Below, piece by piece: positions 1-64,000 of a DNA stretch of 64,000 nt. The position numbers and the translations under genes were made by a program. The notes under the pieces were generated by a model, which searched no databases, was not told the origin of the DNA, and saw nothing but the letters and a program-made list of their open reading frames with translations. Each line of letters starts with the position of its first letter. The stretch's first letter is position 1. This DNA comes from Planctomycetota bacterium (GTDB lineage: Bacteria > Planctomycetota > PLA2 > JAEUHO01), in contig CBDCWP010000011.1 of assembly GCA_965223505.1 (NCBI GenBank), forward strand, positions 1 to 64,000, in the 5' to 3' direction.

Positions 1-54
1 GCACCGCGACGCAAGACGCAGTGACGGCGAGGAACGCGTGGCGTTCGGGCCCAT
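1..54 (-). CDS. possible 5' end of a gene running off the left edge (MGPNATRSSPSLRLASRC...)
   Basis: ATG at 54 on the minus strand preceded by a G-rich SD-like tract; divergent from the gene at 195; too short to identify. Confidence 0.3.
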   Translation of the reverse strand, partial: MGPNATRSSPSLRLASRC

Positions 55-194
55 TGGACACCCCCCGGGATCGTGACCGGCTGCCGGACTGCCTGCCACG
101 CCCGATCCTAGCAACGATTGCAGTTGCGTCTCGGCACGTGGAATTCGTCTCGTGACCGAGCCCTGGGGCTACCGCCGCGCGACTACAATCCGGT

Positions 195-1085
195 ATGTCC
201 TTGGACGGTTCCCAATCGCCCGCGGTCCAATCGGGGAAGGTCCTCGTCTACGACGGCGACTGCCCCATGTGCGAGTCGTTGTCCCGCACCTTCGTCCGGC
301 TGGGTTGGGTGCCGGAGGAACGGCGAGAGCCGTTCCAGCTCTTCGAGGGCGACACGGCCGCGGCGCTGCGCGACGCCGGCATCCACAACGAGATCGCCGT
401 CCGTGATGCCGCGTCGGGCGAGATCCGCACAGGCGCGCGCGGCATCCTGTGGCTCTGGCGCGACACGTGGTTTCGGTGGGGGGCGGCGCTGCTGTCCGTG
501 CCGCCCTTCGTCTGGCTGCTGACGTTCTTCTACCGATTGACCGCGTACAACCGCCGCGCGATCGCGCCGCCGCGGCCGATGGGGATTGCGTGCGACTGCG
601 ATCCCGACGACCACGCCGGCTATCAGCTGGCGTTCGTGGTGTTGACGGGGGCGTTTGCTCTGGTCGTCGCGCAGTGGTTCGCGTTGCGATCGGTCGCGAT
701 CCGAGGACCGAACGCGTACCCGGCGGGCATCTGGCTGACCGTCGGCTTCGGGCTTTGCTGGTTGCCGCCCGTCGTGCACGCACTGCTGGCCGGCGCGCCC
801 CGGCTGCGCGCGCTCACGCACGCAGCGTGGGTGCTCGCGTGCGCCGCCGTGTTCCTACTGCCGGCGATCGGGTACTCGTACATCACGGACGCAGGCGTGC
901 GGTTCGTCGCCTGGATCTGCAGTACGGTGGCGTTGGCGTGGCCGCGGTTCGTCTACGCGGCGCGCAATGAGAAGCTCGGCGTATCGTTCGCGTGGCGCTG
1001 GTGGTGGAACGCGTTGTTGGTCGCCGGCATCGCGGTGTACCTGACGGCGTCCATCCTCGCCGGCGTCGACTTCACGACGTCATGA
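195..1085 (+). CDS. DCC1-like (DUF393) thiol-disulfide oxidoreductase domain fused to a multi-pass membrane domain
   Basis: N-terminal VLVYDGDCPMC (DxxCxxC) and FYRLTAYNR motifs typical of DUF393; several hydrophobic segments in the C-terminal half. Confidence 0.8.
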   Translation: MSLDGSQSPAVQSGKVLVYDGDCPMCESLSRTFVRLGWVPEERREPFQLFEGDTAAALRDAGIHNEIAVRDAASGEIRTGARGILWLWRDTWFRWGAALLSVPPFVWLLTFFYRLTAYNRRAIAPPRPMGIACDCDPDDHAGYQLAFVVLTGAFALVVAQWFALRSVAIRGPNAYPAGIWLTVGFGLCWLPPVVHALLAGAPRLRALTHAAWVLACAAVFLLPAIGYSYITDAGVRFVAWICSTVALAWPRFVYAARNEKLGVSFAWRWWWNALLVAGIAVYLTASILAGVDFTTS

Positions 1086-1763
1086 CGGCGGAGGGGCAGG
1101 CTCGTCGCTGCCGTACGCTTCGCGGTACACCTGCTTCAGATCGGGCCACACCTTCGGCGCGATGACGACGACCGCGATCGCCCAGATCACGGACGGCGTC
1201 CAGCCGTACAACGCGTTCGCCGCCACGGGCATGCACAACGTCGCGACCGCGCTCGATGGCGCCTCGTCCTTCACGCCGAGCCACACCCAGAAGCCGACGA
1301 GTCCGATGCCCAGGACGCCCAGCCAGATCGGCACGAGCCAGGGCATGCAGGCGAGCGCGCTGCCGGCCAACGACGCGAACCCTTTGCCGCCGGTCAGCTT
1401 CCTCGCGCGCAGGGAGAGCCAGACGTTGTAGTTGTGTCCCGCCAACGCGCCCAAGAGCCCCAGGCCGTTGGTCCACCACTGCCAGGCGAGGTCGCCCTCG
1501 CCGCCGATCGCGCGCGTCGTCAGCACCGCCGCGGCGCCCTTCGCCGCGTCCAGCAGCACGACGGCGGCGCCGAGCCACTTCGACTTCGACACGCGGAACG
1601 CATTGAGCGCGCCGACGTTGCCGGATCCCTCCTGGCTGACGTCCTTGCGATGGAACAGGCGGACCGCGACGTACGCCATCGGGATCGAACCGATCAGGTA
1701 TCCGACGAGGAGGAGCACGGCCCACATGCACGCCAATGCTAGCCCGGAGCTCCCGATCTCCAC
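1080..1763 (-). CDS. plsY: glycerol-3-phosphate acyltransferase PlsY
   Basis: Motifs GYLIGSIP, GSGNVGALNAFR, DAAKG, GHNY, GGKGFA. Confidence 0.9.
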   Translation of the reverse strand: MEIGSSGLALACMWAVLLLVGYLIGSIPMAYVAVRLFHRKDVSQEGSGNVGALNAFRVSKSKWLGAAVVLLDAAKGAAAVLTTRAIGGEGDLAWQWWTNGLGLLGALAGHNYNVWLSLRARKLTGGKGFASLAGSALACMPWLVPIWLGVLGIGLVGFWVWLGVKDEAPSSAVATLCMPVAANALYGWTPSVIWAIAVVVIAPKVWPDLKQVYREAYGSDEPAPPPS

Positions 1764-1803
1764 GCAGTCCCCGCCCGCGGTCCGATCGAATCGAGGGGCG
1801 TCG

Positions 1804-2892
1804 TCAGGGAGGCGTCACGTCGGTGAACGCGACGATGCGATGCGCGACCTCGTCGGCCCGCTCCTGGTGCGGGGAGTGCTTGCTGTCGGGCACCTCCCAG
1901 AGAACGGCGCCGGGGATCTGTTTTTGCAGCTTGCGTCCCATCGCGACCGGAAGCGTCTCGTCCAACCGGCCCCATACGATCAGACAGGGCACGTCGACGT
2001 TGGCGTAATGGGCCTCCTGCTCGCGGATCGCCGGCCAGATGGGCTCGAAGCAGTCGTTGGTCGGGCGGAATCGAACCAGCATCGCTTGGGTCGCCCGCCG
2101 GGCGGCGCGGTTGCCGAGGATGCAGATGATGCGGTCCGCCTCCGCCTGCAACGCCCGCTCTCGCGGTCGCACGACCGCCTCGTACACACCGCTCTCGACC
2201 TTGTGTCGCAGGATGCCCAACGCGCTCGACAAGCGGATCTGCCAGTCCGCGATCTCCGCGACCTCCTGGAACATCGGGTTGATCTCCTCGACCGCGACGT
2301 CGGCCGGCGCGATCAAGACGATGCGCGCGATGCGCTCCCGCACGTCGGCGAACTCCTCGCGCAGCGCCGGATCCCCGAGCATGCGCAGCACGACGGTCGC
2401 GCCGAGGGAGTGCGCAACGAACACGATCTTGCGGTCGTCGCCGCGCTTCGCCGACCAACCGCGCAACGCCAGCAGGTTGTGCCGCGCCAACCAGGTCGGC
2501 GAGTAGCCGTCCGGGCCGAGCGTGGCGGGGTCCGGCGCGGAGCTTCCTCCGCAGCCCGGCGGATCGACGAGCAGCAGGTCGTGCGTACGGCCGAGCGGGC
2601 CGGCGAGGAAGCGCCACGTCGAGCGGTCGGCGAGAATGCCGGACAAGCAGACGATCAGCGTGTCCGAGGGGCCGTTCGCCGTGTGCAGAAACTCGCCGGC
2701 GACGGTGACCGGCGGTTCGCCGGGCAAGCGATTCGTGACGGTGTCCCGCTCCGCGCGAAGCAGCGAGCGTTCCGCGAGCCGCTGTGCGAATGGCGCCGTG
2801 ACCCGTTCGTCGTTCAGGCGCGGCGTCGAGCACGCCGCAAGCAGGAGGATCGCAGCCGCGGCGGTCGCGAGAGACGTCGGGCGGCTGCACAT
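1804..2892 (-). CDS. alpha/beta-fold hydrolase, predicted lipoprotein
   Basis: Start re-assigned to ATG 2892; lipobox LAAC; DPPGCGGS, nucleophile elbow AHSLG, WGRLD, catalytic His in SKHSPH. Confidence 0.85.
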   Translation of the reverse strand: MCSRPTSLATAAAAILLLAACSTPRLNDERVTAPFAQRLAERSLLRAERDTVTNRLPGEPPVTVAGEFLHTANGPSDTLIVCLSGILADRSTWRFLAGPLGRTHDLLLVDPPGCGGSSAPDPATLGPDGYSPTWLARHNLLALRGWSAKRGDDRKIVFVAHSLGATVVLRMLGDPALREEFADVRERIARIVLIAPADVAVEEINPMFQEVAEIADWQIRLSSALGILRHKVESGVYEAVVRPRERALQAEADRIICILGNRAARRATQAMLVRFRPTNDCFEPIWPAIREQEAHYANVDVPCLIVWGRLDETLPVAMGRKLQKQIPGAVLWEVPDSKHSPHQERADEVAHRIVAFTDVTPP

Positions 2893-2903
2893 GGCCGCAG
2901 ATG

Positions 2904-4925
2904 TTAGCGCTTCAGCGCGTCCACTGCTGCGAGCAGCTCTTCGCCGGCGCGCAGGTCGCCGAGCTTGCCGTCGTCCCCTTCGATCAGCCGCCGCAGGGAC
3001 TCGAGTTGCAGCTTGACGACGACGGCTTCCTCGGCGCCGGCCGCGCGCGCCTCGGCGAGCGTGCGGAACGCCGCGGTGTCGAAGCCGCCGGAGAGCAGGA
3101 CCTGCGCGCGCAGATAGGCGCGGATCCCCGCGGTCTGCATGGAGGCCTTGTCGGCGAGCGTCGTCTCGACCTCGGCGAGCCGCTCGTTGAGCGCCTCTGC
3201 CGCGCGCACCGTGAAGGCGGCGGTGACCGCGTCCCCGCCGTCGGCCGACTCGAAGCTCCACGTCACGCTCTCGCCGGGCCGCGCGCCGTCACGCACCGTC
3301 GCGGGAATCGTCAGCACGTTCTCAGCGTCTTCGGGCGCGAACGGGATGCGCCCGAGCTCGCGCTCGCCCGACCGGAACATGATGTGGCCCTCGACCAGGT
3401 CCGACGCATCGACGCGGCACAGATCGAGGTCTTCCGCACGCACGTTCCCGCGGGGATACAGGAGCGCGACCTGCGGCGCGTCGGCGCTGCCGCGGTGCCG
3501 GTCCAGCTTGGCAAGCCGCACCGCACCGAACCCGTGCGCCTTCGCGAATCGCTCGAGCGCCTGCTCGTCCCCGTTGTCGGCGACGATCAGCGCGTACTCC
3601 TTCTCGATGTCCGCGCCGGCCTTCGCTTCGAACGCCACCGTGCGATCGCGGAAGCCCTCGGCGCGCATGGCCACGCGCACCGTGCCGGGCGCCATGCTGA
3701 CGCTCAAGGGCGTCGGCTGCCATTCGCCGTCGTTGATCGAGACCTCACCCGACGGCAGCGTGGCGAGCTTGATTCGCGCGTCGGCGGGCGGCTTCGTCGC
3801 GAAGAAGATCACAGCGCCGACGGCGATGAGCACGGAGGCGGCCAGGGCGATCGGGTGGTCCGTCAGCGTTCGCAGACCGCGGCGCGCGCGCGAGACGGGA
3901 CGGCCGGCGACCTTCTCGCCCCTGGCGAATTTGCGTAGATCCGCTGCCAGGTCCGCCGCAGTCGCGTAGCGGTCTTCGGGGCGTTTCTCCAGGCACTTGA
4001 GGATGATGCGCTCGAGATCGGGCGGCGTGGTCTGGTTGAGCTGGCGCGGGGCCCTCGGCCGCTCCCTGATCACCATGCCCATCAACGTGCTCAGGTCCGC
4101 CGCCTCGAACGGAGGCTTCGCGCTCGCCAGCTCGTACAGCGTCGCGCCGAGTCCGTAGACGTCGGTGCGCCCGTCCATGCTGCGGCCGTCGCCCTTCATC
4201 TGCTCGGGGCTCATGTAGAGCGGCGTCCCCAGAGCGTCACCCGTGCGCGTCATCTTCGCGCTCTGTGCACTACGCGCGAGGCCGAAGTCCGCCAGCACCG
4301 CGCGCCCGTTCGGCTCGATCATGATGTTCGACGGCTTGACGTCGCGGTGGACGATCTCCCGCTCGTGCAGCGCGTGCAACGCGTCGGCGATGTCCGCCAT
4401 GGCCGCGGCCATCGTCTTGGGATCCATGGTCCGGCCTTCGCGGACCTGCGTCGAGAGCGGCTCGCCGTCGAGGAGCGTCATCGCGTAGTAGGGGCGGTCG
4501 TCGACCTCTCCCGCCTCGTAGATGTCGACGATGTGATCGTGGCGCACCTGGGCGCACGCCCGCGCCTCGCGCCGGAAGCGCTCGCGGGCATTGTCGTTCT
4601 CGTCGAAGCCGGCGCGGAGCACCTTCAGGGCGACGTCGCGCCCCAGGCCCTCGTGGCGCGCCTTGTAGACGATGCCGACCGCGCCGCGGCCGAGCTCCGC
4701 GAGAAGGGTGTACGCTCCGAACGCCTTCGGGAACTCGTCGTCCGGGATCTCCGGCTCCATCGCCTTGTCGAGCGCTTCCTCGGCCTTGAGCAGCTCCTCG
4801 AACTCCGTGAAACCGGCGCCCAGCACCTCGCGGTACTGATCGGGATGCGTGTCGACCCCTGTTCGCCTGCGGCGGTCGTAGTCCTCGAGACACTCACCCA
4901 GAATGCGGTCGTGTTCGTTCATCAC
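2904..4925 (-). CDS. Hanks-type Ser/Thr protein kinase with TM helix and extracytoplasmic PEGA-like domain
   Basis: LGRGAVG, VALK, HRDVKPSN, DFG, GTPLYMSPE, DVYGLG; TM segment IALAASVLIAVGAVIFF. Confidence 0.95.
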   Translation of the reverse strand: MMNEHDRILGECLEDYDRRRRTGVDTHPDQYREVLGAGFTEFEELLKAEEALDKAMEPEIPDDEFPKAFGAYTLLAELGRGAVGIVYKARHEGLGRDVALKVLRAGFDENDNARERFRREARACAQVRHDHIVDIYEAGEVDDRPYYAMTLLDGEPLSTQVREGRTMDPKTMAAAMADIADALHALHEREIVHRDVKPSNIMIEPNGRAVLADFGLARSAQSAKMTRTGDALGTPLYMSPEQMKGDGRSMDGRTDVYGLGATLYELASAKPPFEAADLSTLMGMVIRERPRAPRQLNQTTPPDLERIILKCLEKRPEDRYATAADLAADLRKFARGEKVAGRPVSRARRGLRTLTDHPIALAASVLIAVGAVIFFATKPPADARIKLATLPSGEVSINDGEWQPTPLSVSMAPGTVRVAMRAEGFRDRTVAFEAKAGADIEKEYALIVADNGDEQALERFAKAHGFGAVRLAKLDRHRGSADAPQVALLYPRGNVRAEDLDLCRVDASDLVEGHIMFRSGERELGRIPFAPEDAENVLTIPATVRDGARPGESVTWSFESADGGDAVTAAFTVRAAEALNERLAEVETTLADKASMQTAGIRAYLRAQVLLSGGFDTAAFRTLAEARAAGAEEAVVVKLQLESLRRLIEGDDGKLGDLRAGEELLAAVDALKR

Positions 4926-5524
4926 CCCTCAGAGCGGAATCCGTCGTCCGATGTTGCGGCGTTTCTTTCCAAAGCCCTGATTTCTGCCCCGAGCGCCTTG
5001 AGCGCGCGACAGTACAGGGTTCGAACGGCGTTCTCGGATCGTTCCATCAGGGCGGCGACTTCCTTCACCTCCTGGTGCTCGATCCGGCGCAGCTGGATGA
5101 CGCGCCGGTAGTCCTCCGGCAGCGTCGAGATCGCCTGCTTGACCCGGCGGGCCTGCTCGGTGCGGGCGGCGGCCATCGACGGCGTAGTCTGCGAGAACGA
5201 GCGCCGGATGGTGGGCGGGCGCTGGCGCTTCTTCGCCGCGTGGTAGTCGACCTCGTCCCGGATGTGGTTCTCCGCGACCTTGAAGACCCACCCGAAGAAC
5301 ACCCGCTCGCCCTGCCCGCTGAACGCCGGAAGGGCCTTGTGGAGCTTCAGTAGCACCTCCTGGGCGATGTCCTCCGGCTCGACCTTGGTCTTGAGGTCGT
5401 ACGACATCCGCGTGGCGGCCCAGATCACCAGCCGCCGCCGGAGCCGCTCGAGCAGCTCGCCCTGGGCGATCTCGTCCCCCTTCAGGGCCTCGCCCAGGAG
5501 GTGCATGGTGCGGTTCGGGTCCAA
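4922..5524 (-). CDS. ECF-family RNA polymerase sigma-70 factor, coupled to the downstream kinase
   Basis: Region 2 (EDIAQEV...FFGWVFKVAENHIRD) and region 4 (LPEDYRRVIQLR...EVAALM...AVRTLYCRALKAL); GTGA overlap with the kinase; TTG start at 5524. Confidence 0.92.
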   Translation of the reverse strand: MDPNRTMHLLGEALKGDEIAQGELLERLRRRLVIWAATRMSYDLKTKVEPEDIAQEVLLKLHKALPAFSGQGERVFFGWVFKVAENHIRDEVDYHAAKKRQRPPTIRRSFSQTTPSMAAARTEQARRVKQAISTLPEDYRRVIQLRRIEHQEVKEVAALMERSENAVRTLYCRALKALGAEIRALERNAATSDDGFRSEG

Positions 5525-5606
5525 GGGGCGTGATCTTAGCCCGGTGGCGGTGCGAGTCGCGTCTCACGACCGGGTTCAAGACCGCCTACAATTCGGCCGC
5601 CCGCCC

Positions 5607-7667
5607 ATGCGCTTCCTCGTCCTCCTGCTCGCAGCCGCGTCGGTCCTGCTCGCCGCGCCCGCCGTCCGGGCCGAGGACCGAGCGTCCGCCGAGCTCGAGC
5701 ACCTCGAGGTCGAGCTGATCGCGGCGAGCACCCACGTCGAGCCGGGGAAGCCGCTGCGCGTGGGACTGAAGATCGAGACCGACGACGAGTGGCACGTCTA
5801 TTGGCAGAATCCCGGCGACTCGGGCGACCCGCTGGACATGGCGTGGGAGCTGCCCGCCGGCTTCACGGCCGGGCCGATCCTGTGGCCGGCGCCTTCGCGG
5901 TTCCTCTACGGGCCGATTGCGAACTACGGGTACGAGGGCGACGTGCTTCTGCCCGTGACGATCACGGTGCCGGAGACCATCGACGGCGACACGGTGACGA
6001 TTCGCGGCGACTTCTACGCGCTGGTTTGCCAGGAGGAATGCGTCCCCGTCGAGGCGACGCTGGCCTTGACGCTGCCGGTGGGGCAGGCGCGACCGGACGC
6101 GCGCTGGACCGCCGCGTTCGCCGCGGCCGACCGTGCGCAGCCGCGCGACCTGGAGGGCGACGTGAGCGTGCGGCGCGAGGACGGCGCGCTGGTGCTTCAG
6201 GCCGACGCGGCGCGCTTCGGCGGCGACGCGCTCTTCTTCCCGTACGAGGAGGCGATCGAAGGGGCGGCGCAGCAGAAGGCGACGCGCAGCGGCGAGCGCC
6301 TGACGCTTCGGCTCGAGGAAGCGAGCGGATTGGACCGCGCACCGGATCGGCTCCGAGGCGTGCTTGTCATCCAGGCGGCGGACGGGCCGGTTGCGTTCCG
6401 CGTCGACGCGCCGGTCGACGGCGCCGCGCCGGCCCCGGCGGAGCCGGAGGGCTCCATCTGGCAGGCGCTGCTGCTCGCGCTCGTCGGTGGGCTGATCCTG
6501 AACGTCATGCCGTGCGTGCTTCCGGTGCTCTCGATCAAGATCCTCGGCTTCGTCCAGAACGCGCAGGACGAGCCGGCGCGCGTACGGCGTCACGGGTACG
6601 CCTTCGGCATCGGCGTGCTCGCGTCGTTCCTCGTGCTCGGCGGGTTGCTGCAGGCGTTTCGCTTCGCGGGCGAAGGGCTCGGTTGGGGATTCCAACTGCA
6701 GGATCCGATCTTCGTCGCGTGCATGACCGTGTTGCTGATGCTCATCGGCCTCAACCTCGTCGGCGTGTTCGAGTTCGGCGCCGGGTTGATGAACGTGGCC
6801 GGCAAGGCCGCCGGGAAGATCGAGAGCAAGGGCTACACGGGGTCGTTCTGGAGCGGCGTGCTTGCGACCGTCATCGCGACGCCGTGTACGGCGCCGGGCA
6901 TGGGCTATGCGCTCGGCTACGCGCTCACCGTGCCGGTCGTTCCGTCGATGCTCGTGATCTCGATGGTGGGTGTCGGCATGGCGCTGCCGTATGTCGTGTT
7001 GTCCATCTTTCCCCGCTGGCTCTCGAAGGTGCCGAAGCCGGGGCCGTGGATGGACACGTTCAAACGCGTGATGGCGTTCCCCATCTTCGCGACGGCCATC
7101 TGGCTTGCGTGGGTGTTCGGCCGGCAGGTCGGCGTGAACGGGATGTCGGCGCTCCTCGCCGGTCTGTTGTTCGTCGCGATGGGGTGTTGGATCTTCGGTC
7201 ACTTCGGCGCCGTCACGCGCCGGCCTCGCGTGCGCTACGTCGTCGGGTACGGGCTCGCGCTCGTGTTCGTCGTCGTCGGCGTCGCAGTGCCGATCTGGGC
7301 CGCGTCGCGCACGGTCGTCGAGTGGGAGCCGTACAGCGAAGCGCGCATCGCCGCGCATCGCGCGGCGGGGCGGCCGGTGCTGCTGGACTTCACCGCCGAC
7401 TGGTGAGCGACCTGCCTCTACAACGAGTTCCAGGTCCTGGAGTCGAAGACAGTGCTGGAGGCCGTTCGGGAGCACGACGTGGCGCTCGTGAAGGCCGACT
7501 GGACCAAGCGCGACGCCGCCATCACCAGGGCGCTGGCCGCGTTCGGCCGCAGCAGCGTGCCCCTCTACGTGGTCTACAGCCCGGATCCGGGCCGCGAGCC
7601 GGAGGTGCTCCCGATCGTGATCACCGAAGGCATGGTCGTGGACGCGATCCGGCGCGCCGCCCGGTAG
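5607..7667 (+). CDS. dsbD: thiol:disulfide interchange protein DsbD (alpha-beta-gamma), predicted selenoprotein with Sec at TGA 7404-7406
   Basis: Signal peptide; alpha domain WHVYWQNPGDSG...CQEEC; TM domain MPCVLP and TPCTAP; thioredoxin domain LDFTADW-TGA-ATC continues in the same frame (KADWT, GRSSVPLYVVY) to TAG 7665-7667. Confidence 0.9.
7424..7445 (+). promoter_or_regulatory. candidate bacterial SECIS hairpin
   Basis: CGA-G-TTCCAG-GTC-CTGGAG-TCG stem-loop starting 17 nt after the in-frame TGA, with G at the start of the apical loop. Confidence 0.75.
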
Positions 7668-7767
7668 ACGAAGGGCCTAGTCGAAGGTCCCGCCGGCCTG
7701 GGCGCCGCAGCGTCCGGATCACTACACTCCGGGTTCAAGCAAGCCGTACGCAAAGAGGAGATCCCGC

Positions 7768-8472
7768 ATGACGACTCGCACGTTTTGGCTGTTGGCCCTT
7801 CCGCTCCTGATGGCCGGGCTCGTTTTCACGGCCGGCGCCGCGACCGCCGAGGACACGCCGGCGGGCGAGAAGCCGAAGGCCGACGAGAAGAAGGAGGAGG
7901 CGAAGAAGGCCGCCGACTTCGAGCTCAAGGACTACAACGACAAGACCCACAAGCTGTCCGACTACACGAAGCAGAAGAAGTGGGTCATCCTCGAGTGGGT
8001 GAACCACGGCTGTCCGTTCGTGAAGAAGCACTACGACGCGAGCCACAAGCACATGCAGGGCTTGCAGAAGAAGTACTGCGAGAAGGACGTGATCTGGTTG
8101 TCGATCTGCTCGACGAACCCCGACCACAAGGACTACCTCACGAAGGAGCAGTGGAAGGCCAAGGACAAGGAGCTCGGCGGCGCCGGCACGGCCGTGTTGA
8201 TGGACGCCGACGGGAAGGTGGGGCGGCTGTACGGTGCGCGTACGACGCCGGAGATCTTCGTGATCAACCCCAAGGGCGAGATCGTCTACCACGGCGCGAT
8301 CGACGACAAGCGCCGCCCGCGTCCGGTCGACATCGTGCTCGAGGCGAAGAACTACCTCGAGGAGGTGATGGACGCGGTGTTGGCTGGCAAGCCGTCGCCG
8401 CACAAGACGACCAAGCCGTACGGGTGCTCGGTCAAGTACGCGAAGAAGCCCGCGGCGGACACGGATTCGTAG
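7768..8472 (+). CDS. exported redoxin (AhpC/TSA, thioredoxin-fold) protein
   Basis: Signal peptide; DFELKD, LEWVNHGCPFV, YGARTTPE, YHGAIDD, PYGCSVKY; SD GAGGAG. Confidence 0.9.
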   Translation: MTTRTFWLLALPLLMAGLVFTAGAATAEDTPAGEKPKADEKKEEAKKAADFELKDYNDKTHKLSDYTKQKKWVILEWVNHGCPFVKKHYDASHKHMQGLQKKYCEKDVIWLSICSTNPDHKDYLTKEQWKAKDKELGGAGTAVLMDADGKVGRLYGARTTPEIFVINPKGEIVYHGAIDDKRRPRPVDIVLEAKNYLEEVMDAVLAGKPSPHKTTKPYGCSVKYAKKPAADTDS

Positions 8473-8513
8473 CGACCGGGGGCGAACGCCGGGGACACCG
8501 CCGACGACGGCCG

Positions 8514-8560
8514 GCCGCGTGGGGTGTGCACGCGGCGGGCGGGGCCTCGCCCCGCCCCTA
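8514..8560. terminator. two GC-rich hairpins between convergent genes; the second is REP-like
   Basis: GCCGCGTG/CACGCGGC (8514-8536) and GGGCGGGGC-CTC-GCCCCGCCC (8537-8557); no U-tract. Confidence 0.45.
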
Positions 8561-9820
8561 TTTGTCGCTGTGCGTCGGCGTCACCGTCGGCGGCTTGATC
8601 GGTTCCAGCGGCCGCGTTGCGCGCGCGAGGAACAAGATCGCCCACGCCGTATCGACGACGTCACTCGCTTCGTAGTCGTCCCCGCCGAGCGCACCGGTGC
8701 GCCAGCGACCGTCCTTCTTCTGCGCGTCCACCAGGTAGCGCGCGCCCGTCAGATACCAGTCGTGGTCGCCGATCAGATCGCGTCCGCCGAACACCGACGC
8801 CCGCTCCAGGCCGTACAGGTAGTAGTAGTGCCAGTTCGGCGCGCTCTCACCCGGATTCTTCGTCACCGTGAACCAATGGTCGAGCCACGCGAAGCCGTCC
8901 TGCACCGACTGCGTGGTCTTGTTCTTCAGCTGGTCCGTGTAGTCCCTGAAGCGGCGCGGCTTCAGCAGCGCGTCGTGGCAGATCGCCAAGATCGCGATGC
9001 CCGCGGTCGTCATGCTGCCCGTCGGGTTTTTGGCCGCCTCCATGTAGCCCCAGCCCCGCGCCCGGTCGCCCGCGTCGAACACGTAGTCCTTCTGCCCTTT
9101 GCCCGACGCGCGGATCGTGCGCATGACCTTCGGTCCGTCTTCCGCCTGGAACGAAAGCGCGTGATTGAGCGCCTTGAACCAGACCTTCGGGTCGATCGGG
9201 ATGCCGCAGTCCTTGGCCGCGCGCAGACCCAGCAAGGCGTACTGGGTATTCGAGTAGTCCCAGCGGTTCTGCGGATAGCCCCAGGCGCCCGCGGCCTGCT
9301 GCTGGCCGGCGAGCCACTTGGCCATGTCCCGCACCCACGCGCGTACGTCCTTCGGCAACGCGCACGGGTTCTTCACGGCTTCCGCGGTCGTGGTGTGGCC
9401 CTTGCGGGGCTTCTTCTTCTTGTCCTTGGGCCGGTAGTACTCGGTCACGAACATGAGCAACACGCCCGTGTCGTACGTCGTGCGCGTGCCGCTGCCGCCG
9501 CGCAGCTCGTCCTTCTTCTTGCAATACGCGAGGATGTTGTCGACGGAGTCTTCGCCGGGCTTCACGCCGGCATGCAGGAGCGCCAGCCCGGAGAGCGCCG
9601 ACACGCCGATCTCGTAGTGCGTCTCGCCCGAGTGGGCCACGCCGCCGATCGAGCCGCTCAGCTTCTGCTGCGTCACGAGCCACTTCGCGCCGTTCTTGAT
9701 GGCCTTGTCGATCTCCTTCTGGAACTTCCGATCCGGGACCCCCGGCTCTCCCGCGTCGGCGGACGTCGGGATCAGGAACACCACGGACAGCAGCGACAGG
9801 CACAGGAGGCGCGCATTCAT
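8558..9820 (-). CDS. secreted prenyltransferase/squalene-oxidase-repeat (alpha/alpha barrel) protein
   Basis: Start ATG 9820 with signal peptide; QW-like repeats WLVTQQ, WLAGQQQAAGAWGY, DYSNTQYALLGL, YYYLYGLER, YLVDAQKKDGRW, DTAWAILFL. Confidence 0.8.
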   Translation of the reverse strand: MNARLLCLSLLSVVFLIPTSADAGEPGVPDRKFQKEIDKAIKNGAKWLVTQQKLSGSIGGVAHSGETHYEIGVSALSGLALLHAGVKPGEDSVDNILAYCKKKDELRGGSGTRTTYDTGVLLMFVTEYYRPKDKKKKPRKGHTTTAEAVKNPCALPKDVRAWVRDMAKWLAGQQQAAGAWGYPQNRWDYSNTQYALLGLRAAKDCGIPIDPKVWFKALNHALSFQAEDGPKVMRTIRASGKGQKDYVFDAGDRARGWGYMEAAKNPTGSMTTAGIAILAICHDALLKPRRFRDYTDQLKNKTTQSVQDGFAWLDHWFTVTKNPGESAPNWHYYYLYGLERASVFGGRDLIGDHDWYLTGARYLVDAQKKDGRWRTGALGGDDYEASDVVDTAWAILFLARATRPLEPIKPPTVTPTHSDK

Positions 9821-9904
9821 GGAGGCCAGCGTACCGGCAATCGCGCCGCCGACGCGATCCCGGCGGGTGCTGGCCGGACGTTCGAGCCCTGATACCTTCT
9901 TCCC

Positions 9905-11329
9905 GTGAAGCTTCGCGACGTCCTCTTCTGGCTGCTGTGCGCACTGAGCGTCACGACGGGCCCGCTCGTGCCCGCGGCTGCCGACGACTGGAGCGACGCG
10001 CGCAAGGCGTTTCGCTCGGCGACGAAGGCCGAGGACTGGAAGGAGCGCAGCGAGGCCTACGACGCGATGGCGTACTACGACACGCCCGACGCCGTCGAAG
10101 AGATCCTGCGCGCCATGGTCAAGGAGGAGAATCCCGCCGTCGTCATCAACGGCATCAAGACGCTGGCGGGCTTCACCAGCGACGAGGCGCGCAAGAAGCT
10201 GCTCGATGAGCTCACCGGTGGCAAGGGCACCCGGCGCAACTACGTGCTCTTCGCCTTGGTGGACCAGGAGGGCACGGACAACGCCACGACGCTGATCGAC
10301 ATCGTCGAAGGCAAGGACATCATGCTGGCCTGCCAGGCCGCGCTCGCGCTCGGGAAGAAGCAGGTCTTCGGCGCCATGCCGCTCTTCATCGACATGTTGA
10401 AGCACAAGGAGTGGCAGGTGCGCGCGGCGGCCGCGCGCTCGCTCGAGCTGCTCGCGGGCCCGGTCCCGAAGAAGCCCGCCAACCCCAAGGACAAGATGCC
10501 GCCGTGGGTGCCGGAGAAGTACGACTACAAGCAGGCCCTCTGGCCGCTCGTCGACGCGCTCGAGGCATCGGACGGCTCCGACCGCCGTCAGATGATCTCG
10601 GCGCTGGAGCGTCTCACGAAGCAGAACTTCGGCTACGACCTGGCGGCCTGGGCCGCCTACGTCGACGGCAAGGATCCCGCGACGATCAAGCGCGATCCCG
10701 TTCATCCGCCGTACTTCTTCGGCGTGCCCGTCTTCGGCAAGCGCGTCGTCATCCTGATGTCGACCAATGTGCGCATGGACAACGCGCATCCGTACGAGCG
10801 CGAGCGCTTGCAGGCGCTCTGCGCCGTTCCCGGCGGACGGCCCGTTCCCTGGTACAAGCTGCGCACCGTGCAACAGCTGATGAGCGCGTTCGTCACCCGC
10901 ACGATCAACGACCTGCCGAAAGGCACCAAGTTCGACTTCGTCACCGTCGGGACGCACGTCAAGCCCACGTTCGGCAGGCTGAAGTCCGCGAACAGCGGCA
11001 CGAAGAAGACGGCCATCACCGTGATCGAGAAGCTCGCGATCGAGGCAGGCAACGACACCTACGAGGGCTACATGCAGGTGCTCGACATCTCGGGGAACAA
11101 AGACGGGGTGGCGTGGGACAAGGGGCCCGACGAGATCTTCTACGTGACGACCGCGATTCCCTGGTTGGCCGAGTTCACGGATCCGGACGTCATCGCCGCC
11201 GCGGTGGGGATGAAGGCGCGGCTGCGGATGGTGCCGATCCACAACGTCGGGGTCGGTGAGCACCCGGGGCCGATGATGAAGGCCATCTCCGGCCACAGCG
11301 GCGGCGTCTACGTCGACTGGGAGCGATAG
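9905..11329 (+). CDS. secreted HEAT-repeat protein with C-terminal vWA-like domain
   Basis: Signal peptide; HEAT units (KHKEWQVRAAAARSL); YFFGVPVFGKRVVIL, GPDEIFYVT, IHNVGVG, MKAISGHSGGVY. Confidence 0.7.
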   Translation: MKLRDVLFWLLCALSVTTGPLVPAAADDWSDARKAFRSATKAEDWKERSEAYDAMAYYDTPDAVEEILRAMVKEENPAVVINGIKTLAGFTSDEARKKLLDELTGGKGTRRNYVLFALVDQEGTDNATTLIDIVEGKDIMLACQAALALGKKQVFGAMPLFIDMLKHKEWQVRAAAARSLELLAGPVPKKPANPKDKMPPWVPEKYDYKQALWPLVDALEASDGSDRRQMISALERLTKQNFGYDLAAWAAYVDGKDPATIKRDPVHPPYFFGVPVFGKRVVILMSTNVRMDNAHPYERERLQALCAVPGGRPVPWYKLRTVQQLMSAFVTRTINDLPKGTKFDFVTVGTHVKPTFGRLKSANSGTKKTAITVIEKLAIEAGNDTYEGYMQVLDISGNKDGVAWDKGPDEIFYVTTAIPWLAEFTDPDVIAAAVGMKARLRMVPIHNVGVGEHPGPMMKAISGHSGGVYVDWER

Positions 11330-11455
11330 CGTCCCGAGCGCGCTCGCGGGCCCGAGCAAATGGGGCCCTCCGGGGCTTCCGGGCACAGGACTTCCGTCAG
11401 GTCGCCGCGGTCGGGCGGTGGTATCTTTTTCCCCGTCCACCCTTTGGAGTTCGAG

Positions 11456-12511
11456 ATGTCGCGCACGTTCTGCATCGCGCTCACCGCGCTGTTCGTTTGC
11501 TCGCTCTTCGTCGGGGCCGCTCCCGATGCGTACGCCAAGAAGAAGGGCGAGAAGCTGCCGCCGATGGCATCCGACGAGGAGGCCGAGGCCGCACTCGACA
11601 CCTTCAAGAGCGAGTTCAAGGCGAAGGGACTCAAGGGCGACGACAAGCTCAGCCAGCGTGACTGGGCGATGTCCAGGCTGGCAAAGGTGCAGCACCGGTC
11701 CGTCGTCGACGCGCTCGCGAAGGTGACCAAGAGCTCCGACGAGACGCTGCGCATGCTCGGGGTGATCTACCTCGGTGAGATGCGCGCGATGCCGGCGTAC
11801 GCAGGCGAGAAGGTGCTCGCCGCGATGAACAAGAACAAGAAGGACGAGGTCTTCGTCATCAGCGCGCTGCAGAGCCTGGGCTCGCTGAAGTACCTCGGCG
11901 GCGGCAAGGAGCTCTCCAAGTTCCTCAAGCACCGCTCGTTCATCATCAAGAAGTCCGCCATCATCGCCGTCGGGGAGACCGGTGACATCCGTCTGCTCGA
12001 GGATCTGCTCAAGATCATCGGCATGGAGACGAAGAACGACCTCAAGGGCGAGAAGAAGGACGGCGGCACGAGCGCCGACGGCCAGCAGAGCGGCGGCGGC
12101 GAAGAGGTCGTCGAAGAGGGATACTCGTGGGAAGGCGTCGACGTGACCTACGACACCGGCACCGCCGGTGACCACGACCAGCGCATGGCCGAGGCCATCG
12201 GTGAAGCCCAGCTCGCCGCGAACCGCGCGGCGGCGGAGGCCGGCGCGAACCGGAGCGGCGGCGGCGCCACCGGCGGCGGCGGTCCCTCGGTGGCGGGCGG
12301 TCCCAGCGGAGGCCGCGGCGGTTCCTCGCGCAGCACGGAAGAGCTGATTCCCGTCGTGGCGCGCGCATTGAAGAAGATGACCGGTGAGGAGTTCGACGGT
12401 CCCGGCACGATCCGTAAGTGGATCCGCGCCAACCGCAAGGCGATCCTCAACAACCAGCAGGTCATGGACAAGCGCGAGAAGGAACAGCGCGAAGCCGCCA
12501 AGAAGAAGTAG
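11456..12511 (+). CDS. secreted HEAT-repeat protein with Gly-rich insertion
   Basis: SD GGAG and ATG 11456; signal peptide; helical repeats; ALKKMTGEEF...W C-terminal motif. Confidence 0.65.
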   Translation: MSRTFCIALTALFVCSLFVGAAPDAYAKKKGEKLPPMASDEEAEAALDTFKSEFKAKGLKGDDKLSQRDWAMSRLAKVQHRSVVDALAKVTKSSDETLRMLGVIYLGEMRAMPAYAGEKVLAAMNKNKKDEVFVISALQSLGSLKYLGGGKELSKFLKHRSFIIKKSAIIAVGETGDIRLLEDLLKIIGMETKNDLKGEKKDGGTSADGQQSGGGEEVVEEGYSWEGVDVTYDTGTAGDHDQRMAEAIGEAQLAANRAAAEAGANRSGGGATGGGGPSVAGGPSGGRGGSSRSTEELIPVVARALKKMTGEEFDGPGTIRKWIRANRKAILNNQQVMDKREKEQREAAKKK

Positions 12512-12538
12512 CGTCCTTCGTCTCGGACCATCGATGCG

Positions 12539-13906
12539 TTACGAGCGGTCGTTCTGCGTACGCGTGGACAGCGGTGCATCGCCGATGCCCGGCCAGATGC
12601 GCATCGCACCCAGGACCGCCCGGATCGTGATCCAAAGACCCGTCAGTCCCCAGAGCCACGTGAGCGGCTCGCCGGGCAGCGACGCGTGTTCGCGCTCGAT
12701 CCACCAGACCCCGGCGACGCCCGCGCCCGTGGCGAGCAGCATCGCGTTGCGCAGGAAGCCGTAGTCGGCCGTGCCCCAGTGGATCCCGTCCGTGATGAAG
12801 CACAGCGCGTTCAGCGGCTGGAACAACGCGCTCATCAACCACGCCGCGCCGAAGACGGCGACGGCCTCCGGCGGCACGAGCCACGCTTCGATCCACGGTC
12901 GGCCGGCGAGCATGAACGCAGTCAGCGCGACGCCGATGCCGACGCACCACGAAGTCGCGACACGAGCGACACGGCGCGCATCGCCGATGCGCCGCATGCC
13001 GACGAAGTAGCCGATCAGGGTCTGGCCGGTCACGGCGAACGCATCGAGCAGCAGGGCCGTGAACGTCCAGACCTGCCGGACGACCTGGTGCGCCGCGCCG
13101 CGTTCGGGGCCCATGCCGGTCGCCGCGCGCGCAGCGAGGAGCAAGAACAGCGACAGGCACGCGGTTCGAATCACCATGTCGCGACCGACGACGAGCAGCC
13201 GGACGACGACGCGCTTTCGAAGCGCGAACGTCAGCCCCGGCGCCTTCATCGCGGCGCCGACAGCGAGGACGGCGCCGAGCCAGTGGGCGATCGTGCTTGC
13301 CCACGCGGCGCCCGCCACGCCCAGGGCGGGAATCGGCCCGGCGCCCCAGATCAACAAGGGATCCAGCGCTATGTTGAGGCCGTTGATGAGCACGGCGATC
13401 CAGACCGGCGTGCGCATGTTCTCCGCGCCGCGCAGCGCCCCGAAGCCGACGCCCATCAACAGCACGGCGGGCGCGGCGACGAGCCGAATCCGCAGATACG
13501 CCGTGCAGTCCGCGTGCATGTCGCCGTGCGCCTTCATGAACGTGGCGGCCTCGTGCGCGAACGGCCACGTGACCGCGGTGATGCACAGCCCCATTGCGCC
13601 GGAGATGACGACGGCCGTGCCGACCGCGCGCCGGGAACGGTCCGTGTCCCCCGCGCCGCCCGCTTGAGCGACCTCGGTCTGCGTGCCCACGGCGAGGAAG
13701 TTGAACACCCAGAACAGCGTCGATAGGAACGTGGCGGCTGCGCCGAGCGCCGCCAGCGGTGTCGCGCCGAGCCGGGCGACGAACCCGGTGTCGACGAGCG
13801 CGGTCAACGGTTCCGCGATCATGGACAGCAGCACCGGGATCGACAGGGCGAGAACCGTGTGGTGCGGTCGTCTCCGGAACGGATGGGCGGGGCGGTCGGG
13901 CGCCAT
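12539..13906 (-). CDS. MATE family efflux transporter (DinF-like)
   Basis: Start re-assigned to ATG 13906; LALSIP, EPLTALVDTGFVARLG, NIALDPLLI, GVAGAAWA, AAHQV, LDAFAV; about 12 TM segments. Confidence 0.92.
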   Translation of the reverse strand: MAPDRPAHPFRRRPHHTVLALSIPVLLSMIAEPLTALVDTGFVARLGATPLAALGAAATFLSTLFWVFNFLAVGTQTEVAQAGGAGDTDRSRRAVGTAVVISGAMGLCITAVTWPFAHEAATFMKAHGDMHADCTAYLRIRLVAAPAVLLMGVGFGALRGAENMRTPVWIAVLINGLNIALDPLLIWGAGPIPALGVAGAAWASTIAHWLGAVLAVGAAMKAPGLTFALRKRVVVRLLVVGRDMVIRTACLSLFLLLAARAATGMGPERGAAHQVVRQVWTFTALLLDAFAVTGQTLIGYFVGMRRIGDARRVARVATSWCVGIGVALTAFMLAGRPWIEAWLVPPEAVAVFGAAWLMSALFQPLNALCFITDGIHWGTADYGFLRNAMLLATGAGVAGVWWIEREHASLPGEPLTWLWGLTGLWITIRAVLGAMRIWPGIGDAPLSTRTQNDRS

Positions 13907-13916
13907 GGCGCCGACT

Positions 13917-14152
13917 GTAGGCGCAGCCCTTGTGGCTGCCCAACCGTGGATGTGGCCGGCCCTGATCGACGAACGGTTGGGCGACCACGAACCTTGTCGA
14001 CGAACGGTTGGGCGACCACGAACCGTGCATGTGGCCGGACCTTGTCGACGAACGGTTGGGCGACCACGAACCTTGTCGACGAACGGTTGGGCGACCACGA
14101 GGGTCGCCCCTACGACCGCGGATATGTCGGGACCTGATCGACGAACGGTTGG
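13917..14152. repeat. GTAG-type REP doublet (REPIN-like) with internal 31-bp tandem repeats
   Basis: GTAGGCGCAGCCCTTGTGGCTGCCC (13917-13941) and inverted GGGCGACCACGAGGGTCGCCCCTAC (14089-14113); unit CCTTGTCGACGAACGGTTGGGCGACCACGAA at 13961, 13992, 14040, 14071 and a partial copy at 14133. Confidence 0.85.
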
Positions 14153-15163
14153 CTACGCGTCCGTCGCTTCGGTCGCCTCCGTCGGTGATTCCGTCTCGGT
14201 CGCAGCGGACGCCGCCGGCGGCGGCGGATCCTGCGGCTCCCGGGTCGACGGCGGCACGTCACCGCCCGGACCCCGAAATCCGCGACGGGTCGGTGTCGGC
14301 TCGTCGTCGGTGCCCACCCAGGCCTCGTCATTGCCCTTCAGCAGCGCGTCCTTCAACGGCGCGACGCAAGGAACACTGCGCGCGCTCGGCAGGTGCGCCC
14401 CGAAGAACGCATGTGCCTCGGCCTCCTTGGCCGAAAGGAAGTACACGGCGCGGCCGTTCTCCAGATCGACGACCTGCGCGCCGCCGGGACGCACCGCGGC
14501 GAGTGGAACGAGCGCCATGACGTGGTCCGTGGATCGGTAGAGCTCGATCCTCGTACACGCCTCGTTTGCGAGGACATACATCTCGACGACTGCCGTGGAC
14601 GTGCGCTCGTTGACGACCGGAAAGACGCGCAGGTCGAACTGCGCCGCGCCGCGCCGCATGTAGAGCACCGGATCTATGATCTTGCGCATCGTGCGCATGT
14701 AGTCGGGACCGGCCTTCGCGGCGCCGACCTCCTTGGCCCGCAGGTGCTTGATCCCCGTGAACTCGACGGAGCTCACGGCGCAGATCGTGCCCTGCGTGAC
14801 CCGTACGTAGCCCTCGGTCCGCTCGACGTCCTGTTTGGCCTGGAAGCAGAACTGCGTTCGAACCAGGCGGACCGCGCCCCAGCGCTCGATCTCCTCCGGT
14901 GTCGCGCTGCAGGTCGAGAGCAAGCTGCCGTTGCGAACCTCCTCCGTCATGCACGTCGCGCAGTCCGCGCAGCCGCATTCACAGAACGTCGGTCCGCTCG
15001 GCGGCGGCGGCGGCGGCGGCGTCGGATCGGACGGGTCGCGGATGCCGGGCGGGACCGAGCCGCTCCCCGGACCGCGAAAGCTCCCGCCGCCGTGCGCCCA
15101 CGCTTCGGGTGCCGCGAACGATACGAGTGTCACGACGAGCAACGAGCAGAGCAACCAACGCAT
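14153..15163 (-). CDS. secreted protein with probable VIT-like domain, Cys cluster and Pro-rich terminal repeats
   Basis: SD GGAGGTGA; signal peptide ending AWA; CECGCADCATC; Y...RKIIDPVL...FDLRVFPV resembles bacterial VIT domains. Confidence 0.55.
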   Translation of the reverse strand: MRWLLCSLLVVTLVSFAAPEAWAHGGGSFRGPGSGSVPPGIRDPSDPTPPPPPPPSGPTFCECGCADCATCMTEEVRNGSLLSTCSATPEEIERWGAVRLVRTQFCFQAKQDVERTEGYVRVTQGTICAVSSVEFTGIKHLRAKEVGAAKAGPDYMRTMRKIIDPVLYMRRGAAQFDLRVFPVVNERTSTAVVEMYVLANEACTRIELYRSTDHVMALVPLAAVRPGGAQVVDLENGRAVYFLSAKEAEAHAFFGAHLPSARSVPCVAPLKDALLKGNDEAWVGTDDEPTPTRRGFRGPGGDVPPSTREPQDPPPPAASAATETESPTEATEATDA

Positions 15164-15357
15164 GAATCACCTCCGACAGCCGCATTGCGAAGAGCGTTCC
15201 GGTTGCCGCGGACGCTGTTTCGGCAACCGGTCCGTTACGCCGCGGAAGCAAGGGTCGTCGGCTGGTAGCAGACGACGCACACATACCGCTGGTTTCGAGG
15301 TGTCGCCCAAGGGATGCACGTGTGCCGTTTGGAGTGTCCGAGGTATAAGACCCCAGC

Positions 15358-16305
15358 ATGAAGGTCACCGAGCACCTCGCGAACGCGGACAAGCCGCTGA
15401 TCAGCTTCGAGATCATTCCGCCGTTGCGCGGGGGGAATCTGCAGAGCCTGCTGGGGCTGATCGAAGAGCTCGTCGCCCACCGGCCGCCGTTCATCGACAT
15501 CACGAGCCACGCGGCCCAGGTCGTGTACGACGAGACGCCGAAGGGCATCGAGCGGAAGGTCAAGCGCAAGCGACCTGGGACGCTGGGCGTCTGCGCCCTC
15601 ATTCAGAACAAGTACAACATCGACGCCGTGCCGCACGTCCTCTGCGAGGGCTTCACCCGCGAGGAGACCGAGGACTTCCTCATCGAGCTCCACTACCTCG
15701 GCATCGACAATGTCCTGGCGATCCGCGGCGACGACAGCGGCTACCGCAAGCCGCTTCATCACGGCCGTTCCCGCAACAACTTCGCGACGGATCTCATCGC
15801 GCAGATTGACGACATGAATCAGGGCAACTGGCTCGAAGATCTGCTCGACGCCGACCCGACGGAATTCTGCATCGGCGCGGCCGGATACCCCGAGAAGCAC
15901 TTCGAAGCGCCGAACCTCGACGCCGACATCGCGCGCGTGAAGCAGAAGGTCGAGGCGGGCGCCGACTACATCGTGACGCAAATGTTCTTCGACAACCGGC
16001 ACTACTTCGCGTTCGTCGACAAGTGCCGCGCCGCGGGGATCGACGTGCCGATCATCCCCGGCATCAAGATCATCACGATGAAGAAGCACATTCAGACGAT
16101 TCCGCGCACGTTCTACTGCGACATTCCCGAAGCGCTCGCAACCGAGATCGAAAGCGCGGCGAAGGGCCACGTGTCCGATGTGGGCGTCGAGTGGGCGCTG
16201 GCGCAGGCGCGCGAGCTGCTCGACGCGGGCGTGCCTTCGGTTCACTTCTACGTCATGCAGAGCGCCACGGCGATCAACAAGGTGATGGCGAAGTTGGACG
16301 TCTAG
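15358..16305 (+). CDS. metF: 5,10-methylenetetrahydrofolate reductase
   Basis: ISFEIIPP, VPHVLC, NVLAIRGD, AGYPEKH, KVEAGADYIVTQMFFD, VHFY. Confidence 0.95.
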   Translation: MKVTEHLANADKPLISFEIIPPLRGGNLQSLLGLIEELVAHRPPFIDITSHAAQVVYDETPKGIERKVKRKRPGTLGVCALIQNKYNIDAVPHVLCEGFTREETEDFLIELHYLGIDNVLAIRGDDSGYRKPLHHGRSRNNFATDLIAQIDDMNQGNWLEDLLDADPTEFCIGAAGYPEKHFEAPNLDADIARVKQKVEAGADYIVTQMFFDNRHYFAFVDKCRAAGIDVPIIPGIKIITMKKHIQTIPRTFYCDIPEALATEIESAAKGHVSDVGVEWALAQARELLDAGVPSVHFYVMQSATAINKVMAKLDV

Positions 16306-16320
16306 CGGACGTCGGCCTCG

Positions 16321-16339
16321 GCGCTCGGATTTCGAGCGC
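16321..16339 (+). terminator. hairpin downstream of metF
   Basis: GCGCTCGG-ATT-TCGAGCGC; no U-tract. Confidence 0.35.
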
Positions 16340-16379
16340 GCCTCCCCGCTATACTTCGCGCCCCCTCGAGGAGATTCCT

Positions 16380-16895
16380 CTGCCCAGCCGCTCGACCCCG
16401 CCTCGCAAGAAGAGGATCAAGCCGCCGCTCGTCACCGTCGGCTGGCGGGAATGGATTTGCATGCCCGGGCTGGGTGTCGCCGCTGTCAAAGCCAAGATCG
16501 ACACCGGTGCGCGTACGTCGTCGCTGCACGCGTTCGACCTCACGTACTTCCGGCGCAAGGGTGTGCGCTGGACGCGATTCGCCGTTCATCCCTTGCAGCG
16601 CACCTCGAAGCCCGAAGTCCAGTGCGAGGCGCCGGTCGTGGAGATGCGGCGGGTTCGATCGAGCTCCGGGCACGTCAGCGAGCGGCCGGTCATCCAGACC
16701 GTCATCGCCATCGGCGAGCAGAACTGGACGATCGAGCTGACGCTCGCATCGCGCGACGAGATGGGGTTCCGCATGCTGCTCGGTCGCCAGGCGCTTCGGA
16801 AGCGCTGCATCATCGATCCGGGGCGCTCGTACGTTGCCGGACCGAAACTGCGGGTCAAGCGGGCGAAGCGGAAACGGGAGAACGACGCGCCGTGA
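16380..16895 (+). CDS. RimK-associated retropepsin-like protease ('ATP-dependent zinc protease' family), probable CTG start
   Basis: VGWREW, KAKIDTGARTSSLHA, VRSSSG, ERPVI, IELTLASR, MGFRMLLGR; GAGGAG 6 nt before in-frame CTG 16380. Confidence 0.85.
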   Translation: MPSRSTPPRKKRIKPPLVTVGWREWICMPGLGVAAVKAKIDTGARTSSLHAFDLTYFRRKGVRWTRFAVHPLQRTSKPEVQCEAPVVEMRRVRSSSGHVSERPVIQTVIAIGEQNWTIELTLASRDEMGFRMLLGRQALRKRCIIDPGRSYVAGPKLRVKRAKRKRENDAP

Positions 16896-16923
16896 TCGGC
16901 GACGCAGGGAGGGAGACGCGACC

Positions 16924-17901
16924 GTGACCGGCTCGACGACGGACAGCGACGAACCGCTCGAGATCCGCGGACAGATCATCGCGCGCGGAACGAAGGCGCA
17001 GATCGATCTCCCGATGGGCCGCCTCGTGACCCAGCAGATGCTGAGTCTCCCGCTCATGGCGGTCCACGGCGCGGAGCCGGGGCCGTGCGTCTGGTTGACG
17101 GCAGCGATTCACGGCGACGAGATCCACGGCACCGAGGTCATTCGCCACGTGCTCAAGAAGATCACGCCGGAAGTGCTACGGGGAACCCTGCTCGCGGTTC
17201 CGGTCGTGAACGTATGGGGGTTCGTCCAGCAGTCGCGCTACCTCCCGGACCGACGCGACCTGAACCGTTCGTTTCCGGGATCGCCGCGCGGCAGCTTGGC
17301 GTCGCAGATCGCGCACCTGTTGATGACGGAGATCGTCGCGCGCTGTGACGCGGGGATCGATCTGCACGCGGGTTCGGACCACCGGACCAACCTCCCTCAG
17401 GCGCGCGGTGATCTCGACGATCCGAAGGTCGCCGCGATGTGCGAGGCGTTCGGCGCGCCGGCCACGATTCACGCCGGCTTGCGGAAGGGCTCCTTTCGAG
17501 AAGCCGCTGCCAACGTGGGCGTCCCGTGCTTGCTCTACGAGGCGGGGGAGCCGCACCGATTCGACGACGAAGCCGTTCGTTGCGGTCGCATCGGCGTGCT
17601 GCGCGTCCTGCGCCACCTGGGCATGATCGACAAGGCGCCGAAGGGGCACGCGACGCGGGTCGCCCGCAGCTCGCACTGGCTGCGCGCGACGCGCTCCGGC
17701 ATCGTGCATCTGCGCGTGGCGCTGGGGGACGAGGTCGCCGCCGACCAGACGGTCGGGGTCATTCGCGATCCGTACGGCGACATCGCCGCCCGCATCCGGT
17801 CCCGCACGCCGGGTCTCGTGATCGGGCACGGACTGAGCCCGCTCGTGAACCGGGGCGACGCCGTCGTCCACGTCGCCGATGTGGAGCCGGATCCGTCCTA
17901 G
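16924..17901 (+). CDS. succinylglutamate desuccinylase/aspartoacylase family (M14) protein
   Basis: AAIHGDE, RDLNRSFPG, IDLH, LYEAGE; C-terminal biotinyl-like domain; GTG start after AGGGAG. Confidence 0.92.
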   Translation: MTGSTTDSDEPLEIRGQIIARGTKAQIDLPMGRLVTQQMLSLPLMAVHGAEPGPCVWLTAAIHGDEIHGTEVIRHVLKKITPEVLRGTLLAVPVVNVWGFVQQSRYLPDRRDLNRSFPGSPRGSLASQIAHLLMTEIVARCDAGIDLHAGSDHRTNLPQARGDLDDPKVAAMCEAFGAPATIHAGLRKGSFREAAANVGVPCLLYEAGEPHRFDDEAVRCGRIGVLRVLRHLGMIDKAPKGHATRVARSSHWLRATRSGIVHLRVALGDEVAADQTVGVIRDPYGDIAARIRSRTPGLVIGHGLSPLVNRGDAVVHVADVEPDPS

Positions 17902-18071
17902 GCTCTGTTGCGAATCTGCCGCTGCTGCGCCCGACGATCCTCTTGCTGCGCCGGCCCGAGCTCGGAACCTCGCCCTCGACGGGCACCGAGCCCGCCCGCC
18001 GCGCGAACGGCTCGTTCCGGCGCTCGCATCGGTCTCCCCGGGTTCGCGACGCGGCATTTCCAAACAGTGCC
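17901..18071. mobile_element. MITE-like non-coding element with imperfect terminal inverted repeats
   Basis: Left GGCTCTGTTGCGAATCTGCCGC (17901-17922) versus reverse complement of the right end GGCACTGTTTGGAAATGCCGC (18051-18071); abuts a TAG stop. Confidence 0.55.
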
Positions 18072-18152
18072 CAGGTCCGTCCAAGGGTCCTCACCAATCC
18101 GCGTCGGCGCACCCCCGTCGCGCTATCCTGCCGCCGAGGATCCCCCTCCGAC

Positions 18153-21100
18153 ATGGTGTCCATGCGCGCAGGCCCGCGAGTTGCGTTCATTGCGAGACGA
18201 TCGGCGTTCATCGGCGCCCTCGTGTGCGCCGCCGTGCTCGCGCGCACCGCGGTCGCCGAAGATCCCTGGGACGTAGAGAGCCCGGACCCCACCGCCGTCT
18301 CGGCTGCGCTGGAGCAGACGCAGGCGGACATCGCCGCGTTGGGGGAGCCCGCGGACGACTCGGCCCGGGTGCGGCGCGACGCGCTTCTGCGCCGGGTCGC
18401 CTTGCTGACCGAGCTCAGCGGCCTGATCCAACCCCGCGACGCGCGCGAGACGTCGGCGCAGATCGAGGCCAGGGCCGCTCAGGCGCGCGAGGAGATCGAC
18501 ACGCTGTTGCGGCGTCCGGTCGATCTCACCACCGTGACGGCGCGCACGACGGCGGAGCTCACGGCGTTCGACGAGGCGCTGAAGGCCGCGCAGACCACGT
18601 TGCAGGCGGCGCAGCAGGCGCTGTCGAAGGCGCGTGACGATCGCGCGCGGCTCGAGCGCTCGCTGCAGGTGACGCTGCCGGAACGGGGCACGGCCGCCCA
18701 GGCCGAGCTCACGGCCGAACTCTCCGCGGCCGCGCTTCCGCATCAGGCGTTGCTGCGGGGCAACGCCCGCCTGGAGCAGCGCATCGTCGCGCTTCGATCG
18801 TCGGCGGCGAACGCGGAGCTCGAGCTCGCGCGCGCGCGCATCCCGCTCGCGCAAGCCGAGGTCGACCTGAGCCGCATGCGCTACGAGCGCGCGCAGATCC
18901 GGTTCGTGCATGCCTCCACCCAGGTGCGCGCCGAGCTGACGACCGTCGCCGGGCAGGAGCGACGCGAGGCGGAGGAGGCGGGCGCGGCCGCGGAGCGCGA
19001 GAAGGACCCCGTGCGCAGGTTGCGTCGCCGCCTGCGCGCCGAGCGCGACCTGGTGCGCGCCTACACGCGCGGCGATGCGGCGATGGAGGCCGGGCTCGAT
19101 GCGCGCACCCAGGCAGCCAGCGAGGCGAAGGAGGCGGCCCAGCGCGAGCAGCGGCGCATCGCCGAGCGCCTCGAGTCCGGCGAGCGAGACGATCTCGCCG
19201 GCCAGCTGCTCGAAGTGCGGCGTCGCGTACGTAGTCAGCTGGACATGATCGTCGGAAGTCGTTTGCCGGAGATCGACCGCGAGATCCGGTCGGTGCAAGT
19301 GCAGCGTAGCTCGACGCTGGAACGCCTCTGGCAGCTCGACGTCCCCGACGACGAGAACGACGAGCTCGGCCGTTTCGTGGAGATGATTCGCGCAGAGGCC
19401 CCTGGTCGCGAAGCGGAGGCGCGCATCGTGTTCGGGTTGACGGTGCGCGGACAGGACGGACTCATCGAGGCCCTGCGGGCCCGCATCGCCGTTCTCGACG
19501 GCAACCTGCAGCGACTGGAAACGCTGCGCGCGAACATGACCGACCGTGTCGAAGCGCTCCGGGAGCTGAGCAACTTCGTGCTGTCGCGCTTGGTCTGGGT
19601 GCGCAGCGACGTGGTGCTCTCGCCGTCGGTCGCGACCGACGCCGCGTCGGAGATCGGCCGCATGGGGGCGATCGTGACCGGGCCGGAGCTCGGCGGACGT
19701 ACGAGCGCGTGGTTCGGGGAAGCGCCCGTGCCGCACGTCACGCTCAGCCTGCTGCTGCTCGCCGGGTTCGTCGGGCTCGTGCTCTCGACGCGCACGCTGC
19801 GCAAGCCCGTGCCGCACCCGCGGCCCGGGAAGAAGACGTTGCCCGCGATTCGCTCGACGTGGAGAGCGGCGTGGCGCTCCGCGCTGCTGCCGGGCTATCT
19901 CGTCGTCGCCGTTCTGATCTTGCGTGCCGTCGGTGCACCGCGCGTCGCGGGCGGGGTTTGGGGCGAGGCGTTGCTGTGCGCCGCCGCGCTCTGGTTCACC
20001 GCGCGCTTCAGCTCGCGGATGTTCCGTCCCGACGGGGTGGCGGTCGGCGAATTCGCCATGCAGCCCGACCTGGCGGACGCGCTGCGCAAGGCGCTGCGGT
20101 TGTTGCTCGGCTCGGCGCTGGTGCTCGCGCTGCCGGCTTGGGTGCTCTCGAGTGCGCCCTTCTCGTTCGTCAGCCTCCCCCGGCTCTTCCACACGCTGTT
20201 CGCGCTGAGCGTCGTCGTCGCGCTCGTGCGGTTGCTTCGGCCCTCGGGCCCGTTCCTACGGATCCTGGGCGAACGCGCGCCGTTCTGGCGCACGGTGGGC
20301 AGGCTCTTCGCGCCGCTCGCGATCGCCGCGCTCGTCGGGATCGCCTTCATGGAGATCCTCGGGTACCGGATCGGCGCCCGGATCTTCTTGAACGGCGCGC
20401 TGCAGACGGCCGCTTTCCTGTTGCTGCTCCTCGGACTGCACCAGGTCCTCAAGCGGCTCATCGGCGCGCTCGCCGAGCGTGTCCGGAAGCGGGCCGCCAT
20501 GGAGAGCGGACGCGAGCAGGCGAAGGCCATGAGCGAGACCGTCGTCTCCCAGCTCAGCCAGGTCGCGCTCGTGCTCGTGGTGATCGCGGCGGTGTTCCTG
20601 CTCGGCGATGTCTGGAACGTCGATTCGTCGATCGCGTCGCTCTTCGCGGACATCGAGCTCGCGACCGTCAGTGACGGGACCGTGCTCACGCTCTGGAACG
20701 TGCTCTGCGCCCTGGCGTTCGTCGTCTTCGCGCACTTCGCGAGCCGCAATCTGGGCGCCGTGCTCGACGCCGTGGTGTTCCCCGCGGTCGGTGCGAGCGA
20801 TGCGGGCACGCGCTACGTCACGCTGGCGCTGTTGCGCTACGCGATCCTGCTCTTCGGGTACGGCGCCGCCCTGATCACCCTGCACTTCAGCTTCGAGAGC
20901 ATCGGCTGGGCGCTCGCCGCGATCTCGTTCGGCCTCGGATTCGGCATGCAGGAGATCGTCGCGAACTTCGTGAGCGGACTCATTCTGCTGCTCGAGCGGC
21001 CGATTCGCGTCGGCGACGTCATCTCGGTCGGCGAGACCGGCGGCGTCGTCGAACAGATCAAGGTGCGCAGCACCGTCGTCACCAACTGGGACCGCCAACA

Positions 21101-21512
21101 GATCATCGTCCCCAACAAGGCCTTCATCACGGCCAACGTCACCAACTGGACCCGCAACGACCTCATCGTTCGGCGCAAGATCAACGTCGGCGTCGCCTAC
21201 GGGTCCGACGTGGAGAAGGTGCTGGAGATCCTCACTCGCGTCGTCAACGCGGAGCCGGGTGTGCGCAAGGAGCCGGCGCCGCGCGTGCTCTTCCAGGGCT
21301 TCGGCGAGTCCAGTCTCGACTTCGAGGTGTGGCTGTTCGCGATCTACGACCAGGGTCTCGACATCCGCAGCCGTCTGCACCGCAAGATCGACCAGGAGCT
21401 GCGCGACGCCGGCATCACGATTCCCTTCCCGCAGCGCGACGTGCACCTGCGCGACCTGCGCGGCGCGTCCGAGACCGACGCGCAAGGGTTGGACGCGCCG
21501 GACGTCGAGTAG
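18153..21512 (+). CDS. large MscS-family mechanosensitive channel (MscK/KefA-like)
   Basis: Signal peptide, long coiled-coil periplasmic region, multiple TMs, GLGFGMQEIVANFVSGLILLLERPIRVGD, IPFPQRDVHL. Confidence 0.92.
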   Translation: MVSMRAGPRVAFIARRSAFIGALVCAAVLARTAVAEDPWDVESPDPTAVSAALEQTQADIAALGEPADDSARVRRDALLRRVALLTELSGLIQPRDARETSAQIEARAAQAREEIDTLLRRPVDLTTVTARTTAELTAFDEALKAAQTTLQAAQQALSKARDDRARLERSLQVTLPERGTAAQAELTAELSAAALPHQALLRGNARLEQRIVALRSSAANAELELARARIPLAQAEVDLSRMRYERAQIRFVHASTQVRAELTTVAGQERREAEEAGAAAEREKDPVRRLRRRLRAERDLVRAYTRGDAAMEAGLDARTQAASEAKEAAQREQRRIAERLESGERDDLAGQLLEVRRRVRSQLDMIVGSRLPEIDREIRSVQVQRSSTLERLWQLDVPDDENDELGRFVEMIRAEAPGREAEARIVFGLTVRGQDGLIEALRARIAVLDGNLQRLETLRANMTDRVEALRELSNFVLSRLVWVRSDVVLSPSVATDAASEIGRMGAIVTGPELGGRTSAWFGEAPVPHVTLSLLLLAGFVGLVLSTRTLRKPVPHPRPGKKTLPAIRSTWRAAWRSALLPGYLVVAVLILRAVGAPRVAGGVWGEALLCAAALWFTARFSSRMFRPDGVAVGEFAMQPDLADALRKALRLLLGSALVLALPAWVLSSAPFSFVSLPRLFHTLFALSVVVALVRLLRPSGPFLRILGERAPFWRTVGRLFAPLAIAALVGIAFMEILGYRIGARIFLNGALQTAAFLLLLLGLHQVLKRLIGALAERVRKRAAMESGREQAKAMSETVVSQLSQVALVLVVIAAVFLLGDVWNVDSSIASLFADIELATVSDGTVLTLWNVLCALAFVVFAHFASRNLGAVLDAVVFPAVGASDAGTRYVTLALLRYAILLFGYGAALITLHFSFESIGWALAAISFGLGFGMQEIVANFVSGLILLLERPIRVGDVISVGETGGVVEQIKVRSTVVTNWDRQQIIVPNKAFITANVTNWTRNDLIVRRKINVGVAYGSDVEKVLEILTRVVNAEPGVRKEPAPRVLFQGFGESSLDFEVWLFAIYDQGLDIRSRLHRKIDQELRDAGITIPFPQRDVHLRDLRGASETDAQGLDAPDVE

Positions 21513-21582
21513 CGCCGCTCCGCGCGCAGCACCCGCCATGTAGCCGACGCGCCGACGAAACTGCAGGTGAGTCGAGCCTCCG

Positions 21583-22893
21583 CTACACCAGATGTGCCCG
21601 GAAGATCACCGCGAACCCGAGGAACGCGAAGAATCCGACGATGTCCGTCACCGTCGTCAACACGATGCTCGACGACTGTGCCGGATCGAGCCCGAGCCGT
21701 TTCATCGCGATCGGAATCGACGCGCCGGCCAACCCCGCGCACGTCAGGTTCACGATCATGCCCAGTCCGATCACCAGGCCCAACCAGGCGTTGCCCATCC
21801 AGGTCCAGGCGACCATCGCGGTCACCAAGCCGGTGACCGTTCCGTTGAGCACGCCGAGAACGCCCTCCTTCGTGATGAGCTTCCCCACGCGGTCGCGCGG
21901 GATCTCCCGCATGACGAGGCCCCGCATGACGATGGCCAGCGACTGGGCGCCGGCGTTGCCGCCCTGCCCGGCGACGACCGGCAGGAAGATCGCGAGCGCG
22001 GTGACCTTGGCGATGATGCCTTCGAACAACGCGACGACGGCCGCCGCACCGAATGCCGTGACGAGGTTTACCTGCAGCCACGGCAGCCGCTTGCGCAGTG
22101 AAAAGCGCAGCGGCGAGAAGGAGCGCTCCTCCGCGCCGACACCGACCATCTTCTGGATGTCGGCGGCGACGTCGTTCTTCACCCCGGCCAGGAGTTGTTC
22201 CGCCTTGACGACGCCGAGCAGCTCGCCCTGGGCGTCCACGACGGGCGCGGCGAAGTAACGGCGCTTTCCGAGCTCGTCTGCCGCTGCCTGCTGATCCATG
22301 AACGGCTCGAGCGTGAAGACGTCTCTCTTCGCCAGCCCCTCGATTTTCTCGGTCGAGACCGCAAGTAGCAGGTCGTACGTGCTGATGACGCCGAACAGTC
22401 GGTGTTGCTCGTCGACGACGTATGCGTAGCTGTGCTGGTAGCGCTCGGGCGCTCCCTTGCGCAGCTTCGCCACGACCTGGCGCACGGTCAGGTCCTTGTT
22501 GAACGCGGCGTAGTTGGCCGAGAGGACCTGGCCGACGCTGCCTTCCGGGTAGGTGAGCAGCTCCGGCAGACGCGCGCGCACCTTGTCGGGCAGGTGCGGC
22601 ACGAACCGCTCGCGCGTTTCGCTGGAGAGTCGCGTGTAGAGCTGTGCGGCGCGATCGGGCTGCATCTCGCGTGTGACCGCCTCGAAGAGCTCGGGCGATC
22701 CCGTGTTCAAGAGGGTGGCCGCGTACCCGACCTGCAGGTGTTTGAACGCCTTCGCCGTAACCGTCGGTGGCAGCACTTGCAGGCTCTGGATGATGTCCTC
22801 TTCGGGCATCGTCTCGAGCATGCGCGCGGCCGACTCGGGATCCGACTCGACGTACTTGCGAACGAGGGGGACGAGCGGGTTGTCTTTCGCCAT
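21583..22893 (-). CDS. mgtE: magnesium transporter MgtE
   Basis: N-domain, CBS pair, RLPWL, PVVAGQGGNAGAQ, LDPAQSS, TTVTDIVGF. Confidence 0.95.
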   Translation of the reverse strand: MAKDNPLVPLVRKYVESDPESAARMLETMPEEDIIQSLQVLPPTVTAKAFKHLQVGYAATLLNTGSPELFEAVTREMQPDRAAQLYTRLSSETRERFVPHLPDKVRARLPELLTYPEGSVGQVLSANYAAFNKDLTVRQVVAKLRKGAPERYQHSYAYVVDEQHRLFGVISTYDLLLAVSTEKIEGLAKRDVFTLEPFMDQQAAADELGKRRYFAAPVVDAQGELLGVVKAEQLLAGVKNDVAADIQKMVGVGAEERSFSPLRFSLRKRLPWLQVNLVTAFGAAAVVALFEGIIAKVTALAIFLPVVAGQGGNAGAQSLAIVMRGLVMREIPRDRVGKLITKEGVLGVLNGTVTGLVTAMVAWTWMGNAWLGLVIGLGMIVNLTCAGLAGASIPIAMKRLGLDPAQSSSIVLTTVTDIVGFFAFLGFAVIFRAHLV

Positions 22894-22954
22894 GCCGTTA
22901 TTTCAAGGCAGCCGGCGTGTTCGCGCCAAGTACCAGAAGGCCAAAACGGCGGGC

Positions 22955-23371
22955 CTACTCGTCTGGCGGCTCGACGAATCCCCCCAAGTAGCCCTTCACG
23001 TTCTGCAGCGCCTCGTCATCCTCGCCGAACTGCGTCGCGAGGATGGCTTCGAGCTCGCCCTGGTCGAACCAAAGTCCGTGGTCGAAAGGGCAGGCATCGA
23101 GGATGATGCGCTCGTCGGGCCCCGGCGCCGCGACCTGCCACATCTTGGCGTTGCAGCGAGGGCAGCGGCGCTTCTTCACGCCGCGCGGGTGCTTCATGCG
23201 TTCGAGACGCTTCTCGAGGTCGTGCAGCTCCGCGGGCACGCCGGTTACCTCGAACAGCTGGCGCAGCTCGTCGGTGTCGAACCAGAGCCCGTGGCCGTCG
23301 GCGCACATGTCGAGCTCGACGTGCTCGACCTCGACGATGATCAGCGGTTCACGGCCGATCGGACAGAGCAT
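22955..23371 (-). CDS. tandem zf-TFIIB-like zinc-ribbon protein
   Basis: Two repeats of CP..(C)...LD.C...HGLWFD..EL; SD GGAGG before ATG 23371. Confidence 0.8.
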   Translation of the reverse strand: MLCPIGREPLIIVEVEHVELDMCADGHGLWFDTDELRQLFEVTGVPAELHDLEKRLERMKHPRGVKKRRCPRCNAKMWQVAAPGPDERIILDACPFDHGLWFDQGELEAILATQFGEDDEALQNVKGYLGGFVEPPDE

Positions 23372-23486
23372 GCGGCAGCCTCCCGAGGGGCTCGACAGGA
23401 TACGCGGCGGCCTCGGGCCTGGACGAATCCCGCAAGTCCTCGGCCTCTTGGTGTCGTCCGCCTCCACCCCCGTAGAATCGGATGTC

Positions 23487-26400
23487 ATGCGCACTTTTCT
23501 CACCGTCCTCGGCGTAATGACGGTCATCGCGGTCGCCTGTCTTCCGGCGGTTGCGGACGATGACGACGCGAAGCGACCCACCATCAGCGTCGGTGGAGAG
23601 GCGCGCAACGCCGACGAGCTCGCCGACCTGAAGGAGAAGCTGGACGAGGAATTGGAGGCCGCGGACAAGATCGCGGACGAGCAGGCGCGCGCCGCCGCGC
23701 GCGAGCCGCTTGTCGCCCTGATCGACGCACTGGGCAACGCGGTCGCGCTCATGCGCAAGGTCGAGGGCGCGCCGGCGCGCGCTCAGAAGCTCTCGGCCGA
23801 GCTCGCGAAGGAGAAGCAGCAGCTCTCGGCGCTGCAGGCGCAGGCGGCGAAGCCCGTCGAGTTCCAAGCGGCGGAGGTCGACGAGGCGCTGATCAACAAG
23901 CTCGACGCCGCCAACACCAAGGCGGCAACCGAGGAGAGCACCGCAACGGACGCCATGGCCAAGGCCGACGAGGCGCTCGACAAGGTCAAGAGCGACTTCG
24001 AGGCCCTTGCGCAGAAGAAGGAGCGGCTCAAGACGGACCAGCAGCGCCTCGGCGAGCAGCTGAAGGGCATCGCGGAAGGCGAGATTCAGCGGCGGCGCAA
24101 CCTGGAACACCGCATCGAGGCCAATCAGGTCAGGCAGGGCATCATCGACCTCGAGCAGGCGCATCACACGGCGCTTCGCGAGCTGGCGACGCTGGAGCGC
24201 GACCTCGCACAGGTGCGTGCCCAGGCGGCGCGCGCGAAGAAGGAACGGGCCGAAGCCGAGCTCGCCGCCGCGCGCAAGATCTACGAGTCCAAGCTGGCGG
24301 ACCAAGCGGCGCGCAAGGCCAAGGAGGCCGAGGAGAAGCTGCGCAAGGCGATCGACGCGTCGGTGGCGAAGAAGGCCATCTTGCGGCTCGAGGCCTTGAT
24401 CGCCCGCATGGAGGGCGAGGAACGCGAGGAGCACGCGCTCGAGTCCGAGCTCAGCTCCACGCGCGTGGACCTGGAGAACTTCCTCAAGCTGCTCGAGGCC
24501 CGCTTCGAGTCGGTCCGGCTGCTGTACCCCGAGGATGCCGAGCTCGAGCCGTGGCAGCAGGAGGGAATGGCGGAGCAGCTGCGTCAGCTCGAGGAAGACG
24601 AGGCGGAGCTCGAGCGCGTCAAGCAGGCGCGCAACCCGGATCTGAACGCAACCTTGGCCGCCGCCGTGACGAAGCGCGGGCGGCTGGACATCTTCGACAA
24701 CGCCCTCACCAACGCGCGCGACAAGATCGAGGGCGCCGACGATGCCACGTCGCGCGCGGCCGCCATTCAACGTGAGCTCAAGTCCAGTCGCGACGAGAAC
24801 TACAGCCTGTGGCTCCAGGCCCGCCTCGACTTCCTGGAGGGACAAAGCGACGACAGCCTCGGCAAGGACGCGCTCGCGATGCTGCGCAAGGACTGGCGCG
24901 AGAACACGGTCGAGCTGGAACGCATCATCAAGGAGCGGCTCGACGATCTGGAGAAGGTCCAATCGCATGCCAAGGCGCTTCGCGAGACCTACGCCAGCCT
25001 CGAGCAGAGTCTCAACGACCGGCGTGCCTATCTGGAGACGCTGACGTTCTGGCTGCGCGGAACGCCCCTGTTTGCATCGGAACACCTCCAGGGCGCGCGT
25101 GAGGAACTCGGGCAGATCGTGGATCGCCTGAAGGGCATGCCGGGCCACATCGAGTCCGTGACCGACGAGATCGCGTCCGGCGGTGAATCCGACCATCGCC
25201 GTGTCGTCGCCCTGGGCATGTTCGTGCTGCTGGCTTCGTTCGCCGGACTCGTGATCTCCCGGCGCATCCGGCGCTCACCGCTGATCCAGAAGCCGATCGC
25301 GCAGCTGGACGGCGGCGAGCGGCTGCTCCGCGGCCTCGGCTTCATCGTGCGCAAGTTGTTCCTGCCCGCGGCCTTGCTCGGCGCGGCCATCTACGCCCGC
25401 AACGTCGTGCTCGACGGCGACGTGCTCGGCACGGTCTTCGTCGGCGTGGCCTTGGTCTGGTTCGGCTGGCGTCTGGCGCGCGGCACCAACGCGGGACTCT
25501 TCCAGGTGGACGAGAACGGCGTCTGCTGCGCCGGCTGCGATGCCGCGACGGCGAAGCGTGCGCGCCGGTGCGTCATGCTGGTGCTTCTGCTCTCGGCGGT
25601 GTGCGCCGCGCTGGCCCTCGTTCTCCACGACGCCGGGCTGGAGCGGCTGGCCCGGTTCGTCAGGTTCGTCTGGGGCGTCGTCGCCGTCCTCATAGCGTTC
25701 TGGCTCGTCTGGCGCCGCGACGTGCTGACCGCGTTGGTTCCGTCCCTCGGGGGCGGCCTGGCGGGCCGCACGTTGACCGCGATGCTGCAGCTCATCTGGC
25801 CCCTCGCCGCGCTCTTCCTCGCGGGCGTCCTGGTCATGAGCGCGTTGGGGTACAGCACGGCCGCGCGCTTCTACGGAACGCGCGCGCTCCTGTGCGCCGC
25901 GGCGCTCGTGGTGATCGGCGTTCTGCACAGCGCCCTGGACGCGATGTTCGCGCGGCGACTCAAGGGGGACGACGAAGAGCCCGTCGGCGCCTACGACGCG
26001 ACGCGCGAGCGGCGCCGGTTGACCGCGCGGTTCCTCAGCTCGCTGAACACGCTCGTGACGATCGCGGTGATCGTGTTCGCGATCAGCTTGATCTTCGATC
26101 TCACCTGGCAGAACTGGGTCGACTTCGGCAACTTCGGGTTGTTCGCCGGACTGACCGTCGGAAAGCTGGCGCAGGGCATCCTGATCTTCGGCCTCAGTGT
26201 CGGCTGCGCGCGTTTCCTCCGCGACCTCATGCGCATCGTGCTGCGTTCGCGCAGCGGGCTCCAGAAGGGCTCCCGCTACGCCGTGCGCACGCTGATGTTC
26301 TATACGATCGTCACGCTCGGCACGCTGGCGGCGCTGTCCGCGCTGGGCGTGGAGCTGTCGCAGCTCGGTTGGTTCCTGACCGCGGCAGGTGTCGGCATCG

Positions 26401-26996
26401 GCTTCGGCCTCCAGGAGATCATCTCCAACTTCATCTCGGGCCTGATCCTGTTCATGGAACGACCGGTGCAGGTCGGCGACGTCGTCACGGTCGGCGACGT
26501 CCAGGGCGACGTCCAGCAGATCAACATCCGCTCGACCGTCGTGCGGACGCGGGACGGTGTCTCGATCATCGTGCCCAACAAGAGTCTGATCACCAGCGAG
26601 GTCATCAACTGGTCTCATGGGGAACAGCGCACGCGGTTGACGCTCAACTTCGGCGCCGCGTACGGGAGCGACGTCCAGAAGGTCAAGGCGCTGCTCGTCC
26701 AGGCCGCCGAGGAAGACGAGCGCGTCATGAAGTATCCGAAGCCGGAGGTGGAGTTCGCGGCCTTCGGCGAGAGCGAGCTGCAGTTCGTGCTGTACGTGTG
26801 GCTGCCGACGCCGGAGATCACGGCGCGCCGGCGCGTGCGCTCGAACGTGAACAGCCGCGTCGACGAGCTGTTCGCCGAGAACGGCGTCGAGATCCCGTTC
26901 CCGCAACGCGACCTGCATCTGCGAAGCTCGGACATCGGATCGCTGCAGGAGGAGCCCGGCAAGGAACCGGACGACGAGGTCCCGAGCTCGTTCTAG
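23487..26996 (+). CDS. second large MscS-family mechanosensitive channel (MscK/KefA-like)
   Basis: Signal peptide, coiled coils, TMs, GIGFGLQEIISNFISGLILFMERPVQVGD, IPFPQRDLHL. Confidence 0.92.
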   Translation: MRTFLTVLGVMTVIAVACLPAVADDDDAKRPTISVGGEARNADELADLKEKLDEELEAADKIADEQARAAAREPLVALIDALGNAVALMRKVEGAPARAQKLSAELAKEKQQLSALQAQAAKPVEFQAAEVDEALINKLDAANTKAATEESTATDAMAKADEALDKVKSDFEALAQKKERLKTDQQRLGEQLKGIAEGEIQRRRNLEHRIEANQVRQGIIDLEQAHHTALRELATLERDLAQVRAQAARAKKERAEAELAAARKIYESKLADQAARKAKEAEEKLRKAIDASVAKKAILRLEALIARMEGEEREEHALESELSSTRVDLENFLKLLEARFESVRLLYPEDAELEPWQQEGMAEQLRQLEEDEAELERVKQARNPDLNATLAAAVTKRGRLDIFDNALTNARDKIEGADDATSRAAAIQRELKSSRDENYSLWLQARLDFLEGQSDDSLGKDALAMLRKDWRENTVELERIIKERLDDLEKVQSHAKALRETYASLEQSLNDRRAYLETLTFWLRGTPLFASEHLQGAREELGQIVDRLKGMPGHIESVTDEIASGGESDHRRVVALGMFVLLASFAGLVISRRIRRSPLIQKPIAQLDGGERLLRGLGFIVRKLFLPAALLGAAIYARNVVLDGDVLGTVFVGVALVWFGWRLARGTNAGLFQVDENGVCCAGCDAATAKRARRCVMLVLLLSAVCAALALVLHDAGLERLARFVRFVWGVVAVLIAFWLVWRRDVLTALVPSLGGGLAGRTLTAMLQLIWPLAALFLAGVLVMSALGYSTAARFYGTRALLCAAALVVIGVLHSALDAMFARRLKGDDEEPVGAYDATRERRRLTARFLSSLNTLVTIAVIVFAISLIFDLTWQNWVDFGNFGLFAGLTVGKLAQGILIFGLSVGCARFLRDLMRIVLRSRSGLQKGSRYAVRTLMFYTIVTLGTLAALSALGVELSQLGWFLTAAGVGIGFGLQEIISNFISGLILFMERPVQVGDVVTVGDVQGDVQQINIRSTVVRTRDGVSIIVPNKSLITSEVINWSHGEQRTRLTLNFGAAYGSDVQKVKALLVQAAEEDERVMKYPKPEVEFAAFGESELQFVLYVWLPTPEITARRRVRSNVNSRVDELFAENGVEIPFPQRDLHLRSSDIGSLQEEPGKEPDDEVPSSF

Positions 26997-27057
26997 AGCT
27001 GGAGAGCGCTCGGGACAGCTGAAGCGCCAAAACGGCGCGGCCCTCGCCGGGGCGGAC

Positions 27058-27327
27058 CTACGCCTGCGTTGCGAACCAGATCGTCGGTTCGCCTGCGACA
27101 CCGGCCTCGCCCATGACTTGCTTGAGCCGATCCGACGACGCGAAGGCCTGCGCCGACTCCAGCGAGTCGAAGTCGTGCCAGGCCGTGACGTCGTTCGGGT
27201 TGTCGGCGGCTTGGAAGACCGCGTCGCCTCGAACGCCCATGCCCTTGCGCTCCGCGTCGAACGCGTCATAGGCCTGCTTCCAGACGGAGAAGTCGGACAC
27301 ATCGTGACGTACGAAGAGACGGACCAT
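27058..27327 (-). CDS. small dimeric alpha-beta barrel ('cyclase'/ABM-like) protein
   Basis: VRHDVSDFSVWKQAYD...LKQVMGEAGVAGEP pattern; SD AGGAGG. Confidence 0.7.
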   Translation of the reverse strand: MVRLFVRHDVSDFSVWKQAYDAFDAERKGMGVRGDAVFQAADNPNDVTAWHDFDSLESAQAFASSDRLKQVMGEAGVAGEPTIWFATQA

Positions 27328-27388
27328 GGTTGTCCTCCTGGCATCGTCGGCGGGAGCGACATTCTAGCGGGTCGAGTACGGTAGCGCG

Positions 27389-28123
27389 ATGGAGCCGACA
27401 CGCGTCGCCATGTGGTCCGGGCCGCGCAACGTCTCGACGGCGTTGATGCGTTCCTTCTCGAGTCGCGCCGACACGGTCGTCGTGGACGAGCCGCTCTACG
27501 CGGCGTACCTGTACGAGACCGGACTCGAGCACCCCGGACGCGAGGAGATCCTGCGCTCGTACCCGACCGACTGGCGTGACGCCGTCGAAGGGCTGCTGGC
27601 GCCGCTGCCCGACGGCACTTTCGTCAGCTACCAGAAGCACATGGCCCACCACCTGCTGCCGACGATGGCGCGCGACTGGGTGTTCTCGCTTCGCAACGCC
27701 TTCCTGATCCGCGATCCGCGGGAGGTGTTGGCGTCGTACGCGAAGGTGATCGCCGAACCCACGCTCGAAGATCTGGGATTGCCGCAGCAGCTCGAGCTGT
27801 TCGAGCGCGTGCAGGATCGCGTCGCGGACGTGCCGCCGGTCGTCGACGCGAAGGATCTGCTGGAAGATCCGCCCGCGATGCTGGCGCGATTGTGCGAAGC
27901 GCTCGGCATCCCGTACGACGCCGCGATGCTGTCCTGGCCGCGGGGGCCGCACGCTTCGGACGGCTGCTGGGCGCCGCACTGGTATGCGAACGTGTGGGCG
28001 TCGACGGGCTTCGCGCCGTACGCACCGAAGACGGAACCGCTTCCCGAGCGGCTGCAACGGCTTGCCGAGCGGTGCGCCGTGTACTACGACAAGCTCCATA
28101 TTCACAGGATCCGGGTGACGTAG
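27389..28123 (+). CDS. sulfotransferase-like P-loop protein associated with class IV aminotransferases
   Basis: MWSGPRNVSTALMRSF, DEPLY, QKHMAHH, FLIRDP, WAPHWY. Confidence 0.85.
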   Translation: MEPTRVAMWSGPRNVSTALMRSFSSRADTVVVDEPLYAAYLYETGLEHPGREEILRSYPTDWRDAVEGLLAPLPDGTFVSYQKHMAHHLLPTMARDWVFSLRNAFLIRDPREVLASYAKVIAEPTLEDLGLPQQLELFERVQDRVADVPPVVDAKDLLEDPPAMLARLCEALGIPYDAAMLSWPRGPHASDGCWAPHWYANVWASTGFAPYAPKTEPLPERLQRLAERCAVYYDKLHIHRIRVT

Positions 28124-29026
28124 ATGCTCCAGCGCTTCGACGAACGCAACGCCGATCTCCTCGTCAACATCAACGGCGAGCTGATACACCGCGACCAGGC
28201 GCGCGTCAGTCCATTCGACTCGGTGGTTCAAGGCGGCGATGCCGTGTGGGAGGGCCTGCGTGTCTACGACGGCCGGGTCTTCAAGTTGAAGGCGCACTTG
28301 TCGCGGCTTCGATCGTCGGCATTGGCGCTGGCGTTCGGGGAGATTCCCGACGACGACGCGATCGTCGGAGAGATCCGCAAGACGCTCGAGGCCAACCAGA
28401 TGCGTGACGGCGTGCACATCCGCCTGACGTTGACGCGCGGCGAGAAGATCACGTCGGGCATGGATCCGCGGCTGAACCAGTCCGGCCCGACGTTGATCGT
28501 TTTGGCGGAGCACAAGGCGCCGGTCTACGACAAGAGCGGGTTGAAGCTGATCACGAGCTCGGTCCGTCGTTCGCCGCCGGACTGCCTCGATCCGAAGATC
28601 CACCACGCCAACCTCCTGCCGTCGATCCTGGCGAAGATCGAAGCCAACCACGCCGGCGTCGACGACGCGTTGATGCTCGACGTGCGCGGCTTCGTCGCCG
28701 AGACGAACGCGACGCACGTCTTCGTCGTGCTCGGAGGCGCGGTGCTGACGTCGAGGGTGCTCGCGTGCCCCGAGGGCGTGACGCGTTCGACCGTGCTCGA
28801 GATCTGCGAGGCCCACGGCATTCCCGCGGTCGTGAAGGACCTTTCGCTGACGGAGGTGTACCGGGCGGACGAGGTGTTCTGCACCGGCACGATGGGGGAG
28901 CTGGCCGGCGTCGTCGAGGTCGACGGTCGCACGATCGGCGACGGCGCGGTCGGCGCCGTGACGAAGCGGCTGTCGGCGTTCTACCGCGAGCGGACCGCCG
29001 CCGAAGGCACGCAGGTCGTCGCGTAG
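28124..29026 (+). CDS. PLP-dependent aminotransferase class IV (IlvE/Dat/PabC-like)
   Basis: GDAVWEGLR, HLSRL, ETNATHVF, GVTRS, ADEVFCTGT; adjacent to the upstream gene (TAGATG). Confidence 0.9.
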   Translation: MLQRFDERNADLLVNINGELIHRDQARVSPFDSVVQGGDAVWEGLRVYDGRVFKLKAHLSRLRSSALALAFGEIPDDDAIVGEIRKTLEANQMRDGVHIRLTLTRGEKITSGMDPRLNQSGPTLIVLAEHKAPVYDKSGLKLITSSVRRSPPDCLDPKIHHANLLPSILAKIEANHAGVDDALMLDVRGFVAETNATHVFVVLGGAVLTSRVLACPEGVTRSTVLEICEAHGIPAVVKDLSLTEVYRADEVFCTGTMGELAGVVEVDGRTIGDGAVGAVTKRLSAFYRERTAAEGTQVVA

Positions 29027-29517
29027 TGCTCGAGACCGAACGCCTTCGCCTGCGTCCCTTCACGCTCGACGACGCCGAAGCGTTTCATGCCATCTGGGGC
29101 GACCCCGAGGTCATTTGGTGGGGCGCCAACGACACGTTCGAGCAGAGCCGTGACAGGCTTCGGGGGCTGCTCGCAAGCCAGTCGGCGTGGCCCGCAGGCG
29201 TCGCCTGGTTCGCCGTCACGCCCAAGCACGGCGACGGCGTGGTCGGTGACGTGTTGCTGCAGCCTGCGAGGTTCGCGGACGGGATCGAGATCGGCTGGCA
29301 CTTGCGCCGCGACGTCTGGGGCAAGGGCTACGCGACCGAGGCCGCGCGCTGCGTGCTCGCCTACGCGCTCGAGGAGCTCGGCTTGGACCGCGTGTATGCG
29401 ATCGTCGCGACACGGAACGATCGATCGCTGCGGGTCGTCGACAAGCTCGGGATGCAGCGCGTCTGCGAGATGACCTACGCCGAGCTACCGCACGTGCTGT
29501 ACTTCGCCGCGTCCTAG
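29026..29517 (+). CDS. GNAT N-acetyltransferase (RimJ/RimL type)
   Basis: LETERLRLRP, EIGW, WGKGYATEAA, NDRSLRVVDKLG; GTG overlaps the upstream TAG. Confidence 0.9.
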   Translation: MLETERLRLRPFTLDDAEAFHAIWGDPEVIWWGANDTFEQSRDRLRGLLASQSAWPAGVAWFAVTPKHGDGVVGDVLLQPARFADGIEIGWHLRRDVWGKGYATEAARCVLAYALEELGLDRVYAIVATRNDRSLRVVDKLGMQRVCEMTYAELPHVLYFAAS

Positions 29518-30776
29518 CGCCGTCCCCCGCGGCCGCGGCCCGGCTTGGACATGCCCCCGCGGCCGCCGCTGTGCGACCGCACGCCGCTGAGCAACCGCTG
29601 CTCCGCCGCAGTCAGTCGCTGGCCGCTGACCGCCTGTCGCCCGAGCTCCACCAATCCGATGCGATCGGGATCGCTCATGATCTCGTCGTCGGGAAGCTCG
29701 ATCTTCGATCCGTAGAGCGCGCTGGCAAAGGGGTCGTGCGGGTAGATCGCGAGGTGGACCAGCTTGCCGTCGAGGCCGACCGCCCTTCCGCGCGTCCCAC
29801 CGGTGAGCTGCAAGATCAACCGCTCGCCGGCCGCGCCGTCGGGCAGCTTCTCGACGCGGTACTTCGATTTCTGCAGGCGCTCGAAGAGCTTCGTCGCGTC
29901 CTTCGTGACGGTTGCGAGCGTCTTTTCGGGGTCGTCCTTCCCGGGGATCGGGATGTTCTTTTTCTCCGCTTGGATCGCGAGTGCAGCAGCGGCGTACGTC
30001 GCGCCGAGCACGTACGACTCCCGATATCCCCGCATCAGCGCGGGGTCGTACAGCGTCAGCGACTGGAGGCGGCCCCGAAGCGCCGCGATCACACCGACGA
30101 CCGTGCCGCCCTGCGGCGGCGCTTTCACGAGGACCTCGTCGAGTTTCCTTCGCGCCTCGGCGGTCGCCTCCTGGAGGAGCTTCGATCCCCCGATGGCGGC
30201 GAGGGACTTGCGTTCGTCGCCTTGGTCGCGGAATTCCAGATTGCGGGCGATGAACGTCGGGACGAGCGTGCTCGAGGCGCCGTAGTCGGCCTTGCGGCGC
30301 AGATGTAGCGGCGCGAGGAACTTGGCCATCGTGAAAGGCACGGCTTCCTTGCGCGTCTCCGAGGACGACGCGGCCGGCAGCGCGCTCGCCTCGAGCGATG
30401 CGGAGGGGGCGACGATCACCGGATACCGCACGAGGCGGTCACGGTGGCCACCGAGCAGGACCGTGCCCCCGACGAGCAAGACCGGTTTGTCCGAGGGGTT
30501 GATGACGGCGAAGTCGTGGTGGTGTTCTGGCATCTCGGGCTCGCTGAAAATGAGGGGCGTCCCGTCGAACTGGCACGCCACGCCCGTCGCGTCGGGCGCC
30601 TCGGCGCGAACCAGGGGAATCAGGATCACCTGGTCCGTCTGGAGCGGAGCGCCCATCGAGACCCCGTCCAGGAAGCGCTCGACGAAGTTGGGTTCCGCAT
30701 CTTTGGCGGCAGCCGGCTCAACGAGGACGAGGAGTACGAGCGTGACGCGGACGAGCGTGCGCATGAGGCTCTCCAT
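29514..30776 (-). CDS. secreted DUF6569/ARPP-1-like domain protein
   Basis: Signal peptide (start 30776 or 30764); NPSDKPVLLVGGTVLLGGHRDR motif; Gly/Arg-rich tail. Confidence 0.55.
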   Translation of the reverse strand: MESLMRTLVRVTLVLLVLVEPAAAKDAEPNFVERFLDGVSMGAPLQTDQVILIPLVRAEAPDATGVACQFDGTPLIFSEPEMPEHHHDFAVINPSDKPVLLVGGTVLLGGHRDRLVRYPVIVAPSASLEASALPAASSSETRKEAVPFTMAKFLAPLHLRRKADYGASSTLVPTFIARNLEFRDQGDERKSLAAIGGSKLLQEATAEARRKLDEVLVKAPPQGGTVVGVIAALRGRLQSLTLYDPALMRGYRESYVLGATYAAAALAIQAEKKNIPIPGKDDPEKTLATVTKDATKLFERLQKSKYRVEKLPDGAAGERLILQLTGGTRGRAVGLDGKLVHLAIYPHDPFASALYGSKIELPDDEIMSDPDRIGLVELGRQAVSGQRLTAAEQRLLSGVRSHSGGRGGMSKPGRGRGGRR

Positions 30777-31676
30777 CTACCAGTTGAAGTTGAGTGCGAG
30801 ATACGGGCCGTGGAACAGGATGTCCCACTCGAATCGGTTCGCGCCCGATCCGTCGGCGTAGTCGATGTCGAGAGCCTTGTAGCCGAGTTCGACGGAGAAC
30901 CACCGCGTGACGCGGTAGCGCGCCCCGCCCCGCAGGCTCCACGTGAGGTCGGAGTTGATGCCGAAGCCGCCGATGTCGGCCTCGAGGTCGAAGACCCAGC
31001 GATTGCCGAGATCCCACGTCACCCGCGCGCCAACCAGCGGATCGACGAAGTCCTTCGATCCGGAGGCACCCGGCAACGCGCCGCGCGGTTCGATCGACGC
31101 TTCGAGGTTGAAGTATCGGATGCCGGCGAACGCCTCGTAGGAGATCGAACCCGGGCACCCACAGGTCTCGATGGGACACTTCTTCAGGCAATACGCGACG
31201 TCGGCCTGAAGGAGGTCCATGCCGGCCTCGGCGTCGATGCCGCGCGCGCCCCCTTCGCGGAACTCGGCGCCCGCCGCGAAATTCGCAGTGAGACCGGCGA
31301 CGCGAAAGCCCCAGCGGCCGTGCCAGGCGCGCACCGCGCCCTCGAGCACGCCGTCACCATGGTCGAGAACGGCGTCAATCAGATCCGACGCGTCCAGCTC
31401 GACGTCCGATCGGCGACCGAGAACGGTGGCGTGGCCGTCCAAGGAGGACAACCAGCCGGCCAGCGTGACTTCGCCGTGCCAGCAGCAAGGGCCGCACGGC
31501 GTTTCGTAAGGCATGCACCGCGGTGGGCAACACGCGGCACGGTCCAGGCGCAACCGACGCTCCTCACGGACGATCGGGGGCGCGGACGTCGTCGCCGCGG
31601 CGCCCTCCTCGGCGTAGGCGGGCACGACCGTAACCATGCTCGTGAAAACGAACGCCGTAATGACCCAGCACTTCAT
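30777..31676 (-). CDS. outer-membrane beta-barrel protein with Cys-rich inserts
   Basis: ATG 31676, signal peptide AYA; alternating beta-strands, DFVDPLVGAR, ADIGGFG, C-terminal LALNFNW. Confidence 0.75.
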   Translation of the reverse strand: MKCWVITAFVFTSMVTVVPAYAEEGAAATTSAPPIVREERRLRLDRAACCPPRCMPYETPCGPCCWHGEVTLAGWLSSLDGHATVLGRRSDVELDASDLIDAVLDHGDGVLEGAVRAWHGRWGFRVAGLTANFAAGAEFREGGARGIDAEAGMDLLQADVAYCLKKCPIETCGCPGSISYEAFAGIRYFNLEASIEPRGALPGASGSKDFVDPLVGARVTWDLGNRWVFDLEADIGGFGINSDLTWSLRGGARYRVTRWFSVELGYKALDIDYADGSGANRFEWDILFHGPYLALNFNW

Positions 31677-31704
31677 CGATTGCTCTCCTTCCGGTTGCGT
31701 GCAC

Positions 31705-32940
31705 CTACCGTCGTCGGCCGCGGCCGCCGCCGCCACGCCCGCCGCCGAACCCGCCGCGACTGCGACCACCACTGCCGCGGGCAGCGCCGCCGCGAGACGC
31801 ACCCCCGCGGCTTCCGCCAGAGTGCCCGCTACCAAGGCTGCTGCGGCCGCGCGAGCTGTCCCGCCGTGCCGAGCTGCCGCTGCGCGATCCGCCCAAGCCG
31901 CTGCGGCCCGCGCTCGAACCCCGGTCGGGACGTGCGGCGCCGGTCGGGCGACCTTGCTGCGTGCCGCGGCTGCCACCTACGGCGGGTGACGGCGTGGGCC
32001 GCGCGCCGAAGCTCGGTCGCGGTTGCGTACCTTTCGTCGGGCGCCGGGCGGGCGCCTTCATGCCGCCGCGCGCGGGCTTGGCGGAGCTCCGGCGCTTGTC
32101 CCACTGCGGTTGGCGCGTCTTGCCGACCTGGCCACCGCGACCGCGCGGCGGCTTGGACGGCTGAATGCGCATCGACTCCCGCGAGGGTTGGAACCGGTTG
32201 ATGTTGCCGATGTTGGTGCGGTTGAGCTCGCCGTTGCGGTTGAAGTTGAAGTTCGCTTCCTTGTTCACGTAGATCCCGCCGCCGCCGTAGCCGTGTCCGT
32301 AGTGGTGGCTGCCCCAGCCGATCTCGTGGAACGCCCACGCGCCGATGACGCCCGCGGTGAACCCGGCCCAGAAGTAGCCTCCGTATGACGCCGGCTGCGT
32401 CGCCACCGGTTGCGTCACGTACACCGGGTCGTACTGCGGCACGTAGATCACCTCCGGCTGCGCCGGCTGGATCTGGATGATCTGCGTCTCCTCCTCGTAG
32501 ATCACCTGCTGCTTGTCGTTCGTTTCCAGGTTGCCGGTGTCCTTCGCCTTCTTGCGGAAGTTCTGAATCGCCGCGAGGACGTCCTCCTGCTGATTGGAGA
32601 CGGCGTAGCCCATCTGCTCCATCCACGAGAGGTTCTCGCTCATCCACTGCAGCACGTCCGGGAACTGCACGAGTGCCTGCACGGCGGCGGCCCAGTTCTC
32701 CTCGGCGGGCGCCTCCTTGACCTCGCCTTCCTGCTCGGCGAGCCAACGGGACGCCTTGAGCACGTCGAGCGGATCCGTGCTGGCCGGAAGCACCGAGGCC
32801 AGCACCTGATCGGGATAGAGCGCGACCGGCCCGACGATGTCCTCGAGCTCCTTTGCGGTGTAGGTCTTGCTTTCGTCGTCGCCGTACGCGGGAATCGCGA
32901 TCAGGAGGACGATCAAGGCGGGCGAGAGCTTGCGAAGCAT
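31705..32940 (-). CDS. DUF3300 domain protein with Arg/Gly/Ser-rich tail
   Basis: LEDIVGPVALYPDQVLA, ALVQFPDVL, IQPAQPEVIYVPQYDP. Confidence 0.9.
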   Translation of the reverse strand: MLRKLSPALIVLLIAIPAYGDDESKTYTAKELEDIVGPVALYPDQVLASVLPASTDPLDVLKASRWLAEQEGEVKEAPAEENWAAAVQALVQFPDVLQWMSENLSWMEQMGYAVSNQQEDVLAAIQNFRKKAKDTGNLETNDKQQVIYEEETQIIQIQPAQPEVIYVPQYDPVYVTQPVATQPASYGGYFWAGFTAGVIGAWAFHEIGWGSHHYGHGYGGGGIYVNKEANFNFNRNGELNRTNIGNINRFQPSRESMRIQPSKPPRGRGGQVGKTRQPQWDKRRSSAKPARGGMKAPARRPTKGTQPRPSFGARPTPSPAVGGSRGTQQGRPTGAARPDRGSSAGRSGLGGSRSGSSARRDSSRGRSSLGSGHSGGSRGGASRGGAARGSGGRSRGGFGGGRGGGGRGRRR

Positions 32941-32942
32941 GA

Positions 32943-33881
32943 CTAGTTCTCCTTCACTTCGCGCCACCCCGGAGTCGGGTTGAAGCCGATCATCTGCCGC
33001 ACGAGCTGCGCCGTGCATCGTCCCAGATCGCGTTCGTAGACCCTGCCGTGATGACTGATGAGAAAGCTCATCACGCCGCTCTTCTTGTAGTCCGCCGGAT
33101 ACGCCACCAGCGCGAAGCCGGCGATCATGTTGCCGTTGATCACGTAGGAATGCCGGCCACCCGGCGCCGACGTGCCTTGGCCGTCGAGAATGCGAAAGTA
33201 GTAACCGCCGACCGGCACGCGCTTGCCGCCGCGCGCGGCGCCGAGATGTTCTTGCCACGAGGCGACCAGCGGGCCGAGAGGACTCTGTTCCTCCCCGTCG
33301 GCCGAAGGCCAGTAGAGGCCGTCCTTTCGCCCTTCACTGCTTCGGATCTTGCGGGCGTACTCGCGCACGCCGTCGCCGTCGCGGTCCTTGGACGCATACT
33401 CGATCTGCGCGTCGGCGTAGATACGGCAGATGTCGATGGCGCGATGCTCGTTGCGGCCGATGCGGCGCGCGAGCAGCTCCTCGCGACCGGCTTCGACGTC
33501 GAACCGCCACTTGCCGTCCTCACCCTTCACGAGCGGGAACGGAAGCGGCCAGTCGTCGTCGCCGATGATCAGCGTCTTCGAGCCGTCGTCGTTGTCGCGG
33601 AACGAATGCCGCAATTTGGCCAGCGCGGCGAGCTCCTCACGCTCCTTCTTGACGACCGGGTCCGACCCGCTCATCAACAGGTCCTTCGCATCGCTGCCGA
33701 ACATGCTCATGAGCGCGGCGTCGTCGTTCGCGGCGCCGGCTTGGATGAGTGCCGCCGCGGCGCTCTCCGGTGTCGGAAATGCCGTACGTGTGTCTTCGGC
33801 ACGCGCTGTCCCGACCATCACGCTCATGCTGATGAGGAGCAGCGCAAGACGCGCGCCGGCTCGCTTCGACATCGTTCCCAT
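32943..33881 (-). CDS. DUF2950 family protein
   Basis: FPTPESAA, WPLPFPLV, RRIGRNE, DGLYWP, GYYFRIL, GFALVAYPADY..SGVMSF. Confidence 0.9.
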   Translation of the reverse strand: MGTMSKRAGARLALLLISMSVMVGTARAEDTRTAFPTPESAAAALIQAGAANDDAALMSMFGSDAKDLLMSGSDPVVKKEREELAALAKLRHSFRDNDDGSKTLIIGDDDWPLPFPLVKGEDGKWRFDVEAGREELLARRIGRNEHRAIDICRIYADAQIEYASKDRDGDGVREYARKIRSSEGRKDGLYWPSADGEEQSPLGPLVASWQEHLGAARGGKRVPVGGYYFRILDGQGTSAPGGRHSYVINGNMIAGFALVAYPADYKKSGVMSFLISHHGRVYERDLGRCTAQLVRQMIGFNPTPGWREVKEN

Positions 33882-34066
33882 GATTTCTCCCACATGTGAG
33901 ATGAAGTCCTGCGCATCATAGAGAATTTGGAGCTCGGGCGATCGCTTCACGCGGTCCTTACAAAAACGAACCGTCTTAACATCCCCGTCGAGAACGACTT
34001 GAAACGGAGAGGCGCGACGAGTCAGTATCTGTCTCCGGTCATCAACATCTCAAGGGGGTTGGAATC

Positions 34067-36373
34067 ATGCATGGGAATCGCAATCGAGTCACCGCGCTCC
34101 TCTTCACCGTCGCGGCGCTCTCCATTCTGCTTGGCGGGGACCGAGCACTCGCGGACGAGCAGGAAGACGAATGGAAGGGCAAGATCGCCAAAAAGTACGA
34201 AGACTCCGAGGAGTACTGGGCGCCTCGCGTCCGGCCGCACGAGGACGCACCCAATGTGCTCATCCTCCTGCTCGACGACGTCGGCTTCGCGCAGATCGGC
34301 TCGTTCGGCGGGCTGATCAACACGCCCAACATCGACCGTCTCGCCGCCAACGGGCTGCGCTACAACAACTTCCACACGACGGCGCTTTGCTCCCCGTCGC
34401 GCGCGACGCTGATGGCAGGTCGAAACCCGCACTCGATCGGACTCGGAAGTCATGCGCTGACCGCCATGGGCTTCCCCGGCTACAACGCGATCGTCCCGAA
34501 CACGGCCAAGTCCGTCGCCAACTACCTCCAGGCCGGCGGCTACACTAACTACGCGCTCGGCAAGTGGGACCACACGCCGCTCTACGAGGTCTCCCAGGTC
34601 GGTCCGTTCCACCGCTGGCCGAGCGGTGAGGGTTTCGATCACGCGTACTGCTTCATGGCCGCGGACGTGCATCAGTTCGTGCCCGTCATGTGGAACGACC
34701 ACTCGCCCGAGGAGTACCGCAAGAGCGAGCACCTCGACAAGGACCTCGCGGACCGCGCGATTCAATGGATGACGGGGCACAAGTCACTGCGGCCCGACGA
34801 CCCCTTCATGATGCTCTGGGCGTCCGGCTCCATGCACTCGCCGCACCACTCGCCGGACGAGTACACGAATCGCTACCGCGGCAAGTTCGACATGGGTTGG
34901 GACAAGGCACGAGAGACGATCATCGAGAATCAGAGGAAGCTCGGGATCATTCCGGCCGACACCAAGCTGACCGCGCGGATCCCCGAGATCCCGGCGTGGG
35001 ACTCCCTCAGTGAGAAGGAGAAGATGCTCTACGCACGCCAGATGGAGGCGTTCGCGGGGCAGATGGAGCACGTCGATCACCAGATCGGCCGCATCATCGC
35101 GACGCTGGAGCGCATCGGAGAGCTCGAGAACACGCTCATCTTCGTCACGGCCGACAACGGCGCGAGCGGCGAGGGTGGCCTGGCGGGCACCTTCAACGAG
35201 ACGTACGTGCTCAACGGTCTCCAGACGGACTTCGACTCCAACTGGCGCAACTACCCGGACTGGGGCCGCGAGAACACCTACCCGCACTACCACGCCGGCT
35301 GGGCGATGGCGGGCAACACACCCTTCAAGTACTTCAAGCAGTCGGAGCACCGCGGCGGTCAGACCGACGCGCTCGTCGTGCACTGGCCCAACGGCATCAA
35401 GGTCAAGGGCGAGATCCGCAACCAGTACCACCACATCAGCGACATCGCGCCCACGATCCTCGAGGCGGCGAAGATGAAGGTCCCCGAGACGTACCACGGC
35501 ATCAAGCAGAAGCCGATGGACGGGACTTCGATGGTGTACTCGTTCAACGACGCCAAGGCGCCGAACGTCAAGAAGCGTCAGTACTACGAGATGTTCGGCA
35601 ACCGCGCGATCTGGGTGGACGGCTGGAAGGCCGTGACGCTTCACGGCAACCGCATGCCGTGGGACGTGAACTCCGTCTCGCCGTTCGAGAACGACAAGTG
35701 GGAGCTCTATCACGTTGCCGAGGACTTCTCGGAGAGCACCGACCTGGCGGCGAAGTACCCCGAGAAGGTCGCGGAGCTCCAGAAGATCTTCGAAGAGGAG
35801 GCCTGGAAGTACAACGTGTACCCGCTGTACGACGACATGATCAAGCGCATGGCGAAGATCAACAACGTCCTGTTCGGCGACAAGAAGGAGTACATCTACT
35901 ACGCCCCCGGCGCATTCCGCATCGCGGAGAAGGCGTCGGCGCCGGTCAAGGGCCGGTCGCACGAGATCGTGACCACGGTCGACCTGAAGGGTGTCGAGGA
36001 GGGCGTGATCGTCGCCTGCGGTGGCATGACCGGCGGCTACACGATGTTCATCAAGGGCGGCCGCTTGTACTTCGACTACAACTTCCTCGATGGCGTGTAC
36101 TACACGCTGGAGTCGCCCGAGCTGGCGGTCGGAAAGACCGAGCTGAAGTTCGTGTTCACGGCGACCAAGATGTTCGGCGGCAAGGGCGAGCTGTACGTGA
36201 ACGGCAAGAAGGTCGACGAGGTCGACATGCCGCAGATGCACCGCAGCACGTATTCCCTGGCCGAGACGTTCGACGTCGGCATCGACACCGGCACCCAGGT
36301 CTCGAAGCTCTACAAGGGCCCCTTCAAGTTCCAGGGCGAGCTCGACAAGGTCGTGGTCACTCTCACGGACTAG
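34067..36373 (+). CDS. secreted formylglycine-dependent arylsulfatase
   Basis: PNVLILLLDDVG, CSPSR (CxPxR), GKW, DNG, PFKYFK, WELY; C-terminal beta-rich domain. Confidence 0.95.
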   Translation: MHGNRNRVTALLFTVAALSILLGGDRALADEQEDEWKGKIAKKYEDSEEYWAPRVRPHEDAPNVLILLLDDVGFAQIGSFGGLINTPNIDRLAANGLRYNNFHTTALCSPSRATLMAGRNPHSIGLGSHALTAMGFPGYNAIVPNTAKSVANYLQAGGYTNYALGKWDHTPLYEVSQVGPFHRWPSGEGFDHAYCFMAADVHQFVPVMWNDHSPEEYRKSEHLDKDLADRAIQWMTGHKSLRPDDPFMMLWASGSMHSPHHSPDEYTNRYRGKFDMGWDKARETIIENQRKLGIIPADTKLTARIPEIPAWDSLSEKEKMLYARQMEAFAGQMEHVDHQIGRIIATLERIGELENTLIFVTADNGASGEGGLAGTFNETYVLNGLQTDFDSNWRNYPDWGRENTYPHYHAGWAMAGNTPFKYFKQSEHRGGQTDALVVHWPNGIKVKGEIRNQYHHISDIAPTILEAAKMKVPETYHGIKQKPMDGTSMVYSFNDAKAPNVKKRQYYEMFGNRAIWVDGWKAVTLHGNRMPWDVNSVSPFENDKWELYHVAEDFSESTDLAAKYPEKVAELQKIFEEEAWKYNVYPLYDDMIKRMAKINNVLFGDKKEYIYYAPGAFRIAEKASAPVKGRSHEIVTTVDLKGVEEGVIVACGGMTGGYTMFIKGGRLYFDYNFLDGVYYTLESPELAVGKTELKFVFTATKMFGGKGELYVNGKKVDEVDMPQMHRSTYSLAETFDVGIDTGTQVSKLYKGPFKFQGELDKVVVTLTD

Positions 36374-36398
36374 GCGCGCGCCCGACGCGGGCAGGACG

Positions 36399-36420
36399 CC
36401 TGCCGACATCCGTCGGCAGG
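36399..36420 (+). terminator. hairpin after the sulfatase gene
   Basis: Perfect 9-bp stem CCTGCCGAC-ATCC-GTCGGCAGG followed by a pyrimidine-rich tract. Confidence 0.5.
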
Positions 36421-36434
36421 TATCCTCTCTCGCC

Positions 36435-38741
36435 ATGTCTTCCCCGATCGTGAAGTGGCCGGTGCTCCTGCTCTCCGCCGTACTGGTCGGGGGGGGCGTC
36501 GTCGCGTACTTCGCCGGCGCCGGACCCGGCGACGGCGCGACGGCCGGGCCCGGGGCGACGTTCGTCGAGAACGCGTCGTGCTTCCTCTGCCACGCCGATG
36601 AGCGGGCGGCGTGGACCGGCTCTCATCACGATCTCGCGATGGACCATGCGACGCCGAAGACGGTGTTGGGCGACTTCGACGACGCGTCGTTCGCGCATCA
36701 CGGAGTGACCAGCCGCTTCTACCGCCGCGACGAGAGGTTCTTCGTCGAGACCGACGGCCCCGACGGCACGCTTGCCGAGTTCGAGATCAAGTTCGTGTTC
36801 GGCTACACGCCGCTGCAGCAATACCTGATCGAGCTCGACGGCGGCCGGTTGCAGTGTCTGCAGGTGAGCTGGGACACGGAGAACAAGCGCTGGTACCACA
36901 CCTTCGACGAGCCCACGCCGCACGACGGCCCGCTGCACTGGACCGGCATGCAGTTCAACTGGAACTTCATGTGCGCCGAGTGCCACTCGACGAACCTGCA
37001 ACGCAACTACGACGTGTCGTCGAACACCTACGCCACGACATGGTCCGACATCGATGTAGGCTGCCAGGCCTGCCACGGACCGGGCTCGGAGCACGTGGCT
37101 TGGGCGCGGGCCGGCGGCAAGCCCGAAGACCAGAACAAGCGGCTCGCGGTGAGCCTGAAGGCCGCGAAGCCCGAAGTCGATCACTGCGCGCGCTGTCATT
37201 CCCGGCGTGTCCACGTGAGCGATGCGTATCGGTACGGAGAGGACTTCCTCGATCACTACGCGCCGGCGTTGCTCACGGAGCCGCTCTACTACCCCGACGG
37301 CCAGATCCACGACGAGGTCTACGTGTACGGGTCGTTCTTGCAGACGAAGAAGCACCACCGGGGTGTTCGTTGCACCGATTGCCACGACCCGCACTCGGCG
37401 CGTCTGAAGCGGCCCGGCAACGAGACGTGCACGCATTGCCATCAGCCGAACCCGCCCGAGCGGTTTCCGTCCATCGCCCGCGGCGAGTACGACACGCCGG
37501 CGCATCACTTCCACCTGCAGGGGGCGAAGGGCTCGGCGTGCGTCGACTGTCACATGCCGGCACGCACGTACATGGGCGTCGATCCGCGTCGCGACCACAG
37601 CTTCCGCGTCCCGCGACCCGACCTGACCGAGAAGATCGGAACGCCGAACGCCTGCAACGGGTGTCACGACGACGAGACGCCGGCGTGGGCGGTGGGGGAG
37701 ATCGCGAAGCGCCATACGGACTACGTCACGAAGCGCGTCGACGTCTTGCACTTCGGACAGGTGTTCGCGGCGGCACGCGCAGGCCGCGCCGACGCGATTC
37801 CCGGGCTCACGCTGCTCCTAGGCGATCCCGACAAGGAGGCGATCGTGCGGGCAACTGCCGCGCATCATCTGGGCGCGGCCCGCCATCCCGAGTCGCTCCG
37901 CGCGCTCAGCACCGCGCTCGGCGACCCGGAACCCTTGGTGCGCGGCGCCGCGGCGGCGGGGATCGACGAGCTGGTCGGCGCGGACGGCCCACCCGAGCTC
38001 CTGCGTCGCCAGAAGGCAGCTTGGCTCTCTCCACTGCTCTCGGACGCCACCCGCTGGGTGCGAACCAAGGCGGCGCGCGCGCTCGTGGACGCTCGTGCCC
38101 AGGTTCCGCAACGACACGCTTCGGCCTACGCGTCGGCCATCGAAGAGTGGTTGGCTCGGCATCGATCGCAGGCGGATCGCCCGGGAAGTCACCTCAACCT
38201 CGGCGCATACCACGAGGCGCGGCGGGATCCCGCCGCGGCCGAGTCCGCCTATCTGCGCGCACTCGCGCTCGATCCCGGCTTCGCGCCGGCCCGTTTCAAC
38301 CTCGCCACCCTCTACAACGGACAGGGTCGCAACGCGCAGGCGGTCCGGCAGCTGCGCGAGGTCGTCGAACGTGACGAGGAGAACGGCGAGGCGTGGTACT
38401 CGCTCGGGCTGCTGCATGCCGAGACGAACGACGTCGCCCGGTCGGTGGCGGCGCTGGCGCGCGCCGCGAAGCTTCTGCCGGGCAGTGCGCGCGTTGCCCG
38501 CAACTACGCGCTGGCCCTGCGGAAGGCCGATCGGCTCGACGAGGCGCACGTAGCGTTCGCCAAAGCCTCCAGGCTCGCGCCGGACGACGGAGAGCTGCTG
38601 GTGGCCTGGGGCATGCTCTCCATCGATCGCCGCGACGGCGCCCACGTGCGCGACGTCGCCTCCCGGCTTCGCGAGCTCGGACCGAACGGCGTTCGCGCCG
38701 CGCAGGCGCTACTGGCGGCCCTCGACGCCGCGCGCGATTAG
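36435..38741 (+). CDS. octaheme c-type cytochrome with HEAT and TPR repeats
   Basis: Eight CxxCH motifs: CFLCH, CAECH, CQACH, CARCH, CTDCH, CTHCH, CVDCH, CNGCH; RRDHSF; C-terminal HEAT/TPR. Confidence 0.92.
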   Translation: MSSPIVKWPVLLLSAVLVGGGVVAYFAGAGPGDGATAGPGATFVENASCFLCHADERAAWTGSHHDLAMDHATPKTVLGDFDDASFAHHGVTSRFYRRDERFFVETDGPDGTLAEFEIKFVFGYTPLQQYLIELDGGRLQCLQVSWDTENKRWYHTFDEPTPHDGPLHWTGMQFNWNFMCAECHSTNLQRNYDVSSNTYATTWSDIDVGCQACHGPGSEHVAWARAGGKPEDQNKRLAVSLKAAKPEVDHCARCHSRRVHVSDAYRYGEDFLDHYAPALLTEPLYYPDGQIHDEVYVYGSFLQTKKHHRGVRCTDCHDPHSARLKRPGNETCTHCHQPNPPERFPSIARGEYDTPAHHFHLQGAKGSACVDCHMPARTYMGVDPRRDHSFRVPRPDLTEKIGTPNACNGCHDDETPAWAVGEIAKRHTDYVTKRVDVLHFGQVFAAARAGRADAIPGLTLLLGDPDKEAIVRATAAHHLGAARHPESLRALSTALGDPEPLVRGAAAAGIDELVGADGPPELLRRQKAAWLSPLLSDATRWVRTKAARALVDARAQVPQRHASAYASAIEEWLARHRSQADRPGSHLNLGAYHEARRDPAAAESAYLRALALDPGFAPARFNLATLYNGQGRNAQAVRQLREVVERDEENGEAWYSLGLLHAETNDVARSVAALARAAKLLPGSARVARNYALALRKADRLDEAHVAFAKASRLAPDDGELLVAWGMLSIDRRDGAHVRDVASRLRELGPNGVRAAQALLAALDAARD

Positions 38742-38749
38742 CAGCGCGT

Positions 38750-39676
38750 CTAGTCGTCCGGAGGTGCGAAGACGGTCTCGAAGTCGGCCTTGATCGAGAC
38801 GACGGTCCATCCACGTGACTTCGCTTGCTCCAGGGCGTTCTCGGTTCCGTGGTCGTAGTCGTACTCGCGCTCGGCGTCGTCGTGGTGCAGGAGGACGTTC
38901 AAGCTCGGCCCGGTCGCCGCGTCCGCGTACTGCATCATCTGCAGATCGCCGTCCGAGTTGCCGAGCACGACGATGGGCCGGCGGCCGATGTGGAGCGCGA
39001 TGTTCGGCGGCTTGCCGGCCTTGTCGTTGATGGACGCGATCTTCGGCGACCGGGTGACGTTCTCCGACGTCGGATCCCAGCCGTAGATCAGACTCGAGCC
39101 GACCACCTGGTCCTTCGGCACGTCGTAGGCCGACTCCGAGATGCCGCGGACGAAGTCGATCCCGCCGCCGGTGACGATGAACACCTTGAAGTCGTTCGCG
39201 CGCAGGTAGTCGAGCAGTTCGAGCATGGGCTGATAGCGCAGGTCGCCGTACGGGCGTTCGAAGCGGGCGTGGCGCGCGGTCTTCGTCCACGTCGCCGCGG
39301 CGGTCTGCATCTCGTCGCATGAGAGATCCGCGTGGACGGGGATGAGCGCCTGCAGCGCCTTCGTTTCACCGGCGCCCTTCAGCGCCGCGCGCTCGTCGGG
39401 CGACAGTCGTTCGAGCGCGAAGACGACCTGGAAATACATCGGTTTCTCGCACCACAGCGTGCCGTCGTTGTCGGAGACCACGATCCGGTCGCGGGGCGGT
39501 CGATACGCGTCGTCGCCGGGATCCACCGTCGCCTCGACGAACGCGACGATGCGCTGCTTGGCGTCCCCGTCGCGCCAAGAGGGAAGCGGGTCCGACCCGG
39601 TCGCCGGGTCGCCGCACGCAGAGAGGAGAACGAGCAGAAGGCAACCGGCAGCGAGTTTGGTACGTCGTTCGATCAT
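38750..39676 (-). CDS. HAD-superfamily hydrolase/acid phosphatase, lipoprotein
   Basis: Lipobox LSAC; DPLPSW, DNDGTLW, YQPMLELL, IVTGGG, GNSDGD, HDDAEREY. Confidence 0.9.
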   Translation of the reverse strand: MIERRTKLAAGCLLLVLLSACGDPATGSDPLPSWRDGDAKQRIVAFVEATVDPGDDAYRPPRDRIVVSDNDGTLWCEKPMYFQVVFALERLSPDERAALKGAGETKALQALIPVHADLSCDEMQTAAATWTKTARHARFERPYGDLRYQPMLELLDYLRANDFKVFIVTGGGIDFVRGISESAYDVPKDQVVGSSLIYGWDPTSENVTRSPKIASINDKAGKPPNIALHIGRRPIVVLGNSDGDLQMMQYADAATGPSLNVLLHHDDAEREYDYDHGTENALEQAKSRGWTVVSIKADFETVFAPPDD

Positions 39677-40254
39677 TGGCTCTTCGGGAGGAGGGCGCCG
39701 CGCGAGATGGAGAGCGCGACCACGTCGTCCATCGTCCAGTCCGTGAACTCGAGCTTGTCCAGCGAGACGACGCGCAGGATGCCGGACATCGGATTCGGGG
39801 AATTGGGGATGAACACCGTCGCGCGTCCTTCGCCTTCGACCGTGTCGGGCTGATAGCGCATGACGACACCGACCGTCCGGACGTCGTCGTTGGGCCACGC
39901 GACGAGCGCGACGCGCGGCGGGGCCGCGCGGCCTGCCTCGAACATCTCGTCGAAGCGCTCCGCCGTGCGAGCGAACAGCCGCAGGAACGGGACGCGCTTC
40001 TGCGAGCGGATGAGCGCCATGAGCAGCAACCCGACGGCCGCCAGCAGAACCAGCGCCGCGCACACCGTCGCGAGGTGTCCCAGGGCGGGCGGCGCACCGA
40101 GCCCGATGATGAACTCGTCGATCGGCGCCAGGAGCACGCCCAACCCCATGAACTGGAGCAGCTTCAAGGGCACGAAAATCAGAAGCAGAGCACTCAGTCC
40201 CATGACGACAAGGCGGAAGAACCTGGCGGTGATCGCCGCGCCCGAATGACTCAT
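39673..40254 (-). CDS. DUF502 membrane protein
   Basis: Two TMs, RVPF, VFIPNSPNPMSG, ISRG; ATGA overlap with the HAD gene. Confidence 0.8.
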   Translation of the reverse strand: MSHSGAAITARFFRLVVMGLSALLLIFVPLKLLQFMGLGVLLAPIDEFIIGLGAPPALGHLATVCAALVLLAAVGLLLMALIRSQKRVPFLRLFARTAERFDEMFEAGRAAPPRVALVAWPNDDVRTVGVVMRYQPDTVEGEGRATVFIPNSPNPMSGILRVVSLDKLEFTDWTMDDVVALSISRGALLPKSQ

Positions 40255-40330
40255 GGCCCGCCTCCCTTTCTCGGCTCGCGCCACAGCGTAGCCCAAACGC
40301 GTTCCCGACGACCACGGGTAAGATGAACGC

Positions 40331-41128
40331 ATGCGCCGGACACTGCTCCTGCTCGCGGCTCTCTTCACCGCCGGCTGCGGCGCGGATTTCTATGCCTTCG
40401 AGTCCGTGCAGAACACCAACAACCCCCACACCAGCTTCGTGATCGTCTGGCTCTCCGACAGTCCCATCGACGGCGCCGACGCGTTCGAGGTCACGATCGA
40501 CCGTGTCGACCTCGTACGGTCCGGCGGCGACGTGGAACTCGAGGACGCGCACCAAACGTACGATCTGTTCGCGCTGCGCAACGGCAGCCGAGCCATGATC
40601 GCCGAAGCGGCCGTGCCGACGGGTGGGTACGACGCCGTTCGGTTGACCCTGCGTGCGACCGGGCCGCTCGGACCCCGGACGCGAACGGGCGGGGTGTGGG
40701 AGTCGCTTGTGTTCGCGCCCGGCACCTTGCACGTCGTCGACGTGCCGTTCGCGCTCAATGCACAACAGGGCGGCCGGAGCGAGATTCAGATCGACTTCAA
40801 CGCGCGGCTCTCGGTCCTCGACGTCGGCGGCGCACTCCAGCTCGATCCCGTGCTCGACGCCGTGAACCCCCGCCTTGCCGGCGAGATCACCGGCACGGTA
40901 CTGGACCCAGCCGGGCAGCCGATCGCAGGCGCCATCGTCGTCGTGAAGGTGGGGGGCGTCGAGTACCGGTCGACCACGACGATGATCGACGGGAGCTACG
41001 TGCTCACGCCGTTGCCGCCGGGCGCCTACGACGTCGAGATCGTGAACCCGGGCGGTCCGTTCGTCGGCGCACCGGGCATCCTCGTCACGACGGGTGACAC
41101 GACGAACGTTCCGTTCGTGGTGCCCTAA
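40331..41128 (+). CDS. DUF4382 lipoprotein with carboxypeptidase-regulatory-like domain
   Basis: Lipobox TAGC; LSDSP, VTIDRV, DLFALRNG, IDFNA; GEITGTV...LPPGAYDV. Confidence 0.75.
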   Translation: MRRTLLLLAALFTAGCGADFYAFESVQNTNNPHTSFVIVWLSDSPIDGADAFEVTIDRVDLVRSGGDVELEDAHQTYDLFALRNGSRAMIAEAAVPTGGYDAVRLTLRATGPLGPRTRTGGVWESLVFAPGTLHVVDVPFALNAQQGGRSEIQIDFNARLSVLDVGGALQLDPVLDAVNPRLAGEITGTVLDPAGQPIAGAIVVVKVGGVEYRSTTTMIDGSYVLTPLPPGAYDVEIVNPGGPFVGAPGILVTTGDTTNVPFVVP

Positions 41129-41169
41129 CCCTCCGTGTCTGTCCGAGCGTCCCCCTACGCTCGTCGGCC

Positions 41170-41490
41170 ATGGGGTTCTTGTTCGGCCTGCTCTTCGACG
41201 CCGCAGTCATCGGGCTGATCATCGCGCGGATGGAAGGCACGGGCTTTCCCGGTTGGGCCGAGATGATCGGTGTCGTTTTCGCCATGGGCATCGTATCCGC
41301 CGGCGTCGCGCACGTGCTTCCGGAGGGCTATTGGACGTTGCTCGGCGTCGTCGCCGGCGCGGCGACCGGCGCATTCATGATCGCGTGGTTGTGCGAGATG
41401 ACGTTCCGGCGTGCGGCCGTTGCCGCGGGCATCTACCTCTGCCTTCGGCTCCTCATTGCGCTGGCCTTTCTCACGCTGGTTCACGCCTAA
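41170..41490 (+). CDS. small four-TM membrane protein
   Basis: Hydrophobic 106-aa ORF filling the intergenic gap; TACGCT 8 nt upstream. Confidence 0.7.
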   Translation: MGFLFGLLFDAAVIGLIIARMEGTGFPGWAEMIGVVFAMGIVSAGVAHVLPEGYWTLLGVVAGAATGAFMIAWLCEMTFRRAAVAAGIYLCLRLLIALAFLTLVHA

Positions 41491-41576
41491 GAACCCAACT
41501 GCGTAGAACCCCGCAACGCGACGACATTGCGACGCCCGCGGCGCCCGGCGACAATCACGCCCCCGATGGTCGTGTG

Positions 41577-43445
41577 ATGTCTGCGATGAACTCCCGAGCC
41601 GCTCTCCTCGTCGTGGCGCTCGTTGCCGCCGCGATCATCGTCTACCTGTTCGTCGGATCCGAAACGCCGCAGGCGTCCGTCGATGTGTCGAATGGGCCTC
41701 CGGAAACGGAGGAAGAGCGCGCCGCGCTGGAAGGGCGCGCGCCGCCGGCTGAGGTCGCGCCCGACGAGACGGCACCTGCCGCCGCGCCGGCGAAGTCTCC
41801 CGCGTCGCAACCGGCGTCGGCGCCGCCGAAGACGGACGCGCCACGGGTGGACGCCCTTGCCGAAGCGAGCGGCGACGCCGCGACCTCCACCCTGCGCCTG
41901 CGCGTCGTCGACGAAAACGGGCGCGCACGGGACGATGCCCGGCTCGTGATGTTCGCGGTCGAGAAGGGCGTGGGGCGCAAGAGCTTCGATCAGCCCATCG
42001 GTCCCGACGGTGAGATCGTCGTCGAAGCGCTCGATCCCGGCCGGTGTGCGGTTTGGGTGTACGTGGGCGACTTCCAGCGCATGGCCGTCGTCGAGCTGGC
42101 CGCCGGACGCGTCACCGACACGGCCATCAGCGTGCCGCAGGGCGCGAACGTGCACGGTGTCGTCCGTCACCGCGAAAAGGGACCGCTTGCGAACATCCAG
42201 GTGCGGCTGAAGCGCAAGGACGAGGTCTATGCCGACTCGGTGTTCTCGTCGACCGACACGTCCGGACACTATCGCCTGGAGGGCATCCCCCCCGGCACGT
42301 ACGCCGTGTCGCTCACCGGGGCGGCGATCGGATACAGCCCACGGCCGCGCGGCACGCTCGTGGTTCGAGACGTCGTCGACGTCGAGCGCGACTTCATGCT
42401 CGGCGAGGTCGCGCTGCAGGGCGTCGTGCGCGACGCCGACACGGGGCGCGTGCTGGACGGCGTGCGCGTCGGGATCCAGGCGCCGCTGTACACGAGCACC
42501 ACGACCGACGTGCGCGGCGCCTTTCGCTTCCAGGACGTGCCGCCCGGGGCGTACACGCTCACCGCCGCCAAGGACGGCTTCGGATTCCGGTTCCTCCACG
42601 AGGTGGCCGTCGCCGCGGAGGCGGTGACGACCTTCGACATCGAACTGCGCGCGGCGGCGACGGTGGAGTTCGAGGTGGTGGACACCGACGGCAAGCCCGT
42701 GGCCGGCCAGGTGATCCTGAGCATCACGCCGATCGACCCCGCAGACGGCACCCAGGTCTCGACCAACCGCAGCACGGATGCCGCCGGCAAGGTCAGGTAC
42801 GCGCAGATCACGCCGGGCTCGTACGACCTCGGCGTGTCCGCCCGCGGGTTCGAGGAGCTGCGCCGAAAGGTGCAGGTCGAGTCGGGGACGACGACGCTGC
42901 GCTTTCAGCTCTCCCGCAAGGACGCGCCGACCGCCGTCGTTCTGCGCGGCGTCGTGCGCGACGCCGAGACCAAACAACCGATCGCAGGCGTGGGCATCCA
43001 CCTGCAGAGTCCCGTCCGGCGCGAGACCCGCACCGACGAAAGCGGCGTATACGAGCTTCGCGACATCGGGACCGCCACCTGCGTCCTGTATGCCGCCCGG
43101 GATGGCTACGGCATTCGCTTCTTGCGGGGCATCGAGGTCGAAGAAGGCAAGACCACCGAGCTCGACATCGCGCTGCGGCCCGCCGCCGTCTTGCACCTAC
43201 AGCTGAGCACCGAGAGCGGGGAGGCGGTCGTCGGCGGCGTCACGCTGGGGATCTCGCCCGTGAAGGGAACGCATGGGACGAACATCGGCACGGGCGTGAC
43301 GGCGGACGCCAACGGTCTCGCCACATACCGGCAGATCGTCCCTGGCCGGTACACGATTCGCGCGATCCAGGAGGGGAGCGGCAGCGCTTCGATCGAGACG
43401 GAGATCCGCGAGGGGGAGAACACCGTCGACCTGCGACTCCGCTAG
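41577..43445 (+). CDS. membrane-anchored protein with tandem carboxypeptidase-regulatory-like (transthyretin-like) domains
   Basis: N-terminal TM and Pro/Ala linker; repeats of G.V.D...G.P...TD..G.Y....PG.Y; start 41577 or 41586. Confidence 0.8.
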   Translation: MSAMNSRAALLVVALVAAAIIVYLFVGSETPQASVDVSNGPPETEEERAALEGRAPPAEVAPDETAPAAAPAKSPASQPASAPPKTDAPRVDALAEASGDAATSTLRLRVVDENGRARDDARLVMFAVEKGVGRKSFDQPIGPDGEIVVEALDPGRCAVWVYVGDFQRMAVVELAAGRVTDTAISVPQGANVHGVVRHREKGPLANIQVRLKRKDEVYADSVFSSTDTSGHYRLEGIPPGTYAVSLTGAAIGYSPRPRGTLVVRDVVDVERDFMLGEVALQGVVRDADTGRVLDGVRVGIQAPLYTSTTTDVRGAFRFQDVPPGAYTLTAAKDGFGFRFLHEVAVAAEAVTTFDIELRAAATVEFEVVDTDGKPVAGQVILSITPIDPADGTQVSTNRSTDAAGKVRYAQITPGSYDLGVSARGFEELRRKVQVESGTTTLRFQLSRKDAPTAVVLRGVVRDAETKQPIAGVGIHLQSPVRRETRTDESGVYELRDIGTATCVLYAARDGYGIRFLRGIEVEEGKTTELDIALRPAAVLHLQLSTESGEAVVGGVTLGISPVKGTHGTNIGTGVTADANGLATYRQIVPGRYTIRAIQEGSGSASIETEIREGENTVDLRLR

Positions 43446-44308
43446 GCGCCCTTCGCTCCCTCCTGCGGATGGCCCCTCAGATAGACGAACCAGTACACGG
43501 CGGCGACGAGACCCGCGCCTCCGATGATGTTCCCGATCGTGACGGGGAGCAGGTTGTGCGTCAGGAACGCGCCCCAATCGAGCCCGGTCGTGTCCACACC
43601 GGTCGTCGCGACGAACTCCGGATACCAGCCCTCCATCAGGATCGCGTACGGCACGAAGTACATGTTCGCGACCGAGTGCTCGAAACCCGCGGCGACGAAC
43701 GCCGTGATCGGGAACAAGATCGCCATGATGCGTCCGATCATGCTGCGCGCGCCCATCGCGATCCACACGGCCAGACAGACCAACGCGTTGCAGAGAGCCC
43801 CGAGCGCGACCGCCTGCATGAACGACAGCTTCACTTTCGGCATCGCGATGCCGAGCGCCGTCTCGCCGACGGCGCCGCCGCCCATCTCGAAATGGCGCGC
43901 GACCAGGACGAGGACCGCTGTTCCCAGCGCTCCCAGCGCGTTGCCCAAATAGACGATCGACCAATTTCGTAGCAACGCGCGCGTCGTCACGCGTCGTCGG
44001 GCCCACGCCATGACGATCAGGTTGTTGCCGGTGAACAGCTCCGCGCCGCCCGTGACGACGAGGATGAGCCCGAGACAGAATGCCAGCCCGGCGATCGCGC
44101 GACGCACGCCGAACGGCCACGCTTCCGTGCCCGCAACGACGGTCGTCGAGAACACGGCGCCGAGCGCGATGAACGCGCCCGCGAGCACGCCGAGCACCAA
44201 GAGCTTGGAGAACGAGAGGCCGCACTTCTGCGCGCCGACGTTCTCGGCGCGCGCCGCGATCTCGGGCGGCATGAGCGAGTCGATTCGAACCGCGTTGTCT
44301 TCAGGCAT
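43442..44308 (-). CDS. formate/nitrite transporter (FNT, FocA-like)
   Basis: LAGAFIALG, GAELFTGN, CNALVCLAVW, FEHSVANM, PVTIGNIIGG. Confidence 0.92.
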   Translation of the reverse strand: MPEDNAVRIDSLMPPEIAARAENVGAQKCGLSFSKLLVLGVLAGAFIALGAVFSTTVVAGTEAWPFGVRRAIAGLAFCLGLILVVTGGAELFTGNNLIVMAWARRRVTTRALLRNWSIVYLGNALGALGTAVLVLVARHFEMGGGAVGETALGIAMPKVKLSFMQAVALGALCNALVCLAVWIAMGARSMIGRIMAILFPITAFVAAGFEHSVANMYFVPYAILMEGWYPEFVATTGVDTTGLDWGAFLTHNLLPVTIGNIIGGAGLVAAVYWFVYLRGHPQEGAKGA

Positions 44309-44415
44309 CGGGGCGAGTCTCGCGCCGCGATGCCCGCGCGTCAAAACTCGGTTCGCGCGCAGACGCAAATCGGCCACGGACCGTCTCGCTCAAACGAACG
44401 CTGCCAGTTGCGCGC

Positions 44416-45207
44416 CTACGGGGCCAGCGCGGCGGCCGGAAGTGCCGGCTCCTCGATCATCGGCGGGGCGGGCGGAGTCGCCGCCGCCGGATCGGCGTAG
44501 ACGTCGCTGCCCAGACCGGCGAGCCGCTCCTGCGGTCGCGGCCAGCCCGGAATCTTCTCGAGCGCCAACTCGTAGAAGCGCTTTGCGCTGTCGACGTTGC
44601 CCTGCTCCTCCGCGATGAGCCCGCGGTTGTAGGCGATGCGTCCCTCGCTTCCGCCCAACGCGGCGGCGGCGTCGAGCGACGACGAGGCGTGACCGTACTC
44701 CTCGGCCATGAAGTAGGCGGAGGCCAGCGCCTCGCGCAGACCCGCATGGTCGGGACGCAGCCGCACCTGCGGAAGCAGCGTCTGCAGCGCGTGGAGGTGG
44801 TTGCCCGCCTCGAGGTCGATCCGTGCGCGCAGGATGGCGGCCTCGGGGTTCGCCGGAGTCAGGCGCAGCAGGTAGTCCAGATGACGCATCGCGTCGTTCG
44901 GGTCGTTGGCTTCGTACGCCATGGCACCCAGCAACATGCGCGTGGGCGCGTGATCCGGGTGCTTGAACGCGAGGTTCTGCGCCTGGCGCCGAATGAACGC
45001 GCGCGACTTCGTCTTCTTGCCGTTGCCGTCCGGCGCGCCGGCGTAGCGGCAATCCGAAGGCGCGGCCAACCAGTCGGCGTGCAACCGCGCGACCGCCGCG
45101 TCGGGGTCCGTCTGCCCATGGGGCGCGGGGGGCGGCGTCGTCGAGCAGCCGACGAGCAAGATCATGGCGAGGACGGCCGTCAAGCCGCCGAGTTTCCGTA
45201 CTAGCAT
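44416..45207 (-). CDS. TPR lipoprotein, probable Tad pilotin (TadD-like)
   Basis: Lipobox LVGC, TPR repeats, last gene of the tad locus. Confidence 0.7.
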   Translation of the reverse strand: MLVRKLGGLTAVLAMILLVGCSTTPPPAPHGQTDPDAAVARLHADWLAAPSDCRYAGAPDGNGKKTKSRAFIRRQAQNLAFKHPDHAPTRMLLGAMAYEANDPNDAMRHLDYLLRLTPANPEAAILRARIDLEAGNHLHALQTLLPQVRLRPDHAGLREALASAYFMAEEYGHASSSLDAAAALGGSEGRIAYNRGLIAEEQGNVDSAKRFYELALEKIPGWPRPQERLAGLGSDVYADPAAATPPAPPMIEEPALPAAALAP

Positions 45208-45386
45208 GTGGGCCTCCCTACCCGCCTCGGCGTGAGATTCTAGCCGTCGATGGGCTGCGTGGCACGCTCCCGTTTGGGCGCGGCGCCGCGGATCTTCTCA
45301 AAAGGCCCCTCCCGGGCCTCCATTTGCTCTCGAAGCCTTAAAAATAGGCGATTGCGGGCATCGACGCAATTCGCGTCCGATCGCCG

Positions 45387-46334
45387 CTACGGCGGCGTGA
45401 CCCCCTTGTTCATGACGGCGTCGATCACCTGGATGAAGCGGTAGAACGCCGGTCCGAGCGTCCAGACGAAGATGCCGGGCAGGAAGCACAGCACCAGGGG
45501 GAAGACCAGCTTGACCGGCAAGGCGTGCGCCTTGATCAACGCGCGCTCCCGGCGCCGGCTCTGGACGTCCTCGGTCTGGTGGTCGAGGACGTTGGAGATG
45601 CCGCCGCCGACCTGCTCGGCGTGGATCATCGCGGAGACGAAGATCGACAGCGAGCCGACGTCCACGCGGCGTCCAAGTCGGCGCCAGCAGTTCACGCGCG
45701 GAATGCCCGCCATGTTCTCCCGCCGGAAGATCTGTAGCTCCTGCGGGAGCGTGCGGGTGCTGTTCGACGAGTCCAGCACGCGCAGCATGGCTGCATCCAG
45801 GCCCAGTCCCGCTCGCGAGAGCGTCGCGAGCAGCTGCAGTGTGATCGGCAAGTCCTCTTCGATCTCCTGGACCCGTTGGCGCCGAACGGCGCGAACCACG
45901 AGCCAGGGGATGCTGGCGATGATGAGGAACGCGAGCCACGGCGTCACCACGAGCACGGGTTCGAGCATCGACCCGATGCCCCCCGGCAGGTCGTACAGCG
46001 CCACGCGCGCATCGAACATGTAGGGCGAGGCGCGGATCGTCAGCGCGAGCGCGATGCCGAGGAACAGTGCCGTGAACGCGATGGCCACGAACAGCGGAAG
46101 CGCGCCGGGGCGCCGGAAGCCGGCGACGAAGAGCCAACGCCGCATCCACATCATGTCCTCGGTGGGGACGGGAGCGAGCGGCTCGAACTGCGCGTCGTGC
46201 TCTTCCTTGAGCCGCGTTCGGATCAAGTGCGCGCGACGTCCGTAGATCACCGCGAGGATGATCGCGGCAACCACCGCCGCCCACGCGAGGATGAGGAACG
46301 GAACGGAGAAGACGACGGCAACTGAGAAGTTCAT
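45387..46334 (-). CDS. tadC: Tad inner-membrane platform protein TadC (T2SSF domain)
   Basis: ATG 46334; LPITLQLL...AGLGLDAA, AEQVGG, PVKLVFPLVLCFLP. Confidence 0.88.
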   Translation of the reverse strand: MNFSVAVVFSVPFLILAWAAVVAAIILAVIYGRRAHLIRTRLKEEHDAQFEPLAPVPTEDMMWMRRWLFVAGFRRPGALPLFVAIAFTALFLGIALALTIRASPYMFDARVALYDLPGGIGSMLEPVLVVTPWLAFLIIASIPWLVVRAVRRQRVQEIEEDLPITLQLLATLSRAGLGLDAAMLRVLDSSNSTRTLPQELQIFRRENMAGIPRVNCWRRLGRRVDVGSLSIFVSAMIHAEQVGGGISNVLDHQTEDVQSRRRERALIKAHALPVKLVFPLVLCFLPGIFVWTLGPAFYRFIQVIDAVMNKGVTPP

Positions 46335-46345
46335 CTCCGCTCCTC

Positions 46346-47200
46346 CTAGTACTTGATCCGCGACATGCGCGCGATCCAGGCCGCGCCCAGCGCCTGAAGA
46401 AACACGGCGGCCGCGGCGAACTTCTCGCCGATGCCGGTGGCCAGGAAGCCTTCCACACGCGTCGGGTCCATGTTCCACATGAGCGCCGCGAGGAAGTACG
46501 TCAGGCCGAGAATCGCGAGCACCGAGAACCGCGCCTCGGTCGTCTGCGCGCGTACGCGTCGTCCGAGCTCGACGCGATCACGGATGAAGCGGCCGGTCGT
46601 CGCGAGTGTCGGGGCGAGGTTGCCGCCGCCCTCCCACTGCACGCCGAGCGCGTAGTAGAAGAGACGGAACGACTCGAGCTGCAGGATCTCCGCCATCTCG
46701 CGGCAGACCGCGCCCGGGTCGTCACCGAGCCGCAGGCGCAGGACGAACTGCGTCAGGTGCGGCTTGAGCGGCCGCTTCGCGTCCGCCTCCGCCGACCCGA
46801 GCGCATCGACGACGCCGATGCCCGCGTGCAGCGACGTGACCATGTGGTCGATTGCCTCCGCGAGCTGGGCTTCGACGAGCACCGTCCGGCGTCCGATCAG
46901 CGTGTTGCCGATGATCAGGCCGACGACCCAGAACAGGAATCCAACGGCCGCGGCGAACGGCACGCCCATGGGCAGGAAGATCATGGACAACACGAACGCG
47001 GTGATGCCCAGGATCCACGGCAGCGCGATCTCGATCGGATGCGCGAGCTGCGGCACGTGGACGCGGCGCACCTCTGTCTGCTCCGCCAGCTCGGGGATGC
47101 GGCTCACCGCAAGTTGGTGGTGCATCCACCGGCGGAACCACCAGTAGAGCCCTCCGATCACTATGACGAGGATCAAGCCCCCGTAGAAAAGCTCAGGCAC
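46346..47200 (-). CDS. tadB: Tad platform protein TadB
   Basis: QLAEAID...SLHAG, QWEGGGNLA, RAQTTEARFS; position after the ATPase. Confidence 0.88.
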   Translation of the reverse strand: MPELFYGGLILVIVIGGLYWWFRRWMHHQLAVSRIPELAEQTEVRRVHVPQLAHPIEIALPWILGITAFVLSMIFLPMGVPFAAAVGFLFWVVGLIIGNTLIGRRTVLVEAQLAEAIDHMVTSLHAGIGVVDALGSAEADAKRPLKPHLTQFVLRLRLGDDPGAVCREMAEILQLESFRLFYYALGVQWEGGGNLAPTLATTGRFIRDRVELGRRVRAQTTEARFSVLAILGLTYFLAALMWNMDPTRVEGFLATGIGEKFAAAAVFLQALGAAWIARMSRIKY

Positions 47201-48605
47201 GCTGGCTGCTCGCTTCGAACATGCTCGGCGGGATCGATTCGCCGCGCGAGCGGAGGTATTCGGCCATCTTCGGCATGATGCCGGTGGGGGTGAAGGCCCC
47301 TTGCACGCGGCGACCGTCGCGGCCCTGTCGCTTGAACTGGAAGATGTTGTTGAGCAGGGGCGTGAGGCCCTCGAGGCCGGCGATCTCGGACACCGCTTCG
47401 ACGCGGCGAATGCCGTCCTCGTACCGTCGCACGTGTACGACGAGGTGGATCGCGCTCACGACCTGTTCGCGGATGGCCCGGGAGGGCAGCTCGACGCCCG
47501 ACATCAGCACCATGGTCTCCAGGCGCGCGAGAGCATCACGGGGTGAGTTCGCGTGCACCGTGCAGATGCTGCCGTCGTGGCCCGTGTTCATGGCCTGCAG
47601 CATGTCCAACGCCTCGCCGCCGCGCACCTCGCCGACGATGATGCGATCGGGGCGCATGCGCAGGGCGTTGATCACGAGGTCGCGCGACGAGATCGCGCCC
47701 GTTCCCTCCGTGTTCGGGGGGCGGTTCTCCAGTCGCACGAGGTGTTCCTGGTCGAGCATGAGCTCGGCCGTGTCCTCGATGGTCACGATGCGCTCGTCGG
47801 CGGGAATCGCCTCGGCCAGTGCGCCGAGAAGCGTCGACTTACCAGCGCCCGTTCCGCCGGAGATGAGCATGTTCTGCCGTCCCCGAACGCATGCCGCGAG
47901 GAACGCGAGCATGTTCGGCGACATCTCGCCCATCTCAACCAGCTCGCTGCTGCGCAGCCGGCGGCGGCCGAAACGACGAATGGAGATCGTCGGTCCGTCG
48001 ATGGAGACGGGCGGGATCGTGGCGTTGACGCGGCTGCCGTCCGGGAGGCGCGCGTCGAGCATCGGCTGCGAAACGTCGATCCGACGCCCGATCCAGGCCG
48101 CGATGCGTTCGATGACGCGATGGACGTGATCGTCGTCCTGAAAACGCGTGTCCGTCTGCTCCAGACGTCCGAAGCGCTCGACGTAGACCTTGCGGGGGCC
48201 CACGACGAGGATGTCCGTCACGGCGGGATCCGCCATGAGCGGCGCCAACGGCCCGACGCCGAGCGTCTCGTCCCGGAGGTCGTCCGCGAGACGCGCGCGC
48301 TCGCGGTCGTTGAGCGCGATGTCCTCCTCGTTCAGGACGCGATCGACGAACTCCCGGACGACACGCGCCACGCCCTCTTCGTCCTCCGCCATGAGGCGGC
48401 GATCGCCGATGTCGTCGAGCAATCGCGAGAGCAGGTTGGCCTTGACGCTGACGTAGTCGGCGCGTCCTTGGTGCAGGTCCGCCCGATGGGGCGCGCCGCC
48501 GCTCCGCCGTCGTACGCGGGATGTGGGGTCCTGGGAGACGGATCCCGTCGACGCGAGGCGTCGGCGCAGATCGTCACCGGCGGACTTTTTCGCCTTCTCC
48601 GCCAT
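47193..48605 (-). CDS. tadA: Tad pilus assembly ATPase TadA/CpaF
   Basis: GGTGAGKST, TIEDTAEL, NALRMRPDRIIVGEVRG, MNTGHDG, TVHAN. Confidence 0.95.
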   Translation of the reverse strand: MAEKAKKSAGDDLRRRLASTGSVSQDPTSRVRRRSGGAPHRADLHQGRADYVSVKANLLSRLLDDIGDRRLMAEDEEGVARVVREFVDRVLNEEDIALNDRERARLADDLRDETLGVGPLAPLMADPAVTDILVVGPRKVYVERFGRLEQTDTRFQDDDHVHRVIERIAAWIGRRIDVSQPMLDARLPDGSRVNATIPPVSIDGPTISIRRFGRRRLRSSELVEMGEMSPNMLAFLAACVRGRQNMLISGGTGAGKSTLLGALAEAIPADERIVTIEDTAELMLDQEHLVRLENRPPNTEGTGAISSRDLVINALRMRPDRIIVGEVRGGEALDMLQAMNTGHDGSICTVHANSPRDALARLETMVLMSGVELPSRAIREQVVSAIHLVVHVRRYEDGIRRVEAVSEIAGLEGLTPLLNNIFQFKRQGRDGRRVQGAFTPTGIMPKMAEYLRSRGESIPPSMFEASSQRA

Positions 48606-49862
48606 CTAGACCTCCTCCGTCGCCCGCTCCACCATGACGCCCGACTCGGTCAAGCCCGGTTCGGATGTGAGCACGTCCGTGCCGCCGTGCGGCGCCGGCA
48701 GCCCATACGCCTCGATGTCGTCGACGATGCCGCGGATCGACTTGCGGAATCCCGAAAAGCGCCAGGCGTGCAGGACCTGGGGACGGCCCATGTTCACCGA
48801 CATCGGGATGCGCTTGTCGTACGTGACCTCGTGGCGAACGCCGACGCCGAGATGCGCTTCGACGTCCGGCACCTTCAGCTCGCCGGCGAACGAGGGCTGA
48901 GAGTGGTTGAGGACGACCCAGACGCGCTCGGAGTCCAGTCCGAGCTCGTTCAGCGTCTCCAGGAGGCTGGCGGTTCCGTTCAGGACGGGAACGATGACCT
49001 GCGTGACGACGCAGACCATGTTGCTCAAGTCCAGGACGCTCATCACGACGGCGTCCACGACTGGGAACGTGTCCACGACGACGTACTTGTAGACACGTCG
49101 CGCCAGCGCGATCACGCGCGACACGACGCGGTCGTCGACCTGTGCCGCGCGAATCACCGTGGGGGGAGCGGGCAGGACTCGCAGGCCCGAGCTGTGCGGA
49201 ATCGCGAGCTTCTGTAGGAGCGTCGTGTCGAGCCGGTCGATCTGCTCGGCCGCGTCGGAGATCGACTGCGTCGCATCCAGGTCCAGCATGGATGCGCACA
49301 CACCGAGCTGCAGGGAGAGGTCGAGCAGGATCACCTCGCCCGGGTGCCGGCGCGCCAGCTCGCACGCGACGTTGGTGGACACGGCGGACTTGCCGACGCC
49401 GCCCTTGTTGCTCACGAACGAGATCACGCGGCCCATCGGCCCGCCGCGCACCTGCGATTCCGTCCGGTTCATGCGGTCGATGATGGCCAACAGCTCGCCC
49501 GTCGAGATAGGCCGCCGCAGGAAGTCCGTCACGCGCGATCGCAACGCTTCGATGATGAGGTTGCTCTCGAGCTCGGGATCCGCGAAGGCCTGCCGCCGGT
49601 ACACGGCGATCACAGCGGCGTCGGGCGCCGCCACGAGGACCTCCTCCGCGAAGTTGCGAATTTCCGAGACTTCACGATTCATCTCGACGAGGACGAAGTC
49701 GGGCTGCCGCATGCGCGCGGTCTCGATGCCTTTTTGCTGGTCACGAACGTAGTCCGCGACGCATCGAATGCCCTTCAACCCTTCGAGCGCAATGTCGAAC
49801 TCTTCTTCGAGGGACTCGTCGCGTGCGACGACAAGAAAGCGTACTGCGGTGTCTCTACTCAC
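48606..49862 (-). CDS. cpaE: TadZ/CpaE (receiver-like domain plus MinD/ParA-type ATPase)
   Basis: N-terminal REC-like domain; KGGVGKS deviant Walker A; VVVDT. Confidence 0.88.
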   Translation of the reverse strand: MSRDTAVRFLVVARDESLEEEFDIALEGLKGIRCVADYVRDQQKGIETARMRQPDFVLVEMNREVSEIRNFAEEVLVAAPDAAVIAVYRRQAFADPELESNLIIEALRSRVTDFLRRPISTGELLAIIDRMNRTESQVRGGPMGRVISFVSNKGGVGKSAVSTNVACELARRHPGEVILLDLSLQLGVCASMLDLDATQSISDAAEQIDRLDTTLLQKLAIPHSSGLRVLPAPPTVIRAAQVDDRVVSRVIALARRVYKYVVVDTFPVVDAVVMSVLDLSNMVCVVTQVIVPVLNGTASLLETLNELGLDSERVWVVLNHSQPSFAGELKVPDVEAHLGVGVRHEVTYDKRIPMSVNMGRPQVLHAWRFSGFRKSIRGIVDDIEAYGLPAPHGGTDVLTSEPGLTESGVMVERATEEV

Positions 49863-49887
49863 GGTGCTTCACCTGCTCTTTGGAGAT

Positions 49888-51378
<1,491 letters not shown>

Positions 51379-51405
51379 GTCGCCCTCCGACGGTCGCGGC
51401 TTCCC

Positions 51406-52494
51406 TTAGCCGTCCTCTCCCTCTCCCTCGTCCTTCTTCTCGTCCTCGCCCTTGCCGACGGGGACGGCCATCAGGCGCTTCTTGCCGCCCGAGATGACCT
51501 CGATGAGCTTGACCTTGCCGGGCCCCGTCTCGCCGTTCGCGGGAATCTCCTCCGAGATGTCGATCTCGAGGTTCGGGATCTCGCCGTGGTCGGGCTCGGC
51601 GCCGTCCTCGGGCACCTGGCCCGAGCGCATCGCGACCTGCAGGTTCGCCTCGATCGCGCGCGCCTGGTTCAGCGCGGCTACCTCGTGCGGGTCGACGGCG
51701 ATCACCATCTCCTCGATTGGCTTCGCAGTCAGGCTCGATCCGCGCAGCAGGCTGGCCTTCTGGCCGATCTCCGTGCGTTGGCGCACGGGCTGGACGACGA
51801 TGCCGTCCTGCACCACGACGCGCACTTCGGCGCGCCGGCGCTTGACCCGCGGCGCCTCCACGGGCGCGCGCAGCTCGGTGTCCGCCAGCGGTGCATACGG
51901 TCCGTCGACCTCGAGCTCGGACGTGCGCCCCTTCGCGGACTTCGGCTCTTCGATCTCGACCTCGACGGTCATCACGATGTCGAACCGGTCACCCTGGTTC
52001 AGTCCGTGCAGGCCCGGCACCTCGGCAGCGCGCAGCCGCATGGCCCGCTTGCCGGGCGGGATGCCGGCCGTAGGACCGGGGCGGGTGCCCTTGGGATAGA
52101 ACTCCGACTCCATGAAGATCTGGCCGGCTTCCTTGTCCCAGCGCATCACGCGCCCGAGGATGTCGCGCGCGCCCTTGGCGGCGCCTTCCGGCACGTCTTC
52201 GGGACGCATCCACACGACCGCGATCTGCATCGTCCGCGGGTTGAGGATGTGACCGCGCACGACGCGTTCGTAGGCCTTGACGGGCCGCACGGCCAGCGGC
52301 ACCGGGATCTTCCCGCGCGTGTCGAGCTTCGGCGGACCGTCATCCTCGCCGCCCGCCAGGAAGGGCAGGTTGATGGCACCCGTGGAGTGCAAGAGAAGCG
52401 CACCTCCGACGAGACCGAGGCAGATGATGCCTACGGCGATGAGGGTCGGCCCCATGACACTGCGACGGTGAGTCACGTATTGACGCTGATTCAT
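51406..52494 (-). CDS. cpaB: RcpC/CpaB-like pilus assembly protein (SAF domain)
   Basis: TM, SAF-like domain, IPPGKRAM, GLNQGDRFDIV. Confidence 0.78.
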   Translation of the reverse strand: MNQRQYVTHRRSVMGPTLIAVGIICLGLVGGALLLHSTGAINLPFLAGGEDDGPPKLDTRGKIPVPLAVRPVKAYERVVRGHILNPRTMQIAVVWMRPEDVPEGAAKGARDILGRVMRWDKEAGQIFMESEFYPKGTRPGPTAGIPPGKRAMRLRAAEVPGLHGLNQGDRFDIVMTVEVEIEEPKSAKGRTSELEVDGPYAPLADTELRAPVEAPRVKRRRAEVRVVVQDGIVVQPVRQRTEIGQKASLLRGSSLTAKPIEEMVIAVDPHEVAALNQARAIEANLQVAMRSGQVPEDGAEPDHGEIPNLEIDISEEIPANGETGPGKVKLIEVISGGKKRLMAVPVGKGEDEKKDEGEGEDG

Positions 52495-52532
52495 TACTTA
52501 GCCTCCCAAGACGCCGGCTACCCGGCGCCCCT

Positions 52533-53432
52533 TCACTCGAAGACCTCCCTGCGGAAGATCATCTGCGCCGTCAAAAGCCGTCGAAACGGTCGAACGGTGT
52601 CGCCGGCAACGTACATCCGCCCCAATCCGTACTTGCCCGCATAGGGACCGGCCAACCCGCTGTCGGGGACGAAACCGTCGCCCGGTGCGGCGTTCAGTTC
52701 CGTTACCGAGCCGTCGATCGCTTGAATGCGGTTCGAGAGGTTCGGCGGACGGGGGGCGCCCGGCGGCAAGCCGGACGACTGGTAGGCGGACATCATTGCG
52801 GCCTGGTACGGATAGTTGATGCGGATCGCGACGAGGCCGCGCTCGGGCATGGCCGCCGGAGTGGTCATGCTGAACGGGCTTGCCGCGGGAAAGTTGGGGT
52901 TCTTGATCTCTTCGATGACCGGCACCCAGCGGATCGTCTCGACGCCTTGCGCGTCACGACCCTCGACATAGGGGATGCCGACCGTCAAGCCACTGGGTGT
53001 CGACGCGTCGGTCAGGAGCGCGCCCGGATAGCGCAGCAGGCGCCGTCCGTTGCTGCTGTCGAAAATCATCAGCGGACGAAGCATCTTGTTCAGCACCGGC
53101 AGTTGGTCGTTGAACTGCTGCAGCGTGAGGCCGCCGGGAATGTTGTCGAGATCGATGACCAGGTGATCGGGGTCGTAGACCCGCGCGCGCACCTTGGGAT
53201 CGGCCAGCGCCTGCTCGAACGTCATGTCGGGCGGCAGGGGGATCACCGCGATCTCGCGTGCGCTCGCCCGCGCCGCGTCCTGCACGGCCTGGGCGGTGAA
53301 GAACAGACGGCCGAAGTCGACCGTCACCGCGATGATCAGGTACATCAGGAGTGCAATGAAGCCGAACTCGACGAGCACCGCACCGCGCTCGCGAATCGAG
53401 CGGTGGGGGGTGGCGGGCTTTGCAGGTGCCAT
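52533..53432 (-). CDS. tadE: TadE-like pseudopilin with large C-terminal domain
   Basis: ATG 53432; RERG/AVLVEF prepilin site, DFG...AARASAR. Confidence 0.82.
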   Translation of the reverse strand: MAPAKPATPHRSIRERGAVLVEFGFIALLMYLIIAVTVDFGRLFFTAQAVQDAARASAREIAVIPLPPDMTFEQALADPKVRARVYDPDHLVIDLDNIPGGLTLQQFNDQLPVLNKMLRPLMIFDSSNGRRLLRYPGALLTDASTPSGLTVGIPYVEGRDAQGVETIRWVPVIEEIKNPNFPAASPFSMTTPAAMPERGLVAIRINYPYQAAMMSAYQSSGLPPGAPRPPNLSNRIQAIDGSVTELNAAPGDGFVPDSGLAGPYAGKYGLGRMYVAGDTVRPFRRLLTAQMIFRREVFE

Positions 53433-53467
53433 GGCGCCTCCGAATCTGCCGGCCCTGTCACCTACCT

Positions 53468-53884
53468 TCACACAAGGATAGCCAAAAGGTACCCGATAGC
53501 GACGGCAGGCCCGTATGCGATCTCTGTCTGTTTCGGTCGCCGTAGCAGGGTCCATACGGCGATCACGCCGCCGATCGCCGCCATCCAAGGCAGCGTGGCG
53601 AGTAGCCCGACCGGCCCGAGGACCGCTCCCAGGCCGGCGAGCAGCTTGCCGTCGCCTCCGCCCATCCAGCCCATGCTGAACATGGCGAAGCCGATGGCCA
53701 GTCCGAGGCCGAGTCCCAGCATCGCGCTCACCCACTCGGGTTCCTGGAATCCCACGACCCGTGAAACCACGGCCCAGAGGATCAGGAGGAGGGGGAATGC
53801 GTCCGGGATTCGACGCAAGACCACGTCGATGCCCGCCGCGATGGCGAGCAGGACGGCCGGGACCCAGAGTGCGACCGGTATCAC
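53468..53884 (-). CDS. cpaA: prepilin peptidase A24 (TadV/CpaA)
   Basis: IDVVLRRIPD, MGGGDGKL, IAYGPAV. Confidence 0.88.
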   Translation of the reverse strand: MIPVALWVPAVLLAIAAGIDVVLRRIPDAFPLLLILWAVVSRVVGFQEPEWVSAMLGLGLGLAIGFAMFSMGWMGGGDGKLLAGLGAVLGPVGLLATLPWMAAIGGVIAVWTLLRRPKQTEIAYGPAVAIGYLLAILV

Positions 53885-53913
53885 CCGTCCGCGTCTCCGA
53901 ATCGCTCCGCATA

Positions 53914-53983
53914 CAGACCGACACCTCCCCGCGTCGAGACACGAGGAGGTGCCGGCTGAGCGGTAAGGCTCGATTGCCTACCG
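53914..53983 (-). terminator. tandem RNA hairpins 3' of flp (terminator or stabiliser)
   Basis: Minus-strand stem CCGGCACCTCCTCGTGT-CTCG-ACGCGGGGAGGTGTCGG (53918-53955) and CGGTAGGC...GCCTTACCG (53961-53983). Confidence 0.65.
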
Positions 53984-54000
53984 ACCGTCACGCCCAGCGA

Positions 54001-54351
54001 CTACGGGGTCGTCGGGACGACGAGCGTCGGAAGCTGTGTCGGGTCGTAGCCCAGGTTGTTACCGAGACGCTCGGTACCGCTGTTGTTGACGATCTGCTCG
54101 ACGTCGACGGCGGTGGCGCCGTTGACGAGATCGTTCTGCGTCTCGACGAGGCGGCCGGAGCTGATCTCGTCGTTGTCGTCGGCTGCAACGCCCGGGATGA
54201 TCGCGGCCGAGGTTCCGATCAGGTCACTGGTCTTGTGTCCAAGAATCGAAACGGCGGCGATGCCCACGATGGCGATGCCGGCGACGAGCAGGGCGTACTC
54301 GACCAGAGCGGCGCCCTTCTTGTTGCGAAGGAAATTACGAATGCGATTCAT
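54001..54351 (-). CDS. flp: Flp family type IVb major pilin with C-terminal extension
   Basis: KKG/AALVEYALL Flp motif; SD GGAGG; 116 aa. Confidence 0.92.
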   Translation of the reverse strand: MNRIRNFLRNKKGAALVEYALLVAGIAIVGIAAVSILGHKTSDLIGTSAAIIPGVAADDNDEISSGRLVETQNDLVNGATAVDVEQIVNNSGTERLGNNLGYDPTQLPTLVVPTTP

Positions 54352-54610
54352 CTAACTGGCCTCCAGGGGCTATCTGAGAAACTTGGGGGGGCAGGAAGTA
54401 TGGCACAAAGGCCATTCTCGGCAACCCACTAGGATCCCCACGTCCATGTTTCTCGACGTTGGGTGGCGTCGGCCTCGGCAAGCCCGCCAATCAGGCCGCG
54501 GAGACCAAATGCAGGTCCTCGCCGGCTCAAATGGGACTTACAGGGCACGACGCATCGGCCAAGTCGGCCAATCCCGTCGGTGGCAGGGGGTGGGGGGGGT
54601 GCCGGGTCCC

Positions 54611-56521
54611 TTATCGGCCGCCGCAGGGGTTCGGCAGTAGCTCTTCTAGGGTCGGGAATGCCCACATCCGAGCGCGGTTGGTCGGCTTGCGGACGACGAC
54701 GGGGTGAACCAGCACGACAAGCTGGAATTCATCGCCCTGGCGCTCGTATCCGCTGAAGAGCCCGCCCACGACCGGCGTGTCCGACAGGCCCGGCGTGGAG
54801 GAGTCCGTTGAGGTGATGTTTCGTGTGATCAGGCCGCCCACGAGCAGCGCCTGGCCGTCGTTCAGCTTCGCCGTCGTCTGCAGCGAACGCGTACGGAACG
54901 CGACGGTCTGCTGCGCCTGGCCGGTGCTCTGGCGGATGCCCGCCGTCAGTTGGGCGTCCGGGAGGCTGATCTGCGGGGCCAGGTCCAGCGTCACCGAGCC
55001 CGTCTCGTCCACGAGAGGCCGGACCGTGAGCTGAACGCCGAACGGCCGGAACACGACCGAGTTGAAGACCCCGCCGGTCGCAACGTTCGCGGCGCTGGCG
55101 AACGACTGCGGGACCGGGATCTCTCCACCCACCTGGAAGAACGCCTGTTCACCGGAGAGCACGGTCAGCGACGGGCGCGACAGGGAGCGCGAGAATCCGC
55201 GCTGCTCGAGCATGCTCAGCAGCGAGTCGAGGGCGAAGTAGTCGGTGCTCACCTGGAACTGGTTGGAGAGGGTGCCCGACAGGAAGCTCAGGACGTTCTG
55301 GACGTCGGGGTTCGGCGGCGGGCCGCCGACGCGCCGGGCCGAGGGGCCCTGCAGGGCCGTCGCCGCGTTCGCCGGGTTGAGCCCGCCGACGGCTTCGTCG
55401 GCGCCGATGATGCCGAGCTCCGAGTTGTGGGAGCGCAGGCGGGTCGTGTTGACCTCGTAGAGGCGGATCGCGACCCGCACCTGCGGCAGGTCCGTGACCT
55501 GGATGAACGAGAGGATCCGGCCCTGCGCGGCCTCGATCACCTTGGCGCGGCCCACGTTCGACTCGACGAGGTTGCGAAGCGCGCGGCTGGACGAGCCGCC
55601 GCCGCCGAACAGCTGCGAGATCTGGCCGCCCGAGATCACCGAGCGCGAGCCGGCCGTGCCGCCGGTGCCCGTGTCGGTGAGCGCGCCGGACTCGTCCGCG
55701 CGCACGCGAATATCGTCGCCGCGTCCCGCACCCAGCATGCTCTGGGCGAGGCTGAGGATGCGAATCAGCTCGGTCTGCGTGCCGACCTCGCCCCGGAGGA
55801 CGAACACGTCCTCTTCGTCGTTGGCGAGCCGGCCGCGGACCATGCGGGTCACGGTGACCTTGCCGTTGCCCATGCGCTGGATGACGTCCTGGATGCGGTC
55901 CTCGAGCCGGCCCGGAAGGGACTCGACGCGAATGAGGTTGATGACGGCGGCGGATGCCTGCACGGCATCCGTGTCCTCGACGGCCGTCGGCGGCGCCTGT
56001 GCGGTCGGGTCGTCCGGCTCGGTCCCGGGCGCCCGGACGGCGGAGCGCGCCGCACGGCGGCCGCCGCGGCGGGCGTCGAGGTAGCGCTGCGCCATCTCTT
56101 CCGCGGCGTTGGCGTAGGAGACCTCCGGGACGACGCCGCGGAGCACGACGGCGTCACGGTCGGGGGCGGAGCGCACCACGATCGAGGGGTGGACCTCCCG
56201 CAGGGCTTCCTCGAGGAGGGAGAGGTCGCGACGGACGTGGAAGAGATACGACTGCGTCGAGCCGTCCGTGAACCACACCATGACGGTCGTGCGACCGAGC
56301 GAGCGGCCCAGCACCAGGCCCTCGCGGGCGCTCAGGAGCTGGAAGGTGACGATCTCCTCCTCGGCCACCGCGGTGCGCTCGACGTCCTTCTCGAAGCCCA
56401 GCCGGACGTGGGTCGCGATGAGAAGGTCCTGCGACGGCGGATCCTCGGCTAGCGCGGCCGGAAGGCCCGCCATCGCGAAGAGTCCGAGAACCAAGAGCCA
56501 GTGGAATCGCATCAGCCGCAT
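54611..56521 (-). CDS. rcpA: RcpA/CpaC secretin
   Basis: ATG 56521 after AAGGAG; signal peptide; GRTTVMVW N-domain; PSLTVLSGEQAFFQVGGEIPVP, FGVQLTVRP, LNDGQALLVGGL, PGLSDTPVVGGLF. Confidence 0.92.
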   Translation of the reverse strand: MRLMRFHWLLVLGLFAMAGLPAALAEDPPSQDLLIATHVRLGFEKDVERTAVAEEEIVTFQLLSAREGLVLGRSLGRTTVMVWFTDGSTQSYLFHVRRDLSLLEEALREVHPSIVVRSAPDRDAVVLRGVVPEVSYANAAEEMAQRYLDARRGGRRAARSAVRAPGTEPDDPTAQAPPTAVEDTDAVQASAAVINLIRVESLPGRLEDRIQDVIQRMGNGKVTVTRMVRGRLANDEEDVFVLRGEVGTQTELIRILSLAQSMLGAGRGDDIRVRADESGALTDTGTGGTAGSRSVISGGQISQLFGGGGSSSRALRNLVESNVGRAKVIEAAQGRILSFIQVTDLPQVRVAIRLYEVNTTRLRSHNSELGIIGADEAVGGLNPANAATALQGPSARRVGGPPPNPDVQNVLSFLSGTLSNQFQVSTDYFALDSLLSMLEQRGFSRSLSRPSLTVLSGEQAFFQVGGEIPVPQSFASAANVATGGVFNSVVFRPFGVQLTVRPLVDETGSVTLDLAPQISLPDAQLTAGIRQSTGQAQQTVAFRTRSLQTTAKLNDGQALLVGGLITRNITSTDSSTPGLSDTPVVGGLFSGYERQGDEFQLVVLVHPVVVRKPTNRARMWAFPTLEELLPNPCGGR

Positions 56522-56687
56522 GGCAGTCTCCTTGCGTACCCGTGCCACGAACGGGCCGCGGGCGGAAGAGTATCCCTGGATGGTCACCGCTTCGTCGCGT
56601 GTCAGGCAGAATTCGCCCTGGGCGCAAGCATCTGGCGGGCGCGGCGGATCCGCGCTACCGTGGACGTGACCTGGGAGGAGCCCACAC

Positions 56688-56894
56688 ATGCGTCTTGCAC
56701 GTGTCCTATTCATCGTCGTCCTCTGCGCCGTCGGCGTAGGGCTGCTTTCCGGCTGTTGCGGCCGCACCTCGATGGCCGGCTGCCGGGCGCCGAGCCCCTG
56801 CTGCTTCGACCCCTGCCGTTGGTGGGAAGCCTGCCCGACGGACGACTGCGCGCCCATCGGCGACCCCTGCGACTGCTGCGACTCGGCCGGCTAG
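56688..56894 (+). CDS. small cysteine-rich lipoprotein
   Basis: SD GGAGGAG; signal peptide with lipobox LSGC; 10 further Cys in 45 residues. Confidence 0.75.
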   Translation: MRLARVLFIVVLCAVGVGLLSGCCGRTSMAGCRAPSPCCFDPCRWWEACPTDDCAPIGDPCDCCDSAG

Positions 56895-57230
56895 ACACCG
56901 GCTCGAGCCCGCGCCTGCTCACGACTCATGAATCCGCGGGTGGAGGGTCCGTCCGCGGCCCGGCCGACGTCCGATAGGGGCTCGCTGGGGGGGCCGGCCA
57001 TGGAGACAGCCATGGACAGCCCGAATCGAAGCCGCCTGCGGATCACACCCGGCGACCAGACGCGCCACGAATCCGCCTCGCGCCTGGAGCGCGCGCGCTG
57101 CTCGAGCAGCGCCTCCAGAAAGGCATTATCGCGGTCTCTGCAGCGAAGGGTTCAGGTTGAGTGCCGATTGTGTCGATGAGGGTTCGGCGGCATTGGATCC
57201 CCGGGGTGTGGGGACGCGGCGGAGCACTGC

Positions 57231-58688
57231 ATGTACACGGCCCCTCTGGCGCGCGCGAGCGCGTTTCTCGTATTCATGGTGTTCGTATCGACGCTGGGTT
57301 CCGCGCGGGCCGACCTCAACGGCGACGGTCTCGACGATCCCGTCATCGCCACATCCGGAGTGGACCGCGTCTGCTTGAGCGACGGCGTAGGCGGCTTCAG
57401 CAGCTGCGCCGGCGTCGACGCTGCCCACTTCAGCTGGGGCGTCGCGCTCGGTGACGTCGATGGCGACGACAACCTCGATGCCGTTTTCGCCACGACGACA
57501 GGACAGCGCAACCGCGTCTGCCTCGGCGACGGTGCGGGTGGCTTCGGCGCGTGCACCGACGTCGACCCGGCGAGCGTCGCTTGGATCAGCTACGACGTCG
57601 ACCTCGGCGACATGAACAACGACGGCCACCTCGACGCGGTCTTCGTGGGCGTGCGCAACGCCGTCGGCAACGGCAACCTCGTCTGTCTCGGCGACGGCGC
57701 CGGGGGATTCACCTGCAGCACGTTCGACGTCGTCCCGGGCGCGTTCTTCGAAGTCAATCGCGGCGTGGCGCTGGGCGACATGAACAACGACGGCAACCTC
57801 GACGCCGTGGTCGCGACGTTGCTCGGCTCCTCGCGCACCTGGCTGTGCCTCGGTGACGGCGCCGGCGGCTTCTCGTCGTGCACGGGCATCGATACCGCGA
57901 CGAACGCCGCCTACGGCGTCGCCGTCGGCGACATGAACAACGACGGCAACCTCGACGCCGTCGTGGCGACCTCTTCGACCAACCGACTCTGCCTCGGCGA
58001 CGGCGCCGGCGCATTCACGTGCAGCAACATCGACGCGACGGAGGTGACGATGAACTGGGACGTCGCCGTAGGCGACGTCGACGCGGACGGCAACCTCGAC
58101 GTGCTCTTTGCCAGCAACATCTCGACGAGGAACAACCGCGTGTGTCTGGGCGACGGCGCCGGCGGCTTCGCCTGCGGCGACATCGACAACATGGGCGGCA
58201 CGAGCTACTCGGTGGCCGTCGGACACTTGGACGGTGACGGCAACCTCGACGCCGTGTTCACGGGCAACGCCAGCTTCTTCTCGAACGGCAATCGCGTGTG
58301 CCTGGGCGACGGCGCGGGCGGGTTCACGACGAGCACGTTCCGATTCGATCCGCTGAGCGCGTCGGAGTCCGGCTTCGCAGTTGCACTGCCGAGGAGGGCT
58401 TACGCGGAGGAAGCGACGAAGACGCCGGTCGAGATGCTCGAGTGCCTCATGGCCGACGTAGAGGACATCGGTCTGGCCAAGGGCATCGCGACCAGCCTGC
58501 TCTCGAAGCTCGAGAACGCCCTCGCCAAGCTCGAGAACGACAACCCGAAGGACGACGGCGCCGCTGCGAACCAGGTGGAGGCCTTCGTCAACCAGGTCGA
58601 GGCGCTGAGCGGCAAGAAGATGGACGCCGGTGACGCCGACGACCTGACCGACGCGGCGAACGCCCTTCTCGACGCGCTCGACGCGTAG
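57231..58688 (+). CDS. secreted FG-GAP/VCBS seven-bladed beta-propeller with C-terminal FIMAH-like helical domain
   Basis: Seven DxxxDG-type loops each followed by CLGDGAGGF-like turns; C-terminal SLLSKLENA...AFVNQVEALSGKK. Confidence 0.85.
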   Translation: MYTAPLARASAFLVFMVFVSTLGSARADLNGDGLDDPVIATSGVDRVCLSDGVGGFSSCAGVDAAHFSWGVALGDVDGDDNLDAVFATTTGQRNRVCLGDGAGGFGACTDVDPASVAWISYDVDLGDMNNDGHLDAVFVGVRNAVGNGNLVCLGDGAGGFTCSTFDVVPGAFFEVNRGVALGDMNNDGNLDAVVATLLGSSRTWLCLGDGAGGFSSCTGIDTATNAAYGVAVGDMNNDGNLDAVVATSSTNRLCLGDGAGAFTCSNIDATEVTMNWDVAVGDVDADGNLDVLFASNISTRNNRVCLGDGAGGFACGDIDNMGGTSYSVAVGHLDGDGNLDAVFTGNASFFSNGNRVCLGDGAGGFTTSTFRFDPLSASESGFAVALPRRAYAEEATKTPVEMLECLMADVEDIGLAKGIATSLLSKLENALAKLENDNPKDDGAAANQVEAFVNQVEALSGKKMDAGDADDLTDAANALLDALDA

Positions 58689-58825
58689 GCCCGCCTTCTG
58701 CGAGTCGGCCCGGGGCCGCGTCCATCGAGGGCGTGGACCGGGATCGCGATGGTGCCGGTAGGCCCGAGTCCCTACCATGGTTGCCGAGCTGCAATACGCT
58801 CGGCAATGATGGTTCGGGGACGCAA

Positions 58826-61800
58826 ATGACCTGGTTGCGCGTGAGGGTCGCGAAACGAGCCGTCTTGGTGGCCGCCCTCGGATGGTTGCTGTCGCTGCCC
58901 GCCGCATGCGGAACGCAAGGTGGAGGTGGCGTCACCGTCATCCAGCTCGCCGGCGGTGTCATCCGGCCGAGCCGCGTGGCGTACGACGTGACCGGCGACG
59001 CAGCGGCGTTCCTGCCCCGGGACGATGCGGACGTACCGATGCACGTCGACCTGCGGCTGGACGGTGTGATCCCGCCCGTAAAGAACCAGGCGCTGAACAG
59101 CTGCGTCGGTTGGGCGCTCGGCTACTACCTCATGACGGCAATCGAAGCGCGGCGCCTGCGAGCCGGCGGCTTCTGGCTCGACATGTGCGATCCGGAGAAC
59201 TGGTTCTCGCCCGACTTCATCTACAGCCAGCGGGACACCCTCGCGCAACGCCAGAACGTCATCGACGAGCGCGCGGCCGCGGAGGACCCGATCTCCCAGC
59301 CCATCTGCTTCGAGAGCGACAACGAGATCGGGTGCATGCGTCCGGAGCGTGCGCTCGCCGCATTGATGGAACACGGCTGCTGTCGGTGGACGTGGCTGCG
59401 CACCGCCGACGGGGACCCGGCGTTTCCGTGTACCGACGGAGCGCGCGTCGACGAGGCACCGAACAGCCGCAGCCCGTGGCAGTTCACGACGCAGGGCTCC
59501 GGCGCCTTCCGTCCTCGGTGTTTCGTGCGCTTCGGTGCATTGGACGAGCTCAGGCAAGGAGCGGTCCAGAGCATGCAGGCGTGGCTGCATCGCGAGGGAA
59601 CGCCGATTGCGATCGTCGTCGACATGAAGTCGGGCTGGGTCCAGTTTCGCGGGGAGAACCCCATCGAGGTCGTCCGGACCGATGCCTGCGGTCGAGACCG
59701 TCTCGAGATGCGTCCCGTTTGCTTGAACGCGGGCGGTATCGACCTCGGCAGTCAGCACATGATGACGATCATCGGGTACGACAAGGGCTTTCCCGGCAAG
59801 GAACACTACGACCGCGAGCTCGAAGGGTGCGAGGGTTCCTTTCTCGTCGTCAACCAGTGGGGAGAGAAGTGGGGCGACGAGGGGTACATGTGGATCCCGT
59901 GCGCCGAGCTTGCCGACATCTGGGTCGGAGGGTACGGCATCCTCCCGGGCAAGGACATCGTCGTCGGGTTCGGTTCGGCGCCTCCGTTGCGCGATTTCAT
60001 TTGCGTGCCGGACGACGACGGCAAGTACCTCAACGTGTCCGCCGACGAGAACGACGTGCCGGCGAATCTGTTGACCGCCTGCGAAATCCTCGCGCTGGAT
60101 GACGCGCGCAGAGGAAACACCGCCACCGCGCAGTGCGGCGACTTCCTGACGCCGGAGCAACGGGTCGCGTGGCAGGCCGCGTGCGACGTGCAGGGCGACG
60201 TGCCGCGGCTCTACAGCCGTGTGACCGCGTGCCGCCTGGACCTGCCGCCCACTGGTGACGCCGTCGGGCTGGTCTACGGGCCGGCGGACGTCGGGGGAAA
60301 CAACGCGACGACGGGGGATCGCTACGACTCGGCCGACTGGTACTTCTTCGACGTCCCGAATGGCGCCGGTCCGCTCTGCGTCGAGATTGCGATCGCTCCG
60401 TGGCTCTCCGCGGGCGGCGTGCCCGACGACATCGAGGTGCTCATCACCGACGACCGCTACGTCGACGTCGGCGCACCGCTCGAGCAGGGCCGCGGTGCGA
60501 AGGCCACCGTCTCCGGTCCGGGGCGCTTCTTCGTGAAGGTCCATTCGACACAGCTCGACGAGCGAGAGGGCGCGTTCCAATACGGGCTGCGCACCACCGT
60601 GTCGGATGGCGCCTGCACCGGCATCGGTGGACCTCCGGCGCCGCCGGCGTGCGTCGTCGGCGATGCGGTCCCCGTTTCCCTCGACGCTTCGTCGGTCATT
60701 GACCGACTGTATCGCGTGCCGAGTGTGCCGGCGGGCGCCGATCTCCGCGTCGTCCTGTCGAACGTGACCGGCGCGACGCCACGGGTCCAACTGGTGGTCG
60801 CGGTGTTCCAGAAGTTCACGCTCGTCAAAGATCCGTCCTTCGTGTTGACCGGTGACGACCTGACCGCGTTCTGTGGCACCCCTCTCGTCGACTGCAAGGA
60901 CGAGTTCTGGTTCCGAGAGGCGAAAGCCAGGGTCCTCGGCGCCGAAGGAGGCGAGCTCGGCGTGACGCTCTCCACGGCGCTCGGGCGTGGCGCCTACCTG
61001 GGCGGGCGAAACACTCGCGGGCTCGACTTCAGCGGGCACTTCCCGCCGATCACCCAGGAACTCAGCACGGACTTCGAGGTCTATGTCGGTGTGCGCAACC
61101 TGACGTCCGGGGCCGTCGACTGCGATATTCACGTCGAGGCCTGCGCCGCGGGCACCCAGGGCCTGACGCCGGAGCCGGCGCCGCCCGGTCATCCCGGCGG
61201 CGGGCCGACGTTGTTTCCGTTGCGCAGCCGTGTGGAGTGGGAGGCGTACGGGCGTCGTCACGTAGAGGTGCGGCTCAGCGAGTTCTGCGGATCGCCGCAG
61301 CTGCTCCTGAGAGACGCGGCCGGGACCGTGCTCAACGACGCGCCGGGGTTCGAGGTGACGGATGCATTGGATGCCCCGGGCGTGTTGACCAAGAGGGTGA
61401 GTGTTCCGGAGACGTTCGTCGAAGACGTCTGGTTCGAGGTCGTGGACCCCGCCGGCGCCGACGGCGTGCCGACTTCATACACTCTGCGCATGTTTCGCAA
61501 GGCGTCACTGGGCGTCTGGCCCCTCGTGCAGGACGTCGATGCGGAGCGCGACGGGAACGGCGCGCCCAGTAGGGCGGTCGAGACCAAGCTCAGCGACGCC
61601 TTGAGTAGACCGTTGACGGGATCGCTCGCCTACGAGGACTACTTCGACTTCCACACGTTGATCAACGACACGGACGCTCCGCAGAAGATCACGATCGAGC
61701 TGCGACGAACGGACAGCTCGTTCTCGATCAATCCGTTCATCTTCGGCTCGCACTGGTCGGCGACGCCACCTGAGGACCCACATGAGCAGGTGGCCTCGGA

Positions 61801-61987
61801 GTTCTTCTGCGCGCCCTGCGCCCACGCGACGAACACGACGGGCAACCCGTATCTCGGCAGGGTTCAATTCGACCTCGGGCCCGGCGAGGCCCGCATGATC
61901 AAGATGCAGTTCTGGCAGATCGCGCTCCAGTTCACGTTGTTCGATCCCATCGACTACGAGATGAAGGTCTTCGCTTTGCCGCAGTAG
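58826..61987 (+). CDS. papain-family (C1A) cysteine peptidase lipoprotein with C-terminal beta-sandwich domains
   Basis: ATG 58826, lipobox [17 protein letters not shown] (Gln/Cys), [16 protein letters not shown] (His), [13 protein letters not shown] (Asn). Confidence 0.88.
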
Positions 61988-62138
61988 CGAGCCTGCGCAG
62001 CCGTCGCGGCCGCTCGGTTCACGTGGCGGCTCCTCGCGCGGTGCGGTCGCGCCTCGCGTTTGTCCAGGTTTCGCGCGCCAATCGGCGGCGGTCGCACCGC
62101 AGATCGCTAGCCTCGGGCTTTCAAGGAAAGGGGGCCCC

Positions 62139-62303
62139 ATGCTCCGTTGGGCGATCATATTTCTCATCATCGCGGTCATCGCCGCCGTGCTCGGCTTCGG
62201 CGGCATCGCAGGCGCGGCGGCCGGCATCGCGAAGATCCTCTTCTTCGTCTTCCTCGTCGTCTTCGTGATCCTGCTGATCCAGGGGCGCGCGCGCGTGCCG
62301 TAG
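62139..62303 (+). CDS. DUF1328 (UPF0391) small membrane protein, 54 aa, absent from the ORF track
   Basis: [54 protein letters not shown]. Confidence 0.93.
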
Positions 62304-62340
62304 CGTCCGTCTCCGGGCGCCGTCCTATACTCGCGCGCCC

Positions 62341-64000
62341 ATGAGGCGCATGCTGCTCGTCGGATTGGCCGTACTTCTTGGTGCCGTCGGGGTGCTGTTC
62401 GTCGCGCAGCAGCCCCCCGAAGAAGACACCGACGGTCTTTCGTTGACGATCGATGACGAAGCGCGCATGCACTCGCCGCGCGCGGGACGACCGCCGGGAC
62501 TCGAAGGAGGGGCCGAAGGCGCAAGCGCGTCCACGCCGGGGGATGACAACGAGCCCGTTGCCGCACCGAAGTCGGGGCCGGCCGAGGTGTTGGTGCTGTC
62601 GGCCGACACCGGAGCGCCGCTTGCGGGTGTGCGTGTGACCGAGGCAGACGGTGCGATGCTCGGGATCACCGACGACGACGGGCTCGTCGACCTCGCCGAC
62701 GTTCCCCCGGACGGCGTCGAGGTCCGCGCGACGCGGGACGGCTTTCGAGAGGCCTCGGCCCACGTCCGACCGCGCCGGCGGACCGTCGTCGAACTCATGC
62801 CCGGCATCACGGTGTCGGGACGCATCGTGCGCGCCGGCGCCGACGGCGACCCGGGCGTCGCGAAGGTGTTCGTGTTCGACGTGGACCGGCGCGAGCAGAT
62901 CGCCGCCTTCGCCACCGACGCGACGGGGAGGTTCGAGATCGACGGCGTTCGGCCGAATCACCCCTTCCTGACGGTCGTCGAGCTCGAGGATCTCGTTCCG
63001 CAAACCGTGCGGCTGCTGGCGGACGCCGCGACGACCGACCTGGAGGTCGTCGTCGGTGCGGGCGCTCGCCTTTCGGGGCGGGTGCTCGACGCGCAGGGCA
63101 GGCCCTGGCCCGACGTGGAGGTGCGTCTGCTCCCGAAGGGCGGGCTGTTGTTCGAGAACCATCGCTCGCCGTCCGACGTCACGCCGGGCGAACGAGCGCG
63201 CATCGCCGCTGCGACGCCGGTGACGCGGACCGACGCGCACGGCCGCTACGCCTTTGCCGGCATTCCGTTGCACTGGACGTTCGAGGCGGTCGCGGTCCTC
63301 GCGCCGCGTTGCGAGGCGCGAAGCGGCGCCCAACGTTTCGAAGCATCGGAAGCCCGTCGTGAGCTCGACATTCGTGCGCCGGAGGAAGCCTCGCTGCGCA
63401 TTCGCGTGGAGGACGAAGATCGCGCCGTTGTCGCCGGCGTGACGCTGATCATCGACGCGGCCGGCGGGCGTTGGACGATCCAGAGCGAGGACGAACGCAC
63501 CGATGGGGCGTTGCTGCTTCGACACCTGACGCCGAGCAACGTCACGGTGACGGCGGCTCGGCCGAGCGCGCCGACGCGCAGCGAAACGGTCGAGCTCATC
63601 GAAGGCCGGGAAGCGAAGGTGACGATCGTGTTGCCGAATGGAACCGTCGTTCGGGGGCGGGTGCTCGACAAGCGCGGCAACGTGATCGCGAATGCGCGGG
63701 TGAGCTGGGCGGGTTCCGATGAAGAGGACCGGGTCGAGGTCCGTTCCGGCGAGAGCGGCAAGTTCGAGCTTTCGGGCATCACGTCGCCTACCGGCACGCT
63801 CCGGATCTCGGCGCACGACGAGCTCCACGGTCGGTTCGGCTTCGAGACGCTCGTCTTCGAAGACTTCGTTCCCGGCGGCCGGCCGCTGGAGGTCATGCTC
63901 AAGGACGGCACGCGCGTCGACGGTGTCTTCAAACAGCTGCCCGAAGGCGCGCAGGTCGTCGGAGGACTGCTCGGGACCGACGAACGGCGCCTCGACCTGG
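62341..64000 (+). CDS. membrane-anchored carboxypeptidase-regulatory-like repeat protein, truncated at window end
   Basis: MRRMLLVGLAVLLGAVGVLF TM; repeats such as SGRVLDAQGRP...TDAHGRY; no stop seen before 64000. Confidence 0.78.
   Translation, partial: MRRMLLVGLAVLLGAVGVLFVAQQPPEEDTDGLSLTIDDEARMHSPRAGRPPGLEGGAEGASASTPGDDNEPVAAPKSGPAEVLVLSADTGAPLAGVRVTEADGAMLGITDDDGLVDLADVPPDGVEVRATRDGFREASAHVRPRRRTVVELMPGITVSGRIVRAGADGDPGVAKVFVFDVDRREQIAAFATDATGRFEIDGVRPNHPFLTVVELEDLVPQTVRLLADAATTDLEVVVGAGARLSGRVLDAQGRPWPDVEVRLLPKGGLLFENHRSPSDVTPGERARIAAATPVTRTDAHGRYAFAGIPLHWTFEAVAVLAPRCEARSGAQRFEASEARRELDIRAPEEASLRIRVEDEDRAVVAGVTLIIDAAGGRWTIQSEDERTDGALLLRHLTPSNVTVTAARPSAPTRSETVELIEGREAKVTIVLPNGTVVRGRVLDKRGNVIANARVSWAGSDEEDRVEVRSGESGKFELSGITSPTGTLRISAHDELHGRFGFETLVFEDFVPGGRPLEVMLKDGTRVDGVFKQLPEGAQVVGGLLGTDERRLDL

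Follow-up and report, generated by a model that had tools for sequence, protein, structure and literature searches.

The window analysed here, a stretch of 64,000 nucleotides from a Planctomycetota bacterium (contig CBDCWP010000011.1 of assembly GCA_965223505.1), carries a dsbD-family gene whose reading frame meets an in-frame TGA, and the locus raises the question of whether this codon ends the protein or encodes selenocysteine (Sec). The original prediction had taken it for Sec, and we come to the same reading with a probability of about 0.9: TGA-600 most probably encodes the selenocysteine of the gamma-domain active site, and from the sequence evidence we infer the insertion of selenium itself. 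Read from its ATG through the TGA up to the TAG at 7665–7667 (Table 1), the frame encodes 686 residues. The TGA stands at residue 600, preceded by DFTADW and followed by the in-frame codons GCG ACC TGC (A-T-C), and the frame stays open for another 86 codons, with the strings KADWT and GRSSVPLYVVY among them. Pfam finds DsbD_N, DsbD_TM and Thioredoxin_7 in this order, all over their cut-offs, and each domain holds a redox pair, that of the gamma domain being U600/C603; the gamma domain also matches the solved DsbD gamma domains 4ip1, 1uc7, 2fwe and 1vrs. The claim of a full-length DsbD thus holds, the 86 codons past the TGA are recognisable gamma-domain sequence both to the eye and by their Thioredoxin_7 match, and the remaining redox cysteines (CQEEC; PC...PC) are intact as described. 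In the public protein collection the product is present as a truncated protein of 599 residues (P0002), which is the kind of misannotation that had been foreseen.

Table 1: Features of the dsbD locus and its neighbour (positions in the window).
Feature	Position	Strand	Basis or remark
Full-length dsbD-family gene, 686 codons + TAG	5607..7667	+	TGA 7404-7406 putatively read as Sec
Probable signal peptide MRFLVLLLAAASVLLAAPAVRA	5607..5672	+	by eye from the translation
Alpha domain DsbD_N, residues 43-155	5733..6071	+	Pfam 61.4 bits, cut-off 25
Alpha Cys pair C141-QEE-C145	6027-6029, 6039-6041	+	read from sequence
Beta (transmembrane) domain DsbD_TM, residues 285-501	6459..7109	+	Pfam 58.9 bits, cut-off 27.1
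Membrane P-C motif cysteines C303 (MPCV) and C427 (TPCT)	6513-6515, 6885-6887	+	read from sequence
Gamma domain Thioredoxin_7, residues 572-659, predicted active site W-U600-A-T-C603	7320..7583	+	Pfam 65.8 bits, cut-off 27
TGA putatively read as Sec (U600)	7404..7406	+	14/14 orthologs TGC/TGT; contigs of X1, X2, X3 agree
Resolving Cys603	7413-7415	+	sequence
SECIS-like hairpin CGA-G-UUCCAG / GUC / CUGGAG-UCG	7424..7445	+	60-nt fold and descriptor
Secreted AhpC/TSA-Redoxin family protein, 234 aa, GCPF motif	7768..8472	+	100 nt past the dsbD stop
Terminator-like GC hairpin (9 pairs, all G-C) with T-rich tail, after the redoxin gene	8537..8557	+	consensus match only

To see what stands at the place of the TGA in other DsbD proteins, the C-terminal 122 residues were compared by tblastn with the orthologs in 40 related genomes. 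This gave 14 non-self matches with 31–61% identity, all of which have a Cys codon (TGC in 11, TGT in three) in a W-C-x-x-C motif at the aligned position, and together with the sequence itself this places the TGA exactly at the first Cys of the gamma WCxxC, as had been predicted. The in-frame UGA is aligned with Cys in these homologs and with TGA in other DsbD lineages described below, which is one mark of a recoded UGA. Among the matches that the searched collections list, none exceeds 58% identity to the protein. The 119 others in the list all carry the thioredoxin domain and are therefore Cys forms, so that this particular TGA is not seen in any of them.

The best surviving alternative is a recent nonsense mutation of TGC or TGT to TGA, by which the gene would now make a dead or altered alpha-beta protein of 599 residues without gamma domain, the tail being as yet undecayed. 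A single base change (TGC to TGA) would suffice for this, the TGA is shared by no close relative (none among the 40 related genomes) and a second DsbD-family gene in the genome, located on contig C36 with 28% identity and no stop, could compensate for the loss. The open tail as such is weak evidence at 67% GC, where one of its two other frames is stop-free as well, but the tail has kept full identity to the orthologs and the same codon signature: identity to the ten nearest Cys forms is 46–64% after U600 and 53–57% before it, and GC3 is 0.95 after and 0.92 before, so that the tail is not decaying. With the further points given below, we regard a nonsense mutation as improbable.

The codon itself was checked in contigs assembled from the runs X1 and X2 (both sample S1) and X3 (sample S2), which cover 7200–7700 as a whole (X1), 7313–7700 (X2) and 7200–7443 (X3) and have TGA at 7404–7406 with zero differences; the evidence consists of assembled contigs at low depth (2–7) from two samples of the same study, and the assembly analysed here may itself derive from one of the runs. 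Among the sequencing runs listed for the locus none is an RNA run. The presence of the TGA allele in two samples also speaks against a nonsense mutation. A sequencing or assembly error at position 7406 with TGC or TGT as the true codon can be given next to no weight, as despite the low contig depth (2 to 6.8) and the possible identity of one run with the assembly's own source the three runs were assembled separately and agree over the TGA site, and such an error would leave the SECIS-like hairpin, which is absent from the Cys orthologs, unexplained.

This hairpin, a stem-loop with a GU apical loop shortly past the UGA, is the second mark of recoding and had been expected from the prediction. 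Folding of the 60 nt after each validated TGA of the genome revealed a recurrent hairpin with the apical loop GGUC, GUC or GUU about 19–35 nt past the UGA. Its counterpart in dsbD lies 18–39 nt downstream of the UGA. The stem is built of nine pairs with a bulged G at 7427, the apical loop GUC is at 7434–7436 with the loop G at +28 after the TGA, and folded alone the hairpin reaches −7.5 kcal/mol. For counting we used a descriptor that asks for five or more contiguous pairs, with three or more of them being G-C, and for a loop of 3–7 nt in which GU begins at the first or second position and its G falls between +18 and +36. As the descriptor was written after the hairpins had been seen, the following statistics are somewhat optimistic. 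It fits 15 of 17 Sec sites of the genome (16 redox genes and selD) and the dsbD site with seven contiguous pairs. The background amounts to 411 of 6430 Cys codons in long ORFs (6.4%), or 88 (1.4%) if at least seven pairs are required, and to 43 of 665 ordinary TGA stops, and none of the 14 Cys-form orthologs has such a hairpin at the equivalent place. A nonsense mutation would have to meet with a seven-pair GU-loop hairpin by chance. Other results on the RNA were less favourable. Rfam gave no SECIS family, neither over the window at gathering thresholds nor over 7350–7520 at E values up to 10, where any matches were at chance level. The minimum free energy fold of 7395–7480 was no better than that of shuffled sequences (z = +0.87) and preferred a competing helix GACCUG/CAGGUC, the energy of the whole segment being uninformative because the genome has 67% GC. 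A covariance approach with the 16 other Sec sites gave stems that were out of register in MAFFT due to their variable loop length, and RNAalifold found no consensus.

The third mark of recoding is the machinery for it, which is complete in this genome (5.15 Mb in 44 contigs, 92% complete, 67% GC). The search for selA, selB, selC and selD, by which the prediction could have failed, found all of them, with selA at 507 bits, selB at 336, selD at 338 and tRNA-Sec at 69, all over curated cut-offs; ARAGORN assigns the anticodon tca to the tRNA-Sec and selD itself has one in-frame TGA. A genome scan for TGAs that lie in frame and are flanked on either side by codons with strong third-position GC yielded 144 candidates, 19 of which are further TGAs in redox motifs such as WUxxC, UGPC, UPHC, CxxU and SYTUxPF. 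A Pfam domain extends across the TGA in 16 of these 19, in 13 of them with a score above the Pfam cut-off, with AhpC/Redoxin, Thioredoxin_7, Thioredoxin_2, CMD/AhpD, deiodinase, DUF3179 and ArsC being represented. At least 16 other redox genes of the genome thus have a TGA at the active site, and as the organism is rich in selenoproteins the prior is higher for any active-site TGA. Taken together, the Cys and TGA homologs, the SECIS-like hairpin, the sel genes and the contigs support the Sec interpretation of the dsbD TGA.

Some of the other TGA genes deserve a description of their own. On contig C24 (TGA at 62874; L056:103-951, minus strand) a deiodinase-like selenoprotein with the motif SYT-U-QPF and a T4_deiodinase match of 93.8 bits has an N-terminal EF-hand region and a GGUC-loop hairpin at +23. 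Contig C12 (TGA at 91640; L054:51-953, plus strand) encodes a protein with a DUF3179 match of 155 bits, in which the TGA lies in a Y-U-VIC motif and is accompanied by an eight-pair GUUU-loop hairpin; DUF3179 is not seen in the accessible part of the 2026 review of prokaryotic selenoproteomes (PMC13188914). Contig C30 harbours two tandem paralogous genes for secreted Thioredoxin_7-like proteins (TGAs at 72520 and 73464; L059, minus strand), each with U-G-x-C and a hairpin and with scores of 24.3 and 26.3 bits compared to the Pfam cut-off of 27. A gene on contig C34 (TGA at 130208; L060:309-953, plus strand) encodes a secreted Thioredoxin_7 domain with G-U-STC followed by the in-frame start of a PMSR domain and, judged by its sequence, looks like a fusion of a Sec-thioredoxin and MsrA (methionine sulfoxide reductase A). 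Three more in-frame TGAs, C44:227969 (plus strand, Q-U-PFC), C39:7798 (minus strand, GC-U-G) and C44:232837 (minus strand, FC-U), found in loci L064, L067 and L068, gave no Pfam match at an E value of 0.01 or better; the hairpin descriptor fits both candidates on C44, and all three may be uncatalogued selenoproteins.

How widespread Sec is at this site in DsbD proteins can be seen from two collections. In a scan of the phylum (401 genomes) ten listed DsbD-family matches that span the C-terminal domain have exactly one TGA, and adding one locus from a genome of the same family U is located at the first Cys of CxxC in 10 of the 11 TGA-bearing loci. No UxxC was found in locus L079 of genome G048, and a TGA-bearing match in genome G039 had no interpretable frame in the ORF listing. 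Two of the loci are 40–41% identical to the DsbD described here and show the context IDFTADW-U-LTC with the hairpin at +25; the descriptor fits less often among the EFTGxxUxNC types, which are more distant (4 of the 10 loci). In the collection of species-representative genomes DFTADW-TGA-xx-Cys is present in at least 118 stretches, and among the matches listed nearly all have Planctomycetota, Pirellulaceae or Planctomycetaceae in their titles and some come from Verrucomicrobiota, Kiritimatiellia and Omnitrophota. From these at least 118 loci 80 were fetched. In 69 of the 80 the sequence ahead of the TGA is homologous to the transmembrane part of this gene, in 56 the tail past the TGA is homologous as well, and 49 of these 56 have the hairpin, mostly with the loop G at +24 or +25. 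A random stop would therefore have had to fall on just that codon which encodes Sec in many other DsbDs, which is a further argument against a nonsense mutation. Sec-DsbD is a common selenoprotein type in Planctomycetota that is usually annotated as truncated, and the gene described here is a fairly ordinary example of it.

The rest of the DFTADW-TGA-xx-Cys matches include, besides noise, small Sec-thioredoxins of Planococcus and Planomicrobium (L099, L108, L122, L146). These are small thioredoxin-like ORFs from Firmicutes with DFTADW-U-PSC and a nine-pair hairpin with a GGU loop and the G at +25, which share the motif with DsbD and are not DsbD proteins themselves. In genome G156 a stop-free stretch of 855 codons (C13:33200-36000, plus strand; L077) contains both EFTGAG-U-LVC and EFTGFS-U-LNC, and its sequence suggests two tandem Sec-containing DsbD-like units. 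A genome of the same family (G001:C50, L070:819-3113, minus strand) encodes a DsbD paralog of 764 amino acids with 27% identity and W-U-HYC in its C-terminal thioredoxin domain, at which site the descriptor found no hairpin.

With Sec forms and Cys forms both at hand we reconstructed the origin of the TGA. The FastTree phylogeny comprised 181 rows: the dsbD described here, 62 other Sec forms chosen by motif and the 118 Cys forms that match its protein best, a Cys row that lacks CxxC having been dropped. The choice of rows biases the sampling. In this tree two changes of state are needed: a branch sets the other Sec forms apart, and the gene described here groups with 36 Cys forms in a set of 37 rows (support 97). 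An IQ-TREE analysis of a subsample of 41 rows without four long-branch Sec rows likewise united it with 26 Cys forms in one clade (SH-aLRT 92), and a constraint holding all Sec forms together cost 11.3 lnL units (p-AU = 0.141). An independent change from Cys to Sec in this DsbD is thus favoured by the sequence data, though not established. It would fit the differing position of the hairpin, with the loop G at +24 or +25 in the DFTADW-U-xTCK Sec-DsbDs and at +28 here, and the different residues by which it is encoded. The TGA and SECIS of this gene may accordingly have arisen separately from those of the large Planctomycetota Sec-DsbD clade, and if so, the gene would show a young SECIS evolving within a coding sequence. 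We also considered a wider and rather doubtful scenario in which Sec and a new in-frame SECIS were gained independently inside a Cys-DsbD lineage and DsbD became the electron hub of a selenium-based redox network of the envelope. By eye at least ten of the UxxC selenoproteins of the genome have N-termini that resemble signal peptides. If the hub existed, the secreted UxxC selenoproteins would be DsbD clients and the organism a natural system for a compartment-wide shift of thiol chemistry to selenium.

In E. coli DsbD the electrons pass from cytoplasmic thioredoxin to the membrane pair, then to the gamma CxxC, to the alpha pair and finally to the exported clients. By homology with this enzyme the gene would be an intact one for a DsbD-type transmembrane protein-disulfide reductase, in which UGA-600 would be decoded as Sec by SelB and tRNA-Sec as directed by the downstream hairpin and the electrons would flow from cytoplasmic thioredoxin over C303/C427, U600-xx-C603 and C141/C145 to exported clients. 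U600 would occupy the exposed and nucleophilic first position of the CxxC motif, where a selenolate should speed both exchange steps. The secreted redoxin encoded next to dsbD is plausibly among the clients and can be considered a candidate for this role. Upstream and divergent from dsbD (2904–5524, minus strand) are the genes for an ECF-type sigma factor (4922–5524) and a Ser/Thr protein kinase (2904–4925).

The gene is not novel in kind, as DFTADW-TGA-xx-Cys is found in the genomes of at least 118 species, most of them Planctomycetota, and its main value lies in annotation and in the evolutionary case that it presents. This dsbD is cut by gene callers at 599 residues, as are presumably the Sec-DsbD genes in over 100 species-level genomes, and such truncated calls hide an intact envelope-reducing pathway. 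A curated Sec-DsbD model would correct many records. The disulfide cascade of DsbD is well understood, and a natural variant with Sec at its central relay would therefore also be a clean system to study the contribution of Sec to thiol-disulfide exchange.

When the protein is compared with known families, the UxxC motif of the published cd02953-type family is present in it, and we take cd02953 to be the DsbD-gamma model of CDD. The NCBIfam model PRK00293 gave 96.4 bits compared to its cut-off of 330, and the protein therefore belongs to a distant DsbD subfamily and not to the E. coli subfamily. Its best NCBIfam match is TsoB (NF045694), a rhodanese/DsbD fusion-like selenoprotein that shares the transmembrane and thioredoxin region with the protein described here. 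We rejected membership in this family, as the score of 132.7 bits is far below the cut-off of 805 and Pfam finds no rhodanese domain; among the NCBIfam models that match the protein none other than TsoB is a Sec-DsbD model. The accessible part of the 2026 review (PMC13188914) lists the TsoB motif as UxxxxU and names DsbD only within TsoB, with PF02683, PF13899 and CcdA being absent from it.

The original prediction had cautioned that this might not be an altogether new family, and the caution was justified both by the wide occurrence of Sec-DsbD and by the UxxC interchange selenoproteins in print. Among the papers that a literature search on DsbD selenoproteins brought up, none gives an account of a full-length Sec-DsbD in its main text. 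A selenoprotein family named 'thiol disulfide interchange protein' with UxxC appears in table rows of a 2008 paper, and the accessible parts of PMC1794560 and PMC9312934 contain the same family with its architecture not given. Like the protein described here it is a thioredoxin-fold UxxC selenoprotein, but in the portions available it is confined to table rows with no mention of a transmembrane or three-domain architecture and is not named DsbD as such. With the E. coli-type DsbD our protein has in common the three Pfam domains in the same order, the three redox pairs and the match to solved gamma chains, whereas it differs in the TGA codon for the first residue of the gamma CxxC and in the CxxxC spacing of its alpha pair. 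Also close are the Sec-DsbDs of Planctomycetota, Verrucomicrobiota and Kiritimatiellota (DFTADW-U-xTCK..NEAVALN), which show the same architecture, the same DFTADW-U-xx-C motif and a GU-loop hairpin, even if they are only about 30–44% identical to the DsbD described here.
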